This document shows positions 1 to 64,000 of a DNA stretch of 64,000 bases, one piece after another. Location: the IMG/VR virus record IMGVR_UViG_3300028809_000010; one strand, written 5' to 3'. Below the pieces are notes generated by a model. The model searched no databases. It had not been told where the DNA came from and was given only the letters and a program-made list of their open reading frames with translations. The number at the start of each line of letters is the position of its first letter. The stretch's first letter is position 1. The DNA is from an uncultured virus (IMG/VR IMGVR_UViG_3300028809_000010) (lineage: Duplodnaviria > Heunggongvirae > Uroviricota > Caudoviricetes). The position numbers were made by a program, and so were the translations under genes.

Positions 1-198
1 GCCTGGGTCACCGGAGCCCCCGCCGTCCAGTCGGCCCCGGCCGCTCAGGCGGCGGCTCCGGTGACCCAGGCGGCTCAGCCCGTCGACGTCACCAATCTCA
101 AGACCCTGGCACAGGCGATGTTCGACCAGGGTGTCCCGATCCAGGAATCGGTCAAGGCCCAGCTGCGGGCTGCCGGAGTAGCTGTCCCCGGCGAGTAG
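1..198 (+). CDS. 3' end of an upstream gene (Ala/Pro-rich C-terminus), partial
   Basis: Frame 1 is open from the window edge (AWVTGAPAVQSAPAAQAAAP...) to TAG at 196-198. Confidence 0.6.
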   Translation, partial: AWVTGAPAVQSAPAAQAAAPVTQAAQPVDVTNLKTLAQAMFDQGVPIQESVKAQLRAAGVAVPGE

Positions 199-288
199 CA
201 AGGTAGCCCCGGAATCGCTTGAGGCGACGCAGATTCGCGACCTGTCCGGGGCGCAACACATTCTCAACCAATCTTCTAGGAGGCCGAG

Positions 289-531
289 TTGCTGGCTGTC
301 TTGATCGTGCTCTTGATCGTGATCGTCCTTTTCGTCGGCCCGGCCCAATTCGATTCCGTTCTGGAGTCCTGGGACGGGCATCGGCAGCGCAAGACCAACC
401 GGGTGAAGGAGGAGGTCGAATTGGCCAGCAGTCACGGCGGATTCGGGTTCCAGTTCCCGAGCGAGGTCGAACTCGATCCCGAGGAAGAAGACGAAGAGGA
501 ATGGGAGGAAGAAGATGACAAGCGACGCTGA
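289..531 (+). CDS. Small membrane protein with acidic tail
   Basis: Hydrophobic N-terminus LAVLIVLLIVIVLFVG; AGGAGG RBS upstream. Confidence 0.6.
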   Translation: MLAVLIVLLIVIVLFVGPAQFDSVLESWDGHRQRKTNRVKEEVELASSHGGFGFQFPSEVELDPEEEDEEEWEEEDDKRR

Positions 532-748
532 TCTGGAACGGGCCGCCGCGAACACCCGCTGGCAAAAAGGCGATCTCCGCAACGGCTCATTCCGGAACAA
601 CCTGAACATCAACGACATCCAGGCCCCGGCAGTGACGGAAGAGCAAGTCCGGTCCGTCGGGGTGGCCGCTGCTCGATACGCCATCGACAGCCAGCTGGAG
701 CGCGACGAACTGGCCGAGCTGCTGAAGATGATCGGAGTCGGGTCGTGA
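515..748 (+). CDS. Hypothetical protein
   Basis: RBS present; overlaps its neighbours in the operon. Confidence 0.55.
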   Translation: MTSDADLERAAANTRWQKGDLRNGSFRNNLNINDIQAPAVTEEQVRSVGVAAARYAIDSQLERDELAELLKMIGVGS

Positions 749-1095
749 CGCCGGAAGAGCTGGCCGCCTACATCGTCGAGTGCCTCGAGGACCAAGGCGT
801 GTATGTCGAGGACGGCAATGGTCTTGACGAGGTTCAGATCTGCGGCTGGGTCGACCTGAAGCAAGTGGCCGTCGAGATCCTGGCACGAATCGACAAGGGC
901 CGATGAGAAAACTCGGCGGCGTCGTCTGCGATAACTGCCGGACTCTAACGCCCGTTCATAGAACCCCCGGTTGGATCTACCTACAAGTCAAGTCTGAATT
1001 GCCAAGCACCGACCTTGTATTCGACTTCTGCTCGTACTCCTGCCTCCGGGAATTCACCGCCCATTACCAGACACTGACCATCTGAAGGAAATGAC

Positions 1096-1656
1096 ATGCC
1101 TTTCGAATTCAAGCCCTGGCCGAAGACCCCCCGCCTGTTCCGCGAGGTCGTCATCACCGAGAAGATCGACGGGACCAACGGCGCCATCCACGTCTCCGAT
1201 GACGGCCTGGAAGTCGGCGCGCAATCCCGGAACCGGCTGATCACCCCCGACGACGACAACTTCGGCTTTGCCCGCTGGGTCTACGACAACGCCGGTGCTC
1301 TCGCCGACACTCTCGGCCCCGGAGTCCACTACGGCGAATGGTGGGGCTCGAAGATCGGTCGCGGTTACGGACTCACCAACGGCGAGCGACGGTTCAGCCT
1401 GTTCAACACCGCCCGCTGGGATGAGCTGTCCGTGGAGGGAGTGGACAGCCTCTCGGTGGTGCCGGTGATCTACGACCTCGCCAAGTTCGACAGGGCCTAC
1501 GTGAACCTGGCGATCGACGGCCTCCGCGAATACGGCTCGTTGGCAGCACCCGGATTCATGAACCCCGAGGGCATCATCGTCTACCACAAGGCGTCGCGGC
1601 AGGTCTTCAAGGCCACCCTCGACAACGACGGTCAGCCGAAGTCACTGGTGTCATGA
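1096..1656 (+). CDS. RNA ligase (Rnl2-like nucleotidyltransferase domain only)
   Basis: Motif I TEKIDGTN, plus QSRNR, YGEWWG and PEGIIV motifs. Confidence 0.85.
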   Translation: MPFEFKPWPKTPRLFREVVITEKIDGTNGAIHVSDDGLEVGAQSRNRLITPDDDNFGFARWVYDNAGALADTLGPGVHYGEWWGSKIGRGYGLTNGERRFSLFNTARWDELSVEGVDSLSVVPVIYDLAKFDRAYVNLAIDGLREYGSLAAPGFMNPEGIIVYHKASRQVFKATLDNDGQPKSLVS

Positions 1657-1880
1657 ATGCCGTCTGCCCGAAGTGCGGTGAGCCGGTGTCGACGGCGCTG
1701 CTGAAGGGGAACCAGCTGGTTCTGCTAAGCCCTGAATCGCGCACCGACGGAACAGTATTGGCCATCGACGGCCGCGCCACATTCCTCGACGGACCCCTTC
1801 TCGTAGAAGCCCGGCGTCGGAACATGCCCCTCTACACAAGACATGGAGTTACCTGCCGTGGATTCTGGATCACGCTCTGA
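1653..1880 (+). CDS. Small Zn-binding hypothetical protein
   Basis: CPKC...H...C; ATGA overlap with the ligase. Confidence 0.5.
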   Translation: MNAVCPKCGEPVSTALLKGNQLVLLSPESRTDGTVLAIDGRATFLDGPLLVEARRRNMPLYTRHGVTCRGFWITL

Positions 1881-2793
1881 CGAAGACATCTGGGAAGTCG
1901 CCGAGGAGATCTACAAGCGACTGAAGAAGGTCGAGGGCGGATGTTACACCCGGTACTGGGATCTGGTTGAACACCCGGTCCCCGCTCACTCGAGTCGACT
2001 CGTCCGGGATGCAGCCTGGAAGCTCTTGAGGGGGGAAGGCTACATCAAGCGGGGGGCGCGTGTACCCGGCGGCGAGGAGTACTTCGTCACGACCGGCAAG
2101 CCCCTCTCGAAGCCGCGTAAGTGCATCGTCAGGGGTTGCGTGAACCGAGAGGGCGATGGCCAGATGAGTGGCGCCCTGTGCAGCCCGTGCTATTCAATGC
2201 TGACGAAGGGCGAGATCGTCCAGACGACTTCGTTTCTCGGTGACATGCACGAGGAGCTGAAGAAGCTTCGCCACGAAGAAGCTGTCCGAGCGGCAAGGAA
2301 GGCTCGGGAGTTCCACGAAGGTCGCCCTGCTCGCAACCCTCCATCTGGTGGCGCGGGCGAGACGAAGGCCAGGGGTGCCGACTCGATCAGCCCCGAACGA
2401 CTCTCCTCTGGGGTAGGGCGCCTCCTTATTGACGCATACGACGCGGCAATCGAGCTCGGGGAGGTCCGCGAAACCAGCTCCACCGGCGGACAGAAAGGCC
2501 GAAAGCCGCAGCGGTACGCCTTGGTTCCGCCGGAGGCCGAGGACGTCATCGCCCGGGTCTACGGATGGGGTGCCCAGAAGTACTCGGAAGACAACTGGCG
2601 CAAAGGCTATGCGTGGTCGCTGTCGTACGAAGCACTGCGACGACACATCAACGCGTTCAAAGCCGGGGAAGAGCTTGACCCCCAATCCGGGCTACCCCAC
2701 CTCGGCCACGCGGCATTCCATATCAACACACTGCTCGTCTACTCGGGTGATCTCGAGAAGTACGGGCAATTCGACGACAGGCCGAAACTGTGA
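1843..2793 (+). CDS. dATP/dGTP diphosphohydrolase (DUF5664-like) C-terminal domain fused to unknown N-terminal domains
   Basis: GGQKGRK...GAQKYSEDNWRKG...RH...DPQSGLPHLGHAAF signature. Confidence 0.8.
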   Translation: MELPAVDSGSRSDEDIWEVAEEIYKRLKKVEGGCYTRYWDLVEHPVPAHSSRLVRDAAWKLLRGEGYIKRGARVPGGEEYFVTTGKPLSKPRKCIVRGCVNREGDGQMSGALCSPCYSMLTKGEIVQTTSFLGDMHEELKKLRHEEAVRAARKAREFHEGRPARNPPSGGAGETKARGADSISPERLSSGVGRLLIDAYDAAIELGEVRETSSTGGQKGRKPQRYALVPPEAEDVIARVYGWGAQKYSEDNWRKGYAWSLSYEALRRHINAFKAGEELDPQSGLPHLGHAAFHINTLLVYSGDLEKYGQFDDRPKL

Positions 2794-3125
2794 AGACAGC
2801 CAAGGAATATCTCATCGACGGACTGATCCGGCTCGATAACGGCGACCGCTGGATCAAGGGCGAACTGTCGCGGTACATCGACAGCAAGCGCTGCTGGTGT
2901 GCAATCGGCGCTCTGGTTGAGGGGGACGGGGGAGACAGCGAAGAGTACGACCAGCGCTGCCTCGCCAACGAAGCCCTGGGGCGTGCGGCCGAAGAACTGT
3001 TTCCGCATCGGACGCCGGGCGGGATGGTCGCCGCCGCCAACTTCAACGACCACGCAGACACCACCTTCGACGACGTGAAGAAGGTCTACGAGCTGGCGAT
3101 CAAGAGGGCAGGAGAAGATCAGTGA
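2790..3125 (+). CDS. DUF6197-like phage protein
   Basis: WIKG...CWCAIGAL...FND...DVKKVYELAI pattern. Confidence 0.65.
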   Translation: MKTAKEYLIDGLIRLDNGDRWIKGELSRYIDSKRCWCAIGALVEGDGGDSEEYDQRCLANEALGRAAEELFPHRTPGGMVAAANFNDHADTTFDDVKKVYELAIKRAGEDQ

Positions 3126-3433
3126 ACGAAGTACAGACCACGCTGAAGAAGGCCCTGGAGTTGCTGGGGCCGAATGGCGAGAACTGGATCAAAGGCCGCG
3201 CCTGGGAGTACAGGAAGGACAACTCCAAGGCGTACTGCTCGGACGGTGCGCTCAATGAGGCCGCGCGCAACACAGATCAGTATTTCAAGGCCGCGCACGC
3301 TTTGGAGAAGGCCATGCCGACGCACCCCCAGCAGGTGAACTATGTCTTTCTCAACGACAAAGCCGACACCGAATTCAGCCAGATCAAGCGCCTTTTCGAA
3401 ACAGCAATCGAGAAGGCGGCGGAGGAACAATGA
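3122..3433 (+). CDS. DUF6197-like phage protein (tandem paralogue)
   Basis: WIKG...YCSDGAL...ND...IKRLFETAI pattern. Confidence 0.65.
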   Translation: MNEVQTTLKKALELLGPNGENWIKGRAWEYRKDNSKAYCSDGALNEAARNTDQYFKAAHALEKAMPTHPQQVNYVFLNDKADTEFSQIKRLFETAIEKAAEEQ

Positions 3434-3666
3434 ATGACACCTGGTATGCGCTGGGCACCAATCCCTATCAGCAGAAGCACGAACCGCAACGACGGAAGCA
3501 GCTGCTGATCTTCCTGATCCTGCTGCTGGTGATGTCGGGGATTGCCGGGCTGACCGTCGTGTTCGCGGCCATCGCCTACTACGCGCCGTGGGTCCTCGTT
3601 GCTATCGGCGTCGGGGTGTTCCTGCGTTGGACGTGGCGACTGGCGGGGGAAGCGAGCAGGTCGTGA
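3430..3666 (+). CDS. Two-TM membrane protein
   Basis: Two long hydrophobic stretches; ATGA overlap. Confidence 0.6.
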   Translation: MNDTWYALGTNPYQQKHEPQRRKQLLIFLILLLVMSGIAGLTVVFAAIAYYAPWVLVAIGVGVFLRWTWRLAGEASRS

Positions 3667-4120
3667 ACGGGGCCGAGATCCTGATCTGCCGGGAGTGCGG
3701 TGCCTACGTCGACGACGCCGAGAAGCACGAGATGTGGCACCTGACGCTGACGGACCTGGTGAATCGCTCGTTGCCGTGGAAGCACAAGGGCGAGTGATGA
3801 ATCGACAAGCGCTCACCAGGTTGCTGATGCGGCACTTCCTGCTGCCCGACCTGTACCCCCGCCCCCATGAATGCGGTTGCGGCAGGCGGTTCTATTCGCT
3901 CCAGCAGTGGGCCGAGCACGTCACCGATGCCATCTACCCGAGGAGCTGAGATGTGCTGGGCGGAAATCCATTTCGTGCGGCTGGTGAAGATCACCCTCGA
4001 CGACGATCATCCGCTCGTTCCCCCGATCACCGTGGGCCGGTGCCAGCTCCACCAGAGTCACTGGCCGATGCAGCCGCATTTCCACTACGACGAAGAAGGC
4101 GAGCGATCCTACGAATGGGG

Positions 4121-4477
4121 ATGAAGAATTGGCTCCGGCGCCTCGGCCAGAAGCTGGGGCTGATGGAGGAACCTTACGCGGGGTGGTTTCCTCTTCACGG
4201 TCCACCCGAGCCCCCTGCCAGCCGGAAAACGGTCCTGCGCGACTGCTACATCTCGATCAACGGCGTCGACTTATCGGATCACATCAGCTCCGTCGAACTG
4301 ACAACGGCGCCGCCAGAAATCGACGAGGAGCCGCTGCGCTGGGCGGATAAGGAATACACCTGGACGACCGGCAGCTTTACCGTGCCCAGCTGGTGGTGGG
4401 ACGAGTTGTTCGCCGAGCCGCAACCCGACACCGACACCCAGCGTCTCGACACTGACTACGACAGGACATTCGAATGA
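4121..4477 (+). CDS. Protein containing a segment homologous to the major tail protein N-terminus
   Basis: KTVLRDCYISINGVDLSDHISSVEL matches KFVLRNCFIEINGVDLSDHISSVEV of 38741..39157 at 20 of 25 residues. Confidence 0.7.
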   Translation: MKNWLRRLGQKLGLMEEPYAGWFPLHGPPEPPASRKTVLRDCYISINGVDLSDHISSVELTTAPPEIDEEPLRWADKEYTWTTGSFTVPSWWWDELFAEPQPDTDTQRLDTDYDRTFE

Positions 4478-4789
4478 AAAAGCAGGTGGTCCACGCAGCG
4501 GTCTACGAGTTCGCCCTTCACCAAGACAGCACAGGGCACATTCCGGTGCGAGGGCATGGCCGGTACATCCAGTGCGAAGACTGCCGCTTTGTCGTCGATC
4601 TCAAAACCGGGCAGGCGGTCGAGGAATGAGCGGATTCTGGCTGACCCGAGACCACGTGAAAGTCCAGTGGTTCGAACGCGAAACCGACGCACTCAACAAC
4701 ATGAACGTCCGGAAACTCGGTGACTGGACGGCCAACCGGTTCCACTGGTGGGAAGTAGTCCCCGGCGGGCCACAAAGCGAGGAAAGCGA

Positions 4790-5299
4790 ATGAAGGTCTA
4801 CCTGACCGGTCGATACGACTACGAGGAATACACAAGAGGGCCGACCTTCCTGGAGGAGGAACACGCCCGGAAGTACTGCTCGGCCAACGACTTCTACGAT
4901 TACGAGGAAGTCGAAACCGAAGGCGACCCCGGGGATCTGTACACGCGGTACATCGCCGTCGCCAAGCTCTACCATCCCAACACGATGACGTACGAAAATG
5001 CCGACAGCGGATATCACTGGGGTCTGCAAGGGACGATCCACACCGACCTGACCAAGACCAAACAGGAACTGCTCGAGTATCAGCGCCACTCGTTCGAGCC
5101 GTACACCGTCGGAGACACCGAAGAGGTCCAGGAAGGTCAGGCTAGTGACAGCTACTACGGCATCGGCTTGGTTTACGAAGTCGGCCGCGTCCTCCGGGTC
5201 AAAACCGAGTCGAATTACGAAGAGCGAGCCCGGGTTCGGCGTGACGAACTCATCCGGCAGTGGCTGGCCGACCATCCCGAGATCGAGGTGACCGAATGA
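4790..5299 (+). CDS. Hypothetical protein
   Basis: RBS, coupled overlaps, typical codon usage. Confidence 0.6.
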   Translation: MKVYLTGRYDYEEYTRGPTFLEEEHARKYCSANDFYDYEEVETEGDPGDLYTRYIAVAKLYHPNTMTYENADSGYHWGLQGTIHTDLTKTKQELLEYQRHSFEPYTVGDTEEVQEGQASDSYYGIGLVYEVGRVLRVKTESNYEERARVRRDELIRQWLADHPEIEVTE

Positions 5300-5877
5300 A
5301 GAAGACTCTCACCATCGCCGGGCACGAGTTCGACGACTTCGAAGTGATCAGCGTCCGCGCCGCAGAGGGGCAGATGTGGCTGTGGCCCGACACGTCCATC
5401 TTCGACCTGACCCGGGCCAACGAACTTCTGCGCCCGCTCGACGACGCACCTGAGCCGTTCCGTGTGGTCACGCCCGCCGGTTACCGATACGACTGCAAGG
5501 TCCACAAATTCGGGTTGCCGTGGGGAGGGCCGCTCGGCGAACTGACGGCGATGGTCTTGGACGTTGTTGCCGAGTTGGGACCGGAGAGCTGATGCCGGGT
5601 CTGGTCTGCGGGGAATGCGGCGACAAGATCCGGCCCGACGACGACGCTGTGGAGCTCGCCTCGAATTGGTGGGTCCACGCGGAATGCTTTATCGAACAAG
5701 GAGATTAGGGATGGCGGAACAACTTGCTTTGAAGGTCACTCCCGATGAGGGGCTGAGCATAACCTTCGACGTTCGGGTGGAGACGTTGCTGGCCCTGGTT
5801 GGAGAGAACTGGGACGAAGGGACGCAGCTCCGGATCATCACACGGCCGGGCTGGATCGAAGTCCGGAAGGTGGACGA

Positions 5878-6189
5878 ATGAAGCTGAAGCTGGCGCTACT
5901 GGGCGCACTGTTCCTGGCGTTGGTCGGATGCTCTTCGGGGCCTCCGGCCGATTTCGTTTCGGGGACCGTCATCGGCAAGGACTACATCGCCGAGTCCTGG
6001 ATCTCCGTGCCGATCTCCTGCGGAACGAACTGCACCACCTACACCCAGATCTACAGCCCCGCCTCCTATCTGATCCATGTGGGGTGGTGCGACGACGGTT
6101 GCTCGACAGCGGACATTGCCGTCGAAGCAGTCGCCTACGAGCAGATCCAGATCGGCGACACCTACCCCCGGGAAGGACGTGCGGGGTGA
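5878..6189 (+). CDS. Lipoprotein
   Basis: Signal peptide MKLKLALLGALFLALVGC ending in a lipobox. Confidence 0.7.
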   Translation: MKLKLALLGALFLALVGCSSGPPADFVSGTVIGKDYIAESWISVPISCGTNCTTYTQIYSPASYLIHVGWCDDGCSTADIAVEAVAYEQIQIGDTYPREGRAG

Positions 6190-6661
6190 CTCTCTCGGAT
6201 CTTATGCAGGAGTGGCTGTTCCAGTCTTCGGACTCCATCAGGCTGACGGCTCAGATCGAATACAGCTACGGCCGCAAGGAAGGAAAGCTGGTCGACGTCA
6301 CCGGGCTTGATCTCTACAAATTCACCAGACTCGTCCGGGATCACTACATCCGGGAGGGGCGGTTGCCCGAATGAAGAAGCTCTTGGTGAAGATCATCGGC
6401 CCGATCGACGACTGGGGTCATCAGCACGGCTTCGTCCCCATCTGGGTCTGCTGGGTCCACGAGTGGCTCTGGTCGGGGCGGTGGAAGCGGTGAGCGGACC
6501 GGCCAAGTGGATCGGCAGCATAGAAGATGAGATTTGGGTCTGCGTCACCCACCGGCGCTTCCTGCCCTGCCGTCCCTGTCGGCGCATCGACATCGGCTCC
6601 CACTGGTCCTGCAACCCCCAGGAAGTCGAGAAGGTCCGGCAGTACCAGCAAGGGGGTGCCG

Positions 6662-7000
6662 ATGGATGATCTGCCCGTCTGGACGCGAACACCCGAGGCG
6701 GACAAGAGGATTCGCGAGTTGTCCCTGCCGCCTCGGCTGCGCATGAAGACCCAGAAGATGCGGGACCTGAGGGATGCCGTCGCCGGGTACAAAGCCCTCG
6801 ACGACTCCGCCCATGCCGGGATGTCCCCAGTCGGCGTCGACGCCCTCGCCTACCTCGAGCTGCTGCGCAAGCGGTCCAACGCTCGAGGTCAGCTGGCCCA
6901 GGTCATCGAAGAACTCGAATCGGATATGCCTTCAGCTCACGCCCAGGAGGCTCGACGCGCCGGGGAGGAGTTGTACCGGCTGCAAGTCAAGAAGAGGTGA
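6662..7000 (+). CDS. Hypothetical protein
   Basis: RBS present; in operon before WhiB. Confidence 0.55.
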   Translation: MDDLPVWTRTPEADKRIRELSLPPRLRMKTQKMRDLRDAVAGYKALDDSAHAGMSPVGVDALAYLELLRKRSNARGQLAQVIEELESDMPSAHAQEARRAGEELYRLQVKKR

Positions 7001-7006
7001 AAGTCA

Positions 7007-7534
7007 TTGAGTATCAACGATTCCTGGGAAGCGGGGGCGAAGTGCAGGGGCTGGGATGTCAACCTGTTCGACCCGGACACCTGGAAGCAGCAAGGCGACA
7101 ACCCCAACCAGGCCGCGCGAGCTCTGTGTGAGGGATGCCCGGTGATGCGACAGTGCGCGGAGCAGGCGATCAAGTCCAACGCCACCGGAGTGATCCGAGC
7201 CGGAGCCTGCCTGCACCAGTCCACCAGTAACCCCCGCAGGCACGACCGCTTGCACTTTCTGATCGAGCACGGACGTCACGCCGGACCCGGAGAACTGGCC
7301 GCCTACCGGCACAGCGCCGAGATGGCCCGCATCCAGCCGGACAGCAAGTTCGCCCCGGGGATGCACCTCGCTGGACCGGGGGTGGGACCGGGAGCGGAGG
7401 AAGAGGTGGTCGAGCAGCACCGCGAGCTGTCCCAGATGGGGTTGACCGGGCCGGAGATCGCAGTGAAGCTCAACGTCCCCCTCCACACCGTCCACTACCT
7501 GAACCGGCGGCTGAAGAAGCGTGAGGCGGCATGA
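7007..7534 (+). CDS. WhiB-family transcription factor with additional C-terminal HTH
   Basis: AKCRG...ARALCEGCPVMRQC...GVIRAG; C-terminal GLTGPEIAVKLNVPLHTV. Confidence 0.8.
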   Translation: MSINDSWEAGAKCRGWDVNLFDPDTWKQQGDNPNQAARALCEGCPVMRQCAEQAIKSNATGVIRAGACLHQSTSNPRRHDRLHFLIEHGRHAGPGELAAYRHSAEMARIQPDSKFAPGMHLAGPGVGPGAEEEVVEQHRELSQMGLTGPEIAVKLNVPLHTVHYLNRRLKKREAA

Positions 7535-9777
7535 GCGGATACGCATCGGCGGCCGGAGAGTACTGGGCCAAGTCCTGGCGGGGAGTGTTGCCGCTGCCTC
7601 CGTCGAAGAAGTTCCCCCCACCTGTCGGCACCACCGGCCACGACGGCTACTACCCGAGCTGGCCGGACATCCAGGCATGGTCGGAGCAGACGCCGGATGC
7701 CAACCTGGGCCTGCGCCTGCCGAACACCGTCGTAGGAGTGGACGTCGACGCCTACAACGGCAAGACCGGCGGCCAGACCCTCGCCGAAGCCGAACGACGC
7801 TGGGGCGAGCTACCCCCGACCTGGCGTTCCACCTCCCGCAATGACGGCGTCTCCGGTATCCGGCTCTACCGCGTCCAGGCCGGGCTCGAGTTCGACACGA
7901 AGATCGGGTTCCCGGAGCTGGGCCTGGGGCATATCGAGGTCTGCCAGTTCTTCCACCGGTATGTGGTCGCCTGGCCGTCCATCCACGACGAGACCGGCCG
8001 GACCTACCGCTGGCTCGACCACGCCGGGATGGAGTCGGACATCCCCAGAGAGGGACATCTGCCGTACCTGCCGCAGCAGTGGGTGCAGGCTCTCGCGCGG
8101 GAGTCGGCCGGGCCGTTGTCGTCGGCGGATGTGAAGGCGGCACTGGCGGGACTGACCCAGGGGCCGCTGTCGCCGTCGGTACAGAAGGTCTTGGCGAGGG
8201 CGCTGATGGATCTCACCGGCAACCCCGAGTCCCGGCACGACACCACCCTGCATCACGTCTTCGACCTCCTGCGCGAGTCGGAGAAGGGCGAGTCCGGGGT
8301 GCAGACGGCCCTGGAGCAACTGCGGGCGGCATTCGTCAGGGTCGTCGGCAAGGACCGGGGTGAGCAGGCTGCCGCTGCGGAGTTCGACCGGATGGTGGCG
8401 GGGCAGCGCGGGCACGATCTGATCGCCACGTACCCGTCCAACCAGGGTCTGCTCGGGGCGCCGCCGAAGTCCCGGGTGTCGGCCTACCTGCCGGAGGAGC
8501 ACGCCCAGACTCTCGAGGCGGTGAGGCCACAGGGCCCCGAGAGCTGGCAGGAGGACATCGGACAGGCATTCGACGCTTCACCTCCAATGCAGTCCTTTGT
8601 GGACGTCGAATACGACCCGATCTGGGACCTGATGGGGACGGAGCCGCCGAAGCCGTCGGGAGTGGACGAAGGGAACCGGACGTCGTGGGGACTGCTCGAC
8701 ATCGACCAGCTGCTGTCCGACGACACCGAGCCGGAGCTGCCGACCGTGCTGAGGATGGACGACGGCACCCCGCTGTTCTATCCCGGCCGGGTCAACGCAT
8801 TGGTCGGCGAACCGGAGTCGGCGAAGTCCTGGCTGGCCCAGCTGGCGTCGACTCAGGAGATCCGGGCTGCCTGCAAAGCCATCTACATCGACTTCGAGGA
8901 CATCGGCCGGAACATCGTGGCGCGACTCCGACTGCTGGGTGCCGACGACTCCGAGATCAGGGGTTCGTTCGGCGTCTCCAACCCGGACAGCCCCCTCGGC
9001 GCCGACGAGCAAGAGGAACTGTTCGCGGCGGTGGACGAGCTGATGCCGACGGTCATCGTGGTCGATGGAGTGAACGCGGCGATGGTTCTGCTCGGGCTGG
9101 ACCTGGAGAAGAACACCGATTGCACCCAGTTCCACCAGTTCCTGCTCAAGCCCCTCACTCGTCAGGGCGCGGCCGTCATCACCGTCGACCACGTCCCGAA
9201 GAACAAGATGGGCCGGGGTGGTTTCGCAATCGGCGCGCAGGCGAAGAAGGCGATGGTCGACGGGGCGATGCTCGGTGTCACCTGCAAGGTCCCGTTCGGC
9301 GAGGGGCGCCTGGGCGAGCTGGAGATCGTGGTCCTGAAAGACAAGATCGGCAAAGTAAGAAAGCTCGCCGAGAAGCGCGGGAACGACGATTACCTGGCGA
9401 CCGTGGAAATTGACGCCAGGCAGGAGGGCCGGGTCGTCATCTCCATTTGCAAGAAAGGTACCGGAAATGGCTCGGACGGAAATGGAATAAGCAAATCCGA
9501 CGCCAATCTGCTGTTCAAGATGGCCCGCGTCTCGGAATTCCTGGACCGCGCAGGACGAGAGGACGGACTTTCCTTCACCGCCATTTTCAAGGAGCTCAAA
9601 GGCGGGCGGGACGAGCTGGCGCGGGCGCTGACGGCACTGGAGGAGCGCGGGTCCATCGAGGTAGTGGACGGGCCTCGAGCGAGTCGTCTGCACCGCTTCG
9701 TCACGCGCTTCCAGCCGACCGATCTCGACCTCTTGGGTTCGCCGGAGAGCACGACTGATACGTCCGGTAGTGACTGA
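7531..9777 (+). CDS. Bifunctional DNA primase/polymerase fused to an AAA/RecA-like helicase
   Basis: Prim-pol motifs NLGLRL, VGVDVD and YVVAWPSIH; Walker A-like GEPESAKS, IYIDFED and IVVDG. Confidence 0.9.
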   Translation: MSGYASAAGEYWAKSWRGVLPLPPSKKFPPPVGTTGHDGYYPSWPDIQAWSEQTPDANLGLRLPNTVVGVDVDAYNGKTGGQTLAEAERRWGELPPTWRSTSRNDGVSGIRLYRVQAGLEFDTKIGFPELGLGHIEVCQFFHRYVVAWPSIHDETGRTYRWLDHAGMESDIPREGHLPYLPQQWVQALARESAGPLSSADVKAALAGLTQGPLSPSVQKVLARALMDLTGNPESRHDTTLHHVFDLLRESEKGESGVQTALEQLRAAFVRVVGKDRGEQAAAAEFDRMVAGQRGHDLIATYPSNQGLLGAPPKSRVSAYLPEEHAQTLEAVRPQGPESWQEDIGQAFDASPPMQSFVDVEYDPIWDLMGTEPPKPSGVDEGNRTSWGLLDIDQLLSDDTEPELPTVLRMDDGTPLFYPGRVNALVGEPESAKSWLAQLASTQEIRAACKAIYIDFEDIGRNIVARLRLLGADDSEIRGSFGVSNPDSPLGADEQEELFAAVDELMPTVIVVDGVNAAMVLLGLDLEKNTDCTQFHQFLLKPLTRQGAAVITVDHVPKNKMGRGGFAIGAQAKKAMVDGAMLGVTCKVPFGEGRLGELEIVVLKDKIGKVRKLAEKRGNDDYLATVEIDARQEGRVVISICKKGTGNGSDGNGISKSDANLLFKMARVSEFLDRAGREDGLSFTAIFKELKGGRDELARALTALEERGSIEVVDGPRASRLHRFVTRFQPTDLDLLGSPESTTDTSGSD

Positions 9778-9782
9778 TAAGG

Positions 9783-9925
9783 CCACCGATCCGATTCGAT
9801 CCGGATGGGTCAGTCGGATCGGTCGCAAAAGGTCCCATTTCCCGACCCGATATCCCCGAGCTGACTGAGCCGACCTACCCCCCCCTTTAGGGGGGTAGTC
9901 GGATCGGTCGGATCGGTCGGGTGGG
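9783..9925. repeat. Iteron-like GATCGG/CCGATC repeats with a central palindrome; candidate replication origin
   Basis: Several ggatcggtc/ccgatcc units and a CTACCCCC...GGGGGTAG palindrome directly after the prim-pol/helicase gene. Confidence 0.55.
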
Positions 9926-10342
9926 AGCCGCCTCGGATGACTGGATGAAAGGAGGCGGATTGAGCCCGGGTAAGCCGAAGCAATCCGGATCGGTCAGGAG
10001 GGTCAGCAATGCCCACAGGACGACCAAGCCGAAGCTCGCGTACTGCCACCACTGCAAGCGTCACGTACTGAGCGCTACCTACGACGCCCTCCCGCGAACC
10101 TTCGACCCGGTACCTCTGACTATGGAAGGTGAGCTGGCCTGCCTTCTGCGCGGAGAAGCAACGTGGTTTATCGCGGGCGGGCATTTATACAAAAGGAATT
10201 CCTGGGCGATCAAAACAAGTCCGCGCGGTCTCGGGGGAATGATCGTGCAACCCCACCACTGCGACCACCCCCAGCCGTCGGGCTCTCACGCGAATTGGCC
10301 GCAGCCGAAAAGCGACGACCCGGGATTCTAGAAAGGCCGAAT

Positions 10343-10543
10343 ATGTTTCAGGTTTCTACGGAAGACGGTCGGGTGTATCTCGATCAGGTTTCCCCCGCCC
10401 GCTCCATGAGTCCGTCCGAAGCGCGAAGTCTCGGCGAAGAGCTGATCGGATGGGCAGACGAGCTCGAGGTCCGCCAGCGCGTCCAGAGGATGGAAGAGCA
10501 GAGACGGATACGCGAGGAGAACAAGCTACGGAAGCGCCGATGA
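10343..10543 (+). CDS. Hypothetical protein
   Basis: GAAAGG RBS then MFQVSTEDG; ATGA overlap with Endo VII. Confidence 0.55.
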   Translation: MFQVSTEDGRVYLDQVSPARSMSPSEARSLGEELIGWADELEVRQRVQRMEEQRRIREENKLRKRR

Positions 10544-10965
10544 AAAGGTGCAAGGACTGCGTAGCGGAAGGGATCACCACACTCCGCGATGCATTCCACC
10601 CTGGCCCGAGGTGCGCTACCCACCATCGAATCTTCACCAAGACCCGCAAAGCCAACAACCACGAACTGATGGTCCAGCGCACCTACAAGCTCCAGCCAGG
10701 CGAATACGCCAAAGCCAAGGAGTTCCAAGAAGGCACGTGCGCTATCTGCCAATTGGCCACAGGTAAAAGCAAGAGGCTGGCAGTAGATCACGACCACGGG
10801 TGCTGCCCGGAAACTCCAACATGCGGTAACTGCAATCGAGGTCTTCTGTGCAGTGAATGCAACCAGCTCCTGGGCCGCGCCAAAGACCGCACCGACTTTT
10901 TCCACAGGGCTATCCGCTACCTGGATGACCCACCGATTCCCCGAATGAGAAGAGCAGAAAAATGA
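10540..10965 (+). CDS. Recombination endonuclease VII (Holliday junction resolvase)
   Basis: QEGTCAIC...LAVDHDH...RGLLCSECNQLLG. Confidence 0.9.
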   Translation: MKRCKDCVAEGITTLRDAFHPGPRCATHHRIFTKTRKANNHELMVQRTYKLQPGEYAKAKEFQEGTCAICQLATGKSKRLAVDHDHGCCPETPTCGNCNRGLLCSECNQLLGRAKDRTDFFHRAIRYLDDPPIPRMRRAEK

Positions 10966-11144
10966 ACCGCATCTCCACAGCCCTCGCCGACATCGCCTAC
11001 GAACTGCTCATCGTCTGGGCGTTCCTCGGCGCCATCCTCTTCACGTCCAGCGCACCGTCGTGGTGGAGCACCACCTTCACGGTCCTCGGCACGGTGTTCG
11101 TCGGCCTGGCCGTCTACCGCTTCTTCGCCGACCGGAAGGCATGA
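10962..11144 (+). CDS. Small membrane protein
   Basis: Two hydrophobic helices. Confidence 0.55.
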   Translation: MNRISTALADIAYELLIVWAFLGAILFTSSAPSWWSTTFTVLGTVFVGLAVYRFFADRKA

Positions 11145-11145
11145 C

Positions 11146-11406
11146 ATGTACGCGATGTGGATTGTTTTCATCATCCTCGGATTCGTAGTCGGGGCCGCCG
11201 CTGTCTTCGGTGCCGTGATCGCCTTCGCCGAGGACGAGTTCGGCCTGTGGCTGCTCGGGGTGGTGGCTGCCGTCGCCGCGTATGGCATGGCAGGTTTCGG
11301 CATTGCCCAGGTCACCTCGATCGAGCGCCAGCAATGCGAGGAAGCCGGTTACGAGTGGATCACCGGGACCTGCTTCGGCTCCAACGTGAATGTGAACCAG
11401 CCATGA
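11146..11406 (+). CDS. Membrane protein
   Basis: Two TM segments and C-terminal C-x3-G-x-W-x4-C. Confidence 0.6.
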   Translation: MYAMWIVFIILGFVVGAAAVFGAVIAFAEDEFGLWLLGVVAAVAAYGMAGFGIAQVTSIERQQCEEAGYEWITGTCFGSNVNVNQP

Positions 11407-11790
11407 GGCGGGCGAGTGTCCTGACCGAACAGGAGCGCCGAGACCACGAATGCAGGCGCCAGTGTCCACGAGGGCGCGGAGCCCGTGGCGACGTCAAGAT
11501 GTGCGACCACGGCCGGATCTGGGAGTGGCGCGCAAACACCGAGCGCTGGCGCCAGCTGAGTTGGCGCAACCCCTTCCAGCGCCGCCGCTACACCATCGCC
11601 CGCAAAGCCCTGCTCACCGAGGAGGAGTCATGAGCTGGATCAGGTGCGTCCCGGACAAGCACCACTGCCTGAAGCCGGTCTTCCCGAGGGGCTACGCCCG
11701 GGGGAGCCAGTGGCAGTGCGATGAGTGCGGGTCTGTCTGGACGCTGAAGCTGAACATCGACGACGGCCTGATCGTGAAGTGGAGTCGGTC

Positions 11791-12129
11791 ATGACGCTAC
11801 TCAGGGGCTGGCACGGCTGGGCGGCGGTGACGCTGGTGGTTGCGACCGTCGACGCCCTCGCCCCGGAAGGCCAGACGATGTCGGAAGCCCTCTACCGCGC
11901 CCGCCAGAAGCATCCATACCTGGTGGTGTGGCTGGTGACAACGACCGCTGTCCACTTGCTGGCCGGAGATCACCCGAGCATGGCCCGCATCGACGTGTTC
12001 AAGCTCTTCGGTGTCGGCCGTAGGAGGCTCCGAACCCTCCGGGGGTCACTCAGGTATGCCGAGGGCGGTTTCGTCAGCCCTAGGTCGTCCCATTGCAGCG
12101 GGAATGAGGTGCTGTGGCCAAGCCAGTGA
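11791..12129 (+). CDS. Actinophage membrane protein
   Basis: W...D..APEGQTMSEA..RAR..HP...HL pattern recalled from mycobacteriophage proteins. Confidence 0.55.
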   Translation: MTLLRGWHGWAAVTLVVATVDALAPEGQTMSEALYRARQKHPYLVVWLVTTTAVHLLAGDHPSMARIDVFKLFGVGRRRLRTLRGSLRYAEGGFVSPRSSHCSGNEVLWPSQ

Positions 12130-12294
12130 TCATGACCCAGTTCCGGCACTGGACGGACGCCTACCCCGAAGCCGTCTTCCGTGCCCACATCACGGGCCGC
12201 CGCTATCGGGTCTGGTACGACCCCGCCAACCGGTGGTGGAACGTCACCGAACTGACCCAGCGCCACCGGCTGCCGTACCCGGAGGAGGGTGGCC

Positions 12295-12588
12295 ATGCGT
12301 AAATCCGCCGAGCTGACCCGCGAAGAGGTGGCCTCGGGCCTGTGGAACGTCAACTGCTGCGACCAGAAGCTGTCCGGCACGATGACCGCCCACTGCACCG
12401 CCTGCCACGCCACGTTCACCCGCCCGGGTGGATTCGACCGTCACCGCCGCAACGGGAAGTGCCTGAACCCGGCGACGCTGCTGGACACCAACAAGCGACC
12501 GGTGTTCCAACGCGCCGACCGGAAGTACCCGTGCTGGCAGATGGCCGGACCCGACGACGACCGACCCGCATGGGAGACCTACGAATGA
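12295..12588 (+). CDS. FDXHR-type Zn-binding protein
   Basis: HCTACHATF...FDRHRRNGKCLNP. Confidence 0.7.
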   Translation: MRKSAELTREEVASGLWNVNCCDQKLSGTMTAHCTACHATFTRPGGFDRHRRNGKCLNPATLLDTNKRPVFQRADRKYPCWQMAGPDDDRPAWETYE

Positions 12589-13163
12589 GCGGCATCTGGT
12601 TCACATCCGATCTCCACCTGGGCCACAAGCTGGTCGCCTCGGAGCGCGGGTTCGACACCACCGAGGAACACGACGCCGCCCTAGCCGCCAACTGGGATGC
12701 GCTGGTCCGCCCGCAGGATCAGGTGTACGTCCTCGGCGATCTGTGCATGAGCCGGGGCAGCGGAGGTCTGACCAGGGCACTGGAGTGGATCTCCGAACGG
12801 CCCGGCATCAAGGACCTGATCTGGGGCAACCACGACTCCGGCCATCCGATGCACCGCGAAGCCCACAAGAACCAGGCCCGGTATCTCGGGGCGTTCCGGT
12901 CGGCCCAGCAGTCGGGCATCCGCAAGATCGGCGAACACCGGGTTCTGCTGAGCCACTTTCCCTATCAAGCCGACCACACCGCAGAGGTTCGCTATCCCCA
13001 GTGGCGTCCGCCGAACTACGGGGAATGGCTCATCCACGGGCACACCCATTCGAGTCGGCAGCGCTACGGCAGCAGGCAGCTCCACGTCGGCCTGGACGCG
13101 CATGGCCTGAAACCCGTGCCGTTGAAGTGGATCGAAGAGCAGATGAGGAAGGACTACCCATGA
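12585..13163 (+). CDS. Calcineurin-like metallophosphoesterase
   Basis: SDLHLGH, LGD, GNHD, HFP and HGHTH motifs. Confidence 0.9.
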   Translation: MSGIWFTSDLHLGHKLVASERGFDTTEEHDAALAANWDALVRPQDQVYVLGDLCMSRGSGGLTRALEWISERPGIKDLIWGNHDSGHPMHREAHKNQARYLGAFRSAQQSGIRKIGEHRVLLSHFPYQADHTAEVRYPQWRPPNYGEWLIHGHTHSSRQRYGSRQLHVGLDAHGLKPVPLKWIEEQMRKDYP

Positions 13164-13544
13164 GCTTGTTTCGTAATCGGTACGGGGGTAGGTCGCGGCT
13201 CGGTCGATGGGTAGACCGTCTGCGCGTGCTCATCCTTCCGCCGAGATGCGTGTGGTGCCGAACCAGGGGTGCCACTATCCACGCCAACGGCGGAACGTGG
13301 TGGCACGGCGACTGCTTCGACGAGAACATCACCCGGCAGTTCGAAGCGATGGGGCTTTACGAATGAGCTGCCAGCACACCTTTTCCGATCTGGACCCGGG
13401 GGAGTGCCTGCGTTGTGGCATCGCCCCTGGTCCCGAGTGGCTGTACGGCACCTGCGGCGGCTGCAAGCGAGAACTGAGCAGCGTGAATCTCTACCACGGC
13501 TGGTGCCCCCACTGTCATCACACATTCCCTCCGGAGGACGACGA

Positions 13545-13892
13545 ATGAAACTCTGGCGCATCAATCCCGCGTACTGGTGGGAGCTCCTGGACAGTCGAAC
13601 CAGAGCGCATGTCCGGTTCCACGCCATTCGCGCCGCACTGAATCCGCGACTGAGTGACCAGGCGGTGGAGGCGATGTACAACGTCTTCTACTTCCAATAC
13701 TCGATCGACCAGGCCAAGCAGGCGGGGCGAAAAGACGCGGCCGACTATGTCGAGGCTGAACTGCGCTACGTGTCGGCCGAGGAAGCCCTGGAAAGCCTTC
13801 GTCGCAGCGCCGACCGGGTGATCGAATACCAAGACGCGGCGTACAAGAACCAGACTGCGTTGTACTTCCCCTCGAGCCGGAGAGCCGGATGA
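13545..13892 (+). CDS. Hypothetical protein
   Basis: GGAGGA RBS; ATGA overlaps. Confidence 0.55.
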   Translation: MKLWRINPAYWWELLDSRTRAHVRFHAIRAALNPRLSDQAVEAMYNVFYFQYSIDQAKQAGRKDAADYVEAELRYVSAEEALESLRRSADRVIEYQDAAYKNQTALYFPSSRRAG

Positions 13893-14185
13893 GCACATTC
13901 CTGAATTCACTGAAGATCATCGACGAATGCGCGGTGTGCCAAGAAGACGTGAGGTTCTGGCGGCACCGGTGGTATCACGTCACACCGAACGCCCTGGGCC
14001 TGGAGCTGCACGGCGAGGACGGCCACAAAGCCTTCGGCGCCAACGATACCGAAGAGGGCGTGACGTTCTGGCGTGAGAAGTACAAGGGCCAGAAGGAGCT
14101 GTTCGAATTCCTCGGCATGACCCCGGGCGAGTTCAGGCGGTTCCAGGAGGCCAACCCGAAAATTACGGAGGGGGTAGGGGAGTGA
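13889..14185 (+). CDS. Hypothetical protein
   Basis: Coupled ORF; ELFEFLGMT motif. Confidence 0.55.
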   Translation: MSTFLNSLKIIDECAVCQEDVRFWRHRWYHVTPNALGLELHGEDGHKAFGANDTEEGVTFWREKYKGQKELFEFLGMTPGEFRRFQEANPKITEGVGE

Positions 14186-14394
14186 AGATCAAGAAGAAAG
14201 AGCTCCGCCGCCTGCTTCGTGAGGTGATCGGCCCGGACCACGAGTTCGAATTCGAGACCAATGTGTATCAGGTCCCCCCCGGCGTGAAGGAGCTGCACGT
14301 GCCGAGACTTATGGGGCTGGAGGCCAACAAACTCAAGGCCGTTCAGCGAGCACGGGCCGAGAAGCTGCTCCGGGAAATGCGGAAGGGGTAGGAG

Positions 14395-14913
14395 ATGTGT
14401 GAAGAGTTCCTGGATCAGCTCGAGACCGTTACCCGCGTCGATGTGATCTGCGACTTCAAGCGTGTGCGTCAGCTGAACGGAGTCAAGTTCGTCGCGATGG
14501 TCTTGCAGGACGACAACCGGACGATGAAGCTGTTCCTGGTCTCCCGCGACGACAACGGCAAGTCCGTCGAGGAGTACCACGCGAATCTTGCCCGATCTTT
14601 CCAACAGCAGGATTTCGCGGGTCCGGTCGATGCAACCCTCCATGTTGAAACCGGCGAGGAACCAGAGGAGAGCTTGGCGAGTCAGCTGGCCGAGGAAGAG
14701 CTCACGCTGAAGGAAAAGCTGGTCGCCGCTCGCAAGGCTGCTGGGATGTCCAAGGCCGACATCACGAAAGCCCTCGGCTGGAAAGAGAAGGAGGTCAGTC
14801 GATTCGAGCGGCTGGACTCCAACCCGACGCTGGCTCAGATCCGCTACTACGCCCATGCTATCGGTGCCCTGGTGACCTTCGGCGTCGAAAATGGTAAGGG
14901 GGTAGGCGGGTGA
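14395..14913 (+). CDS. XRE-family HTH protein with extra N-terminal domain
   Basis: LVAARKAAGMSKADITKALG...VSRFERLDSNPTLAQIRYYAHAIG. Confidence 0.8.
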   Translation: MCEEFLDQLETVTRVDVICDFKRVRQLNGVKFVAMVLQDDNRTMKLFLVSRDDNGKSVEEYHANLARSFQQQDFAGPVDATLHVETGEEPEESLASQLAEEELTLKEKLVAARKAAGMSKADITKALGWKEKEVSRFERLDSNPTLAQIRYYAHAIGALVTFGVENGKGVGG

Positions 14914-15336
14914 TCCAAAGTCAGATGCGGTATCGGGTCAGCTGCGACAGCTGCCATTCCATTTATCATCACGCCGGACAACTCAGCTGGTTGAGTGATC
15001 TGGACACCGCCCTAGCCCTGGCCCGTGAGGGTGGATGGCGAGCAAGCCCCGCCAGAGCTACTTGCCCGACCTGCCTGGGCCTGAAAATGGGAAGGGGGTA
15101 GACGGGGTGAGGGTCTACAAGGAGCCGTACGCCGAGGTGCGCAAAGGCCGCAACAACCGGGGTGAGGGCTGGTTCATCTACGTCAACGTCAGCCCGACCC
15201 GGTTTGTCACCTTCGGCCCGTATGCCCGGCAAGACAAGGCATTCGAGATCGCCTTCACGGAAGCATCCTTTGCTCGCGGTCGTGGGCATCTTCTGTCGGG
15301 GTTTCGTGAACGGGGCGGTGATTGGAGCTGGATCAT

Positions 15337-16086
15337 ATGAACTGTCCGAAGTGTGGCGCGGACTCCGTCGAGGGTCACCTCTGCTGGTCGTGCGTGAAGC
15401 TCCTGCGGAAAATCCTCGAGGGGTTGGAGGAGGGCGTGGATGAGCTGGAGACGCAGCTGACGAAGCAGTCCGTGGACGTGAAGCAGCCCGGCAAGACCGA
15501 CGAGGTTCCGCTGCTGTTCGACGAGGCCGCGTCGGATGTGCTCGAGCTGCTGCGGGGAACTCTCGCCGAGTGGTCCGGGGAAAATGCAGGAGGGGTAGGC
15601 AAGCTCGGTGAGTGCCGCCGCCACCTGGCCTGGCTGATCACCCACGTGGTGGACCTGCGGTCCGAGCCGGATATCGACAGGATGTTCCGGAAGTTGATCT
15701 ACGTTCGGAGCCGGATCTACTCGGTGATCGACCGGCGTCAAGAGAAGGTGGCTCTGGGGCGCTGCGCTTGCGGTCTGGATGTGTGGAGCTTCCCGGATCG
15801 TGAGGTCTGGGTGTGCAAGTGCGGGGAGCGGTTCAACGTTCAGACCACCCGCGAGCGCTTCCGCAACATCGGCCGGGAGCAGAAGGTCACCGCCAAGCAG
15901 GCCGAGGCGCTGGGGGAGGTGTACGGCCGGGTCATCCGTGCCCGCACCGTCCACCAATGGCATCGCCGTCGTCACCTGTCCGATCACGGCAAGAATGAGG
16001 AGGGGCTCTGGGTGTTCCGGTTCGGTGATCTCCTAGAGCTCGCCGGTGAGGGCGTGGTGCAGCAGCTCGAGGTGAACGATACCTAG
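15337..16086 (+). CDS. Zn-finger/HTH DNA-binding protein (candidate late transcription regulator)
   Basis: CPKC..CWSC, LGRCAC, CKC and C-terminal RTVHQWHRRRHL...FRFGDL HTH; last gene of the rightward operon. Confidence 0.65.
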   Translation: MNCPKCGADSVEGHLCWSCVKLLRKILEGLEEGVDELETQLTKQSVDVKQPGKTDEVPLLFDEAASDVLELLRGTLAEWSGENAGGVGKLGECRRHLAWLITHVVDLRSEPDIDRMFRKLIYVRSRIYSVIDRRQEKVALGRCACGLDVWSFPDREVWVCKCGERFNVQTTRERFRNIGREQKVTAKQAEALGEVYGRVIRARTVHQWHRRRHLSDHGKNEEGLWVFRFGDLLELAGEGVVQQLEVNDT

Positions 16087-16389
16087 GTCGGCGGGGCCGG
16101 GCTCGATTTGATCGGGTACGTCAGCCCGGCCCGTCACCACTACGTCACCCCAGAGGATCGGAAGTCCGCACGGTCCGCGTAGCTGCTGCATCGCCCACAT
16201 CGCCGAGACGTTGAAGACGGGCCGGGACACCAGAGCCGCGCCGACATCGACCCAGAACACCAGTGGGCCCAGCCATTCCGCGTACACCGAATCGGCCCGG
16301 ATGGTGTTGGCGATCAGTCCCAGCGTGTTGGTCCGGCTGAGAGACACGAGACTAACTACACCTGTTGTGGTGATGAGCAATCCATGCAT
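16083..16389 (-). CDS. DUF3846-like protein (ORF track extends the 3' end to 16033)
   Basis: FWVD...N..A...ILWGDVVVTG resembles 54883..55278. Confidence 0.5.
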
Positions 16390-16628
16390 GGGGCAACCGC
16401 TTCGGTGAATGGGTGGGTGGTTAGGGGAACGAACGGACTCCGGGTCTAAATCGGTGGTTTGAGGTGGTTTGTTACCGGGTATGGTTGCCCGGTCAACAGC
16501 AGCGTAGACCGCTCTACCGACAGTGAACGCCGGTGTTCTGGACGTCTATCCAACTGTGACCATCGGCCCTAGGTAAGGCTTCACTTCGGGAAAATGCGAA
16601 CGGGTTCCGTTCCACCCGGAAGCAAAAG

Positions 16629-16904
16629 TTACCGAGACCGCACCAGCCAGGCCAGACGCTGCAAGTGCCGTACGGCCGCCTCCTTGCCCTGCACCCACGC
16701 GGCATGGGCACTCGGGGCCGGGTGCAGGGACACGAACCATTGCGAGGGTATGCCGGACAGCTCGCCCGTGACCAAACAGATACCCGTATCGGTGGAGTAA
16801 GCAGCCATCCGGCCGGGAGAGAAGCGGACCAGTATCTGTCGGCCCACCTCGCCCCCCGGCCCGATGCAGCGTAATCGCAGCTCTCCGCTCGCCGGGATGT
16901 TCAT
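16629..16904 (-). CDS. Hypothetical protein
   Basis: ATG overlaps the stop of the upstream gene (ATGA). Confidence 0.5.
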   Translation of the reverse strand: MNIPASGELRLRCIGPGGEVGRQILVRFSPGRMAAYSTDTGICLVTGELSGIPSQWFVSLHPAPSAHAAWVQGKEAAVRHLQRLAWLVRSR

Positions 16905-17080
16905 AGCCGCTGTGTGTTGGTCAGCTCCCCCGGCCGGAGGTGACTCAGCCCCGCATTCACCAGAGCCTCTATCGCCTCGGCGGGTGTCAGCCCGTGCGCA
17001 TCGGCGTAGGTCGAGACTTCCACCACCCGCGACCACCCGGACAGCTGCGCATAGGTGATGACGGCCGGACTGTCTTCCAT
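16901..17080 (-). CDS. Small possible ribbon-helix-helix protein
   Basis: VSTYADAHGLTPAEAIEALVNAGL; AAAGGA RBS. Confidence 0.45.
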   Translation of the reverse strand: MEDSPAVITYAQLSGWSRVVEVSTYADAHGLTPAEAIEALVNAGLSHLRPGELTNTQRL

Positions 17081-17499
17081 TACTGAATCCTTTCCAGCTC
17101 GGCGATTGTCGGCCCGGCGTACCCGTACTCCCACACAGACGATCCGTCGTTGAACAGGGTCGAGGCGGGCACACGGGCAACGTATACCGGCCAATCCAGC
17201 ACGGAGTCCGATTTGTGCATCCCGTGCTCGGCGGCATAGCTGGGCGCGGTCGTGACCCAATCACCGGAATTGATCACGGGCTCCACGTCCGGCGGCATCG
17301 CGCGACAGACAAGGATCATTCGGTCGGGGTTGTCTCTCGCATCTACGGTCTGAAACCACGCGGAGGCATACTTGCGCATCTCCTCGTCAGTCAGCGTGCG
17401 TCGTGGATGGTCGTAGATGTCCTGCCCCCACATCGGCCGCAGATCGGTTATGCACGTGCCAGACGTCGGCGCGGTGTGCTGGAGGCGGTAGTCGTTCAT
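17080..17499 (-). CDS. Possible ADP-ribosyltransferase-like domain protein
   Basis: VCRAMP...INSGDWVT...YAAEHG...V.A..L..DG.S.WEYGY pattern recalled from phage polyvalent-protein domains. Confidence 0.5.
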   Translation of the reverse strand: MNDYRLQHTAPTSGTCITDLRPMWGQDIYDHPRRTLTDEEMRKYASAWFQTVDARDNPDRMILVCRAMPPDVEPVINSGDWVTTAPSYAAEHGMHKSDSVLDWPVYVARVPASTLFNDGSSVWEYGYAGPTIAELERIQ

Positions 17500-17530
17500 T
17501 GCTCGACTTCTTTCGGGGGTTGGGGTATGG

Positions 17531-17803
17531 CTAGTCGATCGCCTCGATATTGATAACCACGTCTTCATTGCGGTAGAACTCGACAACTACCCGCTTGCCG
17601 TCGAACTTTCTCGAGCCTGTCCGCACAGCGTTAGCTCCCTTGCCAATCGTTCCACCGCCGCCCAATCCGCCCGACAGCTCAAGCGCGAGCATGTCATCGA
17701 GCCGAAAGTCTCCGTCTGTCGTTCGGGCGACTACTACACCGCCATCGCGGCCCGTTCCTCGCTGAAGGTATTTGATGGTGGTTTCAATCTTCTTGTTCGC
17801 CAT
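17531..17803 (-). CDS. Hypothetical early protein
   Basis: Start preceded by the start-associated repeat. Confidence 0.6.
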   Translation of the reverse strand: MANKKIETTIKYLQRGTGRDGGVVVARTTDGDFRLDDMLALELSGGLGGGGTIGKGANAVRTGSRKFDGKRVVVEFYRNEDVVINIEAID

Positions 17804-17841
17804 TGCCCTAATCCTCTGCTCGGTAATCGGTTCGGTCGTGG

Positions 17842-18006
17842 TTAGTTGCGCTCCGGCTGAATGTCTCGAACTGAGATCCACCTGCGCCCGTGCTCTTCGT
17901 TGTCCCACGAGACCAGGGCTTCGGAGTGGTCGCGAGAAGTGCTAACTACTAGACCGACCCCAAGGTATCGGTTGGTCACTCGGTCGCCTGTCATGATGTC
18001 GGCCAT
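17842..18006 (-). CDS. Small SH3-like hypothetical protein
   Basis: MADIMTGDRVTNRYLGVGLVV...VSWD; start-associated repeat. Confidence 0.55.
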   Translation of the reverse strand: MADIMTGDRVTNRYLGVGLVVSTSRDHSEALVSWDNEEHGRRWISVRDIQPERN

Positions 18007-18098
18007 GATGTCTATTCCTTTGCTCGGTAATCTGTTCGGGGGTCGCGTGCCCGGTGACCTATGACGGTCGTACGCCTGTAGCGTCCTGGCACTCTTTG

Positions 18099-18314
18099 CT
18101 AGTCAGTCATGAATGCCCAGTCACCCACGGTGTTCCCGTTGTGGTCGCGCAAGATCCCCTGTTCGCCATCTCGGGGGCTCCGCTCGGACAACAGTTCACT
18201 TGCCAGCTCTCGCAGAATGCGGCCGACCTCTTCGGCGCGCTCGCTGTAGTACTCGGATGAATCGGCGTCTCCGAATGCAGCGTTGCCGGTCTCGATTTTC
18301 AGCGTGAATGCCAT
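18099..18314 (-). CDS. Small phage protein
   Basis: FTLKIETGNAAF...RILRELA...RDHNGNTVG.W; start-associated repeat. Confidence 0.65.
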   Translation of the reverse strand: MAFTLKIETGNAAFGDADSSEYYSERAEEVGRILRELASELLSERSPRDGEQGILRDHNGNTVGDWAFMTD

Positions 18315-18349
18315 TGCTCTAATCCTTTGTCCGGTAAATGGTTTGGGGG

Positions 18350-18499
18350 TCACTGCGCGTCGGGTATGGGTGACAGGATGGCGGCGATCCAGAGGTCGAA
18401 TGATCGCTCTGGATCTGAGTCGACGGCCACGGCATTTGTATTCACAAAATCTCGGTATTCCATGCCATCGTTATGGGTCATTCCGTCGGTGATAATCAT
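18350..18499 (-). CDS. Small hypothetical protein
   Basis: 49-aa ORF preceded by the start-associated repeat. Confidence 0.5.
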   Translation of the reverse strand: MIITDGMTHNDGMEYRDFVNTNAVAVDSDPERSFDLWIAAILSPIPDAQ

Positions 18500-18503
18500 T
18501 GCT

Positions 18504-18854
18504 CTAATCCTTTGCTCCGTCGGTGATCCACTCGGACAGCCCCGCGAGACGGTCGCGCTTGTCCTGCAAATTGGTTTCCTGCAAGACGTCGGTCACGATT
18601 TCGACCCAGTCCACGGAATTCAAATCGGCGTCCCGGATCTCACCGTATGCACCTTCATCGCCACCGCCCAGCTCGGAAACGTACGCTTTTACGCGATCGG
18701 CGGCCTTCTCTACGTCGTTCCACGTACTGTCTTCCTCGTCGAACCATGCCGTACGTTCGATGATGCCCATGTAGGTTTTGTAGGCGTCGTAATCGTTGTC
18801 CAGGTCGAGCCGGACGGCGGCGGTATCTCCGTGGGCTACGTTGTATCCGGTCAC
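18504..18854 (-). CDS. Acidic hypothetical early protein
   Basis: Strongly Asp/Glu-rich; start-associated repeat. Confidence 0.6.
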   Translation of the reverse strand: MTGYNVAHGDTAAVRLDLDNDYDAYKTYMGIIERTAWFDEEDSTWNDVEKAADRVKAYVSELGGGDEGAYGEIRDADLNSVDWVEIVTDVLQETNLQDKRDRLAGLSEWITDGAKD

Positions 18855-19105
18855 TGTTCTAATCCTTTGCTCGGGTGGTTATTTGGTGGTGGGTTGGTGG
18901 GTAGCCTAGTCGCGTGGTCCGACAGTCGTCACGGAGTCCAACGTATCCCGGCCAGCACTTCCCGTAGCTCTTCGGACAGCCCGGGGAGTGCTCCGAGATG
19001 AGCTAGGGCTATGCCGATCGCGAGCAGAGACGCCCAGACGGCCATTGCAGGCAGCCACAGGACTAGAAGCAGTGGGTGGCTCTGCTGCTTGCGGTAGTCC
19101 ATGGG

Positions 19106-19285
19106 TCACCTCCGCCCGCGCCATCGGTACCACGGTTCTAGGCTGTCCCAGTAGGGAACTCCGTCCGGTGTGTGATACGTCGGTTCGGGTAGGTTGCGCT
19201 TGCGGGTGAGCCAGTTGTGCACGACAGCCCGGGTGACCCCCAGAGCTCGCGCAACGTCAGACTGCCCGTAGATGGTGTCTTCCAC
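19106..19285 (-). CDS. Small HTH DNA-binding protein
   Basis: YGQSDVARALGVTRAVVHNW...LPEP. Confidence 0.7.
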   Translation of the reverse strand: MEDTIYGQSDVARALGVTRAVVHNWLTRKRNLPEPTYHTPDGVPYWDSLEPWYRWRGRR

Positions 19286-19471
19286 GGCGTCACCCCCGGA
19301 GATGCTGGAACGCCACGACAAGCGCGTGAGGGTCGTTGATGGTGAGTCCGTAGAAGACTTTGCGCGCGTAGTGAACGCTGCCCAATGCGATGGTGAGGGC
19401 TGCTAGCGTCTCGATATTCGCCAGCGTCTCACCGGGGTACGTGCTTTCCTGTGCTGCTGTGATCATTATCT

Positions 19472-19651
19472 TCAATTCCAATCGTTTTCGTCGTAGTTGT
19501 TCCAGTCGTACGCGTCGTACTCGCGCTTGTTCGCGTACAGATTCCACACAGTCGCCGAGAATTGTTCGACGCCATAACCACACGCCCTTGCCCAATGTTC
19601 GTTGGAAGTCATGCCCGTGCGTTCGTAAATCTTCGGTGCGTTCATGATCAT
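19472..19651 (-). CDS. Hypothetical protein
   Basis: Type-2 start-associated repeat. Confidence 0.55.
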   Translation of the reverse strand: MIMNAPKIYERTGMTSNEHWARACGYGVEQFSATVWNLYANKREYDAYDWNNYDENDWN

Positions 19652-19656
19652 TTGCC

Positions 19657-19944
19657 CTACTCGCTTTCTCGATACCATGTAGCCATCGAATTACCTTGGA
19701 TTGTCCAGCGATGGTCCACGGCCTGTTGTGTGATGAACGCGGCAAGACTGTTCGCGACGTGCCCGGCCGTGTCCCTTCGCGCTTGCCGCTTGAGCTCTAG
19801 CCAATTCTCGATATGCGCATCGGTGCTGTATACATCCGCCTCGGGGTTGTGCAAGATATCCCGGTCAACGCGGAGCGCCATCCCGTAATGGTGAACCACG
19901 TCACCGGTACGCAATTGGTCGGTTGTCACCCGCTCAGTAGCCAT
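19657..19944 (-). CDS. Hypothetical protein
   Basis: Type-2 repeat; ends in ESE-stop. Confidence 0.6.
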   Translation of the reverse strand: MATERVTTDQLRTGDVVHHYGMALRVDRDILHNPEADVYSTDAHIENWLELKRQARRDTAGHVANSLAAFITQQAVDHRWTIQGNSMATWYRESE

Positions 19945-19958
19945 TGCCTCACTCGCTT

Positions 19959-20279
19959 TCAGTAGTCGTGATCGGTGCCGCGTACGAACATTTCAAAGTA
20001 GCGATCCAATACACGCGCGACGTACAGCAAGCCATCGGCACCATTCCGGCGGTACTCCTCTACAATCATGTTCGTCTGCCAGTTCTCGTGAAACTCCAGA
20101 TACGCGCCCAGGTCGCCATCCGGCCGGAGCATAGGCGCGCTGAATTCCCATTCATCCGGGATGCTCTCGCCTGCCACGTACAACACTTCGGCAATGGGAT
20201 ACAGCCAGCCGACTACCCAGCCCTTTAAGTCGCGGCCGTCGAAATCGTCCGCAATCGGGAGATAGTCACGTGTCTTCAT
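19959..20279 (-). CDS. Hypothetical protein
   Basis: Type-2 repeat before the ATG at 20279. Confidence 0.6.
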   Translation of the reverse strand: MKTRDYLPIADDFDGRDLKGWVVGWLYPIAEVLYVAGESIPDEWEFSAPMLRPDGDLGAYLEFHENWQTNMIVEEYRRNGADGLLYVARVLDRYFEMFVRGTDHDY

Positions 20280-20283
20280 TGCC

Positions 20284-20490
20284 CTACTCGCTTTCGGTGA
20301 GGTAGTACCGCGACCCGTCCGGCAACGGCACGACAATGGCCGACGCTGGCACGCTGGGCGGTTCGATTCCAGGGCCGCAAATGTGGTTGCCCATGGTCGC
20401 GCAGTTCCAGCCCGCGTCATCCTCGGCGATGGCGTTTGCGGTGCCCGGTGCGATGAACAGCATTGCCAGCAGGAACAGAATGGTGTGCAT
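20284..20490 (-). CDS. Small secreted protein
   Basis: Signal peptide, then EDDAGWNCATMGNHICG. Confidence 0.6.
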   Translation of the reverse strand: MHTILFLLAMLFIAPGTANAIAEDDAGWNCATMGNHICGPGIEPPSVPASAIVVPLPDGSRYYLTESE

Positions 20491-20898
20491 GACGGCCTCC
20501 AATCGGTGGTAAGTGAAGGGGATACGCGGGACCGCGCCATTGAGGTCCCTAGCCGCGCCATTGAGGTTGTATCCCTTGCGCCCTTAGTGACCTATGACGG
20601 TCGTACGCCTGTAGCGTCTAAGGGCCTTCTAGCTATGAGTTGGCGACGATCGAATAAGTGACCGTTCGGACTACCTCGCGTCGCCAATCGCCGGACGGAA
20701 CGATGATTTCGTGGTAAGCGATGACGCAAGTCCCTGCCGCGATCGCAGAGCCGGGATTGGTCGACCGGTACCACGTGGACGCGGCCACCAGTGCGGCGTG
20801 CGCGCCGGGCAGGGTGTCATGGGCCGACAGGCGGAACACAACCGGTTCGTGGTGCCGCGCGTACTCGGAGATTTGCTCGGTTCGAATGACTGTCCAGC

Positions 20899-21216
20899 TC
20901 ATCGCGCACCACCGAGAATGCGGAAAGCGTCGGCCAGCCCCTGGGGATCGTTCCTTCGCAGCAAGTTTGCCGCCATGTGGTGGCCGGACAGTCCCAGGTG
21001 GACGTCTACCGGGTTGCTCCCCACACGGAACAGCAGAGCCAGCGCTACAGGGTCGTTCCTGCGAAGCATCTCGCCGACGTTCGCGCGGATGGTGGATTGG
21101 GCGTAGCCCTTCAACGCGCGTTCGGAGTAGGCCCAGTCGAGGTTTGTGCGGGAATCCTCGGCCGTCAGATTCCATTCGTGGTCGGTGGTGTCGCTGGCCT
21201 TATCGAGAGTGATCAT
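20899..21216 (-). CDS. Hypothetical protein (probably first gene of the leftward operon)
   Basis: AGGAGGAAAG RBS. Confidence 0.6.
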   Translation of the reverse strand: MITLDKASDTTDHEWNLTAEDSRTNLDWAYSERALKGYAQSTIRANVGEMLRRNDPVALALLFRVGSNPVDVHLGLSGHHMAANLLRRNDPQGLADAFRILGGAR

Positions 21217-21504
21217 GGTTCTTTCCTCCTGGGTGTTGGTGTACGCAAATACGTGCTTTGAGCGACGCGGAGTGGAATCGAACCACTCTTTGATTGCCTG
21301 GTGCCCTAAGGCCGCGTCGAAAGTGTGAGTTGGATGGTTGGGTGGCTAGTCCAGCTTGCGACTCGCGTATGTGGCACATAGGGCCGATTAAGCCCACTTA
21401 GAGTTTCTGCGATCGCTGCCTATTGAGTTTGCCGATGTACGTGCGGAGTAAGCGTTAGGGAAGGGTGGAAATCGTCCGGCCCGCTAACCCGCCGTGAACT
21501 TCAT

Positions 21505-21602
21505 GTACACATAGTGCTCTTTAGGCGGATACGGTGTCAACACCCTTGCAAGTCACGGTACGGTAACGATCGCCTGTATGCCTAAGTCGCTGGTTTTGTC
21601 AA
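21505..21602 (-). promoter_or_regulatory. Two tandem SigA-like promoters facing the leftward small-gene array
   Basis: Two TTGACA hexamers on the minus strand (tgtcaa ending at 21540 and 21602) with weak -10 candidates about 18 bp away. Confidence 0.5.
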
Positions 21603-21779
21603 TACTTTTGCAGAAATTTCTAGTCTTTAACGTAGGAAAGTATGGGTCGTGACCTGCGGATATTCGCCAGAATCGACGAACGCAACCTAGTTGGTGTGGC
21701 TGTACCGGAGAAGCCCTTTCGTGGCTTAGGAGGCCATATAGGGCCCTTTGTGTACGTCACTGATTGGGCTGTATCCGCT

Positions 21780-22095
21780 GTATGTGGCTACCTGTGTGCA
21801 CCATGCATACACGCACCCCCGTATACGCATACCTATGTGTACATACTACCTATGTGTATGCATAGTATGTACATACACACACAGTATGCATACACATACA
21901 TTGCATAGTTCAACTATCTAGAACACACACTATCTACATGAACACAATCTATTAGATCACTATCACACACCATGATCATCTGCATATGAACCATTGTATA
22001 TGCATAGTATGTATGCGCATACAGCCAAGCGATGTGCAGAGTACACACGCCGCATCGCACCCCGATCACTCGCGCAGACATGCACACACACCACC
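21780..22095. repeat. AT-richer alternating purine/pyrimidine tract (ATGCATA, CACACA, TATGTG units)
   Basis: Directly visible low-complexity non-coding sequence that contrasts with the GC-rich coding DNA. Confidence 0.8.
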
Positions 22096-22536
22096 CGATG
22101 TCAAGAGTGAGGTTGCGCCGGTGCTCGTGCGAGCTTGCCAGCCTCTGCACTCCGGCGAGATCTCGATGTGTGCCTGCCACGGATTGGCCATCGACGCTCG
22201 CACGCGCTCGCCGAAGCCACCTCGAGCCTTGCTGATCTCACAGCCGAGAAATGTCTGGCAATCGGACGCCGAGTGTCACACCAAGATCGTCCCCAAATAG
22301 CCTACCCCCCTAGGGTTTACGGGTATGGGGGGGTATACCCGGTATGGGTAATCGTCAAGAAAGGTTGACGCCGCCTCGCGCCTTTTCCCTCTCTATTCAA
22401 AAAAGTGCTCTGACCTGCGGTTTTGCGAGGAATTTCGCGGATGTCGACTCGTTTTTCGCCGAGTGCGCCTTCGAAATTGATGCCCGGCCGCGCATACCCC
22501 CCCGGAAAATTCACGCGGCCGGACATACCCCCCCAA

Positions 22537-23997
22537 TTATCGCTTGGCGACCGAGTCGAGAATGGAGGTGGTGAGGGCCTGGCGGTCGGGGGCAATGGAC
22601 ACCACGTCGATCGCGACTTTGCCGGGAGTGCGCTTTCCTGCCCCGAGCCTCTGCATGGTGATCTTCACGCTGAGCCGGAGGAGCGCTCGTTTGTCGACGA
22701 GTTCCATGTCACCCCAGATCAGGAGCGCGTCCCGAGCCAGGACATCCAACAGCGGCGAGATGAGTGCGGCCTTGCGCTGGGTTTCCAGGTCGGCGATCTG
22801 GGGGAGGAGTTCGGCCTCGGCGTCGACGAGAGAGGCCACCGACAGTTTCCCCTGCTTGGCGTACGTCCTGTATTCCTCGAGCCGCTTCTTCAGGGCGTTG
22901 AGCTCGGTCTCGATAAGAACCAGCCCGGCGTCCGGCGGCGGCACATCTTCGTCGATATCGAACAGAACCGTATCGGCTTTCCAACCAGCGATGATCTCCC
23001 GGACGCGGTCGGTGACGTATTTGTCGGAGTCGTCGGCCCGGCGCGTGAGGCATCCGTTGGTGCGGCAGACGTAGCGCCCCCCTCGGCCACGGTTCTGCCA
23101 GCAGACAGGCTCGCCGCACACTCCGCAGACCATGATGTTCGTCAGTAGGTGCTCGGGATGCTTGCCCCGGGGCTCCGCCAGTTTGTTTCCCTCGATCCTC
23201 GCGACGAGCTGCTGGTGCTGGTCCTCGGTGATGATGGCAGGCCAGGTCCCCTTAGACACGACCTCTCCGTAAAGAGTGCGGAGCCCGGCGATCTTCGGTC
23301 GGATCAGGACTTGCCGGATCGTGGTGATCGTCCAGGACCCTTCCTTCTGCGCGCGGGGGACTCCTCTCGCCGTCCACTCCCGCTGCACCGCCCGCAACCG
23401 CCCACCGGCAAGGATGTGATCGACGGCCCAGCGGATCGCGTCGGCGGCAATCGGGTCCTCCTGCCACGTCCAGGTGCCGTCGGGCTCGTAGACCTTCTGG
23501 TAGCCGAATCCGAGCTTGGCGTGGGGGTTGCCAGAGAGGGCGCGCTTGCGGATGTCTCGCTTGATCCGGTCGGAGAGCTGGTCGCTTTCGTGTTCGTTGA
23601 CGACGGCCTTGATGCCGGTGGACAGCCGCGCGTTCGTGTCGGTGAGGTCCAGGAGCTCGCCACCGGAGCACAGCAGCACCCCCCGCTCGACACAGAGGTC
23701 CCGGAGTTCGACCCACTCCTTCAGGCGGCGGGAGGTGCGGGACTGCTCCCAGATGACCAGGACGTCACCGGGCTGGAGTACGGTCAGCAGCCGCTTGTAG
23801 CCGGGGCGGTCCTTCGCGGCGAATCGGCTGGCGCTGGTGTCGTCGGTGATCTCCGGTCCGGGGGTCCAGCCGTTGGTGGCGATGACGTCACGCCCGACCT
23901 CGAGCTGCTGGGGGACCGAGCACTTCTTGCCGCCCTTGCTGTCGCTGACTCGGGCGTAGAGGACAGCGCGGCGGGTGCGGGCAGTGGTGGGCTTCAT
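22537..23997 (-). CDS. int: Large serine recombinase (integrase)
   Basis: YARVS catalytic Ser, SRTSR, FGY recombinase domain, Zn ribbon CGVC...C...C, coiled coil. Confidence 0.95.
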   Translation of the reverse strand: MKPTTARTRRAVLYARVSDSKGGKKCSVPQQLEVGRDVIATNGWTPGPEITDDTSASRFAAKDRPGYKRLLTVLQPGDVLVIWEQSRTSRRLKEWVELRDLCVERGVLLCSGGELLDLTDTNARLSTGIKAVVNEHESDQLSDRIKRDIRKRALSGNPHAKLGFGYQKVYEPDGTWTWQEDPIAADAIRWAVDHILAGGRLRAVQREWTARGVPRAQKEGSWTITTIRQVLIRPKIAGLRTLYGEVVSKGTWPAIITEDQHQQLVARIEGNKLAEPRGKHPEHLLTNIMVCGVCGEPVCWQNRGRGGRYVCRTNGCLTRRADDSDKYVTDRVREIIAGWKADTVLFDIDEDVPPPDAGLVLIETELNALKKRLEEYRTYAKQGKLSVASLVDAEAELLPQIADLETQRKAALISPLLDVLARDALLIWGDMELVDKRALLRLSVKITMQRLGAGKRTPGKVAIDVVSIAPDRQALTTSILDSVAKR

Positions 23998-24011
23998 GGG
24001 TGGCCTCCGTG

Positions 24012-24061
24012 GGGTACGTATTAAAAATGCTAGTGCAGATGAAGGTAATTAATACGTACCC
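24012..24061. other. Candidate attP
   Basis: Perfect 13-bp inverted arms GGGTACGTATTAA / TTAATACGTACCC around a 24-bp spacer (50 bp total, central CA), next to the integrase start. Confidence 0.75.
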
Positions 24062-24222
24062 TTGCCCACTCACGTCAACGATTCTTCCACCCGGCCTCGA
24101 TCACGGGGGCGCCCGGGGGGATCGGGAGGGCTGTGACCTGGGGAAACGTCTGCGGCGTCTAGCCGGGTCGACAAGGGGAGGGGTACTGTACATCTACCCG
24201 CTGAGCCCCGAGGAGCCCCGAG

Positions 24223-25008
24223 TTGAGCCGACTGCTGTACGGATACCGCCGGACGGAGACTGGTGTCGAACCGGTCCCGGAGGAGGCGCGTGTCGTGCAG
24301 GAGATCTTCGAGGAGTTCCTGGCTGGGACGAAGGTGCAGCGGATCGCTCAGTCCTTGGCGAAGCGCGATCTGCGGGGCCGCCGGGGAGGACTGTTCACCA
24401 GCCCGCAGGTGCACCGCATCCTCCGCCAAGCGACGTACGCCGGTGCCGACGAGGGGTGCCCCGCTCTGGTCTCGCAGGCCGTCTTCGATGCCGCCCAGGA
24501 GAAGCTGGACAGTCCGGAGCGACAGAGCTTCGAGAGGGGGCAGCCTCCGGCGCATCTGCTGACGGGGATTGCCCGGTGCGGGGTGTGCGGCGCGGGGATG
24601 AAACGCTCGAGCCGGGGCAGCAGACAGCCCGACACCTACGCCTGCCCGAGCCTGGATCGCAGCACCCCCCACCCCGCGCGAGAGATGGCCTTCGTCGACG
24701 AGCTGGTGACGGAGACGCTGTTCTACATGATCAATACGGATCACTTCGCCGAGGTGCTGGGGGCGGCCGTGGAGAAGCGGGCCCGACAGAAAGCGCTGCT
24801 GGGCCGGGCCCCCGATTCGCCGCTGATCGACCTGGCCGAAGCGACAGACCCGCGCCAGGCATGGGAGGACCGTCCGCTGGAGTGGAAGCGGAGCCTCCTC
24901 AAGGACACCTTCCGCATCACGATCCTGACGGTGCCGAAGGAGAAGAAAGGTCGACACAACGGGCTCGATCCGCAGTTCGTGGACATCAGGTGGGCGGAAG
25001 GTGTGTAG
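24223..25008 (+). CDS. Serine recombinase DNA-binding domains only (recombinase plus Zn ribbon; no catalytic domain)
   Basis: YGY...EEARVVQEIF...YAG...ALVS...HLLTGIARCGVCG...YAC; GAGGAG RBS; no YxRxS N-terminal domain. Confidence 0.85.
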   Translation: MSRLLYGYRRTETGVEPVPEEARVVQEIFEEFLAGTKVQRIAQSLAKRDLRGRRGGLFTSPQVHRILRQATYAGADEGCPALVSQAVFDAAQEKLDSPERQSFERGQPPAHLLTGIARCGVCGAGMKRSSRGSRQPDTYACPSLDRSTPHPAREMAFVDELVTETLFYMINTDHFAEVLGAAVEKRARQKALLGRAPDSPLIDLAEATDPRQAWEDRPLEWKRSLLKDTFRITILTVPKEKKGRHNGLDPQFVDIRWAEGV

Positions 25009-25010
25009 CG

Positions 25011-25364
25011 ATGTACAAGACCGAGAAGGCGATGTGGGCGTGGCTGAGCAACTACTGGCGCGCCCTGGCGGAGATGTTTTCGACGTACCGGGAGCGGCGG
25101 GCCGGTAGGTTCCTGAAGGCGGCCCCCAAGCGCTTGGAGGGGGAGGGCGTCATCGGCTACGGAGCTGCATGGCCGAAGCGGGTGGCGCAGCGTCAGGGCG
25201 TTTCTATCGGAATGGAGCTTGGCATGTTGCTGCGCGTTTTGATCGGTCTGGTCGCCGCCGTCGGCATTGCGGTCGCCATCGTCGGCCTGTCTTCGTACCA
25301 CTGGGCGTCGTACCGATTCCGGCCGAAGCAGCGCGACGAGGACTGGCCGACAACCGTAGTGTGA
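25011..25364 (+). CDS. Membrane protein
   Basis: Long C-terminal hydrophobic helix. Confidence 0.55.
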   Translation: MYKTEKAMWAWLSNYWRALAEMFSTYRERRAGRFLKAAPKRLEGEGVIGYGAAWPKRVAQRQGVSIGMELGMLLRVLIGLVAAVGIAVAIVGLSSYHWASYRFRPKQRDEDWPTTVV

Positions 25365-25454
25365 CGATTTGCACTTTCAGGTTGAAGCCTGATCTCGAGT
25401 AGGCTCGCGCCGGAGGCACTTCTACGCCAATTAATGGACGCCTCCGGAATCTAA

Positions 25455-25492
25455 CTCCCCGCCGTCATCCGTGACTGGCGGGGATTTCTTTT
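25455..25492 (+). terminator. Intrinsic terminator
   Basis: tccccgcc...ggcgggga followed by tttctttt. Confidence 0.6.
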
Positions 25493-25663
25493 GGTCGTGT
25501 CGGCCCGCCTGCACTGGCGATCGGCTGACACAAGCAGCCCCGGTTGGGTAATTCCTCGCCCCGCGCTTTCATGGGTGGTTTCGCGGTCGAGCTTGAGGTA
25601 CCAACCGGGGCTTTGTCGTGCCCGGATGCCATGAGTCCGGGATGAGTAAAAGCAGGTCCCGCA

Positions 25664-26629
25664 ATGCGAAAGATCTCAGTAGTTCTACTGTGCGCCGCCG
25701 CAATTCCCGTCACCGCCCTCACCGGCACCGCCCACGCCGAGGAAGCTCCCGATTGCCGGGACGTGGTCATCGGGGTCGGCGGCAATGGCCAGCGCTACGC
25801 CGAAAGCAAGGGCGCACGCACGATCATCACCGACATTCTGGCGGACAAGGACGCCGAGGGTTACCGGACCGAGAATGTCGATTACACGAGCTCTGTCTGG
25901 CCGACCGGTCCGTACACCAAGGACTACTCGGTCGAAGAGGGCCGGGCCGAACTGGATCGGGAGATCGCCGAATACCGGGCCGAGTGCCCGAACGGCGAGG
26001 TAACCGTCATCGGCCATTCCCTCGGCGCGGAAGTGGTGGAGACACCCGACGCCGAGCACACCATTCTCCTGGGCGACCCGAGGGACCAGCAAGGTATATA
26101 CAACGCGCTCCCCGGCGTATTCCCAGGTGCCTCCAATCCCGGCTCGCGAGATGCCGAAGCGGAAGGGGCGGTGAGTGTCTGCCGCGAGTTCGACGGCATT
26201 TGCGACACCGCCGCCCCCTGGAGTGACCCGGCCAAGTTCGTGCAGGGCACCGCAGGCTATCTGATGGGCTGGCACGGCTACTCCCCGGAGGAAGTCGACC
26301 AGTATCAGGGTGCAGCGCCGGGTGAATACCTGATCGACGCACCCAAGCCGATCGAGTGGCTGCCGGAGTCGACGCCGACGGGAATCCCGGCAGCGCCGGA
26401 GCTGAGCCTGCCGGAAATCGCCCCGCCGGTCCCACTGCCGTCTGCTCAGGATTTCTACCCGCTCGAGCAGCTGGGCCAGCCGTACACGCCGACGCCGCTG
26501 GAGGAATACATCCCCGAGTGGGTCGAGCCGGTGCTGCCGCAGGAAGTCCTGAACTACGTGCCTCCGGCGCCCGAGCAGGTTTTCGTTCTGCCGCCCGCGC
26601 CGGAGTTCCACATCCCGGGGCTGTTCTGA
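25664..26629 (+). CDS. Secreted cutinase/PE-PPE-like serine esterase with Pro-rich tail
   Basis: Signal peptide (AHA), GHSLG nucleophile, LLGDP, C..FDGICD and WHGY. Confidence 0.85.
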   Translation: MRKISVVLLCAAAIPVTALTGTAHAEEAPDCRDVVIGVGGNGQRYAESKGARTIITDILADKDAEGYRTENVDYTSSVWPTGPYTKDYSVEEGRAELDREIAEYRAECPNGEVTVIGHSLGAEVVETPDAEHTILLGDPRDQQGIYNALPGVFPGASNPGSRDAEAEGAVSVCREFDGICDTAAPWSDPAKFVQGTAGYLMGWHGYSPEEVDQYQGAAPGEYLIDAPKPIEWLPESTPTGIPAAPELSLPEIAPPVPLPSAQDFYPLEQLGQPYTPTPLEEYIPEWVEPVLPQEVLNYVPPAPEQVFVLPPAPEFHIPGLF

Positions 26630-26994
26630 TGTTCGACTTGAGCAGTCCGGTCTCTCACATGTGCTTTGATGCCGTCGACGGACTCCGGGTGATAGTCGTG
26701 CTGCCCAGTTTCAGCTCGGAGGAAGCGACGCTCGGATCACTCAAGGAAATGATCGAGCAGGTTCGGGAGCTTTCCCCTAATGCGATCGAGTCGGTGAGCT
26801 GCTCGTACCCGAGGCGGTACGTGAAGTTCACGTCGGGTGGCGAGATCATATTCCTGAGCGAGCAGAGCAGAGGGAGTGGACGCGGGCTCTCTGGGGATCG
26901 CCTGTACATCCGCCACGGCGTATCGGAAGAGACTCGCCGGTCCATGCTCCCCGTGGTCTGCGCGCGCCCAGGTGGCATGATCACCTACTTCTAG
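26629..26994 (+). CDS. Mini-protein resembling a degenerate terminase ATPase core
   Basis: Colinear by eye with TerL from GERLII to ARPNPQMIY (IEQ, VS.S, SG..I.F, G.GRG..D, P.V.ARP); no Walker A and no Walker B DE. Confidence 0.65.
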   Translation: MFDLSSPVSHMCFDAVDGLRVIVVLPSFSSEEATLGSLKEMIEQVRELSPNAIESVSCSYPRRYVKFTSGGEIIFLSEQSRGSGRGLSGDRLYIRHGVSEETRRSMLPVVCARPGGMITYF

Positions 26995-27138
26995 ATTTGC
27001 CGGAACATCGAGGGGCCAGACAGTCCTAGGAACTCGAGAACCGGAAGTCGGGAGCGGTACTGCCAGGCGGACAGCGGGGGTTGGCCCCGTGTAGTCACCT
27101 GAATGCAGCATTGCCCCGGCGGTACAACTGAATAGGTC

Positions 27139-27210
27139 GTCTCACAGCAAAAGGGGCCAAGCGTCCGTTGATCGCGGTGCGCAGGCGGGGTTCAAGTCCC
27201 CGGTGAGACA
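27139..27210 (+). ncRNA. tRNA-like element (degenerate; possible GAT anticodon)
   Basis: Acceptor GTCTCAC/GTGAGAC and T arm CGGGG-TTCAAGT-CCCCG; weak D and anticodon arms. Confidence 0.55.
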
Positions 27211-27434
27211 CAAAGCGTGGGGTAGCTCCCTGCGCTGGTGATGACAGAGTGTGCAGGCTGATGCGCGACCGGGCCTGCAATGTGCGCGATATCAGGACCC
27301 TGACAGCCCTGTGGGTGTTTACGGGATGGCTTAGCGGCCGGAAACTGATGCCTCAGCGGGCAAAGTCGCGGCGCCGGGTACATAGCCTTACGGTCCATGC
27401 CCCGGTCGGAGCCTAGGAAACTCCTCACCACCCT

Positions 27435-27507
27435 TGGTCTGTAGCTCAGAGGACAGAGCACCGGTCTACGAAGCCGGGTGTCGCAGGTTCGACTCCTGCC
27501 AGATCAG
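27435..27507 (+). tRNA. tRNA-Arg(ACG)
   Basis: Canonical cloverleaf; CCGGT-CTACGAA-GCCGG. Confidence 0.9.
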
Positions 27508-27595
27508 CAAACGAACCCTCGGAATGTGCGCACGACCTCCGGGGTAGTAGGGATCAGCCCACGCCTCTCGAAGAAGCGAACCTCGGGCTGGATTC

Positions 27596-27681
27596 GGAAG
27601 GTGCCGCTGAATGGTCGGCAACCGGTGTCGAATACCGGGGTGGGGTAAAACCCAGGGGTTCGATCCCTCCACCTTCCTCCA
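27596..27681 (+). tRNA. tRNA-Ser(CGA)
   Basis: GGAAGGT/ACCTTCC acceptor, long variable arm, loop GTCGAAT, encoded CCA. Confidence 0.85.
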
Positions 27682-27682
27682 C

Positions 27683-27747
27683 GCCCCAACGGGTTGCTAG
27701 CGGCCACTTGATCAACGGCCGTGCTCGGGTTCGAATCCCGAGGGGGC
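27683..27747 (+). ncRNA. Truncated tRNA-like element
   Basis: GCCCC/GGGGC stem, T arm TCGGG-TTCGAAT-CCCGA, 11-nt anticodon-like loop, no D arm. Confidence 0.45.
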
Positions 27748-27750
27748 TCT

Positions 27751-27834
27751 GGAAGACAAATCGGCCGGGGGCCGAGCCGCGTTGCTAGCGCGTACGGGCA
27801 CTTGATGTCTGGGGTTCGAGACCTCTGTCTTCCG
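27751..27834 (+). tRNA. tRNA-Ser(GCT)
   Basis: GGAAGAC/GTCTTCC-G acceptor, loop TTGCTAG, long variable arm. Confidence 0.8.
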
Positions 27835-27837
27835 CAA

Positions 27838-27917
27838 CGGGGTGACCTCTTGGTAGAGGGAGCGGCCTGTAAAGCCGTGGCCGTAGTGCATTGGTGGTTC
27901 GACTCCATCCGCCCTGA
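27838..27917 (+). tRNA. tRNA-Tyr(GTA)
   Basis: GCGGC-CTGTAAA-GCCGT, long variable arm, discriminator A. Confidence 0.8.
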
Positions 27918-27919
27918 CT

Positions 27920-27995
27920 GTGGCCGAAGCTGAAGCGGATAAGCGCCCGGTTGTGGTCCGGGTAGTAGTGGGTTCGAGTCCCACCGGCCACCCCA
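27920..27995 (+). tRNA. tRNA-His(GTG)
   Basis: CCCGG-TTGTGGT-CCGGG, discriminator C, encoded CCA. Confidence 0.85.
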
Positions 27996-28046
27996 TCTCG
28001 CTTGTCCAATACATGCAGTTATCGCTATGAATGCATGGGAGGCCGA

Positions 28047-28325
28047 ATGTCGATCCCCGGCCGGAACACCCCGGAATGGCGAGCGCTGTGTAAGCGGCTC
28101 AAGCGGGAGCTCCCGAACATCTGCTGGGTCTGCGGCAACGAGATCGACCTCTCCCTGTCCGGCCGCGACAAGTGGGGCTGGAGCCTCGACCACGTCCGGA
28201 AGCTGTCCCTGCACCCGGAGCTCGCCGAAGACGAATCCAATCTCCGCCCGGCTCATATGTGGTGCAACGCAACCCGAGGTGAGGGCGTACACGGCTACGT
28301 CAACGGCTCACAGAAGTGGGGATAG
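28047..28325 (+). CDS. HNH endonuclease (packaging-associated type)
   Basis: CWVCG...LDH...NLRPAHMWCN. Confidence 0.9.
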   Translation: MSIPGRNTPEWRALCKRLKRELPNICWVCGNEIDLSLSGRDKWGWSLDHVRKLSLHPELAEDESNLRPAHMWCNATRGEGVHGYVNGSQKWG

Positions 28326-28640
28326 ATGTCGCGCGACGAATACACCAAGCACCCCGATGACGTTCTCGACTACGTATTCGACTGGGCCGACTGGCTTTCG
28401 ACGGATGCGGACACGATTGTCGACTCCGACATAACCGTCACTCCGGCCACCTCACCCGCGCTGGCTATCGACGACCCGGTCCCGCACATCACCCTGCCGA
28501 CGAATGTTCGGGTCTGGTGCTCCAGCGGCCTCGACGGGCAGCGCTACATCGTGCGCAACCGAATCACAACTGCCGGTGGCAGGACAAAAACCAGTTCCAT
28601 CACCATCTCGGTGACAAGCAAAGTTCAGCAGGTGATGTAA
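28326..28640 (+). CDS. Putative tail-fibre adaptor / virion protein
   Basis: KHPDDVLDYVFDW..WL...VWCSSG..G..Y..RNRITT.GGRT pattern. Confidence 0.65.
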   Translation: MSRDEYTKHPDDVLDYVFDWADWLSTDADTIVDSDITVTPATSPALAIDDPVPHITLPTNVRVWCSSGLDGQRYIVRNRITTAGGRTKTSSITISVTSKVQQVM

Positions 28641-29210
28641 ATGGCCGAGGAAGTTTACAACTGGAATATGCGAGCCAAGGTGCTCAAGTATGACGGTGAG
28701 CTGGTCCGGAATTTCGTGGCTACCCACGGATTCGAGCCGAAGCAGGCTGATTTCGAGGCGTACGGGATTCTTCCGACGGACGAAGTCGAGATCGACGGCA
28801 ATGGCCTGCTGAACGGCGGCAAGCAGCGCATCAGCGATCTGATCACCGGCACCGGCTCCCCCCAGGCGTTCAACCTGGCTCGGGGCGTGGCAGGCGTCGG
28901 CAACGGCACTGGTGGCTTCTCGGCGGCCCATACGTCGCTCCAGGGCGCCAGCCAGTATTACCTGGGTCTCGACGCCGCCCCCACCAGCGTGACCGGCGTG
29001 ATCACCGCCTCGGCAACGTTCGGTGCGGGCATCGCGGAGTTCACCTGGGAGGAATGGGGCTGGGCCATCGCCACGGCCGCCCCGGTCCCCAACGCGAGCT
29101 TCGCCACCGCGACCACTTCCGGCGTGATGCTGAACCGCAAGCTCCAGACCCTCGGCGGCAAGTCGGGTGGCGCGGTGTGGGTTCTCCAGGCCACCGCAAC
29201 CCAGAGCTGA
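28641..29210 (+). CDS. Putative virion/minor tail protein
   Basis: ATFGAGIAEFTWEEWG...MLNRK...LGGK...W. Confidence 0.6.
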   Translation: MAEEVYNWNMRAKVLKYDGELVRNFVATHGFEPKQADFEAYGILPTDEVEIDGNGLLNGGKQRISDLITGTGSPQAFNLARGVAGVGNGTGGFSAAHTSLQGASQYYLGLDAAPTSVTGVITASATFGAGIAEFTWEEWGWAIATAAPVPNASFATATTSGVMLNRKLQTLGGKSGGAVWVLQATATQS

Positions 29211-29211
29211 T

Positions 29212-29634
29212 ATGCCCTGGCAGCAGTCCGGAGGTGCACAGTCCGCCGGGCTCAGCTTCCGGTCGGCTGGCACCTACAACATCCCCCTCAACGCCGCGCT
29301 TTCGGGATGGCGGGCTCAGATCTCCGGCAACGGCATCCGTGTCACCGGTAGCGGTCCTTTCCGGGTCACCATCCGAATCGACGCCGCCGCGAACATCCAG
29401 GCCCTGGTCCGGGTCAGCGGCTCGGTAACCAACCTGCTGACCGCCTCTCTGTCCGATCCATCGACGACGTCGGGCCAGCTGCACCTCGCCGACGGATCAG
29501 TCCTCGAGCTCTGGTGCACCTGGCCGTCGGGCACCAACTCCGTCGCGGCAGGGGCCAACAGCTACGTCACGTTCGAGCCCGTCGGCCCCACCACGTCCGG
29601 CGGCCTGACCATCCCGCGCTCGGCGCTCTACTAG
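29212..29634 (+). CDS. Putative virion protein (beta-rich)
   Basis: Gly/Ser/Thr-rich; within the structural operon. Confidence 0.5.
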   Translation: MPWQQSGGAQSAGLSFRSAGTYNIPLNAALSGWRAQISGNGIRVTGSGPFRVTIRIDAAANIQALVRVSGSVTNLLTASLSDPSTTSGQLHLADGSVLELWCTWPSGTNSVAAGANSYVTFEPVGPTTSGGLTIPRSALY

Positions 29635-29642
29635 GAGGTCTC

Positions 29643-30149
29643 ATGGCCGCCCCATGCTTCATCGCCTACAACGCAGCCATGCCGACTTCGGCACCTCCGG
29701 CTCATGCGAATGTCGGAACTTCCCTGACTCGCGTTGTGCTCCAGATCGTTCCGAGCACCACGAAGAAGATCCGCATCGTCGAGTGGGGGTACACCTTCGC
29801 GGTCGCTCCCGCCAACAACGTGCGGATGGAGCTGCTGGACGCCGGGGCAACTTACGCGACCGGCCTGACAGCGCACGTGAGCTCGGGCGTGGCCCCGTAC
29901 AACGACGCGAACGGCGGAACCTCGACGGTGCAGCTGGGGACGGCCCTGACGGGGCACGGCGTGATCAACGCTTCGGCGCCCTCAGCGGTTCGGCCCCTGG
30001 CCTACCAGTACGAGAACGGCCTGTACTTCAAGCAGCAATTCCCTCTCGGGCGGGAGCCGGAGATCGCCGCCGGTAACGCCTGCTGGGTGCGGGTGACCAC
30101 GGCTGCTTCGGCCGTCGACGTCTCCACGTACGTGATCTGGGAAGAGTGA
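29643..30149 (+). CDS. Putative virion protein
   Basis: AGGAGG RBS; QFPLGREPE...WEE C-terminus. Confidence 0.55.
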   Translation: MAAPCFIAYNAAMPTSAPPAHANVGTSLTRVVLQIVPSTTKKIRIVEWGYTFAVAPANNVRMELLDAGATYATGLTAHVSSGVAPYNDANGGTSTVQLGTALTGHGVINASAPSAVRPLAYQYENGLYFKQQFPLGREPEIAAGNACWVRVTTAASAVDVSTYVIWEE

Positions 30150-30163
30150 CCCGGAGGTAATTC

Positions 30164-30889
30164 ATGGCCAGGCTGGGTAGATCTCGCCCGGCGTCCGCCT
30201 ACCTGGTCAAGTCCAAGGCAGCGGCTGGCGCTGAAGTAACCGTTCCCGTCACCGACACGATCACCTGGACCGACGACGCCACTGTCTCGGCCACAGCCCC
30301 GGGTGTCGACACAATCACGTGGGGCTCGGAGGACGCCCAGGTTCGCACGGTCGGCTCCGACACACTCACCCTCACCGAGTCTGCCCAGATCGCGGCGAAG
30401 GCAACGGAATCCATCACCTGGGCCGACGACGCCCGCGTGATCGTTCTGGGTCAGGACAATCTCACCTGGACCGACAACGGCGGCTTCGCCGAACTGGTCG
30501 GACCCTCGGGCGAGCAGCTGTTCTGGTCTGACGACGCCCGCGTGATCGTGCTGGCCTCCGAAGACATGGGCTTCACCGACACGGCCGCACCGAACATCGG
30601 CATCCCCAAAGCCGCGTCCGAGGACATCACCTGGACCGAGTCCGCGTCGGTCGCGTCGAGCATCTTCTCCGCCGAGACCATCACGTGGGCCGAGACGGCG
30701 AAGGTGATCGTCCTGGCCGCCGACAGCGTGACCTGGTTCGAAAAGGCCGACCTGATCGTCAACGGGCATATCCGGGCCGACCGGGTTCGCCTGGCCGACA
30801 AGGAACGCCGCCGCCAGAGGGTCCGGCCGCTCGAGCGCCGAATCGTCATCCAGGCCGAGGACCGCACCCGGAGAGCGAGGCCCGAATGA
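30164..30889 (+). CDS. Fibre-like protein with repeated D/E-x-I-T-W-x-D/E units
   Basis: About 11 repeats of roughly 17 aa; Arg-rich C-terminus. Confidence 0.6.
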   Translation: MARLGRSRPASAYLVKSKAAAGAEVTVPVTDTITWTDDATVSATAPGVDTITWGSEDAQVRTVGSDTLTLTESAQIAAKATESITWADDARVIVLGQDNLTWTDNGGFAELVGPSGEQLFWSDDARVIVLASEDMGFTDTAAPNIGIPKAASEDITWTESASVASSIFSAETITWAETAKVIVLAADSVTWFEKADLIVNGHIRADRVRLADKERRRQRVRPLERRIVIQAEDRTRRARPE

Positions 30890-31302
30890 CCGATCCGGAA
30901 ATCGACGCCTACCTGGACAAGCTCGACCAGGAGTCGGGTGAAGACGGCCCACTGTCGGCGGCGGCCAAGTCCGGCTCGACCCGCAGGGCCCTTGTCGCAC
31001 TGAGGGACATTCTCGCCCACGAGATCGAGGGCAACCGCTGCAAGACCTGCCGGATGACGCAGATGCGCACCGGCGAACTCTCCGCGCTGGCTCTGCGCTT
31101 CCAGAAGGTCATCGAAGACCTCGAGGCGCTGCCCGACGACGAACAGCCGGACAAGCCGGTACCCGAGGGGGTGACGAGTCTTGCCTCCATTCGCAATCGA
31201 CGACCATCCAATGGGGTGGCAACGTCCCCCGATCCTGCACGTCCCAACCTCGGCACAAAGTCTGCACCTCGACGACAAGGCGGCCGTAAGAGGTCTGGGT
31301 GA
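30886..31302 (+). CDS. Terminase small subunit
   Basis: Directly before TerL; ALVALRDILAHEI...LSALALRF...LEAL. Confidence 0.75.
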   Translation: MTDPEIDAYLDKLDQESGEDGPLSAAAKSGSTRRALVALRDILAHEIEGNRCKTCRMTQMRTGELSALALRFQKVIEDLEALPDDEQPDKPVPEGVTSLASIRNRRPSNGVATSPDPARPNLGTKSAPRRQGGRKRSG

Positions 31303-32761
31303 CGAAGCGATCGACCTGGCCACCTTCGCCGGGCTCGAGCTCGATGAGTGGCAGCGGTTCGTCATCCGACAGATGGCCGCCACGACCACCGAGGAATTCT
31401 GGAACCCGTACACCGAGCGCGTCGAAAACAAATGGGCCGCAAGCGAATACGGGCTCATGGTCAGTCGTCAGAACGGCAAGGGCAGCATCCTCGAAGCGCG
31501 TGAACTGGCGGGCCTTTTCATCTTCGGTGAGCGCCTGATCATCCACTCCGCGCACCAGGCCGACACCAGCTTCGAAGCCTTCAACCGCATCATGCAGTTG
31601 ATCGAGCAGACCCCGGACCTCGAGCGCGAGGTAGCCCGGGTTTCCCGCTCCCACGGCACCGAGGGCATCGAGCTCAAGTCGGGCCAGCGCCTGCGTTTCC
31701 GAACCAGGACCAAAGGCGGCGGCCGAGGCTTCACAGCGGACTGCATCATCTTCGACGAGGCGATGCTGGAGCTGACCTCCACGCAGATCGCCGCCATCAT
31801 GCCGACCGTCTCCGCGCGCCCGAACCCGCAGATGATCTACACCGGCTCGGCAGGCACCAAGGAAGCCGAGCACTTCGGTCGCGTCCGGGCTCGAGCCCTC
31901 AAAGGCGGCGACCCCCACATGGGCTGGTCGGAATGGTCGATCACCCCCTGCAACTACTTCTGCCCGATCGACTGCGACGAGCACGACTCGCCCGACGATC
32001 CCGCCAGCCACGCAAAAGCCAATCCCGCTATGGGAATTCGGATTACCGCCGAGCACATCATGAAGGAGCGCCGGGCCATGTCGCTCGAGACCTTCCTTCA
32101 GGAGCGCTGCGGCGTGGGTGACTGGCCTTCCGACGGCGACGGCTGGTCCGTGATCGACCGCGACGCCTGGGAAGGCCGGGAGAACCAGCTTTCGAGTCTG
32201 GTCGGCAAGTTCGCTATTGCCATCGACACGGCCCCGAAGGCGAGCTATTCCTGCATCTCCGCCGTCGGCCTGAACGAATTCGGTGACTTCCATTGCGAAA
32301 TCACCAAGGAGGGCGACGAGAACGGTGAGGGCCTGTTCGATTACCGGCAGGGCATTCGCTGGGTCGTTCCTCGCGTGCTGGCGATCTGGAAGGCCAACCG
32401 GCCCGCGTTCGTCGTCATCGACAAGGCATCTCCGGCGGGCACGCTGATCGAAGAGCTTGAAAGCCACGGCGTGAAAGTCGTGTCGCCGACGATCCGCGAG
32501 TTCGCGCAGGCGTGTGGCGACGTGAAAGACGGCTTCGCCCCGCGTGATCCGAGAAATGCAACCCACATTCACCTGAACCAGGCTCCGCTGAATCTGGCCG
32601 TGGCGAACGCGGAAATGCTGCCTCTCCAAGATCTCTGGCGCTTCTCCAAGTCTGCGAGCTCCGCCGACGTAACTCCACTGACATGTGTGACCTTGGCCCA
32701 CTGGGGCTTCAAGCAGCACATCTACAAAAAGGCTTCGAAGCCTTGGGTGATTAGGCGGTGA
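31181..32761 (+). CDS. Terminase large subunit
   Basis: LDEWQ, SRQNGKG Walker A, IIFDEA Walker B, GSAG, ANPAMG, nuclease AIDT; start may be the ATG at 31211. Confidence 0.95.
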   Translation: MPPFAIDDHPMGWQRPPILHVPTSAQSLHLDDKAAVRGLGDEAIDLATFAGLELDEWQRFVIRQMAATTTEEFWNPYTERVENKWAASEYGLMVSRQNGKGSILEARELAGLFIFGERLIIHSAHQADTSFEAFNRIMQLIEQTPDLEREVARVSRSHGTEGIELKSGQRLRFRTRTKGGGRGFTADCIIFDEAMLELTSTQIAAIMPTVSARPNPQMIYTGSAGTKEAEHFGRVRARALKGGDPHMGWSEWSITPCNYFCPIDCDEHDSPDDPASHAKANPAMGIRITAEHIMKERRAMSLETFLQERCGVGDWPSDGDGWSVIDRDAWEGRENQLSSLVGKFAIAIDTAPKASYSCISAVGLNEFGDFHCEITKEGDENGEGLFDYRQGIRWVVPRVLAIWKANRPAFVVIDKASPAGTLIEELESHGVKVVSPTIREFAQACGDVKDGFAPRDPRNATHIHLNQAPLNLAVANAEMLPLQDLWRFSKSASSADVTPLTCVTLAHWGFKQHIYKKASKPWVIRR

Positions 32762-32765
32762 GCGA

Positions 32766-32912
32766 ATGCTCGTCAAAAAGGAAGAACTCGCTGTCGCCGG
32801 AACCGGCCTCGCACTCATAACCGCTGGGGCCGTGTGGCTCTGGGGTCCTATTCCGCTGATCGTGGCCGGTGTCATCGTCGTCTTCGCTGCCTTCGCACTC
32901 GACTTTCTGTGA
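32766..32912 (+). CDS. Small membrane protein between TerL and portal
   Basis: Two hydrophobic segments. Confidence 0.6.
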   Translation: MLVKKEELAVAGTGLALITAGAVWLWGPIPLIVAGVIVVFAAFALDFL

Positions 32913-32923
32913 GGTGGTGACGG

Positions 32924-34480
32924 ATGGCTAGCTTCTGGTCCCGCCTGCGTAAGAAGGACGAACCCGAGACCCGCGACCTGTCGATCAACGACTGGATCTC
33001 GCAGATGAAGTCCCAGCAGACCTTCGGGTATCGGGGCAATCGCGAGACAGCCAAGCAAGAGTCCATCGGCGACCAATTCATCGAATACGTCCACGGCGCC
33101 TATCGCTCGAGCGGTGTGGTTTTCGCCTGCTGCCAGGCCCGCCAAATCATCTTCTCCGAGGCGCGGTTCGCGTTCCAGGACATCAGCAACTACCGCCCCG
33201 GCGACCTGGCTGACGGCCCGGAGCTGGATCTGCTCGACGTTCCCTGGGAGGGCGGCACTACCGGCGAGCTGCTGGCGCGGGCCATCCAGGACGTCGACTT
33301 GTCGGGCAACCACTACGTCGTCAAGGAGTACAAGGGCGAGGGCAAGTGGCAGCTACGCAGGCTCCGGCCCGACTGGGTCGACATCGTCCTGACGGCGGAC
33401 CCGAAGATGGCTCGCCAGGCCGACATCGACGGCTACCTCTACCGGCCGGACCGGACCGAGGACAAGAGGCTGTGGGAGTACTTCCCGGTCGACGGCTCCA
33501 ACGGCCGCATCGCGCACTGGGCACCCATTCCTGACCCCGAGGCCATGTTCCGGGGCATGTCGTGGCTGACGCCGGTTGTCCGGGAAATCATGGGCGACAA
33601 AGCCATTTCCGACCACAAGCTCAAGTTCTTCGAGAACGCCGCGACGCCGAATCTGTCGGTCAGCCTGAAAGAGACCGTTTCGAAAGAGGACTTCGAGGAG
33701 TTCGTCGAGGCGATGGATGCCACGAAGGTCGGTGTCGAACATGCCTACGAAACGCTCTATCTCGGCGGCGGCGCGGATGTTCAGGTCATCGGCGCGAACG
33801 TCCAGCAGATGGATTTCAAGGTTGTCACTGCGATCGGTGAGACCCGAATTGCCGCCGCTGCCCGAGTGCCTGCAAGTGTTGCCGGTATCTCGGAAGGATT
33901 AGGCGGCTCGAGCCTCAACGAAGGCAACTTCAACGCCGCCAAGGACCAATTCGCTTCCGGCACACTCCGTCCACTCTGGCGTTCCATTTGCGCCGCCTAC
34001 GCCCCACTGATCCAGGTGCCGAAGGGCAAGCGCCTCTGGTTCGACGACAGGGACATCAGTTTCCTGCGAGAGGACCAGCTCAAGGTCGCCCAGCGGTTCC
34101 AGATCGACGTCACCTCGGTTACCCGACTGGTGATGAACGGCTGGAAACCGGATGAGTCGGTTCGGGCCGTCCAGGAACGCAACCTGGGTCTGCTCGTCGG
34201 CGCGCATTCGGGCCTGTACTCGGTGCAGCTGCTTCCGCCGGAGGTCAGCAAGCCAGATCTCGCTGCGGCGAAAAAGGCCGAGGCGGATGCAGAACAAGCC
34301 AAGGGCGACAAGAAGAAAGACCCGCCCGCGAACCAACAAGGAACAGGCTCGAAGCGTCGACCCGGCCCCGGCAGGCCATCGAAGTCCGAAACCAAATCCG
34401 ACGAATGGCTAGACGCCGTCCGGGATGGCGAGGACTGGCGCGAGGACTGGGAGGACGAAGATGACCAAACTGACCCGTGA
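32924..34480 (+). CDS. Portal protein (HK97-like)
   Basis: VFAC, GNHY, LRPDWV, RGMSWL, FFENAATP, IAAAARVP. Confidence 0.92.
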   Translation: MASFWSRLRKKDEPETRDLSINDWISQMKSQQTFGYRGNRETAKQESIGDQFIEYVHGAYRSSGVVFACCQARQIIFSEARFAFQDISNYRPGDLADGPELDLLDVPWEGGTTGELLARAIQDVDLSGNHYVVKEYKGEGKWQLRRLRPDWVDIVLTADPKMARQADIDGYLYRPDRTEDKRLWEYFPVDGSNGRIAHWAPIPDPEAMFRGMSWLTPVVREIMGDKAISDHKLKFFENAATPNLSVSLKETVSKEDFEEFVEAMDATKVGVEHAYETLYLGGGADVQVIGANVQQMDFKVVTAIGETRIAAAARVPASVAGISEGLGGSSLNEGNFNAAKDQFASGTLRPLWRSICAAYAPLIQVPKGKRLWFDDRDISFLREDQLKVAQRFQIDVTSVTRLVMNGWKPDESVRAVQERNLGLLVGAHSGLYSVQLLPPEVSKPDLAAAKKAEADAEQAKGDKKKDPPANQQGTGSKRRPGPGRPSKSETKSDEWLDAVRDGEDWREDWEDEDDQTDP

Positions 34481-36779
34481 TTTCGAATTCCGGAGCGGCG
34501 GCGGGGACGGTGACGACGGTTTCACGCTGACTGGCTATGCGGCGGTGTTCAACCAGGACACCCAAATCCGCAGCTGGGAAGGAACATTTACCGAGCGCAT
34601 CGCCCCCGGGGCTTTCCGAAAGACGCTGCGCGAGAACCCGAACGTGATGATGCAGTTCAATCACGGGCACGACGTTCGGGTGGGCACGGTCCCGATCGGC
34701 CGCTTCACTGAAATGCGCGAAGACGAGCAGGGCCTCTTCGTCCAGGGACGACTGAACGACAACGACGTTGTGGAGCCGATCCGCCAGGCGCTGGTCGACA
34801 AGCAGATTCCCGGTATGTCGTTCCGGTTCATCGTCGTTCGCGATGAGTGGGCCGATAAGGACGGCAAGAAGATCCGCTCCGCTAACGAACTTGCCGAGAT
34901 GCTGTACAACCCGGACCACGAACGCGGGCCCCTTCAGCGCACGATCAAGGAACTCCGGATCTCCGAGGCGGGACCGGTCACTTCCCCGGCTTATCCACAG
35001 ACCTCGGTAGGCGTGCGCAGCGCGGAGGATCTTGGCGAGGCCGAGCGGGCTGACATTGCCGCCAGCTACGTCCGAACCGCGCAGCTGGAGTCCGAAGAGC
35101 GCAGCGACGATCACAGCGACCACGTTCACTTCCGTTCCGACGACGTCGAAGCCTGGCTCGAAGCCGAACGTGCCTTCAACTGGCTCGAAGCCGAACGTGC
35201 CTTCAACTGGCTCGAAGCCGAGCGCACACATCAATGGCTGGAAGCCGAAAAGGCCCATGCCGCAAAGACCCCGAGTGACGCCGACCGCCAGGTCACCTCG
35301 CTCGATACCCCGAAGTCCGACGCCGCCAAAAGCACCTCGGAGAAGCGGGACATCCCCACGAAATCCAAGAAGAAAGAGGCACGGGTTATGACCCTCGCTG
35401 AACTTCGCGAGCACCTGGCGGTCCTTCAGGGCCAGCGTGACGCACTGAACGACGAATACGGCGAACGCGCCATGTCCGACGAGGACCAGGCGACCTTCGA
35501 CAAGCTGACCTCCGACGCCGAGCGCACCGAGCGTCAGATCAAGGCCATCGAGAAGCGCCTGGCCGAGGCCAAGGGCAATGTCTCCGAGCGCACCATCGAC
35601 GGCGCCCCGGGCTTCCGCAAGAGCGTGGACGAGGACGAGCTCCACGACATGGACGCCATCCGCGCCAGCGCCCGGTCCCTCGACGACCTCGTGGTCAAGA
35701 AGACCGACGCGGCCAAGCGGATCGCCGAGCGCATGAACTGGGCCACCACGGAGCGGACCGAGTCCAAGGATCACGCGATCTACCTGCTGGACAAGGACTA
35801 CACCGGCGAGCTGGCCGAGCGCATGATCAACGCGGGCTCCAAGGCGTACGAGCGTGCCTGGTCGAAGTACGCGGCAGGCAAGGCGATCGGCGGCCTGACC
35901 TTCGAGGAGCAGCGCGCCCTCCAGCTGGGTAGCGATCCCGACGGTGGCTTCGCCGTCCCCGTTCAGCTCGACCCCACGGTCATCTGGACCTCGGCGGGTG
36001 TCGTCAACCCGATCCGCTCGCTGGCGACGGTCAAGACGATCACCGGCAAGGAATACCAGGGTGTGACCTCGGGTGGCACCACGGTCTCGCGTTCGCTGGA
36101 AGGCGCCGAGTTCGCGGAGAACACCTGGACCCTGGGCCAGCCGACCATCCGCACCGAGCGCGTGACCGGCTACACCACGTTCACCTACGAGGCCGAGGCA
36201 TGGAACGCCATCCGCGAGGAGATCGTCTTCGCGCTGCGCGACGCCAAGGACCGTGAGGAGGCCGAATCCTACACCAACGGCAACGGCACCTCGCCTGCTC
36301 CGTTCGGCCTGGTTTCGACCCACGCGGCCCCGAACCTGGTCGACACCGCCGTCACTGCCGCGTTCTCGGACGTCGACCTGTACGCGGTGAAGGAGGCTCT
36401 CGATCCTCGCTACCGTGCGGGCGCCGTCTGGATGATGGACGAGGGCATCGTTCACCAGATCCGCATGTGGGCGCAGAACGACGGCCCGGACCTGATCCAG
36501 CGCATCGACGGCCCCAACCCGGATCGCCTGCTGGGCTTCTCGGTTCACGAGAACTTCAACATGTCCTCGGCCCTGACCGCCGGTACGAAGATCGCGGTCT
36601 TCGGTGACCTGAAGGGTTACTACATCGTCGACCGCGTCGGCATGTCCATCGAGGTCAACCAGATGGTCCTCGGCCCGAACCGTCGTCCGACCGGCCAGCG
36701 TGGCATCGCCGCCTACTGGATGAACAACGCCAAGTGGTGGGTTCCCGGTTCGGCGAAGACCCTGAAGATCAAGGCGTGA
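34461..36779 (+). CDS. Prohead protease-major capsid protein fusion (internal capsid start probably at 35388)
   Basis: HK97 protease motifs GYAAVFN, FNHG, MSFRF, EAGPVTSPAY; then DGGFAVP...FGDLKGYYIVDR capsid; RBS before MTLAEL. Confidence 0.9.
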   Translation: MTKLTRDFEFRSGGGDGDDGFTLTGYAAVFNQDTQIRSWEGTFTERIAPGAFRKTLRENPNVMMQFNHGHDVRVGTVPIGRFTEMREDEQGLFVQGRLNDNDVVEPIRQALVDKQIPGMSFRFIVVRDEWADKDGKKIRSANELAEMLYNPDHERGPLQRTIKELRISEAGPVTSPAYPQTSVGVRSAEDLGEAERADIAASYVRTAQLESEERSDDHSDHVHFRSDDVEAWLEAERAFNWLEAERAFNWLEAERTHQWLEAEKAHAAKTPSDADRQVTSLDTPKSDAAKSTSEKRDIPTKSKKKEARVMTLAELREHLAVLQGQRDALNDEYGERAMSDEDQATFDKLTSDAERTERQIKAIEKRLAEAKGNVSERTIDGAPGFRKSVDEDELHDMDAIRASARSLDDLVVKKTDAAKRIAERMNWATTERTESKDHAIYLLDKDYTGELAERMINAGSKAYERAWSKYAAGKAIGGLTFEEQRALQLGSDPDGGFAVPVQLDPTVIWTSAGVVNPIRSLATVKTITGKEYQGVTSGGTTVSRSLEGAEFAENTWTLGQPTIRTERVTGYTTFTYEAEAWNAIREEIVFALRDAKDREEAESYTNGNGTSPAPFGLVSTHAAPNLVDTAVTAAFSDVDLYAVKEALDPRYRAGAVWMMDEGIVHQIRMWAQNDGPDLIQRIDGPNPDRLLGFSVHENFNMSSALTAGTKIAVFGDLKGYYIVDRVGMSIEVNQMVLGPNRRPTGQRGIAAYWMNNAKWWVPGSAKTLKIKA
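35154..35256 (+). repeat. 27-bp tandem repeat (about 4 units) encoding WLEAERAFN-like peptides
   Basis: TGGCTCGAAGCCGAACGTGCCTTCAAC twice exactly, plus two diverged copies. Confidence 0.9.
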
Positions 36780-36872
36780 CTTAAAGCCGGGCAATCGCAA
36801 CGCATTCCGACCCTGAGGGGTCCTTTTTTATGCCTGCGGTTGCCCGGCTTTGTCGGCCCGAAAGGAATTCTC

Positions 36873-37058
36873 ATGGCTGAAGTCAAAGCCACGAAGTCAT
36901 TTTCGTATCACGACGAGAGCTCCGGGCGCGCGGCAGTGGTCCGGGTCGGCCAGGTTCTCGACGAATCGCATCCCGCTGTGGCTGGCCGTGAGGCTTACTT
37001 CGAGGTCGTCGTGCCCCCCAAGCGCGGACCGGGCCGTCCCCCGAAGAACAGGGACTGA
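36873..37058 (+). CDS. Small head-associated protein
   Basis: Post-capsid position; VRVGQVLDESHPAV...KRGPGRPPK. Confidence 0.6.
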   Translation: MAEVKATKSFSYHDESSGRAAVVRVGQVLDESHPAVAGREAYFEVVVPPKRGPGRPPKNRD

Positions 37059-37060
37059 CC

Positions 37061-37678
37061 ATGGCTCTGGGTGATCCGTACGCGACGAAAGATCAGCTGT
37101 CGGCCTACCTGGAGCTCCAATCGGCCGCAGCCACCAGCAAGCAGGCCCTGCTCGAGCAGGCGGTGCTGGCGGCGTCCAAAGAGGTCGAGAACTTCTGCGG
37201 GCGCCAGTTCAACAAGGCCGACACCGCCTCTGCGCGTCTCTACCGTCCCTCCAGCTGCCGGTCCACCACGGTCGACGACTTCTGGAGCACCGACGGCCTG
37301 ATCATCCGAGTCGCTTATGCCAGTGGCACTTTCGGCTCGGAGTGGCTGGCCTCGGACTACCGGCTGTACCCGCTCAACGGCGTGGTCGACGGGGTCCCGG
37401 GGCGCCCGTATCGCCGCATCCACCTCAACAACCTGATCTGGTCGTTCACCAACGGCGAGCTGGTCGAGGTCACGGCGAAGTGGGGCTGGGCGACGGTTCC
37501 GGCAGACGTCCATCAGGCGACTCTGCTGCTGGCGGCCAAGCACTTCCACCAGAGGAAGTCCCCCGTCGGCGACAAGGCCGGGTTCTCCGAGTCCGGTGGC
37601 GTCGTCAAGGTCGGTGCGTCGGCGCAGGCGTGCAAGCTCCTCAAGGAGTACGCGATCGGTAAGGCGATGGTCGCATGA
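37061..37678 (+). CDS. Head-to-tail adaptor
   Basis: YAT...AASKEVENFCGRQF...VTAKWGWATVPADVHQATL. Confidence 0.85.
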   Translation: MALGDPYATKDQLSAYLELQSAAATSKQALLEQAVLAASKEVENFCGRQFNKADTASARLYRPSSCRSTTVDDFWSTDGLIIRVAYASGTFGSEWLASDYRLYPLNGVVDGVPGRPYRRIHLNNLIWSFTNGELVEVTAKWGWATVPADVHQATLLLAAKHFHQRKSPVGDKAGFSESGGVVKVGASAQACKLLKEYAIGKAMVA

Positions 37679-38097
37679 GCCGACCGACTCTCTGGGAGCT
37701 GCGGAAAGCCGTCAAGACGACGATCGCCAACTACTGCACGGTCCCGCTGAATCAGTACGGCGTCGTCGAGGACATGGGGGAGACCCCGGCCGTCATCGTC
37801 GAGCCCCGGAGTGCCGACTACGAAGGCGCTTTCGGTGGCCGCAGCGACGTGTGGAGTTTCAACCTGTTCGTCGTCGTCGCCCGCACAGACGCCGATTCGA
37901 ATTACGCCGAACTCGACGAGCTGATCTCCGGTTCCGGCGACGGCTCGATCGTCACTGCCCTGCGGGATCACTCGGATCTCGGAATCGACGGCGTGACAGC
38001 AACAGTCAAATCCATGACCGGATACGGCGGCTCTTTCCAGTGGTACGGCGAGCCCCATACCGGCGCAATTCTGCGCGTCGAAATCCTGGTCGACTAA
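37675..38097 (+). CDS. Tail terminator / completion protein
   Basis: Gene position; LDELISGSGDGSIVTAL...LG. Confidence 0.7.
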   Translation: MSRPTLWELRKAVKTTIANYCTVPLNQYGVVEDMGETPAVIVEPRSADYEGAFGGRSDVWSFNLFVVVARTDADSNYAELDELISGSGDGSIVTALRDHSDLGIDGVTATVKSMTGYGGSFQWYGEPHTGAILRVEILVD

Positions 38098-38109
38098 CAA
38101 AGAATAGAG

Positions 38110-38454
38110 GTGGGTGCAGTGGCTGCACTTGCTACTCAAAACCTTGTCAATGCGGGCACGGCACCTACCTTCGGTCCTGCGTCCGCTTCCGATACGGCTG
38201 CCGTCGGCAATGGCGGAAATACGTTCCTGGTCTACAAGAACACGAACGCCTCCTCCCGGACGGTCACGGTAGTCGTCAACGGGAATCTCGAATACGGGCT
38301 GCCCAAGCCTGATCCCACTTTCACCCTGGCTGCCACCAACGGCGAGGTCTGGATTCCCCTGCGTAAGGACTACGACAACGGCACCGGCCGCGCGGATATC
38401 ACCGTGACCCCCGCCGTTGCCGATGTAACTGTCGCGGTCGTGCGGGTGTCCTGA
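38110..38454 (+). CDS. Virion structural protein
   Basis: Gene position; beta-rich Ala/Thr composition. Confidence 0.6.
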   Translation: MGAVAALATQNLVNAGTAPTFGPASASDTAAVGNGGNTFLVYKNTNASSRTVTVVVNGNLEYGLPKPDPTFTLAATNGEVWIPLRKDYDNGTGRADITVTPAVADVTVAVVRVS

Positions 38455-38732
38455 TGCCCCGCCGCTTCGAGGAGCCCAAGGACTGGGCAGATATCCGTAA
38501 GTCGCACCGAGAGCCGTATCTGACTACGCGCAAATACCGGGTGACGGGCGGACACGCAATTCAGGGGGCAGCCCCGGGTTCCGTCGTGGAGCTCGAGCTG
38601 ACCCGTGACCAGGCGGACGCACTGATTCTCGCCGGTCACATCCAGGAGGTCCACGCACCAGTGCCTCCCGTAAACGAGGCAGCGGATGGGGCTGTCGAGA
38701 ACAAGGGCAACAAGCCCCTTCCCAAGAAATGA
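38454..38732 (+). CDS. Hypothetical structural-region protein
   Basis: Coupled ORF; QADALILAGHIQEV. Confidence 0.55.
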   Translation: MPRRFEEPKDWADIRKSHREPYLTTRKYRVTGGHAIQGAAPGSVVELELTRDQADALILAGHIQEVHAPVPPVNEAADGAVENKGNKPLPKK

Positions 38733-38740
38733 GTTAGAAG

Positions 38741-39157
38741 ATGGCAAAGTTCGTTCTTCGCAACTGCTTCATCGAAATCAATGGCGTGGACCTGAGTGAC
38801 CACATCTCGTCGGTGGAGGTCTCGCTGAAGAAGCAGGCCGTGGACACCACCAACTTCTCCGGCGGCGGCAAGGAACAGATCGCCGGTCTGAAGGACGATG
38901 AGTTCACCGTCACGCTTCAGCAGGACTTCGCGGCGGCCGAGGTGGATGCGACCCTGTACCCGCTGTACGACCTGGAGACCGAATTCGAGGTCCGGGTCCG
39001 TCCGACTAGCGCTGCGGTCTCGGCGACCAATCCCGAGTACACCGGCACCTGCATTCTGCTCGAGTACCAGGCCCTGACAGGCAAGGTCGGCGACCTGAGC
39101 GAGATCAAGGTCAAGTTCCCGAGCCAGCGGTCCGGCATCGCGCGGGCTACCGCGTAA
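38741..39157 (+). CDS. Major tail (tube) protein
   Basis: INGVDLSDHISSVE...IAGLKD...QDF...ATNPEYTGT...GKVGDL. Confidence 0.85.
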   Translation: MAKFVLRNCFIEINGVDLSDHISSVEVSLKKQAVDTTNFSGGGKEQIAGLKDDEFTVTLQQDFAAAEVDATLYPLYDLETEFEVRVRPTSAAVSATNPEYTGTCILLEYQALTGKVGDLSEIKVKFPSQRSGIARATA

Positions 39158-39160
39158 CAC

Positions 39161-39661
39161 ATGCCTGAACTCGAATTCGAGGTCGCGGGCGTACAGGACT
39201 TTCGGAATGTCGCCCGCGTCCTCGGTCGAGAGAATCGCAGACTCCCGAAGGAGATCTACAACACGATCTTTCGGGAGTCGAAAGTCCTCGCCAAGGAAGC
39301 CGCCGCGAAGGTGCGGGCCATTCCTGTCGAGGGCACCAAGCACACCGGTCTTCGCAAAGAGATCGCCGAGGGTATCCAGATCGCCGGAGTCGTCGACAAA
39401 GACGGCGGGCGAGGTGTCCGGGTCATCACGACGATGGCCGAGGACGACGAGGTATACCTGCCCCGGGGATTCGACTCGCGAAAGGGTTGGCAGCACCCGA
39501 CTTTCGGCAATCGAGAGAAGTGGGTCCGCCAGTACAACCCCGGCAACTACAGCTGGTTCATGGAGACGATGTCGGACGGGCAGCTGCCTATCGCGCTGAA
39601 GATCCACCAGCACATCCAAGACGCTATCGACGAGATCGACAAAGCCGGTAGCGCCGGATAA
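39161..39661 (+). CDS. HK97 gp10-like tail completion/neck protein
   Basis: TGLRKEIA...GWQHPTFGNREKWVRQ. Confidence 0.65.
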   Translation: MPELEFEVAGVQDFRNVARVLGRENRRLPKEIYNTIFRESKVLAKEAAAKVRAIPVEGTKHTGLRKEIAEGIQIAGVVDKDGGRGVRVITTMAEDDEVYLPRGFDSRKGWQHPTFGNREKWVRQYNPGNYSWFMETMSDGQLPIALKIHQHIQDAIDEIDKAGSAG

Positions 39662-39746
39662 CCACCCCCTAGACGGACCGGCAGAGGGAATGCGGGCCAC
39701 TCTGCCGGTCCTTAAACCTGCCCGCACAATTCGAAGGAGCCCGCAA

Positions 39747-40148
39747 ATGGCTTTTCTCAACAAGGAACAGATCAAGGCCGCCGACGACCGCGAAACCCGC
39801 GTGGTGGAGGTCCCCGAATGGAACGGCGAAGTCCTGGTCAAGACCCTGTCCGGCCGGGAGCGCAACAAGTTCCAGGGCTCGACGGTGAAGATGAACAAGT
39901 CGGGCCAGCCGGAGACCAACTGGGAGAACATGACCGCCCGGTTCGTATCTCTGGTGATGGTCGACGAGAACGGTAACCGCCTGTTCGGTTCCGAGGCCGA
40001 CGTCATCGCGCTCGGTGAGAAGTCGGCTGCCGCCCTCGAGCGTGTGTACGACGCCGCCTGGGAGCTCAACGGTATGGGCGAGCAGCAGGTGGAGGACAAG
40101 GCCGAGGATTTCGGCGAAACCCCGAGCGAGAGTTCTACTTCCGACTAG
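39747..40148 (+). CDS. Tail assembly chaperone (G)
   Basis: VEVPEWNGEVLVKTLSGRER...VDENGNRLF. Confidence 0.85.
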   Translation: MAFLNKEQIKAADDRETRVVEVPEWNGEVLVKTLSGRERNKFQGSTVKMNKSGQPETNWENMTARFVSLVMVDENGNRLFGSEADVIALGEKSAAALERVYDAAWELNGMGEQQVEDKAEDFGETPSESSTSD

Positions 40149-40477
40149 CTCTTCGCTTGGGAATGACGGTGGAGGAGCTGCTCGATCGAATCAGTTCGCC
40201 GGAGCTGGCCGAATGGATGGCCTACCAGAAGCTCAACGGCCCGATCGACAGCACCTACTCCGATGACGCGCTCGCTCAGATCCATGAAGTCCTGCAATAC
40301 CTGCTGAGACTGACGGGCGCGCAATACGAGGACAACCCCGCTCCGAATCCACGGCACTTCCCCCGGTCTTACGAATTCTACGACCCGATCGTCCGCGCCA
40401 AACTCAAAGCGGCGCATGACGAAGAGGAACAGATCATGTCTCGGGAAGAGGTCGACCGGATTCACTTCGGGGCCTGA
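40106..40477 (+). CDS. Tail assembly chaperone GT extension via -1 frameshift (candidate site G GAT TTC, 40106-40112)
   Basis: The -1 frame is open from this site: FRRNPEREFYFRLALRLGMTVEELL...EWMAY. Confidence 0.7.
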   Translation, partial: GFRRNPEREFYFRLALRLGMTVEELLDRISSPELAEWMAYQKLNGPIDSTYSDDALAQIHEVLQYLLRLTGAQYEDNPAPNPRHFPRSYEFYDPIVRAKLKAAHDEEEQIMSREEVDRIHFGA

Positions 40478-40503
40478 ACACCAAGTCCTCCTTCGGGGGG
40501 CAC

Positions 40504-40576
40504 GCGGGCGTAGCTCAACTGGAAGAGCAGCGGTCTCCAAAGCCGCCGGTTGCAGGTTCGACTCCTGTCGCCCGCG
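40504..40576 (+). tRNA. tRNA-Trp(CCA)
   Basis: Canonical cloverleaf; GCGGT-CTCCAAA-GCCGC. Confidence 0.92.
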
Positions 40577-40602
40577 CATTCAGCTGAACCCGAGGGGGAT
40601 TC

Positions 40603-43600
40603 ATGGCAACGACCTCACTCGGCTTCAACATCACCAGCAAGTACGACGGCAAGGGTCTGGCTGCGGCTCGGTCGGACCTGACGGCTTTCGCCACCCAGCT
40701 GAACAAGCTGGCGTCGAAGACCATTCGCATCAACGCCAACCTGAACGTCGACTCGGCCAAGGCAAAAGCCGACCTGGATGCCATCGCCGCGCGCCAGCTG
40801 AAGATCGACGCCGACCTCTATGTCCACGACGCCAAAGCGCGCGCCCAGGTGGCTGCGTGGGAGGCGAAGAAGGTCGAAGTCGAGATCGGTGTCCGGCTGG
40901 ACGAAGCTCAGGCCAAGGCGAAGCTCCACACGATGGCCAACTCCATCAAGAAGATGGACCTGGACCTCAAGCTGGATACGGCTGTGGCCGAGGCGAAGAT
41001 GGCCAAGCTGGCGTCGCAGACCCGGCTGATGACGATCCGCGCCGACGTCGACGCCCTGGCCGCTGAAGTCGAGCTCGAGCGGTTGAAGTCGGAATACAAC
41101 GTCATCGACATGTACGCCGATCTCAACGTCGAGATGGCCGAGGCCAAACTGCGCAACGTCCAGCTGCGGAATCAGCGCGTCCAGCTGGGCATGGACCTCG
41201 ACACCAAGATCGCCGATGCGAAGATCGCGCTGCTCGAGGCCAAGACCCGCAAGGTCGAGATGCGCGTCGACGCGGACACCAGTGTTGCCGCAGCACGGAT
41301 TCAGGCTCTCCAGCGCAATCGCTTCGTCCGGCTGTTCGTCAATGTCGACCAGGCCAATGCCGTCGCGCACCTGGCCAAGATCACCCACTTCGCCCGATAC
41401 GCCGCTCTGGGTGTCGCTGGCATCACCGCCGCCTTCTTCCTGATGGGCCAGGCCGTGGTGATGGTGGCCGCGCTGATCCAGACCGCGCTGATCGGTGGCT
41501 TGATCGCTGCCGGTATCGCCGCCGCCGTCATGGGCAAGAAGATGACCGACGAGCACACCAAGGCGACTCAGGCTGCTCAGCGTCAGGCTGCGTCGGCCGA
41601 GCGGGGACTCTCCTCGGCGTACCGCAATGCCGCATCCACCGCCCAGCAGGGCCTGCGCCAGATCGCCTCGGCGGAGAAGACCCTCGAGCAGGCACGCAAG
41701 GCATCGGTGACCACGGCCGCTCAGGGGCAGAAGTCTGTCCAGAAGGCGTACAAGGATCTCGAGTCGGCGACCAAGCAGGCAGCTCAGACCGCAGCGTCGG
41801 GGGCCCGGTCGGTCGTCACCGCCGAGAACCGCCACCGCGACGCCGTCACTCAGGCCATCCGTGTGCGGGCCAAGCTCAACGACGCCTACAAGGACAGCCA
41901 GCGCGAACTCGACAACCTGAAGATGCGCCTCCAGGGTGCGGCGGGTGACGAGAAGGGCGCTGTCATCGCGGTCCAGCGGGCCATGGAGGCGATGCACAAC
42001 CTCGGCAAGGACGGGGAGCCGGTCACGCTGCTCGACCGCGAGGAAGCGCAGAACAACATCGACCAGGCCCTCCAGAACCTCGACGAGATCCGCCTGGGCA
42101 ACCAGCAGCTCCGTGAGGATGTGGCCGAGGCCGACGCGAAGGGTGTCGAAGGCTCGGACAAGGTCGTGGCCGCCAAGGAAGCCATCCGCGACGCCGACCG
42201 AGAGGTTGCCGAGTCGGAACAGGCTGTCTCGCAGGCACGCCAGGACGCGGCTGATGCGAACGTCGCTGCCCTCGAGCGTGTGGCCGAGGCGCAGACCGGC
42301 ATCGCCGAAGCGCAGCAGGCCGCCGCCGAAGCCAACGCCGCCGCCGCCGACCGGATCATCGAGGCCGAGCAGGGTGTGGCCGAAGCCAAGCAGCAGGCCG
42401 CCGAAGCCAATGCCCAAGCGGCAGAGCAGATCATCGCTGCGCAGGAAGCTGTCACGGCCGCGCAGACCGAGCTGAACGAGGCGTACAACAAGCAGAACGG
42501 CGCCCTCGCCCAGACCATGCGCTGGTTCCAGACGATCACTCAGCCGATGCAGGGTGCTCTCCGCGCGGCGATGGAACAGCTGAAGCAGAAGGCGATCGAG
42601 CTGACCCCGGCCCTCCAGGGCATGTTCGCTCAGGTCTCCCCGCTGGTGAAGCCGTTCGCCGAGGGCCTGAGTGGTCTGGCCGAGCGGGCTATCCCCGGCG
42701 TGACCGATTCGCTGCGCCAGTCGATGCCGATGATGAACGGCTTCCGCGACGGCATGGGAACCCTCGGCGCCAAGACCGGCGAGATGTTCCGGGGCTTCGG
42801 TCAGGGCTCGGAAGGGCTCGGGCAGACCTGGCGCGTCGTCGGTGGGCAGTTCGGTACGTTCCTGGCCAGCATCGGCGGGTTCGTGGGGAAGTTCTCCAGC
42901 GAGTCCGCGACCAGCCTGGACAAGACCCTCCAGGGCGTAAACAACCTCACCTCGGGGATGCTCAACGGCCTGGGCCCGGCGCTTCAGGCGATGGCCGGTG
43001 GCAACTCGATCTGGTTCAGCCTGTTCACCGCGATCGGTTCGTTCTTCGAGAAGATCGGCCCGAGCCTGGGTGCCTTCACGGAAGCCCTGGGCGGCGCGCT
43101 GGGTCCGACGATCGAGAAGCTGGGTGGGTCGCTCGGCATTCTGGTCGCGGCCGGACTCCAGGGCATGTCGGTCATGCTGCCGGTGGTCACTCCGCTGATT
43201 GTCGGTGCGGCCCAAGCGATCCTGTCGTTCGTCCAGTTCCTCGAAGGGCTGGGCCCGGTGCTGCCGATCGTCATGGGCGTCATCATGGGGATGCGGTTGC
43301 TCAGCCTGGCGACCACGGTCCTGGCTGGCTCGAAGATGGTCGTCACGGCCGCCACGGTCGCCTGGAAGATCGCCATGATCGCCGTCCGGGCTGTCATCTT
43401 CGTGGTGAGGGCTGCGGCGTTCGCTCTGCATCTGACCTACCTGCTGCTCACCTCGAGCGCGATGGCTCAGACCGTGGCGACGAAGGCTGTTGCGGCGGCA
43501 ACGATTATCGGCGCCAACGCGATGAAGGTTCTCCGGATCGCGATGTTCGCTCTGTCGTCTCACCCGCTGGTGGCGCTGTTCGTGGCCCTCGGCGCGGTGA

Positions 43601-46095
43601 TCATGATCCTGGTCGCGCGTGCGGGTGGACTCTCGGGTATCTGGGAGAAGATCAAGGCTGGCTGGAACGGTCTGGTCAACTTCTTTCAGCCGACGATCGA
43701 CTTTTTCAAGACACTGATCGGCGGAATCATCCATTGGTTCCAACACCTTTGGGATGTTCTGCTCGGACATTCGATCATTCCCGACATCGTCAACGGAGCC
43801 AAGAAGTGGTTCGGGATGATCTGGGACATCGTCGGGATTATCGTCCGGATCGTCGGCGCGGTGATCGCGAAGTGGGTCGAGTTCTTCACCTTCATGGTCA
43901 AGATCTTCAAGCTCTACCTCGACGTCGTATTCGCTGTGTGGGGCTGGATCTGGGACAACATCCTGTCGAAGGTCGTCGCCGTCATCGGGTGGGTGCTCGG
44001 CAAGATCGGTGACTTCTTCCCGCTGATCGTCGCGGCGTTCAACCTCTACAAGGACATCGTCTTCGCTGTCTGGAGCTGGCTGTGGGACAACATCTTCTCG
44101 AAGGTGTTCGACGTCCTCGGCTGGATCAAGAACAAGTGGGATGAATGGTGGCCGGTCTTCAAGCTGTCCTTCGAGATCCTGCGCGACACCGTCATGGATA
44201 TCTGGAATTGGCTGTGGGACAACGTTCTTACCAAGATCGGGGACGCTCTCGGCTGGGTCAAGGACCGATTCGATCTCTGGTGGGAAGCCTTCAAGTTCGG
44301 TTTCGAGCTCCTGCGTGACACGCTCATGGGGATCTGGAATTGGCTGTGGGACAACATCCTCACCAAGATCGGTGACGCGATCGGCAAGGCCCAGGAGAAG
44401 TTCACCGCTTTCAAGGACAAGTTCGGCGAAATCCTCGAGAACCTGCGGTCGAAAGCCGAAGAGGTCTGGAACAAGATCAAGGAGACTTTCGCCCGGCCGA
44501 TCAACGTGATCATCGGATTCATCAACGACAAGATCCTCGACAACATCGGCATGGGCGACAAGAAGATCCCCAAGATCGAGGGCTACGCCGACGGTGGCAC
44601 CATCCCCGGTGCAGGCCACGGCAGGGCAGACGATCGGCTGGCTCGAGTCTCTTCGGGCGAGTACATCGTCAATGCCCGCGCTGCCGAAGTGAATCGTCCT
44701 CTGCTGGACCAGATCAACTACCGGGGCTTCATTCCGAAGTTCGCCGACGGTGGTCCGGTCGAATGGATGTCCAACTGGGTCCGTGGCGTGGAGCCGTCGA
44801 TGACAATGACCTCGGGTCTGCGTTTCACCGACAACGGCTACCACTCCAGGGGCATGGCTGCGGACTTCTCCAACGGCACCGCGACCACGCCGGAAATGCA
44901 GAACCTCGCCAAGCGGATCAATGAAACCTGGGGCGCCCAAACGCTCGAGCTGATCCACACCGGCCCCTACAACATCAAGGACGGCGCGAACGTCGGCGAT
45001 GGTATGGGGGTCTACGGCGCGGCGACAATGGCCGGTCACGACAACCACGTCCACTGGGCAGTTCCTGGGCCGCTGGACGATTCGCAGTCCGGGCCGAGTC
45101 TGCTGGGCAAGGTCGGCAACTTCCTCGGCGGTGTGTTCAACAAGGGCCGCGAGCTGATGTCGGCGCTGTTCCAGCGGCTGAGTCAGCCTGTCCTGGATGG
45201 AATTCCCGATCCCTTCACACCCGGTATGGGCGACAAGATGGGGCGGGCTCCCAAGGGGCTGGCAACGATGGTCCGCGACCGCATGGCCGAAATGATCCGA
45301 GGCAAAGAGAACACCGGCGGAATGCTCGGCGGTGATATCGGAGGACTCGTCCCTGACGGCGAGCGGCTGAAGATCATCGAAGAGGCCATGCGCATCACCG
45401 GCACTCCTCCTCCTGATGGCGCGGAGGACTGGGTCAGGGGCATGAACACCCTGATCACGCGTGAGTCCGGCTGGAACGCAGGGATTATCAACAACTGGGA
45501 CAGCAACGCCGCTGCGGGAATGCCGTCGCAGGGTCTGGCCCAGGTGATCCCGCCGACGTTCAACGCGCACAAGGTCCCGGGGCACGACAACATCCTCGAT
45601 CCGGTGTCGAACGTGGCGGCGAGTATCAACTACATCAAGTCGCAGTACGGCTCGATCAAGAATGTCCAGCAGGCCAACGCCAACATGCCTCCCAAGGGCT
45701 ACAAGGACGGCACGGAGAACGCCACTCCAGGCTGGGCGATGGTCGGCGAAGAGGGTCCGGAAATGGTCAAGTTCCGGGGCGGCGAGGAAGTTGTGCCGCT
45801 CCAGGATTTCACCTCGAAGCTCTCTTCGGCAGCGGAATCCACGGGTCTGCGGACCAAGGCGGAGACGGCTCTGACAGATGCGGGCAAGTCGATGTTCGAC
45901 ACCTTCTTCCAAGACCTGACCGGCGGCGGCTACGAAAGTGGCTTCCTCGGTCAGCTGGTGAAGCAAGGCATCGACTACGGCGGCAAGGTCGCGTCCCAGA
46001 GCGTCACCAACAACTGGAACGTGGTCGACGTCGACGAGGCAATGCGCAAATACAAGCAGCAGCAAAAGGAACAGGCGATCGGCTACGATTACTGA
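40603..46095 (+). CDS. Tape measure protein with C-terminal peptidase-like and lytic transglycosylase domains
   Basis: 1830 aa, Ala-rich, WxWLWDN repeats; HSRGMAADF...HDNHVH; RESGWN...GLAQVIPPTF. Confidence 0.95.
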   Translation: MATTSLGFNITSKYDGKGLAAARSDLTAFATQLNKLASKTIRINANLNVDSAKAKADLDAIAARQLKIDADLYVHDAKARAQVAAWEAKKVEVEIGVRLDEAQAKAKLHTMANSIKKMDLDLKLDTAVAEAKMAKLASQTRLMTIRADVDALAAEVELERLKSEYNVIDMYADLNVEMAEAKLRNVQLRNQRVQLGMDLDTKIADAKIALLEAKTRKVEMRVDADTSVAAARIQALQRNRFVRLFVNVDQANAVAHLAKITHFARYAALGVAGITAAFFLMGQAVVMVAALIQTALIGGLIAAGIAAAVMGKKMTDEHTKATQAAQRQAASAERGLSSAYRNAASTAQQGLRQIASAEKTLEQARKASVTTAAQGQKSVQKAYKDLESATKQAAQTAASGARSVVTAENRHRDAVTQAIRVRAKLNDAYKDSQRELDNLKMRLQGAAGDEKGAVIAVQRAMEAMHNLGKDGEPVTLLDREEAQNNIDQALQNLDEIRLGNQQLREDVAEADAKGVEGSDKVVAAKEAIRDADREVAESEQAVSQARQDAADANVAALERVAEAQTGIAEAQQAAAEANAAAADRIIEAEQGVAEAKQQAAEANAQAAEQIIAAQEAVTAAQTELNEAYNKQNGALAQTMRWFQTITQPMQGALRAAMEQLKQKAIELTPALQGMFAQVSPLVKPFAEGLSGLAERAIPGVTDSLRQSMPMMNGFRDGMGTLGAKTGEMFRGFGQGSEGLGQTWRVVGGQFGTFLASIGGFVGKFSSESATSLDKTLQGVNNLTSGMLNGLGPALQAMAGGNSIWFSLFTAIGSFFEKIGPSLGAFTEALGGALGPTIEKLGGSLGILVAAGLQGMSVMLPVVTPLIVGAAQAILSFVQFLEGLGPVLPIVMGVIMGMRLLSLATTVLAGSKMVVTAATVAWKIAMIAVRAVIFVVRAAAFALHLTYLLLTSSAMAQTVATKAVAAATIIGANAMKVLRIAMFALSSHPLVALFVALGAVIMILVARAGGLSGIWEKIKAGWNGLVNFFQPTIDFFKTLIGGIIHWFQHLWDVLLGHSIIPDIVNGAKKWFGMIWDIVGIIVRIVGAVIAKWVEFFTFMVKIFKLYLDVVFAVWGWIWDNILSKVVAVIGWVLGKIGDFFPLIVAAFNLYKDIVFAVWSWLWDNIFSKVFDVLGWIKNKWDEWWPVFKLSFEILRDTVMDIWNWLWDNVLTKIGDALGWVKDRFDLWWEAFKFGFELLRDTLMGIWNWLWDNILTKIGDAIGKAQEKFTAFKDKFGEILENLRSKAEEVWNKIKETFARPINVIIGFINDKILDNIGMGDKKIPKIEGYADGGTIPGAGHGRADDRLARVSSGEYIVNARAAEVNRPLLDQINYRGFIPKFADGGPVEWMSNWVRGVEPSMTMTSGLRFTDNGYHSRGMAADFSNGTATTPEMQNLAKRINETWGAQTLELIHTGPYNIKDGANVGDGMGVYGAATMAGHDNHVHWAVPGPLDDSQSGPSLLGKVGNFLGGVFNKGRELMSALFQRLSQPVLDGIPDPFTPGMGDKMGRAPKGLATMVRDRMAEMIRGKENTGGMLGGDIGGLVPDGERLKIIEEAMRITGTPPPDGAEDWVRGMNTLITRESGWNAGIINNWDSNAAAGMPSQGLAQVIPPTFNAHKVPGHDNILDPVSNVAASINYIKSQYGSIKNVQQANANMPPKGYKDGTENATPGWAMVGEEGPEMVKFRGGEEVVPLQDFTSKLSSAAESTGLRTKAETALTDAGKSMFDTFFQDLTGGGYESGFLGQLVKQGIDYGGKVASQSVTNNWNVVDVDEAMRKYKQQQKEQAIGYDY

Positions 46096-46105
46096 TTCCT
46101 ACGAC

Positions 46106-46145
46106 AAGCGGGAGCTTTCGACTTCGGTTGAGGGCTCCCGCTTTT
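46106..46145 (+). terminator. Intrinsic terminator after the tape measure gene
   Basis: AAGCGGGAGC...GCTCCCGCTTTT. Confidence 0.7.
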
Positions 46146-46161
46146 GCGTTTGGAGGTCTTT

Positions 46162-47115
46162 GTGGAACTCGAGCTTCCCGAAGAGATGGAGATCATCTAC
46201 GAAGGCTGGAACGGCAGAACGTTTCACTGGTCCGGTGGTGAACTCGCTGGCAAAGAAGGCGTGAGCCTGGCGCTGCCGGAAGCTGGCGTCGATTTCGAGG
46301 ATATGTACGAATCGCCTTTCGAGACGATCTACAACTCCACGGCATTCGAGGTCGGCGGAAGGTACGGCGGCGTCCGCGAGAACATGATGGAGTTCACCCT
46401 CGCGTTCCATATCCGGCCGACCGTGAACACACCCTGGCGGATCATCGAGTCCCGATTCCGCAAGGCCCTGCATCACAAGAACACCGGCGGCAAGATCCGG
46501 GTGAAGATCGTCGGCGAATCCGAGCGCTGGCTCAACGTTCGACTCCGCTCCCAGCCGAAGCTGAAGCTGAAGCGTGATCCGATCGTGGGGCGGTACGGCC
46601 TGCTGATCGTGACCTTCGTTGCCAACTTCCCCCGCTGGGTCGAAGACGATTACACCGCCGAGTACGTCACCACCACGGACACAACCGCTGGTGGCGACGA
46701 GCTGGCGATGCTGTGGATCTCGAATCCGACGAACAACGAAGCCTGGCCGAAGTGGGTCTGCCAAGCCGGTAACGCCGACATCGTCTGGACCCTGCCGGAC
46801 TTCTCCTGGGGCGATGACCGCTTCGAGATGGCCGAGGCCCACGACGACCGGATGCTCGACCTGCCCGAGCTGATCCTGGGCGAGCACGTGGTTGTCGACA
46901 CCGACGAGATGACGATGGCAGGACAGGTTGTCTCCAGCCTCGACACCCAGGTCTACCTGCGCATGGATGGCCGCGAGTTCTTATATCCGCTTCCCGCTTA
47001 CCTCGATCCCGTGCAGGTGCCCATCTCGGTGACCGGCGCGCAGATCGGCAATCTGATCCAGGTTCGCATTCCCCGGACTTGGTCGCGCCCGTGGGGGCTG
47101 GAGGGGGGTGACTGA
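46162..47115 (+). CDS. Minor tail protein (distal tail, Dit-like)
   Basis: First gene after the tape measure; RWLNVRL...SNPTNNEAWPKW...WTLPDFSW...WSRPWG. Confidence 0.85.
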   Translation: MELELPEEMEIIYEGWNGRTFHWSGGELAGKEGVSLALPEAGVDFEDMYESPFETIYNSTAFEVGGRYGGVRENMMEFTLAFHIRPTVNTPWRIIESRFRKALHHKNTGGKIRVKIVGESERWLNVRLRSQPKLKLKRDPIVGRYGLLIVTFVANFPRWVEDDYTAEYVTTTDTTAGGDELAMLWISNPTNNEAWPKWVCQAGNADIVWTLPDFSWGDDRFEMAEAHDDRMLDLPELILGEHVVVDTDEMTMAGQVVSSLDTQVYLRMDGREFLYPLPAYLDPVQVPISVTGAQIGNLIQVRIPRTWSRPWGLEGGD

Positions 47116-48818
47116 TGTCTGTCACCGCTATCGACCCGGACCAGGTATTCGACGAGATCATCAACCGCGAGTTCGGTCGGCGCGAAAGGCGTGTGGGCCA
47201 GCCCGCTGTGAAGTTGATGGACGGCAACATGGTCCTGCGGGGCCGCGCCACCCAGATCATCCGCGCCGACTTCAAAGAGATCGAGTGGGACGTCGGTATC
47301 GGCACGCTGGAGATGCCGGAGGAGTACTACCTCTCGAAATGGGTTGCCGCCCACGATGAGCGCACCACCCAGAACATCCACGTCGCTGTCGAAAAGGACG
47401 GCATCAGGTGGACCGGGCGCATGGAGCGCTACGAGATCGAGACCAACAAGGACGGCCTGACAATCGTCCGGTGCATCTTCAAGCACGATTTCGCCGAGCT
47501 CCAGAACATCCTCTGCTGGGCCAATCCGTTTTTGCCCGCCGAGGTGCAATTTCCGAAGGTGTTTCTACTTTTCGGGAGCGCGAAATTCTGCCTCAAGGCC
47601 GCCCTTTTTTGTAACATCCTTCGCCTCGAGAACAACCTCTGGAGTCTGCCCGACAACCCCCTCGATCCCGACGAGTGGAACGACTACCTGAACCCGTTGG
47701 ATCAAAGTCAGTGGACCATCGCGGTGCATCCGGATTTGGCCGATGATGCTAGTCCGCTAGCGCTGTTCTACAGCCGGTTCAAGGACTTCGTCTCGGCCTC
47801 CAAGGACATCGGCCAGGACGCTCAGCTGACCCCGGTCCTGCGGCGCTGGTTCGAAGGTGACGATCCGCCGTGGCCGGGCGCCAACTTACGTCATGGCTGC
47901 CTGGTCGTGGATTTCGAAGACAACTCGGGCTGGACGACCGGAACTGCCTTCGAGGGAAGCCTTTTCACGGGTCTGATTCACGCGCTGGTCAACATCGGCA
48001 GTGACGGCATGACCGAGGGCATCGACATCATGGATGACCCGATCACGTACCCGCCGGAGTACTTCCAGTCGGGTTACAAGGGTTCGTTCCCGTCGGCTCC
48101 GTCGCTGATCTTCCGTGCGGCCGAGGGTTCGGCGATCCAGTCCAGCAATTTCACTAACCGCGCCGCTGGAGCACTTCAGCACGTCACCGGTGGACATTCG
48201 ATGCCGGGGGTCGTCGGTGCCCTGCTCTGAATAAGGGTGGGGCACCGGCGATCTCGCCATTTCAACGAAATGATCTCGGCCGCAATCCAAATGGCCGGTG
48301 ACCTGATCGCAGCAATGATCGGCGTTCCCCCCGTTGGCGGTGCTGCGGACGCAATTCTGAAACCCCTTTATACAGACGTCTTTTTAGCATTTATGCACTG
48401 GAAAGACTTGGGGCGCAAGGCAACTCTCGGCGACTTCTGCTACCAGGAGCGCTGGGCCGAAGGTAGCGACAGGGCCTATACGTTATCCGCCATTGTCGCA
48501 CTCAGGACGTCTATCTGGGCGACCAGGCAGACTTTCACGCATCGACTGGAAGTGGCAGACGGTGCGCCGTGGCTGGTGGGTCAGCGCGGGCGCGGCCATT
48601 TCTACCTCGGCCACCGCGTCGGCTCCGTCCCCAAGGGCACGCCCAAGGGGAAGATCTACGTCGACCGCGTCACCGAAATCGGCCTCACCTGGGACCGGCA
48701 GACAACGCCTACGTGGCAGGTAATTATCGGCGAGCGCGTCATGGAAGATCCAATCCTCAAGGCGCTCAAGAAGGTCAAGGAAATCGCGGGTATCGCCCGT
48801 GACCTCGGCGTGCTCTGA
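47115..48818 (+). CDS. Minor tail/baseplate hub protein interrupted by a 51-nt in-frame hairpin insertion containing TGA (two ORFs in the track: 47115-48230 and 48237-48818)
   Basis: WANPFLPAEVQFPK...GGHSMPGV | NEMISAAIQMAGD...LYTDVFLAF...GHFYLGHRVG; both ORFs are in the same frame. Confidence 0.85.
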
Positions 48819-48833
48819 CGAAGGAGGCCCGCA

Positions 48834-49328
48834 ATGCCCAAGAAGAACTTCGCCCGGCAAGAGGATTGTGATCCGGCGAATCCGGACGAGCATTTCCTGT
48901 GGGCGCTGATGACGATTCCATACGGCCCGAAGCAGACTCAGCCGATTCAGCAGAACATCGCGCGCACCATGAGTCGGCATCTGCACGAGCTCGGGTTTCG
49001 TCATCACCCCAAACTCCAGACCAAGACGCTCCAGATGCCCCTGCGGGGTGACAAGACCAACCTCAACGGCTCGGCCATCTGGGTGCCCATCGGTACCGAG
49101 GTGCCGGAGCCGATCGAGGATTCGCTGCCCAACGTCGATTCGATGACCCCGCAGGAGCGCGAACACCTGGACAGGGAGCTCGACAAGTACCGCAAGATCC
49201 AGTCGAACCCTGTGCCGGAGCACGCCCGCGCGAGGGAGACCAGCTGGAAAGAGGTCCGCTCGAGGCACGTGAAGAAGGCGAGCGAGGTGATCAATGGGAC
49301 TGACACCGGGACAGGACCAGCCGAGTAA
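48834..49328 (+). CDS. Minor tail protein (DUF2744-like)
   Basis: QEDCDPANPDEHFLWAL...SRHLHELGFRHHP. Confidence 0.8.
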   Translation: MPKKNFARQEDCDPANPDEHFLWALMTIPYGPKQTQPIQQNIARTMSRHLHELGFRHHPKLQTKTLQMPLRGDKTNLNGSAIWVPIGTEVPEPIEDSLPNVDSMTPQEREHLDRELDKYRKIQSNPVPEHARARETSWKEVRSRHVKKASEVINGTDTGTGPAE

Positions 49329-50025
49329 TTCCTACGGCACCAACAACTTCAACACCGCCGACAACTGGACCGAAGCCAGTATCCGTAGTTTCGGCAAGGC
49401 CGACGTACTCGACTCCTACGAGGGTGGCGAGACCGAGCTGGACATCCAGATCAAGCAGCCTATCCAGGACTTGATTGATGACGTCGACCTGCTCAACGGT
49501 GTTTCCGCTTACGGCGCCGCCTACATGAGCGCGAATATCTGGAACATCAACAACGAGCCGATCCTGCCCTACTCCACGCAGATCGGCCCGAACAAGCTGG
49601 TGGATATCGCTCCCGACAGCCCGGGGTCACTGACCTACGGAGAGCTTCGTGGCTACGACCCGGGTCTGTGGCAGGTGCATTTCGCGACCCGCGCCGAGGG
49701 GACTCCGTACTCCGGGGACGACTGGGCCGGGGTCAACATGTACATCGACATCTACGACAGCCCGAGCCACATCCTCTTCTCGTACAACCCGAAAACGGTA
49801 CAGAGTCCGGGCACTTCCGAGGCCACGCTCTGCAATACGTACTCCTTCGTGGTGCCGGAGGTCGTGGACCACTTCGACGTGTGGATGACCTGCTTCTCCC
49901 ACAAGTGGAGGAAATTCACCGGCGGGGCGGCCTGGTCGATTCTCGCGCTGCGGCGCATTTCCATCGACGTAGATCACGACGACGACCCCGACGACACCGT
50001 CCCAGATGGGAATGATCCGCCGTGA
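49294..50025 (+). CDS. Minor tail protein
   Basis: Gene position; DLLNGVSAYGAAYMS...QIGP...GG...S.L. Confidence 0.65.
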   Translation: MGLTPGQDQPSNSYGTNNFNTADNWTEASIRSFGKADVLDSYEGGETELDIQIKQPIQDLIDDVDLLNGVSAYGAAYMSANIWNINNEPILPYSTQIGPNKLVDIAPDSPGSLTYGELRGYDPGLWQVHFATRAEGTPYSGDDWAGVNMYIDIYDSPSHILFSYNPKTVQSPGTSEATLCNTYSFVVPEVVDHFDVWMTCFSHKWRKFTGGAAWSILALRRISIDVDHDDDPDDTVPDGNDPP

Positions 50026-50645
50026 CACCTATCGAGGAATGCCGCGCGCTGCCGGAGAACGACTGGCTGGGGGAGCAGGAGGGGCGTGAGTATCCGCGTG
50101 ACCGTGGTGGCAGCTTCGCCAGGTACGTCCACGGCGACATCTACTTTCATCCCGAGTACGGCACGCAGACCATCGGCGACCCGTTTCGTCTGGTCTGGGC
50201 ACAGCACGGGTACGAAAAGGGCTGGCTCGGATACCCGCTCACCGGCCACAACTTCTACAGCAACTCCGGCCGCCGACTGCAAGAGTTCGAACACGGCTGG
50301 CTTACCCAGATCAGTGAGGGCGCACCGGTTTACGCGACCTGGATCGACCCTGAGCTGTACGGCTGGCCTACGGAGACGGCGGTGGGGCTGACGGGTGGCC
50401 ACATCATCCAGCGGACCACCGAGGGCAAGATGCTCCGTTCGCCGGACGGCACCGTCACCCGATACGAGCTCGACGAGCTGACCCCGCCGGAGATCGCCTA
50501 CCGAGAGCGGCCGAAGCACTTCCCGACCTACGCCCAGCGCGAGGAGCAGTGGCTACATCCGGCGCTTCCCGAGGGGTGGGAGCCGGAGCCGGAATTCCCG
50601 GACGGCCTCGACTACGACCCGGACGAGATTCCGGAATACGACTGA
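50022..50645 (+). CDS. Stand-alone LGFP-repeat protein
   Basis: WLG...GDIYFHP...GYEKGWLGYPLT...QEFEHG; resembles the endolysin C-terminus. Confidence 0.8.
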   Translation: MTPIEECRALPENDWLGEQEGREYPRDRGGSFARYVHGDIYFHPEYGTQTIGDPFRLVWAQHGYEKGWLGYPLTGHNFYSNSGRRLQEFEHGWLTQISEGAPVYATWIDPELYGWPTETAVGLTGGHIIQRTTEGKMLRSPDGTVTRYELDELTPPEIAYRERPKHFPTYAQREEQWLHPALPEGWEPEPEFPDGLDYDPDEIPEYD

Positions 50646-50661
50646 AAACGAAAGGCCCGCA

Positions 50662-50982
50662 ATGGCAAAGAAGGTAGCGCGCAGCGCACGAATCGAGATC
50701 CGAGAGTCCACCGAACACGAGTGGGTCGACATCTCCGACCACGTCACCGGATGGGATTGGATTGTCCGCGCGGGGGCTCTGTACGTCCTCAAGCTGCATC
50801 TGACATACGACCCGGCCGAGCACGACCTGAACAACAAGAAGGTCACCATCTCCAGCGTCCGGATTTCCGACTACCTCCAGGCGTACCAGTTCGATGCGTC
50901 CGATCACCTGACCCTAGACCTGTACTGCGACGCAGACCGTCTCCGCATCAACGGCACAGCGCCTTGGGAGGAGCCGAGGTGA
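50662..50982 (+). CDS. Hypothetical protein
   Basis: GAAAGG RBS. Confidence 0.6.
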   Translation: MAKKVARSARIEIRESTEHEWVDISDHVTGWDWIVRAGALYVLKLHLTYDPAEHDLNNKKVTISSVRISDYLQAYQFDASDHLTLDLYCDADRLRINGTAPWEEPR

Positions 50983-51139
50983 ACGAATGTGAATGCCCGC
51001 ATCCGGACCTCTGCACTCACCCGAGTCACGACCTGCTCCGCTTCCGGAACGACAAGGTCACCCTGGAGCGAGTGCTGGATTCCATCGAGTCGGACTACGA
51101 GAAGCTCCGGCAGATCGAGAAGATCGTGGAGGCCATGCC

Positions 51140-52861
51140 ATGACCCGCACCACAGTAGATTTCGCTGCCAAGCTGATATCGCCGCAAGCCATCAAGGACG
51201 CCGGGCACGAGGGCGTGATGGTCTACGTCTCGCCGAGTCGGCCCGGGTCGAACTTCGCGGCCAAGCCGATCCAGCGGGCGTTCACTAATGAGTGCCGTTC
51301 AATCGGATTGAACATCGTCTCGATCTGGCAGTTCGGCAAGCCCGGCAACGCCCAGGCCCCGAGCGACTGGACCACCGGTTTCGAGGGCGGCCAGCGGATG
51401 GCGACCGAAGCTCAGGCCCGGCACCTCCAGGCAGGCGGACCCGATCACGCACCGATCTTCTTCGCCGTCGACGAGGACTTGAGCATCGACAACTGGAACC
51501 GGACGGCCGTCGAGTTCTTCCGGGGCGTCAACAGCGTCCTGGGCGTGCAGCGGACCGGCGTCTACGGATCGTCGAAGGTGTGCTCCTGGGCGGTGGAGGA
51601 CGGCGTCATCGGACGTAGCCGTACCCACGGGCGCTTCTGGGCGTGGCAGACGCGGGCGTGGTCCGGAGGGGAGCTCTCGCCCGAGGCCGTCCTGTTCCAG
51701 CGCGTCATCGACACACCCTCCAACCCCGGCCCCTTGATCGACGGCGCCTCCGTGGACGTCAACGACATCTGGGCCGACGACTACGGACAGTGGAGCGACA
51801 AGGCTCCGGAAGGCCCTTCCATGGCACAGAAACCCGACTTCCAAGAGATCGACCGCTTCGGCAATTCCCGCTCCAACCGCTTCAACGCACGCGTCACCAA
51901 CTGGCTGATCCACACCCAGGAGGGCAACGGCACTGCGGAGTCGCTGGCGGGCTACCTCAACAACCAGGCCAACGGCGTCTCCTACCACTACACGGTCCGC
52001 GACGGCGTGGTTGTGAATGTGGTCGACACCGACTACGCCAGCTGGTCCGTCCTGGACGCCAACAGCTACACGATCAACCTCTGTTTCGCGGGCAGCTACG
52101 CCAGCTGGACTCGGGAGCAGTGGCTCGAGCGTGAACACGACATCCGGATCGCGGCGTGGCTGGCGGTGCAGGACGCGAAGAAGTACGGCTTCTCCGTCGA
52201 GGTCATCGCGCCCCCGTACCACCAGGCGCCGGGCATCTCCGATCACCGCTACGTCACCGAGGAGCTGGGGATCGGCACGCACACCGACGTCGGCCGCAAC
52301 TTCCCGTGGGATGTGCTGGCGCGGTTCGTCGCGGAGTACACCGAGGCCGGTCCGATCCGGGTTCCGAACGCGATCAACGACTGCGAGGCCGCCAACGCCT
52401 GGCTGGGGGAGCGGTTCACCAAGGAGGAGCTGCGCACGCCCGACGGCAAGGGCCGCTTCGTCCAGTACGACAACGGCTTCATCTACTGGTCTCCGGACTC
52501 GGGCGCGCACCCCATCCCGAAGGATCTGTTCCCGAAGTTCGGTGATCTCGGCTGGGAGGTCGGTCCGCTGGGTTACCCGACGACCGATCCGACGAAGCTC
52601 ACCGATGGTTGGGTCCAGGGCTTCCAGGGCGGCGCGCTCTACAAGAAGCTCGACCAGCCCGCCCGGTGGGTGCACGGCGAGATCCGCAACCGCTGGAACC
52701 GGACCGGCTTCGAGAACGGCCCGCTGGGTTGGCCCACCTCCGACGAGTTCCCCTTCGGCGACGGTGCCGCGCAGGACTTCGAGAAGGGCCGCATCTACTG
52801 GGCCCCGAAGCCGACTGTCGTGGTCCTGGCCGACGGCTCGGGGCTCAAGGACGCGGCATGA
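51140..52861 (+). CDS. Endolysin (LysA): DUF1906/GH25-like muramidase, Amidase_2 and LGFP repeats
   Basis: PIFFAVD, GVYG, WQT.AWS, VDVN; IHTQEG, VSYHY, DH, HTDVG; LGYP/LGWP repeats. Confidence 0.92.
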   Translation: MTRTTVDFAAKLISPQAIKDAGHEGVMVYVSPSRPGSNFAAKPIQRAFTNECRSIGLNIVSIWQFGKPGNAQAPSDWTTGFEGGQRMATEAQARHLQAGGPDHAPIFFAVDEDLSIDNWNRTAVEFFRGVNSVLGVQRTGVYGSSKVCSWAVEDGVIGRSRTHGRFWAWQTRAWSGGELSPEAVLFQRVIDTPSNPGPLIDGASVDVNDIWADDYGQWSDKAPEGPSMAQKPDFQEIDRFGNSRSNRFNARVTNWLIHTQEGNGTAESLAGYLNNQANGVSYHYTVRDGVVVNVVDTDYASWSVLDANSYTINLCFAGSYASWTREQWLEREHDIRIAAWLAVQDAKKYGFSVEVIAPPYHQAPGISDHRYVTEELGIGTHTDVGRNFPWDVLARFVAEYTEAGPIRVPNAINDCEAANAWLGERFTKEELRTPDGKGRFVQYDNGFIYWSPDSGAHPIPKDLFPKFGDLGWEVGPLGYPTTDPTKLTDGWVQGFQGGALYKKLDQPARWVHGEIRNRWNRTGFENGPLGWPTSDEFPFGDGAAQDFEKGRIYWAPKPTVVVLADGSGLKDAA

Positions 52862-52927
52862 ACTTCTCGGCCGAAACCCTGGCCCTGATGAACACCTGGC
52901 TCGCAAATCACAAGAAGGACAACGAAA

Positions 52928-53143
52928 ATGAAGCATCTCCGTAATCTCGGCGCCTACAACAAGGCTCTGGCGGCCGGTGTCGGCTCGCTGGCAACCGTGC
53001 TCTCGGCCAACGAGGTATTTCTGCCGGGCGGCTGGGTGACCACTGCTCTCGGCGTCGCCACCGTCATCGCGACCTTCCTGGTGACCAACCAGGACCGGGT
53101 CGACGCTTTCGGTGACGATCTGGCCGACGCGCTGGAGAAGTAG
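52928..53143 (+). CDS. Holin
   Basis: KALAAGVG...ATFLVTN; two TM segments, downstream of the lysin. Confidence 0.75.
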   Translation: MKHLRNLGAYNKALAAGVGSLATVLSANEVFLPGGWVTTALGVATVIATFLVTNQDRVDAFGDDLADALEK

Positions 53144-53146
53144 ACC

Positions 53147-53434
53147 ATGGCCTGGCCCGAGCTGATCATGACGGCGCTCGGCTCGGGCGTGGCGGTCCAG
53201 GGCATGAACTGGTTGGCCAACCGAGGCAAGAACAAGGCCGATGCCAGTGCGACACAGGTGGATTCGATGCTCAAGCAGCTCGAACGACTCCAGAAAGAGC
53301 ACGACGACCTCAAGGACGAACTGAAAGCGTTCCGCAAGGCCCTCTACCCTCACCAGAGGTGGGACTTGCTGGCCTGGAAGCGAATCCTCGAGGTCGATCC
53401 CGAGTTCCCTCCGCCCCCCGATCTCTACATCTGA
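53147..53434 (+). CDS. Lysis-cassette membrane/coiled-coil protein
   Basis: N-terminal TM, coiled coil, PPPP end. Confidence 0.65.
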   Translation: MAWPELIMTALGSGVAVQGMNWLANRGKNKADASATQVDSMLKQLERLQKEHDDLKDELKAFRKALYPHQRWDLLAWKRILEVDPEFPPPPDLYI

Positions 53435-53482
53435 AGACCCCCCTGCTCGATGGCTCCGGCTGTCGGGTGGGGGTCTTTTTTG
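53434..53482 (+). terminator. Terminator ending the late operon
   Basis: AGACCCCC...GGGGGTCTTTTTT. Confidence 0.75.
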
Positions 53483-53486
53483 TGCC

Positions 53487-53539
53487 TTGACCGTTTAAAC
53501 GCTGTCCCGTACTGTGGCTCCTGTCACCGTTTAAACGCT
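53487..53539 (+). promoter_or_regulatory. SigA-like promoter with two identical palindromic operator candidates
   Basis: TTGACC-17 bp-TACTGT; ACCGTTTAAACGCT at 53490 and 53526. Confidence 0.75.
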
Positions 53540-53558
53540 ACCGACGAAGGCAGGGCCG

Positions 53559-54071
53559 ATGACCGCGTTCGCCCCCCGGGTTTCCGCAGTACTCAGGTCC
53601 GCTGGCCTGCCCGTCATCCGCTACGGCACGCACCCCGGCAACTGGCTGGGCATCCGCGTCGGCAACGAAGGCAATGTCGGGGGCCGGGCTCAATGTTCCG
53701 TGCACTTCCACATGGACGGCGAGCTGGAGTGGTCGGACCAGGCGATGGCTGTCCTGCTGGCGAAGGGGTTTCAGGTCGAGCGACTGCCGGGGATGTCCAT
53801 GCTCACCGTCCGCGCCAGCAGCCCCGGTCAGCAGGAGGACATCGCCGGGGTGGTCGCCGCCAGTGGTCTCGACATGGTCCAGCCGACCCGCAGCGAGTGG
53901 TTGGTCAATCTCCCTGGTCGACGCGGCGCCTACTCGATCCGACAGGCCGGGCAGGGTGACAGGGCCCGCTTCTCCGTCCAGGGCCATCCGGCGCGAGCCC
54001 TCGGCAAGAATCTACGGACCATGCGCTCGGCCATCGACATCATCGAAAACGACATCAAGGAGCAATCATGA
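53559..54071 (+). CDS. Hypothetical protein
   Basis: First ORF after the promoter; RBS present. Confidence 0.6.
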   Translation: MTAFAPRVSAVLRSAGLPVIRYGTHPGNWLGIRVGNEGNVGGRAQCSVHFHMDGELEWSDQAMAVLLAKGFQVERLPGMSMLTVRASSPGQQEDIAGVVAASGLDMVQPTRSEWLVNLPGRRGAYSIRQAGQGDRARFSVQGHPARALGKNLRTMRSAIDIIENDIKEQS

Positions 54072-54882
54072 TCGCTGTCATCCTGCGCCCGCACAGCAAC
54101 ACCAACCCGTCGGAGAAGTTCCGCGTCGTCGATTCGGAGGTGTGGATCAAAAAGCAGGCTGCCACCCCCATTCTCGGCGAGTGCGACACCTTCTTCGACG
54201 CCATCACCCTGCGCGATCAGCTCAACGCAGCGGAGGCGTAAATGGCCCAGCAACTGACTGACGACGAGAAGAACATCCACCCCGACTCGGACCTGGTCGA
54301 AGGGCGCTGCATCACCTGTGGCGACTACTCCGGCATCGACGAGTTCTGCCCCGACTGCGAGGAATGACATGACCGCACCGATCGCCCGCTACCGACAGTT
54401 CCATGAGATCGCCGCGTCCCAGCCCGACAACCCACTGTCCCCGGTCCTCCAGGAGGCTCTGCGCACGCTCGACATCATCCAAAACGGCCGCGCGACAGGC
54501 GAAGAGGAGGATTGGAGCGGCGATGCGATGCGCAGGATGATCGACTGGGCCGTCGGGGGAATGGCCGACTTCGCCGACGAGAAGGTGGCACGGAAGTGAT
54601 CAGGATGCATAGCGAGGCTCTGGACGCGGTCGTCCGCGAGAAGCTGGGCGCCACGTGGACCCGGCTCACTCCCCGGGGAATCGTCATCTCCGAACTCCAC
54701 GATCTGGCCGGGATGATCGAGGCGGTGTCGGAACTGGCCGCGCAGTGGTGCTTCGACGAATACGGCGGCGTCCAGGCCGAGGAGCTCCAGGACGCCATCA
54801 CGAAGGTATCGGCGGATATTCAGCTGCTGGACAGTGCCGCCGGTGTATCGGTACGGCTGCCCGAGCTGAAGGCGGTGGCGGG

Positions 54883-55278
54883 ATGAGTGCCATGCTGATC
54901 CGCCCCGACGGCACCCGCGAGATCGTCCAGATCCCCAAGGGCACTCTCGGCCAGGAGCTCCTGGGCTGCCGCATGACCGAGATCGTCCCTGTCGGCGCCT
55001 CTCTCGAAATGTGGTGCGACGAGGAGGGGTTGATGACGGCGGACCCCCAGCTCAACATCGTCGCGACCATGATGCGCTGGGAACTCTCCGGCGGCCCCGA
55101 GAACAAGCTGGACCCCAACGACTTCACCGTGGTCGGCAACGCTCTGTTTGTGGACACGGTCATCGACGGGGACGGCCACATGGTCCACCGGCAGACGATG
55201 GAAGGCTCGGTGCTGCTGGACCGGCTGAACCGCGCTGCCGACCGTGGCCTCCGCGTCAAGGAGAGGATGGGCCGATGA
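54883..55278 (+). CDS. DUF3846-like protein
   Basis: LIRPDG...MWCDEEGL...N..AT...VVGNALF. Confidence 0.7.
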   Translation: MSAMLIRPDGTREIVQIPKGTLGQELLGCRMTEIVPVGASLEMWCDEEGLMTADPQLNIVATMMRWELSGGPENKLDPNDFTVVGNALFVDTVIDGDGHMVHRQTMEGSVLLDRLNRAADRGLRVKERMGR

Positions 55279-55612
55279 GCTATCTGGAGATGACCACCGA
55301 GGACGGCCTGCACATCCAGATCCCGGGGACAACCGCCGACGGCAGGGTTGCCATGGACGTGCACTTCGACGACGGCTCCATCGGGGAGATCCTGCTGACG
55401 AACGAGGAGGTGCTTCGACTCCAGAAGGGACTGTCGGAGGCACGAGCAGGGGCCAAGCGTCATGGCAACTAGGACGACGCGGCTGCTGAAGCTGGAGTGC
55501 GCCTGCCCGAGAATCATCCGCGCCAGCCAGTTGGTGAGCGAGACCGGCGCCATTGTCTGCGAGGTGTGCGGGCAGAGGTTCGAACTGTCGGAGGCCGAGG
55601 AAGAGGTACGGG

Positions 55613-55930
55613 ATGCCTGAGAAGAGCGTGCGAGCCAGCAAGACCCAGGAGGCACTGACGGTCTGGCTCGCGCTGGAAGATGCCCCCGTCTTCGATCTCC
55701 CGTATACCTCGCCGCAGCAGCAACTCGTCCCCTCCGGGGTTACCGTCTTGTACGAACGCTCCGGCGGCGAGGTCGGGTGGGGCCTGCGGAAATTCGATGT
55801 GATAGGCAACCGGGTCAACAAGAACGGGTCGCCCAGCCGGGTGGAGTCGTACTACCCCTTCACCGACATCGACCTGGCGCCCGGCTGGCTACAGGAATTG
55901 ATCGAGGAGAACCGGCCACCGGTGGGATAG
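55613..55930 (+). CDS. Hypothetical protein
   Basis: V.G.RVNKNG...APGWLQELIEENRP. Confidence 0.55.
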   Translation: MPEKSVRASKTQEALTVWLALEDAPVFDLPYTSPQQQLVPSGVTVLYERSGGEVGWGLRKFDVIGNRVNKNGSPSRVESYYPFTDIDLAPGWLQELIEENRPPVG

Positions 55931-55982
55931 AGTCCTTCTCGGCAAGATAAACCGAAGTCGAGCCACGGATACCCATCCATAG

Positions 55983-56030
55983 AAAAGCCCCCGGACCCTC
56001 TCGCCAAGGAGGTCACTCCGGGGGCTTTCC
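55983..56030. terminator. Bidirectional terminator
   Basis: AAAGCCCCCGGA...TCCGGGGGCTTT between convergent genes. Confidence 0.7.
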
Positions 56031-56044
56031 TGTTCCCGGGCCTC

Positions 56045-56269
56045 TCAACCGGGAAGCATCTCAGGCGCTATCTGCGCGAATTTCAGTCCGTGCCTGCGCA
56101 TGTGGGACTTCAGCAACTCCAGGGACTGCTTCCGGGGGCATTCACCGACCCGGCAAAGACCGTGCAGCGTCTGGTACGTCAGCGACCGCAGCACCTCTTC
56201 CCATTCGTAGGTGGTGCCGACCTCGGGGGCTGCGTGGCTCACTTGTAGAGCGGGGACGGGGCTTGCCAT
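56045..56269 (-). CDS. Small His/Cys hypothetical protein
   Basis: HGLCRVGECPRK; GAAAGG RBS. Confidence 0.55.
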   Translation of the reverse strand: MASPVPALQVSHAAPEVGTTYEWEEVLRSLTYQTLHGLCRVGECPRKQSLELLKSHMRRHGLKFAQIAPEMLPG

Positions 56270-56520
56270 TCCACGGCCTTCCTTTCACTGTCCGGGGGTG
56301 GAATCGGGAAGTCCCATCCCTTGTCGCGGCAGATCTCCAGTAGCTGCCAGCGGCGCAGACACGAGCTGCGGCAGTTACCAGGCCCGGCCTCGCAGTTTCG
56401 ATGCGACCACAGCCAAGTCCGGACCTGCTCTGGCCACTCGGCGAGGTAGTGCATCGACTCGGGCAGCGCATCGTGCTCCAGAACGGAGGGGTTGTACGCG
56501 CGGGGGGTGCGGTCCTTCAT
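56239..56520 (-). CDS. Small His/Cys hypothetical protein
   Basis: HRNC...CRSSCLRR; AAGGA RBS. Confidence 0.55.
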   Translation of the reverse strand: MKDRTPRAYNPSVLEHDALPESMHYLAEWPEQVRTWLWSHRNCEAGPGNCRSSCLRRWQLLEICRDKGWDFPIPPPDSERKAVEWQAPSPLYK

Positions 56521-56666
56521 GACAGATCCTTGAGGTGGAGACCCGTCGCGCCGGAGAGCGCATCATCCGGCACGACGGGGGTTTCGGGGGCGCCGGGGAG
56601 CAGTAGGCACAGCGCGATCACGGCCAGGCTCGGCGACAGGGGTACCAGCAGTGAGACAGTCCACAT
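56517..56666 (-). CDS. Small membrane peptide
   Basis: MWTVSLLVPLSPSLAVIALCLLLPG; AAGGGAG RBS. Confidence 0.45.
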   Translation of the reverse strand: MWTVSLLVPLSPSLAVIALCLLLPGAPETPVVPDDALSGATGLHLKDLS

Positions 56667-56770
56667 CGCTCTCCCTTTCGATGAGGCAGACTAGTAAGTC
56701 CGGTCACCAGACCATCCCACCCGGCCTAGAATTTTGTCCAGAGGGACACGCCAGAGGAGATGGACAACCC

Positions 56771-57376
56771 ATGCCGACCGTTGGACAGATCATTGCCTCG
56801 CGCCGCAAGCAACTCGGATTGAGTCAACCGGAGCTCGCCAAGCTGGTCGGCATATCAGAACGCCAGGTCAGCCGCTACGAGACCGACGATCAGAAGCTCA
56901 GCTTCGAAGGCGCGATAGCCATGTCCGACGCCTTGCAGATCAGCCTCGGAGAGCTCGCTGGACAGCTGGCAATGGGGGTTGACCTCGGAGGGCCCTGGCA
57001 CGCGTGCTGGCAGACAACTCGCGAGGGTCTGGAGCAGATCAACCGCCATCAGGTCTCGGTGACGCACACAACGGATTTCGTGACGCTGCGCGCTGGTGGC
57101 GACTACTCGTGGGCTGCGGAATTCCGGGTGGTAGACGACACGATGGGCGGCAGGTACTCAGCCCTCGAGCGCAACGAAAGGTCCTTGGGGCAGATGTTCT
57201 TCCACATACACCCCAACGGCGACGCCGCGATCGGGCGCTGGACAGGCCGCTGGGTGGACGGGATCGTCGGTGACGGTTGGGGAACTCTTGCCCGCACAGC
57301 TAGTCGGGCGGATAGACTCATGGGACTGGTACGCGATCTGCCCTATCTGACTGCCTGGCCCCTGGAGGACTCGTGA
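56771..57376 (+). CDS. XRE HTH regulator with C-terminal beta-rich domain
   Basis: RRKQLGLSQPELAKLVGISERQVSRYE; DLGGPWHACWQ...GRWTG. Confidence 0.8.
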   Translation: MPTVGQIIASRRKQLGLSQPELAKLVGISERQVSRYETDDQKLSFEGAIAMSDALQISLGELAGQLAMGVDLGGPWHACWQTTREGLEQINRHQVSVTHTTDFVTLRAGGDYSWAAEFRVVDDTMGGRYSALERNERSLGQMFFHIHPNGDAAIGRWTGRWVDGIVGDGWGTLARTASRADRLMGLVRDLPYLTAWPLEDS

Positions 57377-57660
57377 GGATCTACGCACCGTTCGATCGCG
57401 AAGAGACTTGGCACAGGACTAGTGCTGACGGCGTCGATGTCACCTGGAAGATAGCCGGTGGGGAAGCTCGGGTGATGTTCGTCCAGCCCGGCGATCACTG
57501 CTTCCCCGCCGACGCCTACCCCACCCTGACCGAGGCGAGGGAGCGCTTACCCGAGTTCGGTCACCACTGGGACCTGATTCACCAGGAGCTCGTCGACAAT
57601 CTCGGCTCCCCGTCGTCGGCGACACGCCAGCACGCGGAGTTCTTCAGCCTGCCGCACTGA
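57373..57660 (+). CDS. Hypothetical protein coupled to the XRE regulator
   Basis: GTGA overlap; GGAGGA RBS. Confidence 0.6.
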   Translation: MRIYAPFDREETWHRTSADGVDVTWKIAGGEARVMFVQPGDHCFPADAYPTLTEARERLPEFGHHWDLIHQELVDNLGSPSSATRQHAEFFSLPH

Positions 57661-57672
57661 CCCCCCCACGAG

Positions 57673-57714
57673 AGAAGCCCCCACCTGGAGTCGCATCCGG
57701 GTCGGGGGCTTCTG
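57673..57714. terminator. Bidirectional terminator
   Basis: AGAAGCCCCC...GGGGGCTTCT. Confidence 0.65.
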
Positions 57715-57781
57715 TGCTCTGCTAGGGCCTTAGGTCACCTACTGTTGAGTACATCCTAAATTGAAGGACAAGAGTTCCGGT

Positions 57782-58204
57782 TTAGTCGCGCATCCCTTCG
57801 ATCAGGCGGAGCTGCATGTCGGCGGCCTGATCGGTGAGCTCGGTGAGGGCTTCGTGGACGTCGGGAGGTAGTTCCACGGGTCGGGTGAGGCGTCGCAGCA
57901 GCTCGATCTGGGTGAGCATGGCCTTGACTTCGCTGGGGAGTCCCTGGCCGGGCTTCGGTGTACTGGGTGGCTCAAAGCCCTGTGCCAGGCGTTCCACAGT
58001 CCCTTCGGGCCACTTGAGCCCCTTGTCGAGTTTGCGCAGCGTGCCGGTCTGGGTCTTCTCGCTCAGGCGCCCGGCCTCGATGTTGATGATCGTGGGCTCA
58101 CTAGCCTCCCCACGCTCCGCGACCTCTTTCTGGGTTAGCCCGAGCTCATCCCGACGAGCGCGCACATGACGTGCGACATGGTCTGCGTACGGGTGCGAGT
58201 TCAT
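57782..58204 (-). CDS. Immunity repressor (XRE HTH)
   Basis: VRARRDELGLTQKEVAE...TIINIEAG...LDKGLKWPEG; divergent from Cro. Confidence 0.85.
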   Translation of the reverse strand: MNSHPYADHVARHVRARRDELGLTQKEVAERGEASEPTIINIEAGRLSEKTQTGTLRKLDKGLKWPEGTVERLAQGFEPPSTPKPGQGLPSEVKAMLTQIELLRRLTRPVELPPDVHEALTELTDQAADMQLRLIEGMRD

Positions 58205-58376
58205 ACACAGATCATGCCGTGTATAACTTTTTGAGGCAAGAGGCGATGCCCATGTCCGCCGGATGTCCCCTCTGACCTGGGAGTTTGCGACTTCTTAGCT
58301 GCGACTAAAAAGTTCCTAAAAAATACATGCCCGCTAGGTCTTGGCAACTAAAGACTGCTTGTGATGTAGTTCATAT
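58205..58376. promoter_or_regulatory. Divergent repressor/Cro promoters, probably leaderless
   Basis: Minus strand TTGCCT-17-CATGAT-6-ATG; plus strand TTGGCA-18-TGTAGT-6-ATG; AAAAAGTT/CTAAA-type boxes. Confidence 0.6.
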
Positions 58377-58613
58377 ATGCAACGACCGATTCGCACCAAT
58401 GGCACACAGATTCCTGTACCGATTGAGTGGGTACGGAAGCACATGAATCTCACCCAGAAGGAGCTATACGACCTGCTCCAACAGATGGGGGTCGAGTGTT
58501 CGCTATCGACGTTGTCCCACGTAGAGACCGGCAAGAGAGACTTCTCCGCTGAGATGGCCCGCAACGTCGGCACCGCGATCTCCAGGATCATCGCCCAGCG
58601 GGAGCAGTCGTGA
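58377..58613 (+). CDS. Cro-like HTH protein
   Basis: RKHMNLTQKEL...STLSHVETGKR. Confidence 0.8.
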   Translation: MQRPIRTNGTQIPVPIEWVRKHMNLTQKELYDLLQQMGVECSLSTLSHVETGKRDFSAEMARNVGTAISRIIAQREQS

Positions 58614-58806
58614 TCACCCCCGAAGTAGTAGCCGACAAGGCTCGCAAGCTGGGTCCGATGCCAGCCCATATCGAGCACCTTCTGCTCTCTCGCTTCTCAG
58701 AAGCTATCTGCCAGCAATTCGAAGCTGGAGAATCCGTCAATACCCCTGCCGCATAAGCGGTTTCGCCTCCACGGCTGGTCCGTCGAGCCACCCTGTACCC
58801 GTCTTT

Positions 58807-58863
58807 GCCTCCAGCGGCTATGCAGCGGTGATCGCGCCTGGGTTCGAGTCCCGGGGGAGGCCC
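58807..58863 (+). ncRNA. Mini tRNA-like element (acceptor plus T arm)
   Basis: GCCTCC/GGAGGC closing CTGGG-TTCGAGT-CCCGG. Confidence 0.5.
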
Positions 58864-59105
58864 TAAATCCAACGGCTACGGCTGGTTGGCGTGCGCAAGC
58901 ACGGGTTCGGCAGCACCTTGGCAGCTGCACGGTTCGACCCACACCTACAAACGCGAGCTCCGGTTCGTGGAAGTGGGTCACCTTAACGTGCATGTATGCG
59001 AATACGTGCATGAGATGTGGGCGTATACGGGAGGCCCGACAGTCCCGGTAAGACCAACGGCCACCTACACCTTCGTGACGCGAAGAGGTAAGGCCCACAT
59101 CCCCT
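58864..59105 (+). ncRNA. Structured non-coding RNA of unknown class
   Basis: Consecutive hairpins with two UNCG and two GNRA tetraloops, plus a 9-bp long-range stem. Confidence 0.6.
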
Positions 59106-59188
59106 GGACCGGTAGCTCAACGGAAGAGCACTGCCGCGCGGATCAACAGGTACAGAAGACGCAGGTTCGAATCCTGCCCGGTCCCCCA
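59106..59188 (+). ncRNA. tRNA-like RNA with canonical acceptor, D and T arms and CCA but an enlarged anticodon loop
   Basis: GGACCGG/CCGGTCC-C-CCA, TAGCTCAACGGAAGAGC, GCAGG-TTCGAAT-CCTGC; about 13-nt loop. Confidence 0.75.
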
Positions 59189-59343
59189 ATCCGATTCCAC
59201 CCCAACATCTTTCAAGGAGGCATCATGCCCAGACTCACCAGCCAACAGGTCGCCGACGTTCTGATGCGGCACAGCCGGTACTTCTCCCACTCCGGCTACG
59301 GCCAGGACCCCAATGTCAGCGCCCAGCTCGTCGAGGTTCTGCC

Positions 59344-59643
59344 GTGACGGCGTCGGTGGAGGACTTCGAGATGACCCGCCACGCCCTCGAGCGAGTTCAG
59401 GACATGCTGGTCACCCCGGAGGAGATCCGGCAGGCGATGCTGAACCCCATCAAGATCAAGCCTCACTACAGCCAGAAGCACGGCCTCGGTGAGTACTACT
59501 TCAGCGGGCGGATAGCACTGGTAGTCGTCACCGACGCCGAGACCCGTAAGCGCCGCGTCATCACCGTCGTCTGGCGGCGAGACCGGATGTGGGCCAAGGA
59601 CTTCCGGCAGTTCGGACCGTACGGCGACAGGGCCCCCCGATGA
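59344..59643 (+). CDS. DUF4258-like (RelE/BECR-fold) protein
   Basis: MTRHALERV...EIRQAMLNP...IALVV...VITV. Confidence 0.65.
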   Translation: MTASVEDFEMTRHALERVQDMLVTPEEIRQAMLNPIKIKPHYSQKHGLGEYYFSGRIALVVVTDAETRKRRVITVVWRRDRMWAKDFRQFGPYGDRAPR

Positions 59644-59945
59644 ACGAGGTCCGAGAGCTGCTCGAAAGCCTGCTGACGCATGAAGGCTGGATGACCCACG
59701 GTAAATGCCGGGGAGCCAATCCGGACCGTTACCTCTCCGACAAGCTCCCGCCGTTCCCCCCGGCCGCTCGCGAAGCCCGGCTGGAGGAGCTGTGCGGCGG
59801 CTGTCCGGTGAGGCGGCAATGCGCCGGATACGCCCTCCGCGTCGAACTGACCCAGGTCATCGTCTGCGGAATCCCCCTCACCGCACACCCCGACAAGGCC
59901 CAAAAGGATGCACTCAGGGCCATCAAGGACGGAAAGAAGCCTTGA
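59640..59945 (+). CDS. WhiB-family protein
   Basis: WMTHGKCRG...LCGGCPVRRQC...VIVCG. Confidence 0.85.
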   Translation: MNEVRELLESLLTHEGWMTHGKCRGANPDRYLSDKLPPFPPAAREARLEELCGGCPVRRQCAGYALRVELTQVIVCGIPLTAHPDKAQKDALRAIKDGKKP

Positions 59946-60355
59946 GTACAGACCCCGAAATCCACACCGAATCGGTCGAGCATCTGGACTTCGAAGTGAC
60001 GTGCTGCGGATGCGATAAGCCCGCCTCGGCATTGCTGTGCTGGCACGGCCACAACCCCGAATTCATCTGCCCGACCCATCACCGAATGGTCCGCGACAAG
60101 GGCGAAGGGGTTCTGGAACAGCTCGGCTCCATCTCCTGCGCGTGGTGCGGAAAGACCTTCCCGACTGTCGACGGATTCACAGAACCGAGGTACCTGAAAT
60201 GAACTTCAACCCCTACGAGCAGGTCGAATCACCGGCCGACGCTCGAGTATTCGCCAAGACGGTCCGGAGTCACTGGGTCGCTCTGGTCCAGGAGGGGTTC
60301 ACCGAGGACGAGGCGTTCCGCATCATTCGGGACCTGTTCGCCGCTAACCGAGGGG

Positions 60356-60874
60356 GTGAGTGAGGTGCTAGTGGCCTCCGGTTTCGTTGTCGGCGTCGGT
60401 CTCTGCTTCATCGCTGTAGCCATCTTCGGGTGGAAAGAGTCGCGAGCCGAGAAGAAGAAGCCCGACAACTTCGGTCGCCCTATCGCCGTCAAGCTCGACG
60501 CAAACCCGCATGACCGCCGCGCCGACGAACTCCGCCGAAAAGGTCTCGAGGCCGAGAACAAGGAACTCGAGGAAGAGGCCAGGCGGACCGCCTTGGAAAA
60601 GCTGGCGGAAGTGCCCGCATTCAAAAGCACTCGCTATTGCCCGAAGTGCGACAGTGAGGATCTGAATCGCCGCCATGACAAAGACTTCCGGCTCGGCTAC
60701 TTCAAGCGCGTCGAGGACCCAGCGACGCGGAGCGAATTCTTCATCTCTTCCCGCTACATCAAACTGCGCGGTGAAGTACTCGCCGTCAGCTGCAACGGCT
60801 GTGGTTTCGCGATCGGCCCCGAACGCACGGCCGACTTTAGCGACAAGATCCGGCTGGTCCGCGAGGGCTGGTGA
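60356..60874 (+). CDS. Membrane-anchored Zn-ribbon protein
   Basis: N-terminal TM; CPKC...CNGC. Confidence 0.6.
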   Translation: MSEVLVASGFVVGVGLCFIAVAIFGWKESRAEKKKPDNFGRPIAVKLDANPHDRRADELRRKGLEAENKELEEEARRTALEKLAEVPAFKSTRYCPKCDSEDLNRRHDKDFRLGYFKRVEDPATRSEFFISSRYIKLRGEVLAVSCNGCGFAIGPERTADFSDKIRLVREGW

Positions 60875-60885
60875 AAGGAATACCC

Positions 60886-61176
60886 ATGAACAGCAAAGAA
60901 GAACTGATCCGTCATCAATACAAGGTGCTGGCTCACGTGAAGTCCGAACGCAACCGTCTGAAAGAGATGGAGGCGGCAGCAAAGGAAGCCCTACTCGATC
61001 TGATCGGCGACGACTACACCGGTGTCTACGTGGCCCCTGACGGCGAGCTCCTGTTCCGTCGAGACTACTACGCCTCCAGCAACTTCGACATCAAAGCCTT
61101 CCGCGAGAAGCACCCGGAGCTGGCCGAGGAGTTCACCCGCCGCAGCTCCGCGTACAAGCTGACGATCGGGGAGTGA
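60886..61176 (+). CDS. Coiled-coil protein resembling the C-terminus of YqaJ-type proteins
   Basis: FDIKAFREKHPELAEEFTRRS. Confidence 0.55.
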   Translation: MNSKEELIRHQYKVLAHVKSERNRLKEMEAAAKEALLDLIGDDYTGVYVAPDGELLFRRDYYASSNFDIKAFREKHPELAEEFTRRSSAYKLTIGE

Positions 61177-61177
61177 C

Positions 61178-61546
61178 ATGGGCGACGTACTCGTGCTGAA
61201 AGCGGCGATCGACTACCAGATCACGATGTCCCTCGGTCAGATCGCGGGATTCACCTCGTCCACCCCGATGCTGGCAAAAGCGCGCACTGTCTATCTCGCG
61301 CTGCTGTCGGAGCTGTCGTCGATGGCCGAGATGGACGACCCCGCAACGCATCTCCAAGGAATGATCCGGCGCACCCGAGATGACCTGGAGGGCGTGGACA
61401 TCCCCAGCGAGGCCGAAATCGTCAGCCGGGGTACCGCCGCCGACTGGAACGACCTGCCTCGCTTCATCGCCGCCATCAAGGACACCTACGTCAAGTCGAT
61501 GGGCGCGATGCTCGTTTACGCCGGATACGAAGTCGAAACCGAATGA
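61178..61546 (+). CDS. Hypothetical protein
   Basis: GGGAG RBS; coupled ORF. Confidence 0.55.
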   Translation: MGDVLVLKAAIDYQITMSLGQIAGFTSSTPMLAKARTVYLALLSELSSMAEMDDPATHLQGMIRRTRDDLEGVDIPSEAEIVSRGTAADWNDLPRFIAAIKDTYVKSMGAMLVYAGYEVETE

Positions 61547-61757
61547 AGAACTACGCCGGTGTTTTTTGGAAGACCCGAAGTGGCATAGGCGTCTACATTC
61601 CCGAGCTTCATGCCTACACGGAAGTCCCGGCGAACGGCAATGTCGATGCCCGCGTCCGCGATCTGATCGTCCTGAACTGCCCGAAAGATTCGTGGTGGTC
61701 CTGGAATTCGACTTTCACCCTCCAGCGTCTCAACGAGCCCCCGAAAGGATTCATGCG

Positions 61758-62174
61758 ATGACCGACATCAACTGGCCGCTCATGACGGAAACCCTCGACC
61801 ACATCCACAAGAACCCGCACCTCTGGAACCAGGGGCTGTGGGCGTGTGGCACCCAGCGCTGCATCGCAGGCCACGCCGCCGAGCTGTCCGGCAAGATCCC
61901 AGCGGACCATGTCGTCGCGAGCGGCGGAATGATTCTCGAGCCCCGATGGCTGCACCGCATCGGCGAGGGGCTGTATCCGTCCGGCGCCGCTCACTCAGCC
62001 ATTGACAGCGGTGAGCTGAAGCGGCTGCACGTCGCCGAGGTCGCCCGCGAGGCTCTGGGCCTGCCCGACGAAGAGCTCTTCAACGGCGAGAACACCTGGG
62101 AAGACGTCATGGCCACGGTGTCGGAGTGGGCCGCCGAGGACGGAATCGACCTGCCGAAGGAGTGGTTCGCATGA
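61758..62174 (+). CDS. Actinophage hypothetical protein
   Basis: HI..NP..WNQ..W.CGT..CIAGHA...VAREALGL...LF. Confidence 0.6.
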   Translation: MTDINWPLMTETLDHIHKNPHLWNQGLWACGTQRCIAGHAAELSGKIPADHVVASGGMILEPRWLHRIGEGLYPSGAAHSAIDSGELKRLHVAEVAREALGLPDEELFNGENTWEDVMATVSEWAAEDGIDLPKEWFA

Positions 62175-62458
62175 CCCCGCTCGAGCAGCTGGTGGGGGCC
62201 CGGGAGCTTATCGCCGAGCACGGCTGGGTCAGGGGAAACTACGGGGACCGGAACGTCGGCTTCTGCGCGCTCGGAGCACTCCACGTGGCGAGCAAGAGCT
62301 GGACCAGCTGGGGCGCCCAGAACCTCCTGGTCAAGGCGGGTGGCGCTGGAGCTCTTGGCGTGATCAGCCACAACGACATCCACATCCAGTCCAAGCAGGA
62401 AGCCCTGGAGTGGTTCGACAAGGCGATCCGGCTGGCCCAGGCGGAGGTGGCGGCATGA
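62171..62458 (+). CDS. DUF6197-like protein (third paralogue)
   Basis: GWVRG...FCALGAL...HND...FDKAI. Confidence 0.65.
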   Translation: MTPLEQLVGARELIAEHGWVRGNYGDRNVGFCALGALHVASKSWTSWGAQNLLVKAGGAGALGVISHNDIHIQSKQEALEWFDKAIRLAQAEVAA

Positions 62459-62846
62459 GCGGGCGGATCAAGATCGTCAACGACCGCGTTCTTCTCGGCG
62501 GCGAGGAGCTGACCGAAACCGACGCCAGAGACCTGATTGCCGAGCTCGAGGTCACGCTCAGCCTTCTCGAGCAGTGGCGCTACGACAAGTGGCGGCGGGA
62601 GGTCCGGGAGCGCTACGGGCCGAAGGAGGTGACTGATGGCGCGTAAACGCAACGACCGCAAAGGAACCCGCCAGACCGAGGCACGGGAGCGGCAGCTGGC
62701 CAGGGATCTCCGTACCACCGAGGAGCAGCTGGACGAGCTCAATGTCCGCTCCGGCCTGGACCGCGATGCCTGCCGCGAACGTGCCCGCCTCTACCTGCGT
62801 TCGGAGCTGGAGGAGCTGCACTTCGAAGCATGGGAGGGAGCCCTCG

Positions 62847-63293
62847 ATGTCCATTCCTGACATGTCCTGGATGGATCGGGCCAGCTGCATCGGCCGGGCA
62901 GGGGAATTCGACGCAGAACGGCTCAACGATCTCGGCATCCGCAGCCGCCGGTATCAGGCTCAGCTCCTCTGCAATGGCTGCCCGGTCATGCGGCAATGCA
63001 ACCTCCAGGCCCAAGAGCAAGGCGCGCGAGGAGTGGTCCGGGGCGGTCGCACATACACCGACGACCGGGTCAGGCCCAAGGATGATCGCTGGACGTATCC
63101 GGTGCCGACGGCCAAGGTGCTCGACGACCGCCGGACCGAGCAGTACGAAGCCCGCTACACCCGGATCTCCTCGGCGAAGTGGGAAGTCGACGGCGAGGAG
63201 ATCCGGGCGGAGGAAGCGTTGGCAGCTGCCAGTCGGCGTCGCCCGTACAGCAGCCAAGCCGCTATCTACCGATACGCATTGGAGCAGCGATGA
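62847..63293 (+). CDS. WhiB-family protein
   Basis: WMDRASC...LCNGCPVMRQC...GVVRGG. Confidence 0.85.
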   Translation: MSIPDMSWMDRASCIGRAGEFDAERLNDLGIRSRRYQAQLLCNGCPVMRQCNLQAQEQGARGVVRGGRTYTDDRVRPKDDRWTYPVPTAKVLDDRRTEQYEARYTRISSAKWEVDGEEIRAEEALAAASRRRPYSSQAAIYRYALEQR

Positions 63294-63306
63294 GGGGCCT
63301 TCTCCG

Positions 63307-63720
63307 GTGAGGTATCAGGCCCTGTCCGGCGAGTGGCTGGAAGGGTCTCCGGTCGGCCCCGGTCCGAAAGCCAGGACTGTCTGGGTGATGCGGCCGGATC
63401 AGACCTTCGCTGTGGTACAGCCTGCGACCGGCGCCAACCACGGAACCGAAGTCGAGTGGGATCAGCCGCAGTTCCTCGAGCCGGTGCCCAGGCAGGTGGA
63501 GGACTTCGCCCGGGAGATCGTCGACCGCCACCGCGAACTGGTGCTGACCTTCCGGCAATGCGGCATCGAGACCACCCCGGCCGGACCGGAATACGAAGCG
63601 GCCGTAGCCATTCTGAAGCAAGCCGAAGCCGCCAGGGCCAGCCGGACCCCGTTCATCAACGCCCACGGCGGCAACAAAGCCATATCCGACAAACGATTCA
63701 AAGAGCTATCAGGAGAGTGA
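63307..63720 (+). CDS. Hypothetical protein
   Basis: ORF follows WhiB; start uncertain. Confidence 0.5.
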   Translation: MRYQALSGEWLEGSPVGPGPKARTVWVMRPDQTFAVVQPATGANHGTEVEWDQPQFLEPVPRQVEDFAREIVDRHRELVLTFRQCGIETTPAGPEYEAAVAILKQAEAARASRTPFINAHGGNKAISDKRFKELSGE

Positions 63721-63721
63721 C

Positions 63722-63979
63722 ATGAGCAAATTCGAACTCGTCGCCGAACTTCCCTCGAAGGGTCCGCGCGGCCGTAAGCCCGATCCGCTGCTGCTGGAGT
63801 TCGCCGACTTCCTCCGCGAGAACAAGGGCCAGTGGGGCAAGTGGCCGATCGACCACAAACCGTCGACACTGGCGACCCGGGTCAACCGCATCAACAAAGG
63901 TCGAGATCCGATCTTCTACGCCGAGGAGTTCGAAGCGACCGTGCGTAACGGCGTGCTGTACGTGAGGACGCTGGCGTGA
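63722..63979 (+). CDS. Small putative DNA-binding protein
   Basis: AGGAG RBS; LP..GRK...LRENKGQW...FEATVR...YVR. Confidence 0.6.
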   Translation: MSKFELVAELPSKGPRGRKPDPLLLEFADFLRENKGQWGKWPIDHKPSTLATRVNRINKGRDPIFYAEEFEATVRNGVLYVRTLA

Positions 63980-64000
63980 GCGAGACACTGCGGAACCTGC

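Follow-up and report, generated by a model that had tools for sequence, protein, structure and literature searches.

Two tRNA-like units flank a stem-loop-rich spacer downstream of cro in an uncultured phage: candidate punctuation of an early transcript

Why should two tRNA-like structures stand on either side of a gene-free stretch rich in stem-loops, immediately after the cro gene of a phage? The question is raised by a DNA of 64,000 nt from an uncultured virus of the Caudoviricetes (IMG/VR record IMGVR_UViG_3300028809_000010), the whole of which we call the window. Its plus strand carries, in this order, a miniature tRNA-like element (56 nt), a spacer (244 nt) and a larger tRNA-like unit (83 nt), all lying within 58757-59224; this interval is non-coding. 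Here we describe the three parts of this array and their setting, follow the miniature elements (minis) through other genomes, and weigh what the array might do.

The array downstream of cro

The array had been placed just downstream of cro by the first-pass annotation, and the gene order agrees: a 78-aa cro-like HTH gene at 58377-58613 (+; ORF list; Pfam HTH_3, E 1.4e-5), which is the first gene of the rightward early operon, diverges from a repressor-like HTH gene of 140 aa on the minus strand (57782-58204). The last coding sequence upstream of the gap is a 48-aa ORF (58610-58756, +; ORF list), which overlaps the cro stop, has no Pfam match and shows a codon-position GC signal up to about 58750. 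This periodicity reaches 0.8 or more at one position in the flanking genes, is absent from ~58760 to ~59200, and is back at about 59200; coding restarts with a 40-aa ORF (59225-59347, +; no Pfam match) behind an AAGGAGG ribosome-binding site (59214-59220, +). The next gene in the operon belongs to the DUF4258/BrnT-like toxin family (59344-59643, +; PF14076, E 2.4e-5), and its homologue in Mycobacterium phage Aegeus carries the annotation 'BrnT-like toxin'. A simple consensus scan, which is a weak test for actinobacteria, found no promoter-like or terminator-like site on the plus strand between cro and WhiB, and this fits a single transcript.

Soil contigs (four soil runs, 80% identity) show the same sequence save for one T>G change at 59314, outside the array. 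Cro has no relative but itself among 5.8 billion proteins and none in IMG/VR, and the BrnT-like gene has a single weak relative in IMG/VR, which has no tRNA close by. The closest cultured phage is the Rhodococcus phage Shagrat (about 55% portal identity), in which no tRNA is annotated and a structural scan of 42 kb found no mini. The serine integrase of the phage lies 35 kb from the array.

The upstream mini (58807-58862, +) consists of an acceptor and a T arm, as seen in the sequence, in its RNAfold structure and in a structural scan with a null of 0.4 hits per 64 kb, both strands. Its acceptor has 6 bp (58807-58812/58856-58861), as has its T stem (58837-58842/58850-58855), which closes the T loop UUCGAGU at 58843-58849; the 24-nt linker folds into two 3-bp mini-arms. 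The element proposed earlier as an acceptor plus T arm is present, and its minimum free energy (MFE) structure is a mini-cloverleaf. The discriminator is a C (58862), and CCA is not encoded. The Rfam tRNA family (RF00005) has no match at E <= 10 outside 59106-59185, hence neither in the mini nor in the spacer, and ARAGORN at a lowered threshold likewise reports nothing at either. The sole Rfam match of the mini is to mascRNA-menRNA (RF01684; 24.4 bits, E 0.022 in a 1-kb search), and since the gathering score of that family is 42.5 we rejected membership. Model R1, built from the shorter minis of 42-43 nt described below, matches its T arm only (17.9 bits).

The downstream unit (59106-59188, +; Rfam tRNA, ARAGORN, RNAfold), which the first-pass annotation had read as a full tRNA mimic, bears this reading out with 51.7 bits to RF00005 against a gathering score of 29. 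It has an acceptor of 7 bp, a D stem of 4 bp, a T stem of 5 bp, a C as discriminator and an encoded CCA (59186-59188). The anticodon arm is another matter. ARAGORN calls a tRNA-Pro(CGG), with a variable region of 13 nt, only if two C.A mismatches are allowed in the anticodon stem, the Rfam alignment leaves 19 nt of the anticodon arm unaligned, and RNAfold gives this region a 4-bp hairpin with a 3-nt loop, with no 7-nt anticodon loop. The arm is thus replaced by a short irregular hairpin region, and the unit is not a decoding tRNA. Nor is it part of a tmRNA: ARAGORN finds 0 tmRNA genes, permuted forms included, and the 3' acceptor strand pairs with the unit's own 5' strand. In a blastn search of 50,697 phage records the unit gave one 69-nt match, tRNA-Cys-like.

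Between the two lies the spacer RNA (58863-59105, +; about 244 nt), which folds into six helical units with pair probabilities mostly of 0.8-1.0. From the 5' end these are an 8-bp stem with one bulged G and a UACG loop at 58877-58880 (58869-58889); CGUGC/GCACG with a GCAA loop at 58895-58898 (58890-58903); a third helix at 58908-58931; a 7-bp stem GACCCAC/GUGGGUC (58936-58942 with 58973-58979, unit 58936-58979) containing an inner hairpin (58952-58969) with a UCCG loop at 58959-58962; an 11-bp stem with a GCGA loop at 58998-59001 (58987-59012); and a unit at 59014-59101 whose 9-bp closing stem GAUGUGGGC (59014-59022)/GCCCACAUC (59093-59101) encloses a three-way junction with hairpins at 59033-59062 and 59066-59090. 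The UACG, GCAA and UCCG hairpins and the GAUGUGGGC/GCCCACAUC stem had all been listed before and were recovered where they had been placed; the GCGA-capped stem also kept its position, 58998, and proved to be 11 rather than 10 bp long.

Hairpins of at least 5 bp with GNRA or UNCG loops number 37 on the plus and 30 on the minus strand of the 64 kb, and on both strands together the only 244-nt segments with three or more of them start at 58726-58959 on the plus strand. The segment under study holds four, one being a weak G.U-rich alternative. The spacer folds better than shuffled sequences on the plus strand only (MFE z-score -2.81, 0/200 shuffles as good, versus -1.02 and 28/200 on the minus strand). 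With GC correction it ranks 39th among 1046 of the phage's own 244-nt segments (top 4%), a good fold and not an extreme one.

The spacer has no recognisable family. An earlier comparison by eye had suggested as much, and our search against Rfam 15 returned at best 15.8, 14.2 and 14.1 bits to unrelated snoRNA, miRNA and sRNA models. Blastn (word 11) with 58700-59300 and with 56000-63900 found no spacer homologue in the 50,697 phage records; exact 20-23-mers from the spacer and the odd anticodon region occur in IMG/VR only in the phage's own contig; and the motif CCAACGGCYAC...CACCTACA, present twice in the spacer, occurs at 101 IMG/VR loci, none of which resembles the region. A covariance model of the 244-nt spacer, built from this single sequence (R2) and run over 19 and then 15 loci, scored at best 12.3 bits (Shagrat, minus strand) and elsewhere <= 8.7 bits, and it did not match the spacer of an array with the same layout in Corynebacterium phocae (see below). 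With no detectable relative and no match in that array, the spacer may be lineage-specific filler rather than a conserved ncRNA. Two specific readings were tried and rejected, namely an origin by 58-nt tandem duplication of the mini (all pairwise z <= 1.5) and a ToxI-like RNA of a type III toxin-antitoxin system (only short two-copy repeats of 9-16 nt, and 58-nt units that resemble one another no more than shuffled ones do). The hexamer GGTTCG occurs five times on the plus strand within 58841-59169; three of these copies are not in the true T arms, and they do not form T arms themselves.

Mini elements in the same phage and beyond

The mini in the array is not the only one in this phage. A second 56-nt element (21263-21318, minus strand; structural scan, sequence, fold z -3.17) has all seven acceptor pairs (GACGCGG/CCGCGUC), a 24-nt linker and a T arm with a UUCGAUU loop, and lies 46 nt upstream of the ATG of a minus-strand gene (20899-21216). 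Compared with 58807-58862, it differs at three acceptor and three T-stem pairs, with pairing kept at each. We also noticed by eye an unannotated mini-like element at 27683-27748 (+), between two irregular tRNA calls, with a 5-bp acceptor GCCCC/GGGGC and a T arm CUCGGG-UUCGAAU-CCCGAG; the strict structural scan missed it and RNAfold did not recover its T arm. It sits inside the tRNA cluster of the phage (27435-27995), where three of the five ARAGORN calls score below the Rfam tRNA gathering score. The same phage has an RNA-ligase-family gene at 1096-1656.

These elements fall into what we propose as a class of actinophage mini tRNA-like elements: 40-56 nt long, with an acceptor-like stem of 5-7 bp, a T stem of 5-6 bp, a 7-nt loop of U(U/G)CGA type and a short linker in place of the D and anticodon arms, placed between genes and on the same strand as these. 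The mini at 58807-58862 belongs to the class as defined, its 24-nt linker setting it apart from a set of 42-43 nt. In seven Gordonia phages the mini starts 5-40 nt past the annotated stop of an excise, HTH or gp38 gene, each time one or two genes downstream of a cro-like gene; in Neville, Rabbitrun and Octobien14, all of them cultured, the distance from the excise or HTH gene is 5-24 nt. When a 731-nt query from phage Neville was compared between two Gordonia phage genera, only the mini and ~140 nt after it aligned, at ~70% identity, and the alignment contains a hairpin of roughly 50 nt after the mini with three compensatory pairs. A prophage of Corynebacterium phocae has the layout of our array, with a mini, a spacer of ~209 nt and an aberrant tRNA-like unit; an antirepressor-side gene block lies on one side of it and an HTH_17 gene on the other. 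The metagenome contig L249 apparently has one mini, read by eye, in each of three successive gaps between genes, and after every one of them come a hairpin, a ribosome-binding site and an ATG; minis occur in soil and other metagenome contigs too.

Covariation was scored on eight distinct minis of 42-43 nt; the 56-nt elements were compared by eye because MAFFT could not align the differing linker lengths. The two T-stem pairs that the search pattern did not fix both covary: pair 19:35 is CG, GC, AU or UG, and pair 20:34 is GC, CG or GU and paired in all eight. Together they score 0.208 against 0.098 in shuffles, a value attained by one shuffle in 500. Four acceptor pairs and the T loop are invariant in this set because the search pattern fixed them. 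The acceptor has only five regular pairs, positions 6:37 being paired in none of the eight and 7:36 in one.

Minis are rare in host genomes: R1, run over a sample of 151 genomes from the order to which a Rhodococcus genome belongs, gave two weak matches (~29 bits). The pattern scans themselves also caught ordinary tRNAs. On genome contigs the pattern was too loose, with at least 121 loci and, among the matches listed, 94 inside ARAGORN tRNAs; real tRNAs contained 13 of the 18 loci in the metagenome scan and two of the seven in the last IMG/VR scan.

Cut sites or something else

We propose that the tRNA-like units are punctuation marks for host RNase P and RNase Z, which would divide up the early transcript and set the spacer RNA free, and we give this a probability of roughly 0.45. 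On this view a temperate phage whose hosts are mycolic-acid actinobacteria carries the array as a non-coding stretch of its rightward early (cro) transcript, presumably co-transcribed with cro. RNase P would cut at the 5' sides of the two units (58806/58807 and 59105/59106), and their 3' sides would be left to RNase Z or 3' trimming, perhaps along with the addition of CCA. Such cuts would split the cro/48-aa mRNA from the downstream 40-aa/BrnT-like/WhiB mRNA and would free a separate spacer RNA, about 244 nt long by itself or about 300 nt if it keeps the mini, which might then act on its own account. The idea of punctuation goes back to the first-pass annotation, and comparison lends it indirect support, in that minis of the same build follow early genes on the coding strand, their T stems covary and the layout recurs in C. 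phocae; cleavage is a prediction from these structures.

Enzymes that act on tRNA ends recognise a stack of acceptor and T arm, and each flank offers one: 6+6 bp in the mini, and 7+5 bp with CCA in the tRNA-like unit. A U directly precedes both predicted RNase P sites. According to PMC11143913, RNase P also processes operon mRNAs and non-tRNA phage RNAs such as the phi80 M3 RNA and the C4 antisense RNA of P1 and P7, and in the account given in PMC4201824 the tRNA-like ncRNA YrlA of M. smegmatis is cut by RNase P and receives CCA. That account also names a 7-bp acceptor as a major RNase P determinant; the 5-pair acceptor of the 42-43-nt minis departs from it, and this counts against the proposal.

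What the minis retain is exactly the acceptor/T-arm part, without an anticodon arm, and the same feature would suit early tRNA-mimic decoys that are not cut sites and instead soak up host enzymes acting on acceptor ends or T arms, be they defence nucleases, nucleotidyltransferase toxins or modification enzymes, perhaps with the GGUUCG motifs of the spacer included. Toxins of the MenT/AbiEii type act on the tRNA acceptor end, which counts for such a role, as do the three GGTTCG copies outside the true T arms, the presence of several copies per phage (here two clear and one weaker in the tRNA cluster, three by eye in L249), and the RNA-ligase-family gene (1096-1656) and irregular tRNAs of this phage. 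Immune nucleases that cleave tRNA tails, reported in PMC12851939, point the same way. However, the minis lie right after a stop codon, with a hairpin, ribosome-binding site and ATG to follow; a processing signal would require such a site, whereas a sponge would not. Genes for defence or anti-defence are not linked to the elements either, and we find pure decoys unlikely. Decoy and cut-site functions are not mutually exclusive, and it is conceivable, if rather improbable, that an early battery of anticodon-less tRNA mimics is excised by RNase P/Z and then acts as decoys, with the tetraloop-rich RNA and its three stray GGUUCG motifs part of the sponge. Decay is a further possibility that we doubt: the mini and the aberrant tRNA would be pseudogene remnants of the phage tRNA cluster, and the spacer would be neutral. 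The cluster at 27435-27995 with three of five calls below the gathering score, the broken anticodon arm of 59106-59188 and a spacer without relatives are as decay would have them, but it does not account for minis built alike that keep corresponding positions in distant phages of Gordonia and Corynebacterium and in soil and other metagenome contigs, with compensatory T-stem changes, or for a Gordonia mini region that forms a conserved island between flanks diverged beyond alignment. The tetraloop cluster, which has no counterpart elsewhere in the 64 kb and is confined to the plus strand, and the negative outcome for a 58-nt tandem duplication as the origin of the spacer also speak against it.

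Lambdoid phages carry RNA elements of the nut/put type directly after cro, where our array sits, and the array could accordingly be a cis-acting leader for the 40-aa ORF, the BrnT-like gene and WhiB, working by processive antitermination, as a 5' stabiliser after cleavage or in translational control. That each mini in L249 and in the Gordonia phages has a hairpin behind it, directly ahead of the next ribosome-binding site and with three compensatory pairs in Gordonia, would fit; yet there is no terminator-like site for an antiterminator to overcome (in a scan that is a weak test for actinobacteria), the tRNA-like unit 59106-59188 stands between the spacer and the ribosome-binding site, and the spacer and the first part of the 40-aa ORF are complementary at an ordinary 70-72% over 18-20 nt; together these points make a leader improbable in our view. 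Since tRNA 3' halves are common att cores, the tRNA-like sequences might also act at the DNA level, as att or recombination sites for an integrase or another mobile element, and Dardanus has a separate T-arm-like sequence beside its tyrosine-integrase gene. But the integrase here is a serine enzyme 35 kb away, L249 has its three copies in consecutive gene gaps, and compensatory changes keep the 5' acceptor strand complementary, which an RNA helix needs and a crossover core does not; we regard a DNA site as very unlikely. Hardly any weight falls on a protein-coding function or on a Y-RNA-like (YrlA) module. ORFs do exist mechanically at 58886-59347 (+) and 58697-59098 (-), and the first-pass annotation had held up translation of the former, with protein-level conservation, as the case against an RNA; neither a codon-position GC signal nor a Pfam match nor a homologous protein was found for it (no homologue among 10 candidates scored), it would read through the 51.7-bit tRNA-like unit, and the three minus-strand ORFs across the gap have no Pfam match. 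The GAUGUGGGC/GCCCACAUC stem does resemble the terminal sequences of M. smegmatis YrlA, as these appear from the primers given in PMC4201824. Against a YrlA module, RF02553 has no match at E <= 10, R2 matches none of 12 actinobacterial YrlA-like loci (best 7.5 bits, elsewhere in a locus), and no TROVE/Ro gene is present among the 92 phage ORFs scanned. Run over the 151 genomes, the YrlA model gave sub-threshold matches in 41, none past the cut-off, with no link to the spacer RNA.

Known tRNA-like systems and possible consequences

Several known RNAs resemble the array in part. Only mascRNA, of the MALAT1/MEN-beta family (RF01684), matches the minis among Rfam families, weakly (24.4 bits for 58807-58862 and 22.3 bits for the Dardanus mini). 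It is a cloverleaf-like tRNA mimic of ~56-60 nt that lacks a regular anticodon arm; by cutting at its 5' side, RNase P at the same time forms the 3' end of the upstream RNA. However, this is a vertebrate nuclear family and the phage minis remain far under its 42.5 bits, so that the likeness is one of shape and not of membership. The T4 tRNA cluster, for its part, yields two stable non-tRNA RNAs. As PMC11143913 describes, its precursors, phi80 M3 and P1/P7 C4, the last within an immunity operon, are phage ncRNAs that host RNase P excises from longer early transcripts, as would be the case for our array. They belong to enterobacterial phages, show no similarity to the array in sequence or structure, and include no mini acceptor/T-arm unit that recurs between genes. 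In plant mitochondria, t-elements are non-decoding tRNA-like structures beside protein genes of polycistronic transcripts, at which RNase P and RNase Z form mRNA ends, in the account of Forner et al. 2007 (PMC1920247); the phage minis, lying between genes and on the same strand, suggest a similar use. The t-elements belong to another kingdom whose enzymes differ (a protein-only RNase P), and they have no sequence relationship to the minis, whose processing is predicted. YrlA (RF02553; Chen et al. 2014, PMC4201824), as that paper presents it, resembles the array in being an ncRNA of actinobacteria or phages that includes a tRNA-like module, but its tRNA-like unit is permuted and sits within a Ro-binding stem, and a Ro60/TROVE gene lies next to it, whereas the array has ordinary topology, no TROVE gene and no match to the model.

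The punctuation of transcripts by tRNAs is textbook knowledge for mitochondria; in the literature we searched, tRNA-like punctuation of early operons was not found described for these phages. Should the minis prove to be cut sites, it would mean that phages of Gordonia, Corynebacterium and related hosts borrow host tRNA maturation to split their early operons, the minis would be a new feature class for the annotation of actinophages and a natural set of compact bacterial processing tags, and the 244-nt RNA would be a released, stable, early phage RNA. If they are excised and then act as decoys, they would represent, beyond cut sites, a new class of phage counter-defence RNA. The question can be tested directly, because the Gordonia phages that bear minis are cultured isolates for which a laboratory host exists. 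In several GenBank records, tiny hypothetical genes are drawn over gene-free stretches of this kind.

A structured, non-coding gap beside cro

The array lies in the immunity region of a phage whose DNA fills the entire window (62.8% G+C). Pfam identifies a portal, a fused protease-capsid, a tape-measure-like protein, a ReqiPepy6 Gp37-type tail protein, an LGFP-repeat lysin and a cutinase-type LysB, together with three WhiB proteins, a Prim-Pol/helicase and a serine integrase. The presence of LysB and LGFP points to a mycolic-acid actinobacterium as the probable host, and the closest cultured phages are those of Rhodococcus equi (portal identity ~52–56%). The immunity region comprises, in order, an HTH repressor-like gene (57782-58204, minus strand), a G+C-poorer gap of 172 nt, a cro-like HTH gene (58377-58613, +), a 48-aa ORF overlapping it (58610-58756, +), the gap containing the array (58757-59224), a 40-aa ORF preceded by a strong ribosome-binding site (59225-59347, +) and a DUF4258/BrnT-like gene (59344-59643, +), followed by a WhiB gene. 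The array consists of a miniature tRNA-like element (mini; 58807-58862), in which a short linker replaces the D and anticodon arms, a 244-nt spacer, and a larger tRNA-like unit (59106-59188), all on the + strand.

The gap between ~58760 and 59200 is non-coding. While in the flanking genes G+C is at least 0.8 at one codon position and at most 0.5 at another, no position stands out here. The + strand ORF 58886-59344, which would run through the 51.7-bit tRNA-like unit, has no homologue (10 candidates, none significant), and neither it nor three minus-strand ORFs tested across the gap matched Pfam at E ≤ 1. The protein-level conservation that the first-pass annotation had held up against its own RNA interpretation was not found.

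The hairpins and stems which that annotation had named in a tetraloop-rich RNA are all present, in sequence and in base-pair probabilities. On the + strand the spacer folds with z = -2.81, none of 200 shuffles being equally stable; for the reverse complement z is -1.02, and 28 of 200 shuffles fold as well. Across the 64 kb, the + strand has 37 GNRA- or UNCG-capped hairpins of at least 5 bp and the minus strand 30, and only windows covering the spacer hold at least three per 244 nt. When 1,046 other windows from this phage are compared by GC-corrected folding energy, the spacer ranks 39; the fold is thus genuine, though unexceptional. The + strand carries five copies of GGTTCG (58841-59169); two make up the T loops of the mini and the tRNA-like unit, and the remaining three, read from the sequence, form no T arms.

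The Rfam search proposed earlier returned, at gathering thresholds, only tRNA (59106-59185); a permissive search with the spacer alone gave noise below 16 bits, and ARAGORN found no tmRNA. Relatives of the spacer were found neither by BLAST against 50,697 phage records, nor by exact and motif scans of IMG/VR, nor through relatives of neighbouring proteins, nor with a single-sequence covariance model at 34 related or candidate loci. A viral contig from a soil metagenome is 100% identical across the array, and soil-run contigs carried no array variants, their single T>G difference (59314) lying outside it. Because every route failed, the central RNA is classed as an orphan. The closing stem of its last helical unit (H6, 59014-59101), GAUGUGGGC/GCCCACAUC (59012-59024, 59092-59104), has 9–10 nt in common with the Mycobacterium smegmatis YrlA termini as represented by the primers in PMC4201824; model-based tests gave no likeness beyond those terminal nucleotides.

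Miniature tRNA-like elements in this and other phages

In the upstream mini a 6-bp acceptor stacks on a T stem of 6 bp, and the 24-nt linker forms two 3-bp arms; a permissive search of 1 kb gave it a mascRNA-like match of 24.4 bits (cut-off 42.5). Acceptor, D arm, T arm and encoded CCA are all normal in the downstream unit, which lacks a 7-nt anticodon loop and is a tRNA mimic, not a decoding tRNA. A strict scan of the window, requiring a T loop, four or more of 5 T-stem pairs, five or more terminal acceptor pairs and a linker of 6–34 nt, recovered the known mini and two artefacts within real tRNAs. It also revealed an element at 21263-21318 (minus strand); block-shuffled sequence averaged 0.4 hits per 64 kb, both strands. 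In this second 56-nt mini the acceptor pairs at 7/7 positions and the linker is again 24 nt long; it has a T arm (fold z -3.17) and lies in the leader of a minus-strand gene (20899-21216), 46 nt upstream of its start. By eye, an unannotated mini-like unit was also read at 27683-27748, in the phage tRNA cluster (27435-27995), where Rfam accepts only two of five ARAGORN calls (Arg, His) as tRNA at its gathering score. The other calls, two 'Ser' and one 'Tyr', are irregular, two of them with weak tRNA-Sec-model matches (30.8 and 33.7 bits). The cluster also contains two copies each of the motifs GTTGCTAGCG and CACTTGAT.

The sequence preceding distant homologues of the BrnT-like gene in GenBank phages led to the Gordonia phages Neville and Dardanus, which carry the T-arm motif and a matching acceptor just downstream of early HTH genes. 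In BLAST with the Neville gap, the mini and ~140 nt after it are the sole alignable part (~70%) between Neville-type and Octobien14-type genera. In seven Gordonia phages the mini begins 5–40 nt past the annotated stop of an excise, HTH or gp38 gene (Rabbitrun, 5 nt; Neville, 6; Syleon, Sephiroth and Kudefre, 17 each; Octobien14, 24; Dardanus, 40). An IMG/VR pattern scan added a Corynebacterium phocae prophage (L115) with a 42-nt mini 2–3 nt after a stop codon and, ~209 nt further on, an 88-nt tRNA-like unit (1292-1205, minus strand). That unit has an acceptor and both a D and a T arm, its anticodon arm is irregular and too long, and it scores no more than 22.9 bits (tRNA-Sec model). Flanked by an antirepressor-side block and an HTH_17 gene, this array repeats the three-part layout of the window, the two spacers being unrelated. 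The extended anticodon arm holds an inner hairpin, CGCC-UUUUAGA-GGCG; UUA, at the centre of its 7-nt loop, would read the stop codon UAA.

The metagenome scan returned 18 loci, 13 within real tRNAs and five free-standing minis (two of the same sequence). The clearest picture of punctuation among the loci examined comes from a 2.3-kb metagenome contig (L249, 60% G+C), where minis were read by eye in three consecutive gene gaps (~197-240, 493-535, 907-950), each followed by 'A CGA', a hairpin, a ribosome-binding site and ATG; the middle one alone passes the strict scan.

Covariation was assessed in eight distinct minis of 42–43 nt, which align without trouble (alignment A5). The search pattern dictated acceptor pairs 1–4 and the three inner pairs of the T stem, which are therefore uninformative. 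Pair 5:38 is G-C in seven and A-U in one, 6:37 is standard in none and 7:36 forms in one; 19:35 is paired in six of eight with four pair types, and 20:34 in all eight with three. The score was 0.208; shuffles gave 0.098, one in 500 reaching the observed value, and sliding the partners gave no more than 0.092. The acceptors of this phage's two 56-nt minis and of the Dardanus mini differ in sequence, each again self-complementary, and the hairpin after the mini shows three compensatory pairs in the Gordonia alignment (six sequences, few independent).

Proposed punctuation of an early transcript and its alternatives

The lasting result is the recurrent miniature element bracketing the 244-nt RNA, more than the RNA itself. 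All minis and tRNA-like units have in common the acceptor/T-arm stack, the recognition part for RNase P, RNase Z and the CCA-adding enzyme, all three of which accept minihelices as substrates. The minis lie on the coding strand in short intergenic gaps, in many cases ahead of a hairpin and the ribosome-binding site of the next gene. A consensus scan found no promoters or terminators on the + strand between cro and WhiB, which would fit co-transcription. The simplest reading, to which we give a probability of about 0.45, is that minis punctuate an early polycistronic transcript: cutting at the tRNA-like units would part the cro message from the BrnT-like/WhiB message and set the spacer free. 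The RNase P/Z proposal of the first-pass annotation is partly supported: the anatomy, the recurrence at gene gaps and the covarying T stems are shown; cleavage, and any role of the spacer, we infer. There is precedent in PMC11143913, where RNase P matures phage non-tRNA RNAs and cuts operon mRNAs, and in PMC4201824, where a tRNA-like Y RNA of M. smegmatis is cleaved by RNase P and then receives CCA. Against punctuation stand the 42–43-nt minis with only five regular acceptor pairs, the differing spacers of the two three-part arrays, the just moderately unusual spacer fold and the element's rarity in host genomes (2 weak matches in 151); moreover, most members come from a pattern that presupposes part of their structure.

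The units might be tRNA-mimic decoys, in line with minis that keep the acceptor/T-arm part and lack an anticodon arm, and at odds with their place between a stop codon and the next ribosome-binding site; this is unlikely, and compatible with punctuation. Decaying tRNA genes, which would suit the irregular calls of the cluster but not the covariation, seem to us doubtful. Improbable too is a cis-acting leader, a role that the hairpins after the minis would suit, but not the tRNA-like unit standing between spacer and ribosome-binding site. A DNA att-type site, which would not need acceptor strands kept complementary, is very improbable, and hardly any weight falls on a coding region or a Y RNA, given the silent gap and the YrlA likeness confined to terminal nucleotides. 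YrlA and RNase P-matured phage RNAs are nevertheless among the closest systems, as are plant mitochondrial t-elements and the MALAT1/mascRNA arrangement; the window's elements belong to none of them, and would resemble the latter two in working. Full-text searches of the actinophage literature, with most subscription journals outside their scope, yielded no description of such elements. Punctuation makes the mini a candidate RNA-processing signal, testable in cultured Gordonia phages.

Further structured loci

The phage that encodes these several tRNA mimics also carries an RNA-ligase-family gene (1096-1656, +; PF09414, E 1.8e-13), which may bear on tRNA damage and repair. The window's most stable 244-nt fold (GC-corrected z -5.1) is an AT-rich (~40% G+C), long, near-perfect hairpin or palindrome at 21789-22032, mainly 21800-21910, with the second mini on one side and the serine integrase gene on the other; its Rfam matches were miRNA-precursor noise only, and it may represent an attP or an origin-type DNA structure. 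Second in stability (z -4.3) is 9761-10004 (+), where the Prim-Pol/helicase gene ends and the following ORF begins.

In a Nonomuraea sp. locus (L230), a free-standing hit of the mini pattern (264-333, minus strand) matches YrlA in part (34.5 bits, tRNA-like module), so mini pattern scans also catch Y-RNA-like loci. GenBank annotates strings of tiny hypothetical genes (23–51 codons) downstream of cro/excise in Neville (L111, 322-857) and Aegeus (L110, 1598-2186); these stretches carry tRNA-like or T-arm-like hairpins and may be non-coding RNA regions. The Aegeus T arm (~2027-2045) is flanked by a 7-bp stem, GCUGACU/AGUCAGC. In Dardanus (L112), the 497-nt unannotated gap past the mini contains an ~85-codon open frame (~1766-2030) that starts ATGAACCGTGAC, has several cysteines and is possibly a missed gene.
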